34,218 nucleotides of DNA, from assembly GCA_938042265.1 (NCBI GenBank), contig CALIRN010000327.1:1-34218 (forward strand), given 5' to 3'. The position numbers were made by a program, and so were the translations under genes. The stretch's first letter is position 1, and the number at the start of each line of letters is the position of its first letter. Of this stretch, positions 1 to 34,218 are shown piece after piece. This stretch comes from an uncultured Eubacteriaceae bacterium. GTDB lineage: Bacteria; Bacillota; Clostridia; Lachnospirales; CAG-274. The notes under the pieces were generated by a model, which saw nothing but the letters and a program-made list of their open reading frames with translations, was not told where the DNA came from and made no database searches.

Positions 1-37
1 TCACCCTTATTTCTTACAGCTTATCCACAAAAATTTC

Positions 38-1015
38 TTATATGGTGAACATCCGGATGCACTGCAGGAGTGCTGCACACAATTCCTGGTACAGATCTTC
101 ATCAAAGATTCCATCTACCAAGGCATTTCTTCTTTTAGTAAACTGGTCTACCATATACCTTATATAATCCTTAGGTCCATTAAGTGCTTCCAGAGCGGCA
201 TACTGTGATGGCATAGGTGCACATGCAAAAATATTTTCCTGCAAAGCGGTCATCTTACTGATTATTTCCTCGGGTGCTACTGCATATCCAATTCTCCATC
301 CTGTCATTGAATATGTTTTAGAAAAACTGTTTACTATAATAGTTCTTTCCCTCATGCACCGACAGGAAATAATACTTGTATATTTACAATCATCATATAT
401 AAGTTCTTTATATGCTTCATCAGCTATTACTATTAAATCATTTTTAACTGCCAACTCTGCAATATCTTCCATAACCTCTTTTGTCAGAACCTGACCTGTG
501 GGATTATTGGGAGAGTTTACAACAATAGCTTTTGTCTTTTCTGTAATCGCCTTTTCCAGATTTTCAACCTTAATATTAAAGTTATCTTCTTCATATGAGT
601 TGACTATAACAGGCTTGCCTCCGCACATTTCCACCTGCTGAACATAATTAATCCAATATGGAGCCGGAATAATCACCTCATCACCAATATCTATTATACA
701 CTTCATTGTTAAATACAAAGCACCCATAGCACCTACAGTAACAATAGCTTCTGTCTGCGGATTGTATTTAACTCCGTAATCCTCAGCAATACAATCAGTT
801 ATAGCTTTCCTAAGTTCATAAATACCGGCATTCATTGAATATTTTGTTCTGCCTGTATTAATGGCGTTGCAGCCGCTTTCAGATACATTAGGCGCTGTAA
901 AAAAATCCGGATCGCCCAAAGTCAAATCTATCACATTATTATATTCTTTAGCTTTATTAAATAACTGCCTTGTCAATGATGGCTTTATTCTTTCCGTAAC
1001 TCTTGATAATTTCAT
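38..1015 (-). CDS. PLP-dependent class I/II aminotransferase (AspC/PatA-like); 3' end appears disrupted
   Basis: Translation from MKLSRVTERIKPSLTRQL shows LTLGDPDF, NSPNNPTG and SFSKTYSMTGWRIGY (PLP-lysine motif). I chose the internal ATG at 1015; the 22 codons upstream in the ORF track overlap the preceding gene. The product ends about 60-70 aa short of typical family members (see finding). Confidence 0.75.
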   Translation of the reverse strand: MKLSRVTERIKPSLTRQLFNKAKEYNNVIDLTLGDPDFFTAPNVSESGCNAINTGRTKYSMNAGIYELRKAITDCIAEDYGVKYNPQTEAIVTVGAMGALYLTMKCIIDIGDEVIIPAPYWINYVQQVEMCGGKPVIVNSYEEDNFNIKVENLEKAITEKTKAIVVNSPNNPTGQVLTKEVMEDIAELAVKNDLIVIADEAYKELIYDDCKYTSIISCRCMRERTIIVNSFSKTYSMTGWRIGYAVAPEEIISKMTALQENIFACAPMPSQYAALEALNGPKDYIRYMVDQFTKRRNALVDGIFDEDLYQELCAALLQCIRMFTI

Positions 1016-1019
1016 TCTC

Positions 1020-1910
1020 CTATACCACCTTCTTTGGGTACTTATCCAAGTCAATCCAGTCTGCAATCTTTTTATCCTCACTTAAAGGATAAAATGGATC
1101 ACTGCCACTGCCACTGATAAATGTCAGTTCACCAAAATAAACCTTTCCATTAACAACATACAAATCAGTTCTGACAAAAGGGAACTGTTTACTTAATTTT
1201 TTAACAACATCTGCCATTTTATCTGCATAGTCAGGCTTTGCCATAGGAACCTTGTTATTTCCATGACCATGCTTTGGATTTCCGCTCAGTACAGGAAGTC
1301 TGTTCCAATCCACATCATAAAAATCTATTTTAAAATCTATAAATCTGTCAAAGCACACCTCTATCATTTTAATCTCACCATTAGCACAGAAATACTTATA
1401 ATCAAGAAGCCCTCCTGATTCATCTTCCATATATTCCTCACACACTATCATTCTGGGAATATTACGATATTGCTCCTCACCTTTTATTGCAGCAAAATCT
1501 TCCTTTAACCATTTATGCAAAGTTGCCTTTGTTTTTGCAACATCAAGCTTTTCTTTGTCCTTGCAGATTATATTATAACCTGAACCATGATTTACCTTCA
1601 GAACAAAACGATTAGGCAATTTTTCAAATGGTATTTCTTCTTCACTTTTATAAGCGCCATATAATTTTATCAGATATTCTTCACCTATAGTTTCTTCAAC
1701 AAACTTTCTTACTGCATATTTATCAGCATAAACAGAATACTTGTCTAAATCAGCAAACAACTTTACCCATTGCATTTTTTCACCAAAATACACCGGGTTT
1801 TTTAAATCTAAAACCTTATGATAAGTTCTCAATATTTCAATATATGCAATCATCTTTGTTGGCAACAGCTTTAATACTGAATAATAAATTCGTTTCAAAA
1901 TATTTCGCAT
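1020..1910 (-). CDS. TupA-like ATP-grasp protein (polysaccharide/teichuronopeptide-type biosynthesis)
   Basis: 296-aa ORF with a family-typical layout: KNPVYFGEKMQWVKL near the N-terminus, LKVNHGSG, DYKYFCANGE, and VRTDLY..GKVYFGELTF near the C-terminus. It sits inside a glycosyltransferase cluster. Confidence 0.7.
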   Translation of the reverse strand: MRNILKRIYYSVLKLLPTKMIAYIEILRTYHKVLDLKNPVYFGEKMQWVKLFADLDKYSVYADKYAVRKFVEETIGEEYLIKLYGAYKSEEEIPFEKLPNRFVLKVNHGSGYNIICKDKEKLDVAKTKATLHKWLKEDFAAIKGEEQYRNIPRMIVCEEYMEDESGGLLDYKYFCANGEIKMIEVCFDRFIDFKIDFYDVDWNRLPVLSGNPKHGHGNNKVPMAKPDYADKMADVVKKLSKQFPFVRTDLYVVNGKVYFGELTFISGSGSDPFYPLSEDKKIADWIDLDKYPKKVV

Positions 1911-1924
1911 TTTCTTATGACTCC

Positions 1925-2416
1925 CTAAAAATTTTCTTGTATAAATTCATCAATCAAATCCACAATAGCCATTGGATTTTTATTTTCCCAAGGTTTTAAA
2001 TTATCGGTACCGTTTTCAATAGAAAGCAGGGCATCCTTAAGCTCGTCCATTTCATAAACAGCAAGAACATATCCGTTAGCGTCAAATGCTTCATTATTCT
2101 GGATCTGGTGATCATTAATATGCTCACCGTATTTTTCAAGGCGTGTTACAGCAATCACCTTTTTACCTGCATTCAGTGCTTTCATAATCGAACCCGAGGC
2201 ACCATGGCTTATAACAAGGCTTGCCTCCTCCACCTTCTCCATAAATTCATCCGGTGAAAGGAAGTCAACATATTCATAATGCTTAGGCACATACTTTGAT
2301 GTACCTGTCTGTGCAAAAATTTCATCTTTAATAATCCCTTGCTCACACAGCTCATCCAATTTTCGGAACAATCTGTCAAAGGGGTAGTTTCTTGAGCCAA
2401 CAGTTACAAAAATCAA
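1925..2416 (-). CDS. Alg13-like / PssE-Cps14G-type glycosyltransferase C-terminal subunit (GT28 C-domain)
   Basis: IFVTVGS...FDRL N-terminus, HGASGSI and INDHQ motifs typical of the small catalytic partner of split UDP-sugar transferases. The probable TTG start at 2416 overlaps the upstream TGA (TTGA coupling). An alternative TTG lies at 2425. Confidence 0.8.
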   Translation of the reverse strand: MIFVTVGSRNYPFDRLFRKLDELCEQGIIKDEIFAQTGTSKYVPKHYEYVDFLSPDEFMEKVEEASLVISHGASGSIMKALNAGKKVIAVTRLEKYGEHINDHQIQNNEAFDANGYVLAVYEMDELKDALLSIENGTDNLKPWENKNPMAIVDLIDEFIQENF

Positions 2417-2871
2417 TATAAGCAACCCCCATAAATAGCTTTTTTATAGAACTTCTTTTGTGATTCCCACTGAACAATAAACAAATCCGAGTGTTTTTCC
2501 ATCATCTTACCCGCAACAGTAGGCATATTTGCCCTGCCAAAGGTTTCAATAAAAATAAACTTCTTTTTACATATAATGCTTAATAAGTAAAAAGGATACG
2601 CCACCATGGTACCGGTGGTAATAACCATATCCGGTTTTTCCTTTATCCATATTTTTAAAGCTCTGAATGAATTAATAAGCATTTTAAATGGCATAAGCTT
2701 GTCCTTTAAATCAGTCTGTTTCATAAAATAAGATGCCAGAGGGGCATCAAACTGAGTTCTTTCTGTTATAAAAAAACCATCATATTTATCCGCTAAAGGT
2801 TTAAGCTTTTGGAGCTGTTCCCAGTGTCCTCCTGAAGATGACACAAAACATATTTTAGGTTTCCCCTTCAT
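2413..2871 (-). CDS. Alg14-like / PssD-Cps14F-type glycosyltransferase membrane-anchoring subunit
   Basis: KICFVSSSGGHWEQL N-terminus, ITTGT and ETFGR motifs. RBS AGGAG lies 8 nt upstream of the ATG. Translationally coupled to the Alg13-like ORF. Confidence 0.8.
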   Translation of the reverse strand: MKGKPKICFVSSSGGHWEQLQKLKPLADKYDGFFITERTQFDAPLASYFMKQTDLKDKLMPFKMLINSFRALKIWIKEKPDMVITTGTMVAYPFYLLSIICKKKFIFIETFGRANMPTVAGKMMEKHSDLFIVQWESQKKFYKKAIYGGCLY

Positions 2872-2910
2872 TGCTCTGATCTCCTAACTTTTTTCAAATC
2901 TCCCAAGCAT

Positions 2911-2931
2911 AGTCAAGGATATTCGTACTCC
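2911..2931. repeat. 21-nt perfect repeat AGTCAAGGATATTCGTACTCC (copy A); similarity to copy B continues about 20 nt further
   Basis: Identical 21-mer at 15823-15843. Further colinear shared modules: CATAACCGA (3008-3016 / 15860-15868), AAGTAGGGC (3647-3655 / 15930-15938) and GTCTGT (3666-3671 / 15948-15953). Confidence 0.8.
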
Positions 2932-2965
2932 ACTTACGTTACGTATTGCAGAATTTTTGCCTACG

Positions 2966-2985
2966 AAAAAAACAGGCTTCGCCTG
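2966..2985 (-). terminator. Candidate intrinsic terminator/attenuator inside the 5' leader of the glycosyltransferase genes
   Basis: Minus strand reads CAGGC-GAA-GCCUG followed by UUUUUUU, immediately preceded by a second hairpin CCGGA-AGGAAA-UCCGG. It lies about 95 nt upstream of the Alg14-like ATG. The stem is short (5 bp). Confidence 0.4.
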
Positions 2986-3195
2986 CCGGATTTCCTTCCG
3001 GTTCTCCCATAACCGATAAATATTTTCATCATCGATATTCGATAGGCACTTGTACTACTACCAATACTATTTTAAGTATCATCTGCCTAAAGAGGCGGGG
3101 AACTTACTATGTCGGTTAATTCATATGCTGACAATCAACCTTACTGTTTTATAGCAATTAACCAAGGTATACAAGTATTTTAGCTTTTTGTATTT

Positions 3196-3224
3196 ATTTT
3201 ATCATATACAATCTATAACGTCAA
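3196..3224 (-). promoter_or_regulatory. Sigma-A-like promoter (TTGACG - 17 nt - TAAAAT) for a leader of about 315 nt
   Basis: Minus strand reads TTGACGttatagattgtatatgaTAAAAT. -35 at 3219-3224, -10 at 3196-3201. Confidence 0.45.
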
Positions 3225-3761
3225 GTCGGAAACCTCGCCCAAGAAGTGAAAAATAGCACTAATCAAGTATTTTTTTGATACAAATTCACCAAAAAAATCG
3301 AAGTATGCTAAAAATTACTGATGCTGATCATCAAAATTTGTAAAAAATTACCTTCCGCCTGCAATATCAAAACCCTAATTAAACCCAAATTTATCATTAT
3401 CTTAATACACTACTCCTATTTTTTTACATGCATACATATATAATACCTGATTTCACCGAATATTTTAAGCAAAGGCTGCGCACATCTGCCTTAATACACA
3501 GGATACCTTGTTTATGTATATTAAGCAGTCTGCAGAACAGATATTTCATCTACCTGAAAAGAGCATTTCAACAAGAAAGCTCTTTTGCAATTTATCAATA
3601 AAATTATAAATTAGTACTTATACGTAAAAGGACCGCTCTACTTTAAAAGTAGGGCAGTCCCTGCCGTCTGTATTTATATATTATATCACATCGCCTAACA
3701 GCTCAATGATGTTTGTCGTCAAATATCCGCTCATGCAGACCGACATACATTTTCCTCATTA

Positions 3762-4853
3762 TTAATACATATAGCTGTCCTTATGCGCCATATATTTACT
3801 TACCATTAGCATAATCTTGAATATAATGGCATCATCAAAGTTTCTAAGGTCAAGCCCTGTCATTTTCTGTAGCTTATCAAGCCTGTAAACAAGAGTATTT
3901 CTGTGTATGTAAAGCTGACGCGATGTTTCGGACACATTCAGATTATTCTCAAAAAATTTATTAACCGTAACCAGTGTTTCATCGTCAAACTGATCCATTG
4001 AAACACCGTGGAGCACCTCATTAATAAACATTTTACAAAGTGGAGTAGGCAGCTGATAAATAAGTCTGCCGATACCAAGCTGCTCATAGTTGACAACATT
4101 TTTGCTTTCCTCAAAAATTTTGCCTACCTCAAGGGCCATTTTAGCCTCCTTGTAGGAAGCGGAAACATTTTTAAGATCCATAACGGCAGTACCTATTGCA
4201 ATATAAACATTGCTCATGGCCTCTGCAGTAAGGGTATCATAAATAGTTTTGGCAATGGACTCAATTTCCTCTTTGCCATCTTTCTCCTTAAGCTCCTTAA
4301 CAAGAATAATACTCTTTTCGTCAACGGCGGTAACAAAATCCTTTTGTTTTGTGGGGAATATGCTGCGTACAATTTCAACCACGTTCAAATCCTTATCAAT
4401 TTCAGTTTCAATAAGGTAAACAATACGTCTTACATTATTTTCAATATGAAGCTTTTTGGCACGGGAATAAATATCCACCAACAGCAGATTATCAAGGAGC
4501 AGGTTTTTAACAAAATTGTCTCTGTCATAGCGCTCCTTATAGGCAACAAGCAAATTCTGTATCTGGAATGCAGTAATTTTGCCTATACGGTAGGTTTCCT
4601 CATCCTCGCCCTTGATAAGCACTATATACTCGGTATTGTTGTTATCAAACACCTTAAAATACTGATAACCCTGAACAAGCTGGTTTTCAGCAGGGCTGGC
4701 AACAAAAATATTTATATTTTCAATAGTGGTATTTGCCATCCCCTCTTCGGTAGTAGCAACAATTTTACCCTCTCTTTCGCAAACACTAAGCTCACGCCTT
4801 GTAATATTTTTAAGTCCGTCAATAGTGCTCTGCAAAATCTGGTTGGAAATCAT
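3762..4853 (-). CDS. CdaR/PucR-family transcriptional regulator
   Basis: C-terminal PucR-type HTH (NVSETSRQLYIHRNTLVYRLDKLQKMTGLDLRNFDD) and overall CdaR-like length. The ATG at 4853 has AGGAG 8 nt upstream. The GTG at 4862 in the ORF track overlaps that RBS. Confidence 0.75.
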   Translation of the reverse strand: MISNQILQSTIDGLKNITRRELSVCEREGKIVATTEEGMANTTIENINIFVASPAENQLVQGYQYFKVFDNNNTEYIVLIKGEDEETYRIGKITAFQIQNLLVAYKERYDRDNFVKNLLLDNLLLVDIYSRAKKLHIENNVRRIVYLIETEIDKDLNVVEIVRSIFPTKQKDFVTAVDEKSIILVKELKEKDGKEEIESIAKTIYDTLTAEAMSNVYIAIGTAVMDLKNVSASYKEAKMALEVGKIFEESKNVVNYEQLGIGRLIYQLPTPLCKMFINEVLHGVSMDQFDDETLVTVNKFFENNLNVSETSRQLYIHRNTLVYRLDKLQKMTGLDLRNFDDAIIFKIMLMVSKYMAHKDSYMY

Positions 4854-5022
4854 AAACCTCACTCCTTTAATTTAATTCAAACTAATCTATTCTTATTTTA
4901 TAACAAAATCACGAAAATTAAAAGAGAAAATATTAATTTTTTATAAAAAAATTTAAAAAAATGTTGATTTAATAAATTTTTTAATCATTTTTTATAAAAA
5001 ACTGTATTTATTGCTAACTTTA

Positions 5023-5031
5023 TGTTATAAT
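5023..5031 (+). promoter_or_regulatory. Extended -10 promoter element TGTTATAAT
   Basis: A TGnTATAAT match a few nt upstream of the start of the structured element. No good -35 is present. Confidence 0.45.
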
Positions 5032-5035
5032 AAAT

Positions 5036-5196
5036 ATATACGTGTTTAGGAGCCTTAGCCTTACGGCTAATTCTCCGCAAAAGCTTTGCTTTTGCATTAT
5101 ACTACTCATAGGTCGTTAAATCCGACCTATTTCGTACCATATCCGATGAAATCAAGGTTTTCAGCCTTGTTTCCCCCTGCGGATATGGTATAATAA
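5036..5196 (+). repeat. Solo copy of the ~161-nt structured intergenic element (candidate ncRNA or leader)
   Basis: Reverse-complement match to the units at 29505-29996: same ACGTGTTTAGGAG start, same four helices, terminator-like inner hairpin, and 3' TGGTATAAT (5186-5194) 49 nt before the zapA-like ATG. Confidence 0.7.
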
Positions 5197-5242
5197 TGTA
5201 AGATATGCTTTGAAATATTTTTTTACATAAGGAGGCCGGGTA

Positions 5243-6295
5243 ATGGAGGCATCTAATCAGAAAAAACAGGTTGAAGTAGTAATAGGCGGTAAGGTTTACA
5301 GACTTGCAGGCAATGAAAGCGAGGAGTATATCCAGTCCGTTGCACATTATATTAATAAAAAGCTTGTTGAGCTAAGCAGACATAGCGCGGCAGGCATTGA
5401 GTTTACTGAAACATATCCCATATTGCTTGCCCTTAATATTGCCGATGATTTGTTTAAGGAACGCAGCAGAGATAAAAACGATGATAAGGAGCAAAATTCA
5501 GCACGGGCTGAAGCCTTGTCCGACCTTAGTGACCTGAGTAATCAGCTTGTTGAAAAAACTCATGAAATTGACGAGCTTAATAAAACCATTACTGAAAAGG
5601 ACGGTGCCATTGCCAAATATAAGGCAGCTATGCAAAGCGGCAGCGTACAGTTTGAAAACTTTAAAAAGGCTATTGCCGAAAGAGATGCGGAAATAACCAG
5701 GCTTCGCAACAGGCTTTCCGCAGCCAACAGTGATATTGCAGCACTTACCTCAAAAACCTCAGACAGCAGTATTGAAATAGGTGAGCTTAACAAAAAAATT
5801 GCCGCAAAAAACAAGGAGCTTAATTCTCTGTCAGTCAAATTGTCAGAAAAAAATGCGGCTCTCAACGAGCTTAATAAAAAGTCCGCCGAGCGCAACCAAA
5901 AGCTTAACAGTGTTAATAAGGAGCGTGACGAGCTTGCCGTAAAGCTTAAGGAAGCAAACTCCGCCATAGCTTCACTTAATAATCAGATAAATAATATTGA
6001 AAAAAGCTCAGACGGTATTAAAGATGAGCTTAACGATACAATAACCGCATTAAACCAACAGATTGAAAAGCTGAATGACGAAAAAAATGCTCTCAATGAA
6101 AAGCTTGACAAGCTGAACGGTGATTATATCGGCTTACAGCAAAGTATTCCTCAGGGTGATGCAACTGACCTGCAAAATGCTCTTAACGCCGTTAAGGCTG
6201 AAAACCATAAGCTGTACAACGACAACGAACAGCTTTTACAGGAGCTGAATCAGGCTAAGGGCGAGCTTAAAAGCTTTATTGACAGCCTGAGATAA
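5243..6295 (+). CDS. zapA: ZapA-domain cell-division protein with a long C-terminal coiled coil
   Basis: The N-terminal ~80 aa (VEVVIGGKVYRLAGNESEEYIQSVAHYINKKL...LLALNIADDL) matches the ZapA fold signature. The remaining ~260 aa are heptad-like, with E/K/L/N-rich repeats (ELNKK..). RBS AAGGAGG lies 7 nt upstream. Confidence 0.75.
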   Translation: MEASNQKKQVEVVIGGKVYRLAGNESEEYIQSVAHYINKKLVELSRHSAAGIEFTETYPILLALNIADDLFKERSRDKNDDKEQNSARAEALSDLSDLSNQLVEKTHEIDELNKTITEKDGAIAKYKAAMQSGSVQFENFKKAIAERDAEITRLRNRLSAANSDIAALTSKTSDSSIEIGELNKKIAAKNKELNSLSVKLSEKNAALNELNKKSAERNQKLNSVNKERDELAVKLKEANSAIASLNNQINNIEKSSDGIKDELNDTITALNQQIEKLNDEKNALNEKLDKLNGDYIGLQQSIPQGDATDLQNALNAVKAENHKLYNDNEQLLQELNQAKGELKSFIDSLR

Positions 6296-6306
6296 AAGGT
6301 GATTAT

Positions 6307-8640
6307 ATGAATTGCGAAATTTTATCCCCTGCAGGTTCTTCTCAAAGTGTTATAGCTGCAGTCAACAGCGGCTGTGACGCAATATATATCGGCGGCAGCG
6401 CTTTTAATGCACGCCGCTTTGCAGACAGCCCCTCCGATGATGACCTGAAGGAAATAATCAGGCAGTGTCATTTAAGAGGGGTTAAGGTGCATATTACATT
6501 AAACACGCTTTATAAGGAAAATGAACTGAATGATGTGCTTGCCTTTGCCTCAAAGATGTATTCATACGGTGCCGATGCCTATATAATACAGGATTTGGGC
6601 TTTTTTTCGCTTGTAAAAAAGTATTTCCCACATATTGCACCTCATGCAAGCACGCAGATGACGACTCACAGCCTTGCCCAAGCCGCAGCTCTTAAGGAGC
6701 TAGGCTTTAAGAGGATTGTGCTGAGTCGCGAGCTTTCCCTTAAGGAAATTAAGGAAATCACAGGACAGCTTGCTGCCGAAACAGAATGCTTTGTACACGG
6801 CGCTCTTTGTGTCTCCTATTCAGGCCGCTGCCTTATGAGCAGTATGATTGGAGGCAGAAGCGGCAACAGAGGAAGCTGTGCCCAAACCTGCCGTATGGAA
6901 TACCGCCTTATAAGCAATGGTAAACAGTATTCAAGCGGTTATCTGCTTTCTCCAAAGGATAACTGTATGATTAATCACACAGAGGATTTACTTGACGCAG
7001 GCATAACCTCATGGAAGATTGAAGGTCGTATGAAATCTCCCGAATATGTGGCACTGGTTACATCACTTTACCGCAGTTATGCAGATAATCCCTCTAAGGT
7101 TGCCCAAGAGGATATAAAAAGGCTTACGCAGATATTCAATCGGGGCGGAGAACTGAGTACGGGCTACTATTATTCCCATTCAGGACAAAATATGCTCAGC
7201 GCATCACCCAAAAGCACCGGCATATATATAGGGCAAATTACCTCCGTAAACGGCAAAATCTGTACAATTAAGCTGACAGAGCCCGTAAACTGCGGTGACG
7301 GCATTGAGATATGGACAAAGGGCGAGCATACAGGTACAAATATTTCAAAACAGGCAAAGGCAGGAGAAAGCATAACACTTAATGTTAACGGCAGGGTTCA
7401 TAAAGGGGACAAGGTTTACAAGTCATATGATAAGACGCTTATTGACAGCCTGAAAAACACATATAGTACCTATACAAGGCGCAGCAGAGTAAAGGCCGAA
7501 TTGAAAGCGGAAATCGGCTCGCCTATGGTATTAAGGCTTACCTCTGCCGAGGGCGTAAGCATAGAATGTCAGGGTACTGTTCCCGAGCCTGCGCAGAATA
7601 ATCCCATGAAGTATGAGGATTTAATCGGTCAGCTGGGCAAAACAGGCAACACACCCTTTATACTTGATTTTGAACCTGGCAAATGCCGTGAGCTTTATGT
7701 CCCTCTATCCGCCCTTAAGGAGCTTAAGCGGAAGGCTTGCAGCAGTCTTGCAGATGCCATTACGGCACATTATACAAGAAAAACAGAGTATAAGCCTTAC
7801 AAATCCGTAATAACGCCAAAGTCAGAGAAAGCAAGGCTTAGTATACAGGTATACAACAACTCTCAGCTCGATACCGCTGTTGATACTAAGGATATTGATA
7901 TTTACTGTGAATTAGACGAATACAGTGTAAAAAACGCTCCTCTTCTCATTAAGCGTGCACATAAAAACAACTCAAAGCTGTACTTTGCTCTGCCTGTAAT
8001 TGAAAAATCCGATACTCATATCATAGTAACGGAATATATAAAAGAGCTTGAAAACACGGAGCTTGACGGCTATCTTGTACGTAATCTTTCACAGATAGAT
8101 ACCTGCAAGGACCTTATTGCCGACTACACCCTTAATACCTTTAACAGTGCTTCACTTTCACTTTTAAAGAAAAAATTCAGGCGTGTAACTCTTTCACCTG
8201 AGCTTAACCTAAAGGAGCTTATGCCTTTATGCGGTCAGGGGACGGAAACGGTCGTTTATGGCAGACTGCCTCTTATGACAACCCAGCAGTGCCCTGTAGG
8301 AGTTCATATGGCAAAAAAATCCGCCGCTAAATATTGTAAGCTTAAAGGCACACATCCCGATTGCATATTAAAGGACAGGAAAAATGCCGAATTTCCCGTA
8401 ATTACCCTATGTGACAGCTGCGTAGCGCTTATTATAAACAGTGCACCTATTTATACAGTCGATAAATGGGAGGATATAGCCGCCTTGGGCTGTGAAAATG
8501 TCAGACTTGTCTTTACAACGGAAAACAAAAACGAAATGTGCGGTTTAATAAACCAATACAAAGCTCTTTTAAAGGGCAGCGGAGAAAAAATAAAACGTAA
8601 AAATGTCACAGGCGGTCATTTTTACAGGGGAGTATTGTAG
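6307..8640 (+). CDS. Peptidase U32 family protein (long, collagenase/RlhA-like form)
   Basis: N-terminus EILSPAGS...AIYIGG..FNAR, then the cysteine-containing segment CFVHGALCVSYSGRCLMSS...GSCAQTCR typical of U32. A second U32-like half follows in the C-terminal region. Confidence 0.8.
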   Translation: MNCEILSPAGSSQSVIAAVNSGCDAIYIGGSAFNARRFADSPSDDDLKEIIRQCHLRGVKVHITLNTLYKENELNDVLAFASKMYSYGADAYIIQDLGFFSLVKKYFPHIAPHASTQMTTHSLAQAAALKELGFKRIVLSRELSLKEIKEITGQLAAETECFVHGALCVSYSGRCLMSSMIGGRSGNRGSCAQTCRMEYRLISNGKQYSSGYLLSPKDNCMINHTEDLLDAGITSWKIEGRMKSPEYVALVTSLYRSYADNPSKVAQEDIKRLTQIFNRGGELSTGYYYSHSGQNMLSASPKSTGIYIGQITSVNGKICTIKLTEPVNCGDGIEIWTKGEHTGTNISKQAKAGESITLNVNGRVHKGDKVYKSYDKTLIDSLKNTYSTYTRRSRVKAELKAEIGSPMVLRLTSAEGVSIECQGTVPEPAQNNPMKYEDLIGQLGKTGNTPFILDFEPGKCRELYVPLSALKELKRKACSSLADAITAHYTRKTEYKPYKSVITPKSEKARLSIQVYNNSQLDTAVDTKDIDIYCELDEYSVKNAPLLIKRAHKNNSKLYFALPVIEKSDTHIIVTEYIKELENTELDGYLVRNLSQIDTCKDLIADYTLNTFNSASLSLLKKKFRRVTLSPELNLKELMPLCGQGTETVVYGRLPLMTTQQCPVGVHMAKKSAAKYCKLKGTHPDCILKDRKNAEFPVITLCDSCVALIINSAPIYTVDKWEDIAALGCENVRLVFTTENKNEMCGLINQYKALLKGSGEKIKRKNVTGGHFYRGVL

Positions 8641-8650
8641 AGGTGATAAT

Positions 8651-10051
8651 ATGCTGGAAATTTTTATACTGCTTTCAAAATATCTGTTTATAATTTATAT
8701 GTTTTTATTTCTGTTAAGCGGCTTCTGCATAAATCTGTCAAAAGAGGGCGCAGGGCTTAATGAGCTGTTTTTTGCAACCATACAGCGTGTTATGATTGTT
8801 ATGTTTCATATAACAGCCTTTGCTATACTGGTGCTTAACGATAAGGAGACAACTGCTGTTACTCTGGTTTTCGGCTGCTGCACACTGCTTTATATACTGA
8901 TATCGAACCTGCTGCTCAGTAAAATTTACAAAAACAGCAGTACCGTACTATATAACGGTATATTCTTTTTGGCAGACATTGGTATTGTAATGCTTACAAG
9001 GCTTGATAATGAGCTTGCAACAAAACAGTTTATGTGGTGTATTTTGGGACTGCTTGCACTGCTTATTCTGCCACCCATATTAAATGCGCTGCCCCGTCTT
9101 GACAGCTTTAAGGTACTGTACGGTGCTTTTGCAATAATTATGCTGGTATCCACATTGGCATTCGGTACAAGTCTTTACGGCTCTACAAACTGGATTTCAA
9201 TAGGTCCCATAGCCTTTCAGCCCTCAGAGGTGGTAAAGCTGCTGTTTGTATTTTTTCTGGCATCTGCCCTGGCTCAAAAGCCTGATATGCGTCAGCTTTT
9301 GCCTCCTGCCATTGTCAGTGCGGTAATTATACTCTGCCTTGTGGGGCAGAAGGACTTAGGCTCTGCTCTTATATTTGCAATGACCTTTCTTGTGGTACTG
9401 TATATTGCCACCTCAAACAGTCTGCTGCTTGTATTCGGGCTTGCCGTAGGCTCAGCCGCCGCATTTTTAGGCTATCTTATATTCCCTCATGTACAGACAA
9501 GGGTAAATGTATGGCTTGATCCTTGGGCAGATGTTGAACACGGCGGCTATCAGATAGCCCAGTCATTATTTGCAATAGGCTCCTACGGCTTATGGGGCAG
9601 CGGTTTTACAAGAGGCTATGCAACCTATATTCCCGTTGTGGAGCGTGACTTTATATTTTCGGCTGTCTGCGAGGAGTTTGGTGTGCTTTTCGGTATAGGG
9701 CTTATATTGGTATTTGTAATGATATTTCTTGAAGGTGTACGTGCCGCCCTTTACAGCAGAAGCCGTTATCTTACCCTGCTAAGTGCAGGCTTAACCTCAC
9801 TGCTGACCTTCCAGACCTTTCTGATAATAGGCGGCGATATTAAATTTGTACCTCTTACAGGTGTAACTCTGCCCTTTGTAAGCTATGGCGGTACATCAAT
9901 TACCATAAGCTTTGTAATTATATCCATAATACAATGGATATATATGCGCAACAATATATATAAAGAGGATAAAGCCCCTGAGGAATATACCCCTGCGCTT
10001 GTGGATGAGTCTGCTCCTCCGCGCCGCAGAAGAAGGAGACGTGTACAATGA
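8651..10051 (+). CDS. SEDS-family FtsW/RodA/SpoVE peptidoglycan polymerase
   Basis: Multi-TM protein with FQPSEVVKLLFVFFLA and GVTLPFVSYGGTS motifs. The ATG at 8651 is preceded by GAGGTG. It has an Arg-rich tail (PPRRRRRRRVQ). Its stop overlaps the PBP start (ATGA). Confidence 0.85.
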   Translation: MLEIFILLSKYLFIIYMFLFLLSGFCINLSKEGAGLNELFFATIQRVMIVMFHITAFAILVLNDKETTAVTLVFGCCTLLYILISNLLLSKIYKNSSTVLYNGIFFLADIGIVMLTRLDNELATKQFMWCILGLLALLILPPILNALPRLDSFKVLYGAFAIIMLVSTLAFGTSLYGSTNWISIGPIAFQPSEVVKLLFVFFLASALAQKPDMRQLLPPAIVSAVIILCLVGQKDLGSALIFAMTFLVVLYIATSNSLLLVFGLAVGSAAAFLGYLIFPHVQTRVNVWLDPWADVEHGGYQIAQSLFAIGSYGLWGSGFTRGYATYIPVVERDFIFSAVCEEFGVLFGIGLILVFVMIFLEGVRAALYSRSRYLTLLSAGLTSLLTFQTFLIIGGDIKFVPLTGVTLPFVSYGGTSITISFVIISIIQWIYMRNNIYKEDKAPEEYTPALVDESAPPRRRRRRRVQ

Positions 10052-11529
10052 AAAAAACAATTAAAAAGGTGTTCTGGATATACACCCTGCTGTTTGTTCT
10101 GCTTATAGGCTATCTGTGCAGAGTATCCCTTGCAGACAGCAGCCAATATATTACAAACTCCTATAATCCCAGATTAAACAGGGCTTCAGAATATATAAAA
10201 CGTGGAGATATACTGGACATAAACGGGCAGGTACTTGCCTACTCCCAAAGAGATGAAAACGGAGTTTACCACAGATATTACAACGAGTCAAACATTTTCT
10301 CCAACATAACCGGCTATACGTCAAAGGGCAAGACAGGTGTTGAGGCAAAATACAACTTTATGCTTGAAACCGTCAGCTCGGAGCTTATGCAGCGTATAAA
10401 GGATGCCTTTGCAGGTACGGAGATCAGCGGAGATGACGTGGTGCTTACAATAGATGCCGACCTGCAGCGCCTTGCAGCAGAAAAGCTTGGCACCTCAAAA
10501 GGTGCCATTGTGGCAATGGAGCCGTCCACCGGCAGGGTACTTGCCATGGCAACTTATCCCAATTACGATGCAAACACGTTAAACGAGGATTGGGAAAACC
10601 TAAACAGTCCCGACAGTAACTCACCGCTTTTAAACAGAGCTGCACAGGGGCTTTATCCGCCGGGCTCCACATTTAAAATACTTACAGCCTCCGCCGCCTT
10701 GGCAGAGGACCCTGATTATATTAATTACAGTATGGTATGTGAGGGAGAAAAAAGGTTTAACAGCTCTACACGTATCCGTTGCTATGATTCAAAAGCACAT
10801 GGTCACGAGGATATGACAAAGGCATTTGCCAAGTCCTGCAACACCTATTTTTCAACCGTAGGCACAATGCTCGGCATTGAAAAGCTTAACAGTACGGCAT
10901 ACACCTTTAAATTTAATCAGGTTTTGGAATTTCCACTAGAGTACTCAAAAAGCTCCTTTTCCCTGCCTTTGGACTCAAGCCTTTCGGCAGTTGTGGAGAC
11001 CTCAATCGGACAGGGTAAAACCCTTGTTACACCTCTGCATATGGCTATGATCACCTCTGCTGTTGCAAACGGCGGTATAATGATGAAGCCATATATTGTT
11101 GACCACTCACAATCACAAAACGGAGCTCTGAAAAACCGCACCATACCCGAAAAACTGACGGAAATTATGTCTGCCAATGAGGCTGCACAAATTACCGAGC
11201 TTATGAAGAGTGTTGTAAACAACGGCACTGCTACAGATGCAGCCTTTACCATATCTGAGTCAGATTTTGCCGTATCAGGTGCCTCATTTGAGCTTACATC
11301 TCCGGGAGCCTTAGGTATACCCATGGGCAAGGTACAGGTTGCAGGCAAAACAGGTACTGCGGAGAATGCAGGCGGTGATGACCATGCATGGTTTGTTGCC
11401 TTTGCACCTGCCGATAACCCAAAAATCGCCGTTGCAATTATACTAGAAAACGCAGGACACGGCTCAAAAGCAATAAGCAGTACAAGAGATATTATGAAGT
11501 ATTATTTCACACACTGCATTTATAAATAA
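10048..11529 (+). CDS. Class B penicillin-binding protein (transpeptidase, PBP2/FtsI-like)
   Basis: N-terminal TM anchor, then active-site motifs STFK (GSTFKILTA), SCN (KSCN) and KTGTA. Translationally coupled to the SEDS gene. Confidence 0.85.
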   Translation: MKKTIKKVFWIYTLLFVLLIGYLCRVSLADSSQYITNSYNPRLNRASEYIKRGDILDINGQVLAYSQRDENGVYHRYYNESNIFSNITGYTSKGKTGVEAKYNFMLETVSSELMQRIKDAFAGTEISGDDVVLTIDADLQRLAAEKLGTSKGAIVAMEPSTGRVLAMATYPNYDANTLNEDWENLNSPDSNSPLLNRAAQGLYPPGSTFKILTASAALAEDPDYINYSMVCEGEKRFNSSTRIRCYDSKAHGHEDMTKAFAKSCNTYFSTVGTMLGIEKLNSTAYTFKFNQVLEFPLEYSKSSFSLPLDSSLSAVVETSIGQGKTLVTPLHMAMITSAVANGGIMMKPYIVDHSQSQNGALKNRTIPEKLTEIMSANEAAQITELMKSVVNNGTATDAAFTISESDFAVSGASFELTSPGALGIPMGKVQVAGKTGTAENAGGDDHAWFVAFAPADNPKIAVAIILENAGHGSKAISSTRDIMKYYFTHCIYK

Positions 11530-11543
11530 TCTGCTGCAATAAT

Positions 11544-11574
11544 AAAAGAACGTGTATTCCCACGTTCTTTTTTA
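11544..11574 (+). terminator. Intrinsic terminator of the zapA-to-PBP operon
   Basis: AAAAGAACGTG-loop-CACGTTCTTTTTT immediately after the PBP stop. Confidence 0.75.
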
Positions 11575-11579
11575 ATACA

Positions 11580-11617
11580 AAAAAACTGCTGCATGACAGT
11601 TTCCTGTCATACAGCAG
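11580..11617 (-). terminator. Intrinsic terminator of the 676-aa secreted protein gene
   Basis: Minus strand reads CTGCTGTATGACAG-GAAA-CTGTCATGCAGCAG followed by TTTTTT. Confidence 0.75.
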
Positions 11618-11631
11618 CCTAATTTTAACAA

Positions 11632-13662
11632 TTAATCTTCAACCTTAATCTTAAAATCATATTCATCTGTATCATCTTTATCCTCACCCTGAGCAACAAC
11701 CATATAGGATACTCTGCTGCCCGCATCATCGGCATTGAACTCAAGCTCCCAGATATACTCATTATTCTTTTCTCTGTCAGGCTTTGAAACACGGTCAACC
11801 TTATCACCCGAGGCATCCTCAATCCATACCTTTTCAACCGCCTTGTTGGTATAAACCGTAACCTGAACATCGTCACCCTCATCTACGGTAGTGTCTGAAA
11901 TATCAACGGAATTAATCTCCGCCTTTTCAGCCTCATATACATCAAGGGTAAACTTTCTGCTGTCGGAGTTATCGTCATCATCATAAGCGTATGCTACATA
12001 CTCATCATCGGCATCTCCTGCAGTGATTGTAACCTTAAATTCCTTAGCGCTGCCACTTGTTGAGCCCTTTTCGGAAGATCCAAGCTCTTTACCGCCCTTG
12101 GTCTTTACAATAACCTTTTCCGCCGATTTTGTAGTTCTGATAACCAGCTTACAATCCTCGTCCTCCTCAACGTCCTTGGTTTTCTGCTCAACATTAAGCA
12201 CTACCAAATCACTTTTTGAATAGCTGTCGCCTGAAATCTTAAAGGTATCCTTTGTTTCGTTTCCATCCTCATCATAAGCGTAAACGGTAAACTTTTCGGT
12301 TTCATCTGACTCCATCTCAAAGCTTAAGGTCCACTTATATTTATTTGAATACTTCTTGCTCGTAAATGCAGTTGATGCCATTCTTTCATCATCACTATTA
12401 TATACGGAAACCTCGGTAATATCGGTACTTGTATAGATTATTACCTTAGCGTCCTCACCCTTATAAACATCCTCATCCGGTACTTCAATATCAATTATTT
12501 CAAGATCACCGTAATCCTCATCACTGTCATCATCCGGATCGGTTACCTTGACAATAACCGTCTGAGAGTCAGTTTCATAGCCGCCGTCCTCTGTGGATAG
12601 GAATACATACAGCTTAACCGTACCCTTCTTGGTCATTTTGGTCTTAACGGTAAATTCTCTTTCATCGTCATCCTCGTCATAACTGGATACAACGGCATTT
12701 TTATCACTGAAGTTATTTGTTACCTTAACTCTGTTTACCTCGTCATCGGTTTTGATAACAAGCTCAACATAATCATCAATTTCAACATTTTTACTGCTTA
12801 GCTTAATGCTTACCATATGGTCCGACTCATAGTTGCTCTGTACACCAAGCTCATCACTGCTCTTTTTAGTAGTAGTTTCGGTAGTGGTTTCCTTGGTGGT
12901 TATAGCTGCACTTGAAATCATTACGGATACCTTTCCGCTGCTTTCAAGGGACTCAATATATCCGCTGCCGCTGCCCGGATAAACATAATAGGTTTTAATA
13001 ACACTGTCGCTTTCAGTATTGGTAGGAGTAAGCTTGCATATAAAGGTACGTGTTCCATCGGTAGCCTCCGTATACTGTTTAACCTCCGAGATAACCTCCT
13101 TGGTATCTGAATCCACAAACTTGACTGCAGAAGCACCTGTTGCAGTTGCGCTTAGAGCAATTTCAGTACCCGAGGCAACAACCGTATTGGAGGCTGATAC
13201 GGATTTAATTTTAGGTGTATCGGTAGTAATGTTTACACACCTTTTTGTATCGTCCCATTCAACCTCAGCACCTATGGACTCTGCCAACATTCTGACAGGC
13301 ATAAGCGTTCTGTTGTTTTTGTTGATTGACTTTGTATCAAATCTTACCGGATTACCGTTTACATATACAATATCCGAGCGCATTGTATGTGCAATAGTAA
13401 CACCCTCACGGGTAAATGTAAGTGTTTCGGTTTTTGAGTTCCAGTCTATGGTCAGACCCAGACTTTCGGCGGTTTTTCTGATAGGTACGTATGTACGCTG
13501 GCTGAAAATCTGCGGCTGTGCATCATTACTGTCAAAAACAATCTGCTCACCGTTTAAGTAAACAGGTATAATCTCTGCGGCATATACCGCAGTAGAGCCT
13601 GAAATGCCAAAGCATCCCAACGCCATAATAATGGTCATCATAATTCCTATAATACGACGCAT
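11632..13662 (-). CDS. Secreted protein: signal peptide, copper-amine-oxidase-N-like (stalk) domain, then acidic tandem Ig-like repeats
   Basis: Signal peptide MRRIIGIMMTIIMALGCFG..AVYA. The segment VYLNGEQIVFD...YVPIRKTAESLGLTIDWN...LMPVRMLAESIGAEVEWD matches the clostridial Cu_amine_oxidN1-type repeat. At least five D/E-rich modules of ~85 aa follow (e.g. EKFTVYAYDEDGNETKDTFKISG, DEYVAYAYDDDDNSDSRKFTLDV). Confidence 0.7.
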   Translation of the reverse strand: MRRIIGIMMTIIMALGCFGISGSTAVYAAEIIPVYLNGEQIVFDSNDAQPQIFSQRTYVPIRKTAESLGLTIDWNSKTETLTFTREGVTIAHTMRSDIVYVNGNPVRFDTKSINKNNRTLMPVRMLAESIGAEVEWDDTKRCVNITTDTPKIKSVSASNTVVASGTEIALSATATGASAVKFVDSDTKEVISEVKQYTEATDGTRTFICKLTPTNTESDSVIKTYYVYPGSGSGYIESLESSGKVSVMISSAAITTKETTTETTTKKSSDELGVQSNYESDHMVSIKLSSKNVEIDDYVELVIKTDDEVNRVKVTNNFSDKNAVVSSYDEDDDEREFTVKTKMTKKGTVKLYVFLSTEDGGYETDSQTVIVKVTDPDDDSDEDYGDLEIIDIEVPDEDVYKGEDAKVIIYTSTDITEVSVYNSDDERMASTAFTSKKYSNKYKWTLSFEMESDETEKFTVYAYDEDGNETKDTFKISGDSYSKSDLVVLNVEQKTKDVEEDEDCKLVIRTTKSAEKVIVKTKGGKELGSSEKGSTSGSAKEFKVTITAGDADDEYVAYAYDDDDNSDSRKFTLDVYEAEKAEINSVDISDTTVDEGDDVQVTVYTNKAVEKVWIEDASGDKVDRVSKPDREKNNEYIWELEFNADDAGSRVSYMVVAQGEDKDDTDEYDFKIKVED

Positions 13663-13700
13663 ATAATCATCCTCTCTCTTTTGTTTTCCCTTTTTGTTTG

Positions 13701-13729
13701 ATTATAGCATATTACATTTTGCTTATCAA
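13701..13729 (-). promoter_or_regulatory. Strong sigma-A promoter (TTGATA - 17 nt - TGcTATAAT) for the 676-aa protein gene
   Basis: Minus strand reads TTGATAagcaaaatgtaatatgcTATAAT, about 40 nt upstream of the ATG. Confidence 0.6.
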
Positions 13730-13773
13730 CGTTATAACAAAATTGTAATAATAATTTTATATTTGTAACCTGC

Positions 13774-14424
13774 TTATATTCCGTATGTTCTCCTATATTC
13801 CTTCATAGCTTCAAGATACTGTCTGCCCTCGATTGTACCGTCCTCAATACACTCAATAATATCGCATACGGTTACAATAGGATATACCTTAATGCCAAAT
13901 TCGTCGTTAACCTCCTGTACGGCGCTCTTTTCACCCTTGCCCTTTTCCATTCTGTCAACGGAGATAATAACAGCCTTTACATCAACATTTGCAGCATTCT
14001 TAAGGATAGGCATGGTCTCCCTAATAGCCGTACCTGCGGTAATAACATCCTCGATAACAGCAACCCTGTCACCGTCCTGCAGCTTGTGTCCAACAAGTAT
14101 ACCGCCCTCACCGTGATCCTTTGCTTCCTTTCTGTTAAAACAGTAGTTTACACTTTTACCGGTACTGTTATAAAGCGCCGTTGCAGCAGCCACCGCAAGA
14201 GGTATACCCTTATATGCAGGTCCGAAAAACACATCTGCATCAATCTTATTCTCCTCAATGCACTGTGCATAAAACCCTCCCAGCTTTGCAATATGCTCGC
14301 CTGTCCTGTAGTTGCCTGTATTGATAAAGTAAGGCGCCTTTCTGCCGCTTTTAAGAGTAAACTCTCCAAAGTTAAGCAAACCTGCCTCACACATAAACTT
14401 AATAAATTCCTTCTTATAGCTCAT
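13774..14424 (-). CDS. pyrE: Orotate phosphoribosyltransferase
   Basis: MSYKKEFIKFM..GLLNFGEFTLKSGRKAPYFINTG and the PRPP-binding loop VAVIEDVITAGTA. The ATG at 14424 is preceded by GGAGG. The GTG at 14436 overlaps the RBS. Confidence 0.9.
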   Translation of the reverse strand: MSYKKEFIKFMCEAGLLNFGEFTLKSGRKAPYFINTGNYRTGEHIAKLGGFYAQCIEENKIDADVFFGPAYKGIPLAVAAATALYNSTGKSVNYCFNRKEAKDHGEGGILVGHKLQDGDRVAVIEDVITAGTAIRETMPILKNAANVDVKAVIISVDRMEKGKGEKSAVQEVNDEFGIKVYPIVTVCDIIECIEDGTIEGRQYLEAMKEYRRTYGI

Positions 14425-14541
14425 AATAACCTCCACAAATAATTATTTAAGGCATTGCCTTATGCTTATTTTATCACAGCTTTTATTTAATTACAATCAC
14501 TTTTAAGGTGGTTTGAAAATTTAAAATATTAATAATTTGTC

Positions 14542-14571
14542 TTGAAAACAGTTATTTTATTTTGCTATAAT
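14542..14571 (+). promoter_or_regulatory. Sigma-A promoter TTGAAA - 18 nt - TGcTATAAT
   Basis: Near-consensus -35 and an extended -10. It is divergent from the pyrE promoter and lies about 85 nt upstream of the 20-codon ORF. Confidence 0.55.
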
Positions 14572-14655
14572 GGCTTTATAAATTGATATAAGGATAGGCT
14601 GCTATTTTCCTATATCTGCCTCTGCCCTCTAGTACATAAGGAGGGTGATGCCCTT

Positions 14656-14718
14656 ATGTGCATAATGAAAGTTTTAACATTATTGCTTGTAATTTTTGCA
14701 GCACTGTCTTACATATAA
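14656..14718 (+). CDS. Candidate 20-aa hydrophobic micro-protein (MCIMKVLTLLLVIFAALSYI)
   Basis: AAGGAGG at 14638-14644, 11 nt before the ATG. Single predicted TM-like helix. Own promoter upstream and a strong hairpin downstream. No homology check was possible. Confidence 0.35.
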   Translation: MCIMKVLTLLLVIFAALSYI

Positions 14719-14730
14719 GACAATAAAAAG

Positions 14731-14771
14731 AAATAAGCATCCTTCACGGCTCAAGGTGAAGATGCTTATTT
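14731..14771 (+). terminator. Stem-loop terminator after the micro-ORF
   Basis: AAATAAGCATC(C)TTCAC-ggctcaag-GTGAAGATGCTTATTT, about 16 bp with one bulge, followed by a T-rich stretch. Confidence 0.55.
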
Positions 14772-14953
14772 CATAAGTAATTTTTTACTGATGGCAACCG
14801 TAAATTGCTCCAATAACCTGATAACCCAATTATACACCGGATCCTTTGAAAAATAAAGCAGTCTTTTGAATTTTTCCTTATAATTTTTACCACCTTGTAG
14901 AATACCCCTGAATTTGTTATAATAAAAATGATTTTTTATGAAAGGAGTTAATT

Positions 14954-15814
14954 ATGACAGACAAACAAAAGGGCATAGCCTTTATAATACTTTCGGCATT
15001 TTGCTTTGCACTGATGAACGCCCTTGTACGGCTGGCAGGAGATGTACCTACAATACAAAAAAGCTTTTTCCGAAACTTTATAGCATTTATATTTGCAGGG
15101 GCAGTGCTTATTACTTCAGGCAACGGCATACATTACAAAAAAGCTGATTTACCCCTGCTTATACTGCGCTCATTAATGGGTACGATAGGCATACTTGGTA
15201 ACTTTTACGCTGTAGACCACCTTAATATTGCGGATGCCTCAATGCTTAACAAGCTTTCTCCGTTTTTTGCAATTATTTTTTCATTTATATTTTTGAGGGA
15301 AAAACCAAAGCTGACACAGTCCATAGGTGTTATTGTAGCATTTATAGGCAGTCTGTTTATAATAAAGCCCACAATGAATTTATCGGAGTTTGCACCTGCC
15401 CTTGCGGGACTTATGGGCGGTATGGGTGCAGGTATTGCCTATACGGCGGTACGAGCACTTGGCAAAAAGGGAGTCAAGGGGCCTTTAATTGTGTTCTTTT
15501 TTTCAGGCTTTTCCTGTATTGTAACGTTGCCGTATCTGCTATTTAATTACCACCCAATGACCCTTATGCAGCTTTTAATTCTGCTTATGGCAGGTCTTGC
15601 GGCATCCGGCGGGCAGTTTGCAATAACGTCGGCATACTCACATGCGCCTGCAAAGGAGATTTCCGTATTTGATTATACCAATATTGTGTTTGCCGCAATA
15701 CTGGGTTTTTTCATGTTCGGTCAGCTGCCTGATGTATACAGCTTTGTTGGCTATGTAATCATATGCGGCGTTTCGGTTTTGATGTTCTTTGCCGATAATA
15801 AAAGGACAGCATAA
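14954..15814 (+). CDS. DMT-superfamily EamA-like transporter
   Basis: 286 aa with about 10 hydrophobic segments arranged as two EamA-type halves. RBS AAAGGAG. TGTTATAAT promoter element about 40 nt upstream. Confidence 0.75.
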   Translation: MTDKQKGIAFIILSAFCFALMNALVRLAGDVPTIQKSFFRNFIAFIFAGAVLITSGNGIHYKKADLPLLILRSLMGTIGILGNFYAVDHLNIADASMLNKLSPFFAIIFSFIFLREKPKLTQSIGVIVAFIGSLFIIKPTMNLSEFAPALAGLMGGMGAGIAYTAVRALGKKGVKGPLIVFFFSGFSCIVTLPYLLFNYHPMTLMQLLILLMAGLAASGGQFAITSAYSHAPAKEISVFDYTNIVFAAILGFFMFGQLPDVYSFVGYVIICGVSVLMFFADNKRTA

Positions 15815-15822
15815 TTAAGCCG

Positions 15823-15843
15823 AGTCAAGGATATTCGTACTCC
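15823..15843. repeat. 21-nt perfect repeat AGTCAAGGATATTCGTACTCC (copy B), followed by a cluster of four hairpins
   Basis: Identical to 2911-2931. Downstream hairpins: GGCGAAT/ATTCGCC, CAGCGTGTCGA/TCGACACGCTG, GCGCCCCACTT/AAGTAGGGCGC, and the terminator at 15957-15986. Confidence 0.8.
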
Positions 15844-15956
15844 GCTATCGCTGCGTACTCATAACCGACGGCGAATAAATTCGCCTCAGCGTGTCGAAAA
15901 AGTCGACACGCTGAAGCGCCCCACTTAAGAAGTAGGGCGCTTACTTAGTCTGTTAA

Positions 15957-15986
15957 AAAGGGGAAACCGCAAACGGTTTCCCCTTT
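15957..15986. terminator. Bidirectional intrinsic terminator between the convergent EamA and small-ORF/1180-aa genes
   Basis: AAAGGGGAAACCG-CAAA-CGGTTTCCCCTTT with A/T tracts on both sides. Confidence 0.75.
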
Positions 15987-15997
15987 CAATTTACTTA

Positions 15998-16144
15998 TTA
16001 ACCAAGCTGATTTGTGCTTGTCTTCACTTTCTTAACATTTGCACTGTTTGGTGCAGCAGCCGAACGGGCAACATTAACACTTGTTGTGTCAACCGAATCG
16101 AAAGTAGTGATTACTGCATTCGGTTTATCATATACTTTTTTCAT
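15998..16144 (-). CDS. Candidate 48-aa small protein (MKKVYDKPNAVITTFDSVDTTSVNVARSAAAPNSANVKKVKTSTNQLG)
   Basis: It starts 17 nt after the stop of the 1180-aa gene, with a very strong RBS (AGGAGGTAGGAGATT-ATG). It ends with a double stop TAATAA just before the bidirectional terminator. It is missing from the ORF track because it is under 60 aa. Confidence 0.45.
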   Translation of the reverse strand: MKKVYDKPNAVITTFDSVDTTSVNVARSAAAPNSANVKKVKTSTNQLG

Positions 16145-16160
16145 AATCTCCTACCTCCTG

Positions 16161-19100
16161 TTAAAATGTCTTCTCAGTAAGCTCCGCATTACTGTTATAG
16201 TAATAACGGGTACCATCTATTTCAGTAAACGTGTAAATATAAGTACCTGTAAAGTCAGCATCTGAGCCATATACAAGTGTATCAAAGTAAGTGTTAAGTC
16301 CGCTTAAGTTCAAAGTAGTACCGGTATATGTACCGTTATCAGCTACCTTGCTGCTATCAAATCCCGTTGAGCTGTATACATCAGGATATACGGTGCTTAC
16401 CTTAATTTCACCCTGAAGATTGGTATCAGCAAATCCTGCATTTTCCCAATCCGCATAAGAACAATTAAGAATTACAAAACCAACTTCATCTACACTAGTT
16501 GCATTACTGTCCGTAATACCGTTAAGCTGACCGATAATTCTTACATACCTGTCAGCACCACTTGCATTGTAAGCGGCAAGTATTTCAGCATCATTTATCT
16601 CCTCAGTAGCGTAGATAGTTGTGATATTTTTACCTGCTTCAACAGTTGCTGCAAGCAATGATACAGCACTTATATAAGCATTACCTACATTTACACCTAC
16701 ACCGCTTGTCTTGTCGCTGTCCGTAAGGGCTGTAATTGTGTAAGTAACACCTTTAGTTACTTCAATTGTACGCATAACATCATTATTTGCACTGACATCA
16801 GACCTTGAAAGAATTTGTGTACTTCCATCAGAGCCTGTCACCCTTATATCGTTACCGTTAAAGGTTACTGCAAGGTTTCCGCCTGAACCTGCGATTATCT
16901 CAACATAATTTGTTGCATTATTAGCCTGAAGCTTAATATCACTGGTCTTACCACCACCTGAAACGGCGTCGGCAAAATACTTAACTTTATTTTCGCCGTC
17001 AACTGTTACATAGCTTTCATTTTTTGCGGTAAGTGATGCTGTAGTAAAATCAATTGTTTCACCAACCGTTAATGGTGAAAGTTTATCGGTAACCTCAATT
17101 TCATTTTTACTATAGGTAACAGCTATTGTTGTTTCACCTGTAAGTGTAAATGTATAAGCATTATCCGTAAGAGATACAGTAACGCCGTTTACTGTTACGG
17201 CAACCTTATTATCATCTGAAGGTACGGCTGTAATGCTCACTGTTGAATACTCATCATAAGCTGTTCCGCTTAAAAGATCAGCATCATCTACATTGACTGT
17301 GGTTTGACCTAAAGTACCATCCGTAACATCAAGCGTAACAGAATATTTTTGAACCTCATCGGGTACAAACTCAATGGAGTAAATATTAATACCGCCGTCA
17401 TCACCATCAACTGTATTTGTAATTGTAATAGTGCAAGGTATATCCTTTGTCAGAGCAAAAGTTGAGGATGCACTGGATGTGGATGTTAATGTAACACTAT
17501 TTTGAGTTGTTGTTGTTCCATCTACTGCATAGCCTCTTGTCGTACTGCTGTTAGGAGAAGCTGCTTTAATAGTAAGCTGACCTGATGTACTAGGTGTATA
17601 CTCAATAGTACAGCCTTTTGAAAGCTGAACAAGTGAATCTCTTGTCTCATTTCTTGTATTAACCTTTGGCATTACCTTGATTACCTGATTGTTACCTGCA
17701 GCCGTCATCTTAAAGCCGTTTACCTCTGCCGACTTAATATATGGGTTCTGGTAAGCATAATCAGCAGTTCCACTAGCAAGGAGAGCTTCAACAATCTTGT
17801 CGGCATTTACGGAATAAACACCCGCCTCTGAAATATTAACTGTTGGCAGCGGTACAAGCTGTACATTTACATTGCCGCTGGCAGGAAGCTTAACCTCAGC
17901 ACCTGCATATCCCTCTGCCGATACATAAAGTACACCGTTAGTAATTGCATCTGTCATATCTGTTGCAGCCGATGTATTTGCTACAATCGAGCCGCTTGGA
18001 GTGTATGTGCCCGCAGCAATCTCTGTAACAGGAATAATGCCATTGCCATCACTAATATTAAGCTCGTTGGTTGTTCCGGCAGCTGCCAAAGTTACCCAGT
18101 AATAAATTTTACCGGTTACCTTATTACCTGTTGTGCTGTCGTATACCGTTACGGTAACATCATCATTAACAGGTGTTTCAGCTTCAAGGACTACATCAAT
18201 TGAGCCTGCAGCCGTTGTTACTGTTGCTGTACCTGTAGCTGTTTTATAACCGCTCTTTGTTACTGTAGCTGTTGCCGTAAGTCCTGCTGCAAGAGCAGTA
18301 TTGTCAATATCTGCAAATGTTGCTGTATAAACGCCTGTAGTTGTTGAAGCAACTGTAGCTGTAGCTGTTCCCAAAGCAACGGATACGCTGTCAGCATCCA
18401 TAGCTGCACCTGCAGCATCCTTTACATTTACTGTAACTGTAACATCAGTGGTTGTAATGCTTTGCTCAGGAGTTAACTCAGCATAGAACAAACCCATATT
18501 TGTGTTGCTGAAGGTATATGTTTCGCCAGCTACAACATCAAAAGATATTGGGTCGATATCTTGAGTATTTCTACCCGCTGCCGAATATGTTGTTTCCTTG
18601 TTATCACTACTTGTCGTAATTTTAAAATTAGATGCACTCGTCGAACCATATCTAGCAATATACAGCTTTACTGTTCCTGCAACTGTAGGCTTAAAACTGT
18701 TTCCTGCAAGCTGTATATAATCTTGACTTGCAACTGCATTAGTTGAATTGCCATCAGAGTCTTTTAAAACTGAATCAACAAATGTACCAGTATAATTAGC
18801 AGACATTGTACCTGCTTTTGCTATATCAGTAAAGTTGAAAATAGTATTATTGCTAGTATCTGCAGGTGTCAAAACATATGAATCACTTGGTGTAGGTATG
18901 TCACTGCCGCCAATTGCTGTAAACCAAGCAGCATCAACAGTGATAGTATAGGTTGTTTGGCTAAGCATATCATCATTAAGCTCAATTGACTTGCTGCCTG
19001 CCTGATAACCTGTGTTAGCCTCCCATGAAGCTGTTACTGTGTCACCCTTAGTAGTTGTTGATGTTTTATCAAGAGTTACAACAGGATATGTTGTTGTATC

Positions 19101-19703
19101 ATATTCACCCAACTGAATAGTATATGTAGTTGGATCAACAGGTGTATCGCCACCCTCAGTAGTTATTTTGACGCCATAGAAAGTACCTCTGCTAACAGTA
19201 AAGCCTGCATAATAGGTACCATCTGCTAATGCCTTGTGACTTACAGTCATTATGTCGCCACTAACAGTTGTACTTGTCACATTATTATTCAATGTTGATG
19301 TAGTATTTGGTGCATTACCATTACTGTTATCACTGATTGTGAACGTGTTGGTTGATGAAATTGGGCTACCAACCAAAACACTGATAGTTGAATCTGCCGT
19401 TACATTACCTATAACTAACATACCCTTTTTATTGCCACCAGCCACAATAGCCGTGGTGTAACTTTCTTCACCATCTGTTACATTAACTTCAGCGAACTTA
19501 TCAGAGCTCTCACCTCTTTGCCAAGAAATATTATTTGCAACTTCAACAGTTTTTCCATTGCCACTTGGCATGCTTAAACCACTATTAAATTTATATGTGG
19601 TTGTTTCCGCCCAAACACTGCTGACATTCATTACCGTCATACAAGACAACAGCATAATGAATGCAAGCACAGAGCTTAAAGCTCTTTTAAATTTGTTATT
19701 CAT
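16161..19703 (-). CDS. Large secreted T/S/A-rich multi-domain protein of unknown function
   Basis: Signal peptide MNNKFKRALSSVLAFIMLLSCMTVMNVSSVWA. There are four paralogous beta-sandwich-like modules of ~150-170 aa ending GTFYGVKITT / GLFYAELTPE / INIYSIEFVPD / NAYISAVSLL, plus Ig/CarboxypepD_reg-like and InlB-B-repeat-like segments (YSVTLDVTDG..VSITAVPSDD..TIAVTYS). I saw no LPXTG, dockerin, SLH or catalytic motif. Confidence 0.6.
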   Translation of the reverse strand: MNNKFKRALSSVLAFIMLLSCMTVMNVSSVWAETTTYKFNSGLSMPSGNGKTVEVANNISWQRGESSDKFAEVNVTDGEESYTTAIVAGGNKKGMLVIGNVTADSTISVLVGSPISSTNTFTISDNSNGNAPNTTSTLNNNVTSTTVSGDIMTVSHKALADGTYYAGFTVSRGTFYGVKITTEGGDTPVDPTTYTIQLGEYDTTTYPVVTLDKTSTTTKGDTVTASWEANTGYQAGSKSIELNDDMLSQTTYTITVDAAWFTAIGGSDIPTPSDSYVLTPADTSNNTIFNFTDIAKAGTMSANYTGTFVDSVLKDSDGNSTNAVASQDYIQLAGNSFKPTVAGTVKLYIARYGSTSASNFKITTSSDNKETTYSAAGRNTQDIDPISFDVVAGETYTFSNTNMGLFYAELTPEQSITTTDVTVTVNVKDAAGAAMDADSVSVALGTATATVASTTTGVYTATFADIDNTALAAGLTATATVTKSGYKTATGTATVTTAAGSIDVVLEAETPVNDDVTVTVYDSTTGNKVTGKIYYWVTLAAAGTTNELNISDGNGIIPVTEIAAGTYTPSGSIVANTSAATDMTDAITNGVLYVSAEGYAGAEVKLPASGNVNVQLVPLPTVNISEAGVYSVNADKIVEALLASGTADYAYQNPYIKSAEVNGFKMTAAGNNQVIKVMPKVNTRNETRDSLVQLSKGCTIEYTPSTSGQLTIKAASPNSSTTRGYAVDGTTTTQNSVTLTSTSSASSTFALTKDIPCTITITNTVDGDDGGINIYSIEFVPDEVQKYSVTLDVTDGTLGQTTVNVDDADLLSGTAYDEYSTVSITAVPSDDNKVAVTVNGVTVSLTDNAYTFTLTGETTIAVTYSKNEIEVTDKLSPLTVGETIDFTTASLTAKNESYVTVDGENKVKYFADAVSGGGKTSDIKLQANNATNYVEIIAGSGGNLAVTFNGNDIRVTGSDGSTQILSRSDVSANNDVMRTIEVTKGVTYTITALTDSDKTSGVGVNVGNAYISAVSLLAATVEAGKNITTIYATEEINDAEILAAYNASGADRYVRIIGQLNGITDSNATSVDEVGFVILNCSYADWENAGFADTNLQGEIKVSTVYPDVYSSTGFDSSKVADNGTYTGTTLNLSGLNTYFDTLVYGSDADFTGTYIYTFTEIDGTRYYYNSNAELTEKTF

Positions 19704-19928
19704 TTTATTTTCCTCCTTTTAAATTTTTATATTTAACCCCCTTGGATTGAGGCAATACAGACAACAGCATGCTCAAAGCATTTATATATAAAGTAAAATA
19801 CAAGGTCAGCGCTGCCATAACCCCATACATAAAATATACAAACCGTTTAATGGATTGCGTTATCTGTATATAATTACCTATATAAGAGCCTCCCCCTACA
19901 TTGATAATTACTTTTATAATACCATTTT

Positions 19929-19965
19929 AGCCCTGTTTTTTCAAGGTTTTCAGGGCTTTTTTTTA
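19929..19965 (+). terminator. Orphan plus-strand terminator-like hairpin
   Basis: AGCCCTG-15 nt-CAGGGCT followed by about 8 T. There is no plus-strand gene upstream, and on the minus strand no U-tract follows the hairpin. Confidence 0.4.
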
Positions 19966-20221
19966 AATTTGGTTAATAATTTACATCGTACCTAAATTTT
20001 AATATTTTTAATTTGTGCATAAAATCAACGCAAAAAATTCTGCCGTCATTTTTCACATTTTTCACCTTTATTTTTTGGCTAATTTATACAAAATTCATCT
20101 CCCGAAAATGTACGTACAGTTTTGCGAAATTTGTGTTTATGCAAACAAATTTATATTATACAGTGTACGGACATTTTGCCGCATATACCGTTATACGCTT
20201 TCACAAACAGCCAATCCTGCT

Positions 20222-20701
20222 TTATTTCTTCTCTACCAGGCAGGCAGCCTTTGATGCAATCCCCTCTCCATTCCCCGTAAAGCCAAGTCCCTCCTCTGTA
20301 GTAGCCTTAACATTGATTTGGTCAAGGTTAATTTCCAATGCTGCAGCTATATTTTTCTCCATTTCGGGTATATGAGGCATCATTTTGGGGCGCTGTGCCA
20401 CTATAATCGAATCAATATTGACTATAGTATAGCCTTTTTCCCTAAGCAGACCGCCTACGTGCTTTAAAAGGATAATGCTTGATATCCCCTTGTATCTTGG
20501 ATCGGTATCGGGAAAATGCTGCCCTATATCCCCAAGCTTGCAGGCACCCAAAAGAGCATCCATTATTGCGTGTACCAACACATCCGCATCAGAGTGTCCA
20601 AGCAGTCCCTTTTCGTATGGTATATTTACTCCGCCAAGTATTAAATCTCGATTTTCCGTAAGCTTATGTACATCATAGCCAAGTCCTGTTCTGAATGTCA
20701 T
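20222..20701 (-). CDS. ispF: 2-C-methyl-D-erythritol 2,4-cyclodiphosphate synthase
   Basis: [14 protein letters not shown]...[30 protein letters not shown] are canonical IspF motifs. The ATG at 20701 is preceded by AGGAGGG. Confidence 0.9.
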
Positions 20702-20837
20702 TTTAATCCCTCCTGGCATTTGTTATAAATATATTTTAACATATTTTCTGTATAAGTACCACAAAAAACTTAAAAAACAGTATACTAAACCAAAAAAATC
20801 TGTTACAATAATAATATTTGAAAAGGAGGCAGCCCCA

Positions 20838-22616
20838 ATGGCAAGACACAGTGACAGAGTAAGCATACCATCAATACGCACCATGCCCACAGGTATTCTT
20901 ATAAAAAAATTTATACCATATTACAGGCATCATTTAGGGGTGCTTTTATTCGACCTAACCTGTGCCGGCTTTACATCAGTAGGCGAGCTGGTATTACCCC
21001 TTATTATAAGGAGCATTACAGGCAGAGCAGAGGCAGGCATTCTTACGGCTGATTTTATACTGACAGTGGGTATTATATACGTAATACTAAGGTTAATTGA
21101 TACCTCTGCTCAGTATTTTATGAACAACAGAGGTCATGTAATGGGTGCCGCTATAGAAACGGATATGAGGCACGATTTATTTGAACACCTGCAAAGGCTC
21201 AGCTTTAAATTTTATGACGAAACCAAAATAGGTCAGATAATGGCAAGGCTCACCAGTGATTTATTTGATATTACCGAGTTTGCACACCATTGTCCCGAGG
21301 AGTTTTTTATTGCAGGGCTTAAAATAGTAATTGCCTTTGTAATACTTGTAAGGATAAATGTGCCCCTATCCGTTTTAATGTTTGCACAAATCCCCCTTAT
21401 GATTGTATTCACCATTAAGTTCAGATTCAGAATGAGGCAGGCATCAAAGATGTCACGTAACCAGATTGGTGAAATCAACGCAAGGGTTGAGGATAGTCTG
21501 CTCGGTATAAGAGTTGTTAAGAGCTTTGCCAACGAGGAGGTTGAAAATGCCAAGTTTGAACATGGCAACTCTGATTTTTACTCAATAAAGCAGCTCCAGT
21601 ACAGATACCTGGCAGGCTTTCACACGGTTGTAAGGCTTTTTGACTCCCTTATGTACATCAGCGTTGTACTTGCAGGCGGCTTTCTTATGATAAAAGGCAG
21701 GATGTCAGCAGGTGATTTAACCGCCTTTGTACTTTATGCAAGCACACTTTTACAAACCATAAAGCGTATTGTGGAGTTTGCTGAGCAGTTTCAGCGAGGC
21801 ATGACTGGTATAGAAAGATTTTTGGAAATTATGAATGTAGAGGAGGACATAAAGGACAGCGAAAATGCAAGGGAGCTTACAAATGCCAAAGGCGCAGTAC
21901 AGTTTGAAAATGTAACCTTCAAATATCACGACAACAAAGACAATGTGCTTGAAAATATCACCCTTAATATTAAGGCAGGAGAAAACGTTGCCTTTGTGGG
22001 TCCTTCCGGAGGAGGCAAAACTACCCTTTGCAGCCTTATACCACGTTTTTATGATGTTACTGCGGGCAGAATAACCCTTGACGGTACCGACATAAGGGAT
22101 ATTACTCTTAAATCCCTCAGAAACAGCATCGGTGTGGTACAGCAGGATGTGTACCTGTTTTCAGGTACCGTTTATGAAAATATTGAGTACGGCAAACCCG
22201 GCGCCTCAAGAGATGAAATTATTAAAGCTGCAAAGGAAGCCGGAGCTCATGACTTTATTATGAATTTACCAAACGGTTATGACTCCTACGTAGGTGAAAG
22301 AGGACTTAAGCTTTCCGGCGGTCAGAAGCAAAGAATAAGCATTGCAAGAGTATTTCTTAAAAACCCGCCTGTGCTTATACTCGATGAGGCGACCTCCGCG
22401 CTGGATAACGAGAGCGAAATGCTTGTACAAAAATCTCTTGAACGGCTTGCAAAGGGCAGAACAACCCTTACCGTTGCCCATAGGCTTACCACAATAAAAA
22501 ATGCAGATTATATTATTGTGCTGACAGACGAGGGTATTGCCGAAACAGGCAGCCATAAGGAGTTGCTTGAAAAAGGCGGCATTTATGCTAATTTGTATAA
22601 AATGTATGCGGAATAA
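20838..22616 (+). CDS. ABC exporter, fused permease/ATPase (ABCB/MsbA-like)
   Basis: N-terminal 6-TM domain, Walker A GPSGGGKTT, signature LSGGQKQR, Walker B ILDEATSALD and an H-loop (VAHRL). Confidence 0.85.
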   Translation: MARHSDRVSIPSIRTMPTGILIKKFIPYYRHHLGVLLFDLTCAGFTSVGELVLPLIIRSITGRAEAGILTADFILTVGIIYVILRLIDTSAQYFMNNRGHVMGAAIETDMRHDLFEHLQRLSFKFYDETKIGQIMARLTSDLFDITEFAHHCPEEFFIAGLKIVIAFVILVRINVPLSVLMFAQIPLMIVFTIKFRFRMRQASKMSRNQIGEINARVEDSLLGIRVVKSFANEEVENAKFEHGNSDFYSIKQLQYRYLAGFHTVVRLFDSLMYISVVLAGGFLMIKGRMSAGDLTAFVLYASTLLQTIKRIVEFAEQFQRGMTGIERFLEIMNVEEDIKDSENARELTNAKGAVQFENVTFKYHDNKDNVLENITLNIKAGENVAFVGPSGGGKTTLCSLIPRFYDVTAGRITLDGTDIRDITLKSLRNSIGVVQQDVYLFSGTVYENIEYGKPGASRDEIIKAAKEAGAHDFIMNLPNGYDSYVGERGLKLSGGQKQRISIARVFLKNPPVLILDEATSALDNESEMLVQKSLERLAKGRTTLTVAHRLTTIKNADYIIVLTDEGIAETGSHKELLEKGGIYANLYKMYAE

Positions 22617-22680
22617 GCTAAATAGTTCCCTGAAATAATGATTAATTTGGCTTAAAACCTAATAAATATCAGCAAATACC

Positions 22681-22720
22681 AAAAAAAGAGCGTGGCTGTA
22701 AGTCACGCTCAAATTATTTT
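22681..22720. terminator. Bidirectional terminator between the convergent ABC exporter and pyk
   Basis: AAAAAAAGAGCGTG-gctgtaagt-CACGCTC followed by a T-rich tract. Confidence 0.7.
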
Positions 22721-22751
22721 TATTTTTGAATTAAGCAGTATTTCCTTATAA

Positions 22752-24512
22752 TTAATTATTGCAATTGTAAACAATACCTTTACCGCTGTCAACCTTTACA
22801 AGAAGATTATCGGGAATAATCTCCTCAACATTTTTGTCAGCAATAATTACAGGAATATCTGCAGACTTGGCTGCATTAATAAGCTGCTTAAAATCATCAT
22901 TCTTTGCATTGCCCGCAATAAGAGCTGCCGACTGCTTAACATAAGGTATAAGCTTGTCACTGTTATCAGCAGTTACCATAACCATACCTTTTTTAAACTT
23001 AAGGTCAAGGTTATCCTTGCTGTTAATAATAAGGGTACGTGCCGTTATATCAGGTGCAGCAGTATTTCTGCTATTTGCCTCAATAACCTTAGTACCTACA
23101 ACACCAACCTTAAGGGTGTTTGTAGCACCCATGGAGCCAAGAGGCGTACCGCCTGTGAATACCACAATATCACCAACCTGTGTAAGATCTGCACGATGTG
23201 ACTGCTCACAAACATCCTCAAAAAGCTGATGGAAGTTATCCTCTCTGTAAGTAACAGGCATTGGAATTGCGCCCCATACAAGGCTTAACTGACGCAGCGT
23301 CCTTGCATTTGGGGTACATGCAAGTATAGGACAAGCAGGTCTGTACTTTGCAACCATTCTTACGGCACGGCCTGACATACTTACTACAGCGATAAGCTTT
23401 GCACCCAGGTCATGTGCCGTTGTACATGCACTATGGCTTACTGCACTTGCAATATTGGAAAGAAGCACTGTCCTGTTTTCATCAAACTTCTTGATATAGT
23501 CAAAACTGCTCTCAACCTCTCTTGCAATCTTATCCATAGTCTGAATAGCCTCAACGGGATAATTGCCTTTTGCGCTCTCGCCTGAAAGCATAACCGCATC
23601 GGTTCTGTCATAGATAGCATTTGCTACGTCACTGACCTCTGCACGGGTAGGGCGTGGATTCTTTGTCATAGATTCAAGCATCTGTGTTGCCGTTATAACG
23701 GTTTTGGATCTCTCACGACACTTTTTGATAAGCATCTTCTGGATAATAGGTACCTCCTCAAAAGGTATCTCAACACCAAGGTCACCTCTTGCTACCATAA
23801 TAGCATCAGTAACTTCAAGAATTTGATCAATATTTTCAACACCGTCACGGTTTTCAATCTTGGAAATAATCTTTACATCACCGCCGCCGTTTTCCTCCAG
23901 TACCTTTCTGATTTCAAGTACATCGGAAGCCGAACGGATAAAGGAAGCCGCAATATAATCAACGCCCTTTTTGATACCAAACTTAATATCATCAATATCC
24001 TTTTGAGTAAGAGCAGGCAGATTAATGTGTACATCAGGCACATTTACGCCCTTTTTAGAGCCGATTTCGCCGCCGTTCATAACTGTACAAATAATGTCAT
24101 TGCCGTTAATTTCATCAACCTTAAGCTCAATAAGACCGTCATCAATAAGGATTGTAGAGCCTATATTAAGGTCAGCCACAAGCCCCTTATAAGTAACGGA
24201 TACCTTAGTTTCATCACCTGTAATATCATCTGTTGTAACGGTAAACTTCTGTCCTGCGGCAACATTAACGGAGCCGCTTGCAAAATCACCTGTACGAATT
24301 TCAGGTCCCTTTGTATCAAGCACCATAGGAATATGGGCACCCATTTCCTCTCTTGCTCTGATGAAGTTATCCATTCTCTGACCATGCTCCTCATGGCTAC
24401 CGTGAGAGAAATTAAATCTGGCAGCATTAAGACCTGCCTCAATAAGCTGCTTTATGATGGGTACCTCATTTGTAGCAGGACCAAGTGTTGCAACAATTTT
24501 AGTTTTACGCAT
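22752..24512 (-). CDS. pyk: Pyruvate kinase with a C-terminal PEP-utilizer-mobile-like extra domain
   Basis: MRKTKIVATLGPA..FNFSHG..LDTKGPEIRTG..MVARGDLGVEIP. The ATG at 24512 is preceded by AAGGAG. About 110 extra C-terminal residues resemble the Bacillus-type extra domain. Confidence 0.9.
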   Translation of the reverse strand: MRKTKIVATLGPATNEVPIIKQLIEAGLNAARFNFSHGSHEEHGQRMDNFIRAREEMGAHIPMVLDTKGPEIRTGDFASGSVNVAAGQKFTVTTDDITGDETKVSVTYKGLVADLNIGSTILIDDGLIELKVDEINGNDIICTVMNGGEIGSKKGVNVPDVHINLPALTQKDIDDIKFGIKKGVDYIAASFIRSASDVLEIRKVLEENGGGDVKIISKIENRDGVENIDQILEVTDAIMVARGDLGVEIPFEEVPIIQKMLIKKCRERSKTVITATQMLESMTKNPRPTRAEVSDVANAIYDRTDAVMLSGESAKGNYPVEAIQTMDKIAREVESSFDYIKKFDENRTVLLSNIASAVSHSACTTAHDLGAKLIAVVSMSGRAVRMVAKYRPACPILACTPNARTLRQLSLVWGAIPMPVTYREDNFHQLFEDVCEQSHRADLTQVGDIVVFTGGTPLGSMGATNTLKVGVVGTKVIEANSRNTAAPDITARTLIINSKDNLDLKFKKGMVMVTADNSDKLIPYVKQSAALIAGNAKNDDFKQLINAAKSADIPVIIADKNVEEIIPDNLLVKVDSGKGIVYNCNN

Positions 24513-24571
24513 ATTGTTTATCTCCTTTAATACATAAAATGATATTAATATTTTTTCCAATATATATAGGG

Positions 24572-24820
24572 TTATTCAGTACGTCCCTCTCCTGCCCTTA
24601 CAATACCGTAGGCAGTATAAATATCGGCATTGCCTCTTATCTTGATAGCCGAAGTATTCTCTGTAAATTGTACAATTAAAACTTCTCCCTCGTCAAGTTT
24701 TTCAGTGTGATGGAACTTGGTATCTTCACCTCTTGTAAGTCCTATAACATTAACTCCTTTTTCAAGAGATTTTACGCAAATGTAGGGAAATTCCGCATCA
24801 GTTTTGTCAATATTGTCCAT
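24572..24820 (-). CDS. mtrB: trp RNA-binding attenuation protein (TRAP) homolog
   Basis: [42 protein letters not shown] is near-identical in pattern to B. subtilis MtrB as I recall it ([42 protein letters not shown]). Size is about 82 aa from the ATG at 24820. Confidence 0.85.
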
Positions 24821-24956
24821 CTTGAAAATCACTCCTTTTAGGTTTTGTTGTTTAAATTATACAAATAGCACTTTATTTTCCTGACATTTTTCTACAATTT
24901 CAGCCCATTGAAAATTTACCTTAATTTTAAGGAAAACTGAATTAATCATGATTTCT

Positions 24957-25280
24957 TTAAATAAGTCTTAACAAAGCCATGTAGAATAGAGTACCCGCAA
25001 ATATACTCAGCATGGTATTTTTAAAGCGCAACTGCAAAAGCACTACTACAAATGCCGCCAACAGCTCAGGTATGCCATGAGTACCTGTCAGAAAATGCAC
25101 ATCTTTATAACAATATATTATTATAGCACTAATTAACGCAGGTGGCAAATACTTTCCCACAAAAAGGATTATAGGTGCAGGCCTATCACCCTTTCCGAAA
25201 ATAATAAACGGCATAGCTCTGGTTGAAAAGGTTATTGCCGCCATAAGCGCTATGGATACGATAAGTTTTGTATCAGTCAT
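24957..25280 (-). CDS. azlD: AzlD-family branched-chain amino acid transport protein
   Basis: 107-aa hydrophobic protein whose start overlaps the azlC stop by 8 nt, the typical azlCD pairing. Confidence 0.75.
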   Translation of the reverse strand: MTDTKLIVSIALMAAITFSTRAMPFIIFGKGDRPAPIILFVGKYLPPALISAIIIYCYKDVHFLTGTHGIPELLAAFVVVLLQLRFKNTMLSIFAGTLFYMALLRLI

Positions 25281-25968
25281 CAGCCTCTGCCTCCTCTATC
25301 CTTTTTCTGAAAAGTATCAGCAGAGCCACGGACAAAACCGCACCCCCAAGGAGAAGATTTCCCTTGCCCAGCACAAGCCATGCAGCAACAGCTGAGACAC
25401 TCCCTATAATAAACGGCAGCTTTGTTTTGTAGGTCTTTAACTGATCTGTCAGTATTACAAGGAATAAAGCCGTCATGGCAAAATCAAGCCCCGTTGTATC
25501 AAACTTAACCGCCGTACCCAACAGTGCACCCAAAAAGGTAGCTGTCACCCAAGCCGTCTGATTAATTGCCGTTACAAACAATGCAAACCGCCTTTCGTCT
25601 ACAGTATCGGGACATTTTACACCTGTCATAAGCGCATAGGTTTCATCCGTAAGTCCGAATATCAGATACAAGCCCCTGATACCAAAGCCCTTGTAGCGCT
25701 CCAACAAAGACAAACCGTAAAACAGGTGCTTTGAGTTTATCAAAAAAGTAGATACCGCTATTGCTATGTAAGGTGAATTGTTTTTTATAAAATCCACCGC
25801 AAGATATTGTCCTGCTCCCGTATAAATAGCAAGGCTCATCACAATTGCCGTAATAAGATTACAGCCCACCGAGGTTATCATCAGCCCAAAGGCAAAGCCC
25901 GATGGCAAATATCCCAAAATAACCGGTGTACACACCCTAAGGGCATATTTAAACGTCTTTTTGCTCAC
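25273..25968 (-). CDS. azlC: AzlC-family branched-chain amino acid permease component
   Basis: Multi-TM protein with an AzlC-like N-terminus (FKYALRVCTPVILGYLPSGFAFG). I chose the GTG at 25968 (AAGAGGA RBS) because the upstream part of the ORF is occupied by the dnaE terminator hairpin. Confidence 0.75.
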   Translation of the reverse strand: MSKKTFKYALRVCTPVILGYLPSGFAFGLMITSVGCNLITAIVMSLAIYTGAGQYLAVDFIKNNSPYIAIAVSTFLINSKHLFYGLSLLERYKGFGIRGLYLIFGLTDETYALMTGVKCPDTVDERRFALFVTAINQTAWVTATFLGALLGTAVKFDTTGLDFAMTALFLVILTDQLKTYKTKLPFIIGSVSAVAAWLVLGKGNLLLGGAVLSVALLILFRKRIEEAEADD

Positions 25969-25988
25969 AAAAATCCTCTTTTCCGTAT

Positions 25989-26014
25989 GCCAAAAAGACG
26001 CTGCCGTCTTTGGC
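25989..26014 (-). terminator. Candidate terminator after dnaE
   Basis: Minus strand reads AAGACG-GCAG-CGTCTT followed by TTTGG, directly after the dnaE stop. Confidence 0.45.
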
Positions 26015-26020
26015 ACAGCT

Positions 26021-29000
26021 TTATTTCACTATCACGCAGCTCTCACCGCAAAGTCTCTTAAGCCCGTCCAACAGCTCATCACAGGGCTTTGCGTAATACT
26101 GGGGCGAAACACTCATACGCTTTTTTGTTTTTTCATCATAAATAATAACCTTGCTTGTGCCCCTGTTTCGTATAAGCATATTTTTTATAATTTCCATATC
26201 AACAGCTTTATCGGCAGGCAGCTTTATCCATACAGTTTTATCCGCCTCCGCCAGCTCATCATAGGCTTTGATGCCGTCAGCCACAATTTTAGGCTCCTTA
26301 CCCTCTGAAATATCTGTTCTGCCGGAAACAAGTATAACCCTGTTTTCACCCAAAATACGTGAGGAGGCTTCATAAAGCTGAGGAAACACTATAATATCTA
26401 TGCTTCCGTTTATATCCTCTAAGGTAATATAGGCCATCTTCTGATTTTTTTTGGTAAACTTAACGGACAGGTTTTCAATAATACCGCCTATTGTTACCTT
26501 TTCCTTATCCATGATTTTGCCCTGCATACCTATTTCCTCATCATTCTGCGGAAAATCCAGAGTTGTACAGGATACAAAATTTTTAAGCACAGACTCATAA
26601 GCAGCCAAAGGATGACCGCTGACATATATACCAAGCAGCTCCTTTTCCATTGACAGCAGATCCACCTTTGAAAACTCCTTTACATCCGGAAGATTATCCC
26701 TGTAAATATCCTCGGGTTTTTCCGCCGTCAGAGCAAATAAATTCATCTGACCTGCCACATTGTTACGCCTGCTCTGGCCAAGGCCGTTATGTATAAGCTT
26801 GCAAACCTGCATATACTGGGCGCGCTTACCTCCAAGGCTGTCAAAAGCGCCGCTTCGTATAAGGCTTTCAACACATTTGGTATTCATTACGGCACCCATT
26901 CTCTCCAAAAACTGGGTAAGACTTATATACGGACCATTTTTATCTCTGTCACGCACCATTGCTTCAACGGCCGCACGTCCCACACTTTTTATTGCCGCAA
27001 GACCAAAACGTATATTGCCCTCGTGCTTTGTAAACTGCGGGTAGCCGTTATTGATATCTGGCGGAAGCAGTTTAATGCCAAGCCTGCGGCACTCTGCAAT
27101 ATATTCTCTTACCTTTGTGCTGTTATCGGCAACACTGGTAAGAAGCGCCGCCATAAACTCAACAGGATAATAAGCTTTTAGCCATGCTGTCTGATAAGCC
27201 ACAACCGCATAGGCGGCCGCATGGGACTTATTAAAGGCGTACTTTGCAAAGTCCGTCATTTCATCAAAAATATGATTTGCTACATTGGCAGGTATACCGT
27301 TTTTAATACAGCCGGGTACCCCCTCCGCTTCATCACCGTTAATAAACTTCTCCCGTTCTCTCGCCATTACATCTGTCTTTTTTTTACTCATGGCACGACG
27401 TACCATATCGCTTCTGCCAAGAGAATAGCCTGCAAGCTCACGCACTATCTGCATAACCTGCTCCTGATAAACAATACAACCGTACGTGGGCTTTAAAATA
27501 GGCTCAAGACGAGGATGTGTATATTTTACGCTGTCACGGCTCCGCTTACCCTGTATATACTTTGGTATAAAATCCATAGGACCAGGACGATACAGGGAAA
27601 TACCTGCAATAATATCCTCTATATTATGAGGCTGAAGTTCCTTCATAAAGGAGGTCATACCAGGGCTTTCAAGCTGGAACACGCCTACGGTATTACCCTT
27701 TGATATAAGCTCAAACACCTTTTTATCATCATAATCAATCTTATTGGGATCATATTTTATACCGTAGTTACGCTCAACCTCCTTAAAGGCATTCTGTATA
27801 ACGGTAAGGGTTCTCAATCCCAAAAAATCCATTTTTAAGAGTCCCAGTTCCTCAATGGTGGTCATAGTAAACTGAGTTGTAACAGTACCGTCATTGGTGC
27901 TGAGTGGCACATAATCCACTACCGGTCGGTCACAGATTACCACACCTGCCGCATGAGTTGAGGAATGTCTTGGCAAGCCCTCCAGCTTGCGCGCCATATC
28001 AATCAGGTTGTGTATCTCAGGTTCATTTTCATAAATTGCCTCAAGGTCCGAATTAATTCCCATAGCCTTATCTATTGTCATTTTCAGCTCCATGGGAATC
28101 ATTTTTGCCACCCTGTCACAATCACTGTAAGGTAAATCAAGGGCTCGTCCCACATCACGAATTGCATTACGTGCCTTCATTGTACCAAAGGTAACAATCT
28201 GCGAAACCTGATCAACTCCGTACTTATCTACAACATAATCAATAACCTCCTGTCGCCTTTCATAACAGAAGTCTACGTCAATATCAGGCATACTTACACG
28301 CTCAGGGTTAAGAAAACGTTCAAAAATAAGGTCATAATGTATTGGGTCAATATCCGTAATTTTCAGGCAATAAGCAACAATACTGCCTGCTGCCGAGCCT
28401 CTGCCCGGACCTACCATAATATCGTTACGCTTTGCATAGCCTATAAAGTCCGCTACTATAAGGAAATAGTCCACAAAGCCCATCTGCTCAATTACGCTAA
28501 GCTCATACTCCAGCCTTTCCCTATGTTTCTCCGGATTATCCGGATAACGCTCCCTAAGCCCCTCATCACAAAGTCTGTGCAGATACTGTGAAGAAGTCAT
28601 ACCATCGGGCACATCAAAAACGGGCAGCTTATATTTATTAAATTCAAAGCTGACATTACATCGGCTTGCTATTAAATTGGTATTTTCACACGCCTGTCTT
28701 GCATAGGGAAAAAGGTCATACATTTCCTTTGGAGATTTAAGATAAAACTGACCGCCAAGATATCTCATACGGTTTTCATCATTAACGGTTTTTCCTGTCT
28801 GTATACAAAGCAGAATATCATGAGCTTCCGCATCCTCCGCATTAATATAATGCAAATCGTTGGTACACACAAGCGGAATACCTGTTTCATCACTCATACG
28901 CAGAAGCGCCTGATTAACCGTCTGCTGCTCCTCCATGCCATGGTCCTGCAATTCAAGATAAAAATTACCTTTACCGAATATTGCCTCATACTCCAGTGCG

Positions 29001-29476
29001 ACTTCCTTAGCTTTATCATAGCCCTGCCTTAAAACAGTGCGTGCAACGGGGCCCGCAAGGCAGGCAGACAATGCAATAACTCCCTCGTGATACTTTTCAA
29101 GCAGTTCCTTATCAACCCTGGGTTTATAGTAAAAGCCTTCCGTAAAACCGTAGGACACCATTTTTATAAGATTTTGATAGCCCTTATTATTTTCCGCAAG
29201 CAGCACAAGATGATAGTAAAAATTATCCTCTGACGCTTCCTTATTAAAACGTGAGCCTGAGGCAACATACACCTCACAGCCAATTATGGGTTTAATACCC
29301 TCCCTAAGGGCAGCCTTATAAAAGTCAATAACACCGTACATGACACCATGGTCGGTAATTGCTATTGCTTCCATCCCCAGCTCCTTTGCTCTCTTACAAA
29401 GCTCATTTATTTTTGATGAGCCGTCAAGCAAGCTGTACTCCGTATGCACATGTAAATGAGTAAATTGGTTTTCCAT
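26021..29476 (-). CDS. dnaE: DNA polymerase III alpha subunit (DnaE type)
   Basis: PHP-domain N-terminus FTHLHVHTEYSLLDGS, a polymerase core (PDIDVDF, GLLKMDFLGL) and a C-terminal OB region. 1151 aa with no PolC-type exonuclease insertion. Confidence 0.92.
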   Translation of the reverse strand: MENQFTHLHVHTEYSLLDGSSKINELCKRAKELGMEAIAITDHGVMYGVIDFYKAALREGIKPIIGCEVYVASGSRFNKEASEDNFYYHLVLLAENNKGYQNLIKMVSYGFTEGFYYKPRVDKELLEKYHEGVIALSACLAGPVARTVLRQGYDKAKEVALEYEAIFGKGNFYLELQDHGMEEQQTVNQALLRMSDETGIPLVCTNDLHYINAEDAEAHDILLCIQTGKTVNDENRMRYLGGQFYLKSPKEMYDLFPYARQACENTNLIASRCNVSFEFNKYKLPVFDVPDGMTSSQYLHRLCDEGLRERYPDNPEKHRERLEYELSVIEQMGFVDYFLIVADFIGYAKRNDIMVGPGRGSAAGSIVAYCLKITDIDPIHYDLIFERFLNPERVSMPDIDVDFCYERRQEVIDYVVDKYGVDQVSQIVTFGTMKARNAIRDVGRALDLPYSDCDRVAKMIPMELKMTIDKAMGINSDLEAIYENEPEIHNLIDMARKLEGLPRHSSTHAAGVVICDRPVVDYVPLSTNDGTVTTQFTMTTIEELGLLKMDFLGLRTLTVIQNAFKEVERNYGIKYDPNKIDYDDKKVFELISKGNTVGVFQLESPGMTSFMKELQPHNIEDIIAGISLYRPGPMDFIPKYIQGKRSRDSVKYTHPRLEPILKPTYGCIVYQEQVMQIVRELAGYSLGRSDMVRRAMSKKKTDVMAREREKFINGDEAEGVPGCIKNGIPANVANHIFDEMTDFAKYAFNKSHAAAYAVVAYQTAWLKAYYPVEFMAALLTSVADNSTKVREYIAECRRLGIKLLPPDINNGYPQFTKHEGNIRFGLAAIKSVGRAAVEAMVRDRDKNGPYISLTQFLERMGAVMNTKCVESLIRSGAFDSLGGKRAQYMQVCKLIHNGLGQSRRNNVAGQMNLFALTAEKPEDIYRDNLPDVKEFSKVDLLSMEKELLGIYVSGHPLAAYESVLKNFVSCTTLDFPQNDEEIGMQGKIMDKEKVTIGGIIENLSVKFTKKNQKMAYITLEDINGSIDIIVFPQLYEASSRILGENRVILVSGRTDISEGKEPKIVADGIKAYDELAEADKTVWIKLPADKAVDMEIIKNMLIRNRGTSKVIIYDEKTKKRMSVSPQYYAKPCDELLDGLKRLCGESCVIVK

Positions 29477-29504
29477 GGTATCACCTGCCTAAAAAATTCA
29501 TTAT

Positions 29505-29996
29505 TTAATATTGTACAATATCCGCAGGTAAAACAAAGCTGCAAGCCTTGTTTTCACCGGATATGGTGCGAAATAGGTCGGCTTTGACGCCCTATGAGCA
29601 GCATAATGCAAAATTTTACGGAGGATTAGCCGTATGCCTAAATCTCCTAAACACGTATGTGTTTATTATACCATAATCGCAACAAAAACAAGGCCGGAGG
29701 CTTTGTTTTTGCAGATTATGGTACGAAACAGGTCGGCTTTGTCACCTGTGAGTAGTATAATGCGAAAGCTCTGCTTTTGCGGAGAGTCAGCCGACAGGCT
29801 GAGGCTCCTAAACACGTATGTGTTTATTATACCATAATCGCAACAAAAACAAGGCCGGAGGCTTTGTTTTTGCAGATTATGGTACGAAACAGGTCGGCTT
29901 TGTCACCTGTGAGTAGTATAATGCGAAAGCTCTGCTTTTGCGGAGAGTCAGCCGACAGGCTGAGGCTCCTAAACACGTATGTGTTTATTATACCAC
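29505..29996 (-). repeat. Head-to-tail array (161-bp period, about 3 units) of a structured element; candidate tandem sRNA cassettes or stacked dnaE leader
   Basis: 29644-29804 and 29805-29965 read as identical, and the match continues to about 29996. A diverged unit lies at about 29505-29660. Each unit has four helices, a terminator-like hairpin (29682-29710, 29843-29871) and TGGTATAAT (-10 hexamers at 29665-29670, 29826-29831, 29987-29992). Confidence 0.8.
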
Positions 29997-30078
29997 AGTC
30001 GGCGACAAATAAAAAGAGTTATTGTTTAATAAAAATACACCAAAGCTTAAACCAAAGCAGACAGACAGCTTTTGTATA

Positions 30079-30105
30079 TAAAAAAGGTGCCGCAATGCGA
30101 CACCC
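30079..30105 (-). terminator. Intrinsic terminator of the infC-rpmI-rplT operon
   Basis: Minus strand reads GGTGTCGCATTGCGGCACC followed by TTTTTT, about 20 nt after the rplT stop. Confidence 0.75.
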
Positions 30106-30122
30106 TAAATAGCAAATAAATA

Positions 30123-30476
30123 TTAAAGAGCAGCCTTAGCTGTTTCCGCAAGCTTAGTAAAAGCAGCAGCATCATTTACGGCAAGCTCGGCAAGCATCTT
30201 TCTGTTGATGTTTACATTAGCATTCTTAAGACCGTTCATAAACTTGCTGTACGAAAGACCATTCATTCTTGCAGCAGCATTGATACGTACAATCCAAAGT
30301 CTTCTGTAAGCTCTCTTAGTCTGTTTTCTGCCTGCAAAGCTGTGAGCCATAGCTCTCATAACAGACTGCTTTGCAACTCTGTACTGCTTACTTCTTGCGC
30401 CTACAAAGCCCTTAGCCATCTTTAAAACTTTCTTATGCTTTTTACGTGCGTTTAATGCACCTTTAACTCTAGCCAT
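30123..30476 (-). CDS. rplT: 50S ribosomal protein L20
   Basis: [37 protein letters not shown] is the canonical L20 sequence. Confidence 0.95.
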
Positions 30477-30497
30477 TTCAACAAATCCTCCTAAAAA

Positions 30498-30695
30498 TTA
30501 GATATATGGTAACTCTTTTCTCATTGCCTTGATATTGGTTGAATCAACAACAGTTGACTTTCTTAAGCCGCGAAGTCTTTTACTGTTCTTCTTAGTGAGA
30601 ATATGCTGCTTGTTAGCCTTAGTTCTCTTAATCTTACCTGTACCTGTAGCTGAAACTCTTTTGGCAACAGCCTTTCTTGTCTTTAATTTAGGCAT
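30498..30695 (-). CDS. rpmI: 50S ribosomal protein L35
   Basis: MPKLKTRKAVAKRV..TGTGKIKR..A.KQHILTKK is the canonical L35 sequence. Confidence 0.95.
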   Translation of the reverse strand: MPKLKTRKAVAKRVSATGTGKIKRTKANKQHILTKKNSKRLRGLRKSTVVDSTNIKAMRKELPYI

Positions 30696-30843
30696 ATCAA
30701 ATGTCCTCCTTGGAAATTATTAAATAAATAGTTGAGCAATGCACCCGATTTAAAGTATCGTGTCAAAGGCAAAAGCGGCTTTCGTCATCAATTTCCTTCC
30801 GACTGCGTATAACCTATGGCATTGAAAATGCTTGCCGGTTACA

Positions 30844-31353
30844 TTAATTTTTAGGTGCAAGGAACATTGCCATAGTTCTTGCTTCCATCTTAGGTTCTTT
30901 ATCAACCACACCGAATTCGGCAACCTGCTGTGCAAAGTCCTTCATAATATCTACAGCAACGTCAGTTCTTGCCATTTCACGACCTCTGAAACGAATGCTG
31001 ATTTTTACCTTGTTGCCCTCTTTAAGGAATTTTATAGCATTTTTAACCTTTACCTGCACATCATGTGTATCAATATTAGGTGACAGACGTAACTCTTTAA
31101 CCGAAACAGTTTTCTGCTTTTTACGAGCTTCCTTCTCCTTCTTCGCCTGGTCAAACTTATATTTACTGTAATCCATAATTTTGCACACAGGTGGTTTAGC
31201 CTGAGGGGAAATTTTTACAAGGTCAAGCTGTTTTTCCTCAGCCATTTTTCTTGCTTCCTTACCGGAAACAATACCGACCTGCTCGCCTGTATCGCTGATA
31301 AGACGTACTTCTTTATCCCTGATCTGTTCGTTAATCATTAAATCTGTAATAAT
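30844..31353 (-). CDS. infC: Translation initiation factor IF-3, probable ATT start
   Basis: INEQIRDKEVRLISDTGEQVGIV...KISIRFRGREM are IF-3 motifs. GGAGGTG (31357-31363) is followed 3 nt later by ATT ATT (31353/31350). The first ATG (31338) lies 18 nt from the RBS. Confidence 0.88.
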   Translation of the reverse strand: MITDLMINEQIRDKEVRLISDTGEQVGIVSGKEARKMAEEKQLDLVKISPQAKPPVCKIMDYSKYKFDQAKKEKEARKKQKTVSVKELRLSPNIDTHDVQVKVKNAIKFLKEGNKVKISIRFRGREMARTDVAVDIMKDFAQQVAEFGVVDKEPKMEARTMAMFLAPKN

Positions 31354-31522
31354 TGACACCTCCAATATAATAAATGACTTTTTGTTATGCTGTAATAAAA
31401 AAAACAGAGCCCAAAGCTCTGCCTCCATTAACTTATACATAACCACAGGTAATGTGAATATGAAAATGGTTTAACCTTAAAGCCTTGACCGTAAGGTGAG
31501 AAGTGAGCTTCTTCTTTACAAC
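31354..31522 (-). promoter_or_regulatory. infC leader with attenuator, probably an L20-responsive leader
   Basis: About 170 nt of transcribed leader between the consensus promoter and infC. It contains a terminator, CAGAGC-TTTG-GGCTCTG plus TTTTTTTT (31397-31422). Position and architecture match the Firmicutes L20 leader, but I could not verify the sequence family. Confidence 0.5.
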
Positions 31523-31528
31523 AAAAAG

Positions 31529-31557
31529 ATTATATCACTCCTCAGCCTCAATGTCAA
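31529..31557 (-). promoter_or_regulatory. Consensus sigma-A promoter TTGACA - 17 nt - TATAAT for the infC operon
   Basis: Minus strand reads TTGACAttgaggctgaggagtgaTATAAT, perfect in both hexamers and in spacing. Confidence 0.75.
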
Positions 31558-31586
31558 GGATTATTTTGTAAAATATCTATTCACCT

Positions 31587-32849
31587 TCATTGTTTATAAA
31601 ACTCATTATATAAGCGCTCCTCAACTTCATCAAGCGTCATTTTTCCATAAAGATAATAAGTACTTTCATTTATAAAGCTTAAGTATACATCCTCTGCCTC
31701 AAATACCGTATTCATTTTTGATAAATACTCCTGGTTATCAGCAATCTGCTGATTTGCATCTGCTGCAAGATCATTAAGCATATCCTCATGCTCCAAAACC
31801 TCAAGGGCACTGTCACTTATCGGTATACCCTTTTCATCTTTTTGCAGAAGTGCCATTTCCCTACTGTTAATCAAAAATTCCAAAAGCCTTGCAGCAGCCT
31901 CAGGTTCCTCAGTGTGTTTGCTTATAGCATACATAGTGGCAGGCTTAACATACCAGCCAAGCCTTTTTACATATTCTGCTCTCGGATAAGCCCCCACAAC
32001 CACATTTGCGCCCCTTTCAATCAATATACTGCAATAGCTGTCCACATCGCTTACCCAGCCAACAGTTGCCCCTGCCTTACCCTGCGAAAACAAATTCCTG
32101 TCATATTGCTGTACGGGTGGCATAACCCTTTCATCAATTAGGCGTTTATAAAACTTAAGCATATACCCGATATCCTCTTTTGTCAGCAAAAGTCTGCCGT
32201 CTTCATCACAGGCTGATTTACCCGTAGTCTGCTCAAAATATGACAGCACAAAAAAGAATGCCGCCTTATCACCCATACCTATAGGATAAATGCCGTCCTT
32301 ACCCATTATCTTTGCCGCAGCAAAGAAGTCCTCCCACGTCGTAGGCAAAGGTATATTGTATTTATCATACAAGTCCTTATTATAATATAGTGTTTCAACA
32401 TTAAATGCAATTGGTATGGCATTAAGGTGTCCGTTTACCTCGCCATATGCAAGCTCCTCATCAGTAAAGGTCGATAAGTCCACATAGTCCGTAAGGTCAT
32501 AAATATCGTAAAATCCATCACCCTCCGGGGAGTAATCTGATATCCACGAATAATTAATCAGCATAACATCAGGTTCATCATTTGACTTCATAAATATATT
32601 CTGTCGCTTGCTGTAGCCATTCCAGATGCCGTATTTACATTCAACCCTTATATCCTCATTAAGCTGTTCAAATACGCTAACCCCCTCCATCATATACGTA
32701 TGTCTGCTGTCGCCGCCCCACCATGACAGGCTTATATGTTTTGTATTAAGCTGCTCCTCAACCACATTATCCCCGTCCGAACAGCCAAACATATTAAAGG
32801 CTAAAACGATACATAATGCAGCAGAAAAAAGCCCTTTAATTTTTTTCAT
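31587..32849 (-). CDS. Extracellular solute-binding lipoprotein (ABC SBP family 1-like), orphan
   Basis: MKKIKGLFSAALCIVLAFNMFGCS is a lipoprotein signal. The rest is a sugar-type SBP-like sequence of ~420 aa. The ATG at 32849 is preceded by AAGAGG. No permease or ATPase gene follows. Confidence 0.7.
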   Translation of the reverse strand: MKKIKGLFSAALCIVLAFNMFGCSDGDNVVEEQLNTKHISLSWWGGDSRHTYMMEGVSVFEQLNEDIRVECKYGIWNGYSKRQNIFMKSNDEPDVMLINYSWISDYSPEGDGFYDIYDLTDYVDLSTFTDEELAYGEVNGHLNAIPIAFNVETLYYNKDLYDKYNIPLPTTWEDFFAAAKIMGKDGIYPIGMGDKAAFFFVLSYFEQTTGKSACDEDGRLLLTKEDIGYMLKFYKRLIDERVMPPVQQYDRNLFSQGKAGATVGWVSDVDSYCSILIERGANVVVGAYPRAEYVKRLGWYVKPATMYAISKHTEEPEAAARLLEFLINSREMALLQKDEKGIPISDSALEVLEHEDMLNDLAADANQQIADNQEYLSKMNTVFEAEDVYLSFINESTYYLYGKMTLDEVEERLYNEFYKQ

Positions 32850-32874
32850 ATTATTACCTCTTTTTGTAACGCTT

Positions 32875-34218
32875 TCAATAAAACGTAAAGCGGTTTTTAC
32901 CGTTCTTTTTTGATTTATACAAGGCAACATCAGCCGCCTTGTACATTTTATTAAAGTCCATTTCGCCATATTCTGCCAATGCAATGCCTGCACTTAAGGA
33001 CAGATTACAGCTTTCCGTTTCATCGGCAAATTCCATTGCAAAATCATTGCGCAGTATTTCAATTTCAGACTGAATTTTACGCTTAACATCCCCTTCATCA
33101 GCCTCGGTAAAATGAAAAAATATAGCAAACTCATCACCGCCCAGTCTGCCCATAACAGCCTTTGTACCAAACCTCGCTTTAATAAGACCCGATATACGCA
33201 CAAGTATATTGTCGCCCATATCATGTCCAAGCGTATCATTAACCGTTTTAAAGTTATCCATATCAAGCATAACAAAAGCATTGACATCCTTATTGGTGCT
33301 TGCTTCCATAACAGCGCTTACAGCAGTTTCAAAGGACATTTTATTAAGCAGACCCGTAAGCAGATCATGCTCCGCTTTATCTGCCAGACCTAAAACAATC
33401 TGATTCATTGGGTTTGAAACCTTATTAAGCAAAATCAAACCAAAGGAAATCATCAGTAACAGCATTCCAAAGGAAATAAGGTATATAAATATTTTTACCT
33501 CCGTAATTTCCTTCATAATAATTTTATTTGGTATAGAACAAACAACCAACCAGTTATTGCTGTCACATTTGTTTGATGTAACCAGATAATCCTTACTTAA
33601 AACCATATTACCCCCATTGGCATTAATAAGATTATATATATTCTCATTAAGTTCTTTACCTATCTCATCCTTATTGTTTGAATACAGTACCGTTGAATTT
33701 TCATCCACCAGACGCACAATCATATCATCATGCATATCCTTTGGCACCTCAAATACGGACTCAATTTCACGGCTGTAGAACGAAACAAATAAAATTGAAT
33801 TTTCATTAAGCCTTTTTGCATAAAACAAATTTCTATGATTGTCCGCAGCATCAGAGAACCAGCCCGTTGCACCTTCATCTCCGTCAATTCTGCTCTCAAT
33901 ACCGCTGTATATCTTACCGTCGGCAAAAATTTTATATGTAGCATCTGACACCCAGCCTACCGTACGGTCATTTGCATAAACCACCGCAAAATCCGCATAG
34001 TTTTCAAGCACGCCCAAATCCTGTATTCTGTTTTCTATTTCTGTTTCTTTCTGGATTTTTTCAAATTCGTCATACTCGTCAGAGGTTGCGTCATACTGAT
34101 AATATACCTCATCAGAAAAAAACAGCGATGTTATGGTTTTTATCTTTTCCAGATAATTATCCAAATTCATAACCTGCTGTGATGTGTTTAAGTTAATAAG
34201 CGTTGCTGTCTTTTTCAG
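32875..34218 (-). CDS. Diguanylate cyclase with periplasmic Cache-like sensor, TM segment and GGDEF domain (5'-partial at the window edge)
   Basis: The RLGGDEFAIFF active-site motif and DMDNFKTVND are present. A TM helix (IFIYLISFGMLLLMISFGLILL) separates the ~220-aa extracytoplasmic part. The reading frame stays open from 34170 to the window end, so the true start is probably outside the window. Confidence 0.8.
   Translation of the reverse strand: MKKTATLINLNTSQQVMNLDNYLEKIKTITSLFFSDEVYYQYDATSDEYDEFEKIQKETEIENRIQDLGVLENYADFAVVYANDRTVGWVSDATYKIFADGKIYSGIESRIDGDEGATGWFSDAADNHRNLFYAKRLNENSILFVSFYSREIESVFEVPKDMHDDMIVRLVDENSTVLYSNNKDEIGKELNENIYNLINANGGNMVLSKDYLVTSNKCDSNNWLVVCSIPNKIIMKEITEVKIFIYLISFGMLLLMISFGLILLNKVSNPMNQIVLGLADKAEHDLLTGLLNKMSFETAVSAVMEASTNKDVNAFVMLDMDNFKTVNDTLGHDMGDNILVRISGLIKARFGTKAVMGRLGGDEFAIFFHFTEADEGDVKRKIQSEIEILRNDFAMEFADETESCNLSLSAGIALAEYGEMDFNKMYKAADVALYKSKKNGKNRFTFY

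Follow-up and report, generated by a model that had tools for sequence, protein, structure and literature searches.

A candidate family of small mobile-promoter repeats at the -10 boxes of dnaE and a zapA-like division operon in uncultured gut Clostridia

The repeat that precedes both a zapA-like division operon and dnaE in the DNA analyzed here is best explained as belonging to a new family of interspersed, non-coding "mobile promoter" repeats of small size (~161 bp), which are copied into -10 boxes and supply the promoter anew. We give this reading a probability of roughly 0.55. The window, i.e., the whole stretch of DNA that was analyzed, is a human-gut metagenome contig of 34,218 nucleotides from an uncultured Eubacteriaceae bacterium. 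In each repeat unit, a series of five hairpins is enclosed by the Gram-positive extended -10 motif TRTGGTATAAT at either end. Comparisons with related genomes show that the copies coincide precisely with the -10 box of a resident sigma-A promoter, running in the same direction as that promoter. The family is narrowly distributed, in a few uncultured gut Clostridia related to Lachnospirales.

A solo copy of the ~161-nt repeat lies upstream of a gene encoding a ZapA-like protein (positions 5243..6295, + strand; 350 aa, with PF05164 and a coiled coil), the first gene of a zapA/U32/FtsW/PBP operon. An earlier note on this DNA had placed the copy there, at 5036-5196. Matches by blastn, nhmmer and covariance model R1 (178 bits) located it at this site, where its span from -10 box to -10 box is 5026..5194 on the + strand, or 169 nt including both boxes. 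Three further units are arranged head-to-tail upstream of dnaE (26021..29476, - strand; DNA polymerase III alpha subunit, 1151 aa) and occupy 29510..29997 on the - strand. These are u1 (29992-29826), u2 (29831-29665), which is identical to u1, and u3 (29670-29510), which is next to dnaE, is 74% identical to u1 and has a 7-nt deletion in hairpin P2. Their -10 boxes (- strand) lie at 29997-29987, 29836-29826, 29675-29665 and 29520-29510 (the last reading TATTGTACAAT), and TRF reported a period of 161 with 2.2 copies at 100% for this array, which is also present in L021 and L030. Within the 34-kb window, the zapA copy shares 79-82% identity with the dnaE-side units over ~175 nt (blastn E 1e-35 to 2e-45); for u3, the value is 82% over ~165 nt, upstream of unrelated genes. 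The relatives of both proteins are labeled Lachnospirales or Clostridiales, and the DnaE of [Clostridium] colinum is 64% identical to that of the window.

The position of the element is most readily seen by comparison with orthologous sites that are empty. Upstream of zapA, it is absent in the closest relatives L008, L011 and L012 (ZapA 75-81% identical; nhmmer found no copy in L008-L012), all three of which keep the divergent neighbor gene, the operon and its promoter (TTTATGTTATAAT in L011, TTTATGATATAAT in L008 and TTTATGCTATAAT in L012). The native -10 box and ~60 nt upstream of it are conserved in these genomes without the element, the box reading TATGTTATAAT in L011, TATGATATAAT in L008 and TATGCTATAAT in L012. 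At the empty site of L011, AACTTTATGTTATAAT is directly joined to AGATATATATT, which is followed by AGGAGG and the ATG; in the window, an identical left flank leads into the element, and the native UTR comes after it. The two sequences are collinear through TATGTTATAAT, the native extended -10 box of the operon at 5021..5031 (+), which matches TRTGNTATAAT and forms both the left flank and the left direct repeat of the insertion. The right direct repeat is an element-borne extended -10 box, TATGGTATAAT, at 5184..5194 (+). After this terminal box, the window continues with GATATGCTTTGAAATATTTTTTTACATAAGGAGG, and homology to the native 5' UTR of L008 and L012 sets in again within about 10 nt. The two motifs reported previously, TGTTATAAT at 5023-5031 and TGGTATAAT at 5186-5194, are both present, and the latter indeed ends 49 nt before the ATG (5243).

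A similar picture emerged at dnaE, where the element is absent in five related lineages (L023/L031-34/L039, L024, L027, L028 and L029). In the closest relative at this locus, L027 (DnaE 85% identical), the empty site consists of CTCTTTTTATTTTAACTTGTATATGGTATAAT joined to ATTATCAT, and the corresponding site in the window consists of CTCTTTTTATTTGTCGCCGACTGTGGTATAAT, the three units ending in TATTGTACAAT, and then ATTAAATAATG. On the left flank, CTCTTTTTATTT...TGTGGTATAAT of the window matches CTCTTTTTATTT...TATGGTATAAT of L027; on the right flank, the sequence after TATTGTACAAT (ATTA...AGGCAGGTGATAC) matches the native UTR of L027 and L023. A sister species with an identical L20 protein has an empty dnaE site in each of five assemblies, and the species of the window carries the same insertions in all its assemblies. 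Since native upstream sequence lies to the left of the insert and native UTR to its right, the insert sits at the -10 box of the resident promoter, co-oriented with it.

A -10 box is found on each side of the insert and between its units, and the flanking direct repeat corresponds to the -10 region, with a length that varies among loci: it is GGTAT (5 nt) in L016, while the zapA locus has 13 nt and L014 has 17-18 nt. This "direct repeat" could alternatively represent two independent promoters rather than the trace of an insertion, as TRTGnTATAAT is a consensus promoter motif. Two marks of a mobile element had been named in the earlier note, target-site duplications and random orientation. Here the outcome is mixed: flanking direct repeats, as in mobile elements, are present, but the copies are never randomly oriented relative to the promoter that they hit. 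Three of the five known loci are divergent intergenic regions, in which a sense orientation to the downstream gene is nearly automatic.

What would such an insertion do to the promoter? In Gram-positive promoters, TRTGNTATAAT is known as the extended -10 (or "-16 region") motif. The window contains it 7 times, compared with 0.47 expected occurrences, and five of the seven belong to the element. Compared with the orthologous empty sites, TATGGTATAAT at the 3' end of the element directly precedes the native 5' UTR, and this 3' -10 box probably acts as the working promoter of the zapA operon. The suggestion that the element may supply the promoter of the division operon is therefore plausible and has gained strength, with the empty-site comparison placing the native -10 box 163 nt further upstream. 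Promoter and terminator consensus scans called none of the element sites, owing to poor -35 hexamers and a mismatch in the inner stem. In L016, a TTGTCA -35 hexamer is located 17 nt before the leftmost TATAAT.

The copies found to date number 10, distributed over 5 loci and 3 genomes or MAGs. Two contigs of the MAG MGYG-HGUT-04429 contribute a solo copy (L014) and two differing tandem copies (L016), and L026 (GCA_965312425.1), reached via DnaE relatives, has one full and one 3'-truncated copy before dnaE. The only scan pattern that yielded copies was the 3'-block pattern CCGACCTNTTTCGNACCATA in genome contigs, for which six of the eight matches were chance occurrences in unrelated phyla. Exact-pattern scans with the 5' block found no match in genome or metagenome contigs, the mid-block pattern had none in metagenome contigs, and none of three patterns matched viral contigs. 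Blastn against plasmid and phage collections returned nothing similar. Model R1 detected no further copy in ~250 kb comprising the window and related loci; a weak match at 31384-31534 (-) was recognized as the L20 leader of infC (RF00558, 36.6 bits) and discarded. A search of the whole window against Rfam 15 at the gathering threshold gave no match to the element, and searches of 4900-5300 and 29400-31700 at permissive E-values gave nothing meaningful on it. A chimeric six-frame "protein" query built from the element had no matches. When an 85-aa antisense frame was searched with HMMER against 1.84 billion representatives, the only match was the window's own 67-aa ORF, P0034, which indicates that the element is either rare or rarely called as a gene.

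The arrays carry a record of how the copies accumulated. Unit u1 is 95% identical to L014 and 92% identical to L016b, which reside at unrelated loci in another MAG, and only 74% identical to its array neighbor u3. Arrays are therefore, at least in part, successive arrivals of different subfamilies and not only local duplications. The identical pair u1 and u2 could stem from either successive arrival or local duplication, and a single event may underlie the dnaE insertions of both the window and L026. The copy L026b is decaying: a deletion has removed the 3' half of hairpin P4 together with the 3' -10 box, joining the body of the element to the ribosome-binding region of dnaE, so that dnaE must there be transcribed through the element body. 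Neither excision products nor recent insertions that differ between strains were seen, and no enzyme was found in association with the element.

These observations suggest a likely course of events. The unit would be copied when the -10 boxes at its ends and a similar resident -10 box recombine or serve as sites of template-switching during replication. The ancestral dnaE box was probably T(A/G)TGGTATAAT, which matches the element ends at 10-11 of 11 positions, and the zapA box matches at 10 of 11. Such a process would account for the orientation of the copies, the variable length of the flanking repeat and the arrays without a transposase, and a dedicated cut-and-paste enzyme with a fixed target duplication would not be needed. 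Following insertion, the resident promoter would transcribe into the element, and the element's 3' -10 box would re-create a promoter before the gene, such that essential genes like dnaE stay expressed; the gene would then be served by this box together with read-through. The hairpin body would be transcribed either within a long leader or as a ~140-nt RNA ending at the weak inner hairpin of P4. The -10 boxes of the element itself present further targets, giving rise to head-to-tail arrays of different subfamilies.

We also considered a transposase-independent "promoter-homing" replicator, a proposal that we regard as doubtful. Here, the universal extended -10 box of sigma-A promoters would serve a 161-bp module as attachment site. 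Through template switching or recombination between -10 boxes, the module would insert new copies of itself at strong promoters; it would compensate its host by supplying the promoter again and, through its arrays, make structured RNA. If true, this would constitute a distinct route for the spread of selfish DNA and for the rewiring of promoters and leaders.

We next describe the body of the unit. RNAalifold on the distinct copies yielded a row of five hairpins, P0 to P4, with a 12-nt unpaired linker between P2 and P3. In the zapA copy (all positions on the + strand), P0 (5031..5048; AAAUAUA/UGUGUUU, with two G-U pairs) starts, in the consensus structure, at the last base of the -10 box. It is followed by P1 (5049..5076; outer stem GGAG..CUCC, inner stem UUAGCC/GGCUAA), P2 (5077..5095; GCAAAAGC-UUU-GCUUUUGC, with a nearly invariant stem), the linker J2/3 (5096..5107; AUUAUACUACUC), P3 (5108..5130; AUAGGUCG-loop-CGACCUAU) and the long hairpin P4 (5134..5191; outer stem GUACCAUAUCCG/CGGAUAUGGUAU, inner hairpin CAAGG-UUUUCAG-CCUUG), the 3' arm of which overlaps the TRTG portion of the 3' -10 box. 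The consensus stems are AAACAC/GUGUUU for P0, GGAG/CUCC (outer) and UCAGCC/GGCUGA (inner) for P1 and ACAGGUCG/CGACCUGU for P3; in P4, the outer stem ACCAUAAUC-GC/GCGAUUAUGGU encloses an A/U-rich inner hairpin, and fold energies range from -16 to -25 kcal/mol. The linker is conserved and unpaired in all folds, and its opposite strand reads TATAAT. Despite being unpaired, it is nearly invariant (GCAUUAUACUACUCA), with GCATTAT and CTCA unchanged in 8 copies. The fold of the whole zapA copy has an energy of -61 kcal/mol (z = -8.9 compared with shuffles; z = -7.4 for the opposite strand). Protein coding by the unit was rejected, as frames that are open in some copies are shifted by indels in others. 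P0 was additionally considered as a repressor operator, owing to its palindrome AAACAC-N4-GTGTTT. The palindrome is asymmetric in the zapA copy, where G-U pairing is kept, and its spacing is altered in L026a, so that a hairpin fits better than a protein site.

The structure is maintained by covariation. Across 7 distinct copies from 3 genomes, 95.2% of the cells in the 57 pairs are paired, compared with 35-43% in controls with slid partners. Changes on both sides affect 10 pairs (19 cells) among the 7 distinct copies, and none of 500 shuffles did as well. In P1, pair 31/44 is C-G in four copies and U-A in three, and pair 25/50 is G-C in six and A-U in one. P3 has three of its eight pairs changed on both sides, with 98% of cells paired and a loop whose sequence is not conserved. 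The P4 outer stem covaries as well: pair 117/159 is U-A in four copies and A-U in three, and pair 118/158 is U-A in five and C-G in two. The compensatory differences between the zapA copy and the array units that had been described from the window proved real, namely UUAGCC/GGCUAA versus UCAGCC/GGCUGA in P1, AUAGG/CCUAU versus ACAGG/CCUGU in P3, AUAUCC/GGAUAU versus AUAAUC/GAUUAU in the long helix (the P4 outer stem), and an inner hairpin with altered sequence and preserved pairing. Additional copies provided further compensation in P3 (AUAGGCGG/CUGCCUAU in L016a and AUAGGUUGC/GCAACCUAU in L026a) and, in L026, in the P1 outer stem. P0 of L026a retains a hairpin in a shifted register. Selection on secondary structure, as argued in the earlier note, is accordingly supported by covariation in P1, P3 and P4, and more weakly in P0.

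Which strand, and which molecule, folds in this way? The earlier note had left the strand unsettled, and the wobble count does not decide it: there are 15 G-U and 8 A-C cells, in 8 columns each, with 95.2% of cells paired in the sense and 93.4% in the antisense direction. As both strands fold about equally well and the wobble count does not discriminate, we assign neither a strand nor RNA versus DNA. The extent of the folded form is more telling. P0 starts within the -10 box, and the outer stem of P4 has its 3' arm past the U run; covariation is seen in both stems. Since these two stems are maintained beyond the span from promoter to terminator, the selected single-stranded form covers the whole unit. 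It would thus be a read-through leader RNA or single-stranded DNA, and not just a small RNA running from promoter to terminator. The inner hairpin of P4, previously called terminator-like, did not bear out this label; the terminator scan called it in none of the copies, and the U run is lost in the zapA copy, which has UUUCCCCC instead.

These data bear directly on an unlikely alternative, in which each unit is a small-RNA gene with its own promoter and intrinsic terminator, spread by duplication and acting in trans via the unpaired 12-nt linker, its position being incidental. Every unit starts with TGGTATAAT and contains a hairpin with UUGUUUUU behind it, at a distance of ~15 nt from the -10 box that comes next; the near-invariance of the unpaired linker GCAUUAUACUACUCA also speaks for this alternative. 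Small-RNA families in tandem arrays exist, for example LhrC of Listeria. However, a transcript that starts ~7 nt past the -10 box and stops at the U run would contain neither the P0 5' arm nor the P4-outer 3' arm, although both stems are maintained, and the P4 outer stem includes two doubly changed pairs. Furthermore, the inner hairpin is not called as a terminator and has UUUCCCCC for the U run in the zapA copy, wobble pairs do not favor the sense strand, and the exact placement at resident -10 boxes would be left unexplained.

Quite improbable, in our estimate, is a non-autonomous element of the IS200/IS605 PATE or REP/RAYT type, which inserts beside TATAAT and depends for its movement on a trans-acting transposase that recognizes hairpins in single-stranded DNA. 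The five hairpins are conserved without a clear strand-specific wobble bias (15 G-U versus 8 A-C), as is expected for DNA structure. Insertion beside one short sequence, with neither a fixed target duplication nor terminal inverted repeats, agrees with such a mechanism, and a target that is recreated at the element's end makes tandem insertion possible. The ends of IS200/IS605 elements carry similar hairpins, whereas here the end hairpins P0/P1 and P4 are dissimilar in sequence. PATEs insert 3' of a short specific target without duplication, and the insertion beside TATAAT fits this. The whole window has negative GC skew, but its two loci, zapA and dnaE, carry the element in opposite orientations, indicating, for these two loci only, that orientation follows the promoter and not the direction of replication. 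Moreover, no annotated gene of the window's or the fetched loci had a transposase or recombinase label in the Pfam listings.

A conserved cis-regulatory leader, i.e., a riboswitch or attenuator coupling dnaE and the division operon to a common signal, is very unlikely. The element does immediately precede both genes in the sense direction, and covariation is seen in its structure. Nevertheless, the orthologous loci of the closest relatives lack the element, and the genes downstream of its copies, in addition to zapA and dnaE, are an SNF-type symporter gene (L016) and a gene for a secreted/transmembrane protein (L014). The number of units also varies among loci (1, 2 or 3), the -10 box that follows each unit would allow the leader to be bypassed, and Rfam holds no match. 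The comparative data largely refute this reading. With orthologous sites empty and target genes unrelated, the shared regulatory input to replication and division that the earlier note had proposed is likewise not supported, and no new regulatory link between these processes is revealed.

The element does not fit a classical MITE: the copies are dispersed (5 loci in 3 genomes) and their presence differs between relatives, as in MITEs, but reading the ends revealed no terminal inverted repeats (left TATAATAAACACATACG is unlike the reverse complement of right ATTATACCATAATCGC), the sole long inverted repeat being P4, wholly within the 3' third of the unit, and the flanking repeat is variable (5, 13 or 17-18 nt) and always the -10 motif. 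Resemblance to integron attC sites, dif/Xer sites, the NrdR box and the LexA box was considered, and none fits the sequence.

If the mobile-promoter reading is right, a repeat has brought in the promoter that now drives both a division operon and an essential gene for replication in this gut bacterium, and has added a structured leader or small RNA. Empty and filled sites at base level show how a "mobile promoter" lands, a matter left open by catalogs that rest on similarity only. There are practical consequences as well. The repeat breaks short-read assemblies at both loci: those of the species break inside the dnaE array, and Logan unitigs break inside the zapA copy. It has also given rise to one or more spurious protein entries in the databases, among them the 67-aa ORF within the array.

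Several known systems resemble the element in part. Putative mobile promoters (PMPs; Matus-Garcia, Nijveen and van Passel 2012) are defined, according to the summary in PMC3575422, as stretches of 50 nt or more with an identity of at least 80% that are shared by the upstream regions (-150 to -50) of non-paralogous genes in one genome. The zapA copy and u3 share 82% identity over the whole unit, and ZapA and DnaE are unrelated, so that the element qualifies as a PMP under this definition. Like PMPs, the element is a similar non-coding sequence found upstream of non-homologous genes; the mechanism by which PMPs move is described as obscure, and most have no Rfam match (PMC3575422). Whereas PMPs, as presented there, are defined by similarity only, the boundaries, flanking -10 boxes, empty sites, mixed arrays and covarying hairpin body are resolved here.

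In function, the closest analogs are the REP2 (CREN) repeats of Neisseria and the IR-A/IR-B repeats of Borrelia, which are intergenic, ~120-150 bp long and devoid of terminal inverted repeats (PMC3184786). As in these repeats, internal stem-loops and a promoter are carried immediately upstream of unrelated genes (PMC3184786). REP2 supplies a ribosome-binding site and ATG, whereas the present element ends at the -10 box and is followed by the native 5' UTR and ribosome-binding site. There is also no sequence relationship between the two, the host phylum differs, and REP2 is not reported in tandem arrays split by -10 boxes.

Correia elements of Neisseria (CREE/NEMIS) are similarly small (~100-155 bp), create or carry promoters, are co-transcribed with their neighbors and differ in location between close relatives. 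As true MITEs, they have terminal inverted repeats of 26 bp that fold into a single long hairpin, and they duplicate a TA target. In contrast, the present element lacks terminal inverted repeats, its five hairpins follow one another in a row, and its flanking repeats, 5-18 nt long, correspond to the -10 box. A Firmicute parallel is bcr1 of the Bacillus cereus group, a transcribed repeat of ~155 bp with a patchy distribution among relatives, in which compensatory changes also keep a multi-stem structure. Unlike our element, bcr1 has a constant 5-bp direct repeat, many copies per genome and no tie to -10 boxes or promoter orientation. The element described here is a narrowly distributed addition to the class of promoter-carrying small repeats, and it differs from all the systems compared in its -10-bounded unit, the intact native UTR and ribosome-binding site, its heterogeneous arrays and its five hairpins.

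In GCA_965312425.1, whose dnaE locus (L026) carries two copies of the five-hairpin element, the second dnaE-side copy (L026 1319-1462) is cut off within P4, the long 3' hairpin, and joined to the dnaE ribosome-binding region. Because of this fusion, the body of the element must belong to the dnaE 5' UTR in this genome. Within the dnaE array of the window, a 67-aa ORF, P0034 (29634-29837, + strand), runs antisense and has been deposited in NCBI, MGnify, and ENA as a predicted protein. Searching 1.84 billion representatives recovered no relatives of P0034, which is a spurious gene call produced by the repeat.

Independent assemblies of the window's species (loci L001-L007, L021-L022, and L035-L038) stop at shared places: inside the dnaE array (29750-30000), inside the zapA copy (5039-5056, in Logan unitigs), and at positions 1 and 34218, the two ends of the window. 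That independent assemblies end at the same positions suggests that more repeats or strain-variable DNA lie directly beyond the window. Another short repeat family may be represented by a 41-45 nt motif, AAGCnnAGTCAAGGATATTCGTACTCC...CGTA, found on the + strand at 2905-2945 and 15817-15857 with 83% identity between the two. These intergenic spots, one beside an Alg14-like gene and the other directly after an EamA gene, are unrelated apart from the motif.

The zapA intergenic region is an indel hotspot, also where the element is absent, as in the close relatives represented by L008 and L012. The former carries a lineage-specific upstream insert of ~120 nt (2613-2730), and in the latter one of ~330 nt (~190-520) separates the conserved -10 box from the ribosome-binding site. 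Within the gene of the ZapA-like protein (350 aa), internal repeats of ~43 nt, GAGCTTAA[CT]AA... (5569-6064, +), encode a long coiled-coil tail C-terminal to the ZapA domain, an architecture common to close relatives only.

The single off-target match of R1, the covariance model of the element, was weak and fell on the ribosomal protein L20 leader (RF00558) upstream of infC-rpmI-rplT (31390-31522, - strand). This leader, preceded by a TTGACA-17-TATAAT promoter, scored 36.6 bits against RF00558, below the Rfam gathering score of 58.7.

Follow-up and report, generated by a model that had tools for sequence, protein, structure and literature searches.

We analysed a 34,218-nt stretch of DNA that makes up an entire NCBI contig, referred to below as the window, whose closest named relatives by DnaE are Lachnospirales MAGs and [Clostridium] colinum, at 63–68%. 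On the minus strand of the window rplT (30123..30476), with rpmI and infC upstream of it, is followed by dnaE (26021..29476), which encodes a DNA polymerase III alpha subunit of 1151 aa (NCBIfam NF005298, 1806 bits). The rplT, rpmI and infC assignments were also confirmed by NCBIfam, and the two genes that a first-pass annotation of this DNA had named on either side of the spacer therefore stand. The intrinsic terminator of rplT (L20 operon) lies at 30084..30106 on the same strand, with a hairpin of −14.3 kcal/mol, and was the sole terminator-like site called by a terminator scan of positions 29300–30300.

The spacer between rplT and dnaE contains at least three head-to-tail copies of a hairpin-rich repeat of ∼161 bp, all in the dnaE sense. 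Tandem Repeats Finder reported one strong array in the window, with a period of 161 bp at 29644–29995 (2.2 copies, 100% matches, score 704). In the phase set by the comparison with relatives described below, unit 1 lies at 29826..29986, unit 2 at 29665..29825 and unit 3 at 29510..29664, all on the minus strand. Units 1 and 2 are identical and 161 nt long, and the match runs on to 29995. Unit 3 is a diverged copy of 155 nt that adjoins the dnaE leader and matches the other units at 75–83% in gap-free blocks; a 7-nt deletion shortens its second hairpin, P2, and a strain variant of it is present in contig L019. Since short reads give only a lower bound, the number of identical units at dnaE is to be read as at least two, plus the diverged unit. 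The identical units and the diverged third one had been recognized in the first-pass annotation, which also took the whole spacer to be an array. The array itself is confirmed, whereas the wider claim is not, since 29998–30122 holds the rplT terminator and ∼86 nt of unique sequence outside the array. Its statement that no ORF fits the unit agrees with our finding that none is conserved and that the 7-nt deletion in unit 3 shifts the frame. The 67-aa ‘gene’ annotated inside the dnaE array is a spurious ORF call.

Both edges of the array are marked by elements of a dnaE promoter and leader. Immediately upstream of unit 1 is the resident dnaE promoter (29987..29997, minus strand), an extended −10 box TGTGGTATAAT with CTCTTTTTATTT before it, which was aligned with the corresponding sequences of two relatives, L032 and L033. 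Between unit 3 and the dnaE ATG are 33 nt (29477..29509, minus strand) of native leader and RBS, ATTAAATAATGAATTTTTTAGGCAGGTGATACC, aligned with the leaders that come after the −10 box in L032 and L002, where the dnaE promoter is empty, that is, without the repeat. Each unit closes with an extended −10 box of its own, TGGTATAAT, so that the box assigned earlier to every unit is present at the level of sequence; in unit 1 it occupies 29826–29834 (minus strand) and consists of the 3′ arm of the last hairpin, P4, plus AAT, and in unit 3 it has decayed to TTGTACAAT. With 12 occurrences in the window where 3.4 are expected, several of them before other genes, TGnTATAAT is the usual promoter form here.

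Other copies, empty promoters and boundaries

A mismatch-tolerant search with two conserved blocks of the unit found a further copy in the window. This solo copy (5032..5194, plus strand) is 163 nt long, ends with TGGTATAAT and lies 48 nt before the ATG of a zapA-like gene (5243..6295, plus strand), whose homologues carry the Pfam ZapA domain and which heads an operon with a U32 peptidase and FtsW. Directly before the copy is the resident promoter of this operon (extended −10 box TGTTATAAT, 5023..5031, plus strand), with a left flank homologous to L038, a relative, through TTTATGATATAAT. A pattern scan of 185,579 species genomes added one new locus, L011, in an uncultured Clostridiales MAG (CABUWB010000236.1), where a solo copy precedes the ATG of a secreted-protein gene by 31 nt, with a divergent recX-like gene on its other side. 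In L033 (GCA_965312425.1, DnaE 84% identical), two diverged units, L033a and L033b, precede dnaE. The proximal one, L033b, breaks off within P4 and continues straight into the dnaE RBS (AAAACAAAGCAGGTGAAATAATATCATG), and therefore must be part of the dnaE 5′ UTR. With the dnaE array of the window, four loci are known, containing about five independent sequences.

Exact-pattern scans of metagenome contigs gave no further copy, and those of viral contigs gave none beyond one chance match in a G+C-rich coding region (L012). Plasmids and phages had no blastn match to the element, and joined stop-free six-frame translations of the unit, used to fish for spurious ORFs, had no match in a protein collection. 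Likewise, nhmmer and a covariance model (R1) found no further or more diverged copies in ∼189 kb of fetched loci, relatives included. At the zapA locus, Logan contigs (k = 31) begin within the element, at 30-mers absent from the known copies, and this implies that these genomes probably contain more copies.

The promoter of dnaE is empty in L032 (DnaE 85%), L002/L024 (84%), L034 (80%), L036 (81%) and L037 (80%), so the element is absent before dnaE in five of the seven species of the clade, and the two carriers of a dnaE array are not sister taxa on the DnaE tree. For zapA, one relative (L038–L040) has an empty promoter. The element thus behaves as a dispersed repeat, in several copies and with presence or absence varying between close relatives.

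These empty sites allowed us to set the boundaries. At dnaE, CTCTTTTTATTT...T(A/G)TGGTATAAT is common to the window, L033 and the empty L032, and the promoter of L032, CTCTTTTTATTT...TATGGTATAAT, aligns with the resident dnaE promoter of the window. In L032, ATTATCA...AGGGCAGGTGATACTATG comes directly after the promoter box; in the window it is the last −10 box of the array that precedes the L032-like leader (ATTAAATAATG...AGGCAGGTGATACCATG). For zapA, the comparison with L038 shows homology up to and including TTTATG(T/A)TATAAT and again from AAATATTTTTTTACATAAGGAG, with the element in between. At both sites, the flank homology includes the left TATAAT and restarts just past the TATAAT of the element, which identifies the left TATAAT as the −10 box of the resident gene. 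The insert therefore runs from the base after the resident TATAAT to the last T of its own TATAAT. It is 155–163 nt long overall: units 1 and 2 each measure 161 nt and unit 3 measures 155 nt, the solo copy at zapA 163 nt, the L011 copy 162 nt and L033a 161 nt. The RBS and ATG are part of the native leader, outside the repeat and homologous to the empty sites.

The element has the same orientation as the downstream gene at all four loci, and its last −10 box lies 33–48 nt before the ATG, a normal promoter-to-start distance. Comparison of the ends gave no terminal inverted repeats (the start, AAACACATACG, and the end, GATTATGGTATAAT, are not complementary), and the long inverted repeats within the element are internal hairpins only. 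A flanking direct repeat, T(A/G)TG(G/T)TATAAT, is found at every locus; its left copy is the resident promoter and its right copy is base-paired within P4. Being the −10 box itself, this repeat differs from an ordinary target-site duplication. Dispersal, empty sites, boundaries and fixed orientation are all direct observations.

Hairpins of the unit

RNAalifold on seven copies (about five of them independent) recovered five hairpins. In unit 1, on the minus strand, these are P0 (29970–29987, TAAACAC/GTGTTTA), which abuts the −10 box; P1 (29942–29969, GGAG..TCAGCC/GGCTGA..CTCC); P2 (29923–29941, GCAAAAGC/GCTTTTGC), with invariant arms and a variable loop; P3 (29889–29910); and P4 (29829–29885), a 57-nt hairpin with a helix of 25–28 bp. 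The junction J2/3 (29911–29922, minus strand), ATTATACTACTC, is conserved and unpaired, and the unpaired stretch between P2 and P3 can be written GCATTATAC(T/A)ACTCA. RNAfold gave −57.9 kcal/mol for a single unit in the dnaE sense (z = −6.5 against shuffled controls) and −68.8 kcal/mol (z = −7.2) for the opposite strand. The hairpins drawn in the first-pass annotation were recovered by RNAfold on one unit and, independently, by RNAalifold on the seven copies. The 5′ hairpin P0 is missing from the layout given there.

This anatomy and the conservation of the hairpins are seen directly in the alignment, in which 93.2% of pair cells hold standard pairs. Nine pairs have changed on both sides, a number matched in 1 of 500 column shuffles, and slid controls gave 0–2. 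At the base of P1, GGAG/CTCC is replaced by AAGC/GCTT in L033a and by GAGA/TCTC in L033b; in P3, TCG/CGA is replaced by TTGC/GCAA; and in P4, ATAATC/GATTAT is replaced by ATATCC/GGATAT and ATATTCG/CGAATAT. Such compensatory changes argue that the hairpins are maintained, although with so few sequences they amount to support and not to proof. A comparison of the two strands found G·U and A·C mismatches about equally frequent, so that the transcribed strand is not singled out, and the constraint may act on RNA, on single-stranded DNA or on duplex palindromes. Conservation of the element in two species with DnaE only 84% identical, together with compensated helices and invariant unpaired stretches, is also what a selected functional RNA would show.

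Interpretation and alternative explanations

We give an even chance to the explanation that the element is an intergenic repeat that carries a promoter, is specific to this lineage and has been amplified in tandem at dnaE, with Neisseria REP2 as its nearest counterpart in kind. It would be a non-coding dispersed repeat of ∼161 bp residing inside promoters, immediately 3′ of the resident −10 hexamer. Because it ends with its own extended −10 box (TATGGTATAAT), the downstream gene would keep a promoter at the native distance, and because the sequence just before its 5′ end recurs at its 3′ end, head-to-tail arrays could arise, either through unequal recombination or when the element inserts again behind a copy already present. 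At dnaE, this would have left an older, decaying unit next to two or more identical ones. Transcription begun at the resident promoter and at each internal promoter copy would cross the units and produce a hairpin-rich RNA, P0–P4, that might serve as a long structured 5′ UTR of dnaE or be partly stopped or processed at the 25–28-bp helix of P4; the 3′ arm of P4 would supply the upstream half of the following promoter. None of the recovered loci showed a transposase, a recombinase or a new insertion, so we infer mobility from presence and absence alone. The patchiness at dnaE could also stem from an insertion in an ancestor that was then lost, precisely and more than once, between the direct repeats on either side.

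A more specific version of this explanation is tentative, with a small but real chance of being correct. It holds that the element is non-autonomous mobile DNA that targets σA −10 boxes and inserts in one orientation, immediately 3′ of TATAAT, and might be called ‘promoter-homing, promoter-restoring’. Insertion might occur in the single-stranded open complex, as ssDNA transposition of the HUH/Y1 type would allow, and the damage to the promoter would be repaired by the extended −10 box that the element brings with it. As its 3′ end recreates its own target, the element could insert behind itself and form head-to-tail arrays. To our knowledge, such a targeting logic aimed at the −10 box has not been described for bacterial repeats.

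If the promoter-carrying repeat is the correct explanation, a Lachnospirales lineage of the gut would harbour a small repeat, selfish or domesticated, that enters promoters without silencing them and places a structured transcribed spacer and extra promoter copies before core genes such as dnaE and the zapA–ftsW division operon. Since the number of units can change by recombination, expression could be rewired rapidly and reversibly. A practical consequence is that short-read assemblies are broken at element loci and that the element spawns spurious ORF calls. If the element is instead a functional RNA, it would represent a new class of structured RNA, with five compensated helices and no match in Rfam.

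One such functional RNA would be a trans-acting sRNA, and we think it unlikely that the units are tandem and dispersed sRNA genes, each with an extended −10 promoter, an RNA of ∼135 nt and P4 as terminator, in which the conserved unpaired stretches (5′ ACGUGUUUA; J2/3 AUUAUACUACUCA) would serve as seeds. sRNA genes in multiple tandem copies have precedents, for example LhrC1-4 of Listeria and PrrF1/PrrF2 of Pseudomonas; here an extended −10 box precedes every unit, the single-stranded stretches are conserved and the helices compensated. Inside P4, an A-tract, a short G+C stem and a U-tract follow one another in the layout of the intrinsic terminator proposed in the first-pass annotation. The support for that proposal is poor: the G+C core stem has only −2 to −6 kcal/mol, compared with −14.3 kcal/mol for the rplT terminator; Cs interrupt the U-tract of two copies, the solo one and L033a; and the hairpin went uncalled in the terminator scan. 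With so weak a terminator, a discrete RNA of ∼135 nt is not confidently predicted. Moreover, a transcript starting 6–8 nt past TATAAT would begin in the 5′ arm of P0; judged from this spacing, P0 could not form in RNA from the adjacent promoter and the predicted start would cut a conserved hairpin, one that is retained in the solo copies.

The locations of the copies also speak against sRNA genes. Every copy sits exactly between the −10 box and the leader of another gene and has no locus of its own, L033b lacks the terminator and runs into the dnaE RBS, and the element is absent from close relatives. The spacing of P0, the weak terminator and L033b together weaken the earlier description of each unit as a self-contained promoter/∼135-nt RNA/terminator cassette, all the more as the copies lie in the promoter-leaders of other genes. 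Nor does ‘a tandem paralogous sRNA locus’ fit the solo copies found before the zapA-like and secreted-protein genes.

The alternative offered in the first-pass annotation, modules feeding into dnaE, is physically true in L033, where L033b is joined to the dnaE RBS. It leads to the idea of a dedicated cis-regulatory leader (a riboswitch, protein-binding leader or attenuator) for dnaE, the zapA–ftsW operon and other genes, stacked at dnaE. We regard this as quite unlikely. The element is always in the 5′ region of the downstream gene and in the sense orientation (4/4 loci), L033b is necessarily part of a dnaE 5′ UTR, and the junctions are invariant while the helices covary; AUUAUAC in J2/3 is complementary to GUAUAAU at the unit ends, both invariant, and could compete with P4. 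Against this, the orthologous promoters are empty in five relatives at dnaE and in one at zapA, and the downstream genes (DNA polymerase, cell division, secreted protein) have no obvious common function. An attenuator would be bypassed by the promoter copy after the last unit, we found no convincing pairing of terminator and antiterminator in the element, and nothing in Rfam 15 matches. Neither retention before orthologous genes nor a switchable expression platform, by which a riboswitch or leader is recognized, was found.

It is very unlikely that the functional form is DNA or the opposite strand. As DNA, P0 (+1..+18) and the 57-bp P4 (−35 to −10 of the next promoter) would be protein-binding or cruciform sites that regulate the promoters; as antisense, an RNA from the plus strand would start at the conserved GTATAAT in J2/3. 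This would account for a P0 that abuts the −10 box and is predicted not to fold in RNA from there, yet is kept in the solo copies, and it is consistent with G·U and A·C mismatches without strand bias, with the slightly better fold of the plus strand (−68.8 versus −57.9 kcal/mol) and with a plus-strand GTATAATGC that is invariant in all copies but unit 3 (CATAAT). However, on the plus strand the TATAAT lacks both a TG extension and a −35 match, and the promoter that actually drives each downstream gene has no P0-like palindrome after it. We also know of no candidate protein that would bind P0 or P4.

Finally, that the identical pair is a mis-resolved repeat, the true locus having one unit or another number, is highly improbable: most short-read contigs (from four or more samples) do break within the first or last unit at dnaE, and the array is crossed in full only by the window and by a scaffold that matches it exactly over 6456 bp and probably derives from the same sample, but the MEGAHIT contig L021 (possibly also from the sample of the window) runs from a unit end through a full unit into unit 3, and requires at least two identical-type units because it has the 3′ part of one before the full one, L019, from another sample, has a unit-type P4 end before unit 3, and L033 has an independent tandem pair.

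Comparison with known families

Over the whole window, Rfam 15 gave no match that reached the gathering score. With the cutoff relaxed to E < 10, only scattered chance matches to eukaryotic snoRNAs and miRNAs appeared for the array, the solo copy, L011 and L033, and no family recurred across the diverged copies; the covariance-model search thus agrees with the earlier remark that the unit could not be matched to a familiar riboswitch, leader or sRNA family. ARAGORN found no tRNA or tmRNA. Several other candidates were considered and rejected. LexA and NrdR boxes at the P0 palindrome differ in spacing and half-sites from the consensus; no core matching a dif/Xer-like site or an integron attC is present; type I and type III toxin–antitoxin systems do not fit the lack of a conserved ORF and the repeat size; and no motif of a T-box or a ribosomal-protein leader was seen.

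The tandem sRNA loci LhrC1-4 and PrrF1/PrrF2 resemble the array in their head-to-tail repeats of ∼100–150 nt, with a promoter-like box and a hairpin followed by Us. In contrast to the element, which lies inside the promoter-leaders of other genes, has a weak terminator and in one copy enters an RBS, they occupy intergenic loci of their own and have strong terminators.

Elements derived from IS200/IS605 (PATE-like) share the lack of terminal inverted repeats and of a target duplication, the hairpins near both ends and the fixed orientation to an asymmetric target that abuts the left end. However, P0 and P4 are unrelated in sequence, which argues against membership, and no tnpA gene or full-length parent element was seen in the loci examined. 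We know of no report of a TATAAT target for elements derived from IS200/IS605.

BOX of Streptococcus pneumoniae and bcr1 of the Bacillus cereus group are, like the element, intergenic repeats of Firmicutes with stable RNA folds. BOX is also similar in its modular, tandem structure (boxB copies) and in its effects on the expression of neighbouring genes. In bcr1 the shared trait is compensatory base changes (PMC3184786). On the other hand, BOX repeats only an internal module of 45 nt, bcr1 has 5-bp direct repeats and a two-hairpin cruciform, and neither is reported at a −10/+1 junction or as ending in a promoter copy.

Correia elements, which carry promoters (PMC3184786), and MITEs are comparable in size (∼100–160 bp), in being dispersed and present or absent in close relatives, in providing promoters for neighbours and in their long RNA hairpins. 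They have terminal inverted repeats and a short target duplication (TA), whereas the element has no such repeats and its flanking direct repeat is a −10 box, the same at every locus. We therefore rejected an assignment as a MITE, since both terminal inverted repeats and a target-site duplication that varies between sites are absent.

Promoter-carrying intergenic repeats without terminal inverted repeats, found immediately upstream of genes, are known from Neisseria (REP2) and Borrelia (IR); they are 120–180 bp long and contain stem-loops and a promoter, and REP2 also carries an RBS and ATG (PMC3184786). The element resembles REP2 and Borrelia IR-A/IR-B in size and in being multicopy and intergenic, with internal stem-loops and no terminal inverted repeats. 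Like REP2 in particular, it carries a putative promoter, lies immediately upstream of ORFs in the sense orientation and appears to contribute to the 5′ UTR. Four REP2-type features were found in the sequence, and the RBS and ATG fusion was not: REP2 carries both, whereas the element carries neither and the native leader and RBS come after it. The element further differs in having five hairpins, the terminal one of 57 nt with the promoter as its 3′ arm, in being flanked on the left by a resident −10 box, in forming head-to-tail arrays, and in having no sequence relationship to REP2 and belonging to another phylum (Firmicutes, Lachnospirales-like). Neither placement right after a resident −10 box nor a 3′ end that recreates the box is described in PMC3184786 for any of the families compared.

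-10 sequences in the array and across the window

Within each unit of the 161-bp element, the conserved unpaired stretch between hairpins P2 and P3 (J2/3) contains ATTATAC (29911-29922 in unit 1), which is exactly reverse-complementary to the GTATAAT found at the end of the unit (29826-29832). Consequently, both orientations of the -10 sequence are present in each unit. As read from the sequence, the two motifs could form an RNA pairing that competes with the terminal hairpin P4, or the J2/3 copy could serve as an antisense promoter. Since both partners are invariant, covariation is uninformative on this pairing. Public assemblies annotate a 67-aa 'gene' within the array (29634-29837, plus strand; 3640-3843 in L001). 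This is a spurious ORF on the antisense strand, spanning units 3 to 1.

The extended -10 sequence TGnTATAAT occurs 12 times in the whole window, compared with 3.4 occurrences expected from shuffles. Most of the sites lie 30-90 nt ahead of gene starts, for example at 13701-13709, 14915-14923 and 31529-31537, and this organism seems to use promoters of the extended -10 type as a rule.

A second TATAAT was located before the solo copy of the element in CABUWB010000236.1 (L011), at 990-995 (region 985-1017); the -10 box preceding that copy follows 16 nt downstream. Directly before this -10 box is a stretch, GCCCTTTTTTATGG, that is similar to the inner P4 hairpin in its 3' arm (GGCCTTGTTTTT...ATGG) and could have been left behind by an earlier unit.

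The infC region and other genes

No match to the Rfam L20-leader was obtained upstream of infC (31447-31540, minus strand), despite which the infC-rpmI-rplT operon is intact in the window. This region has an extended -10 box, TGATATAAT (31529-31537). Model R1, built from copies of the element, gave a non-significant match near infC (31380-31515, E = 0.45).

An 86-aa ORF (24572-24832, minus strand) lies downstream of azlCD and adjoins pyruvate kinase, not a trp operon; its counterpart in L018 has a match to Pfam PF02081 (TrpBP, the TRAP tryptophan RNA-binding attenuator protein). Two minus-strand ORFs, one for a sugar-binding protein (31587-32993) and one for a GGDEF diguanylate cyclase (32875-34170), share ∼118 nt by their listed coordinates. 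Some assemblies (L001) show two genes, of 306 and 156 aa, in place of a single one for the binding protein, pointing to frameshifts at strain level or to wrongly called starts.

The dnaE leader of a relative

In contig ERR4564387_8489 (L037), from a relative whose DnaE is 80% identical, a different leader of ∼190 nt lies between a TGTGATATAAT promoter and dnaE (within the region 3800-4022). This leader shows long-range complementarity between ATCAAATACAAACC and GGTCGATTTGTATTT, and contains a terminator-like hairpin, AAAAAACTTTTCTTTAAAAAGAAAAGTTTT. Its sequence is unrelated to that of the 161-bp element, and thus dnaE in this clade seems to acquire structured leaders readily.
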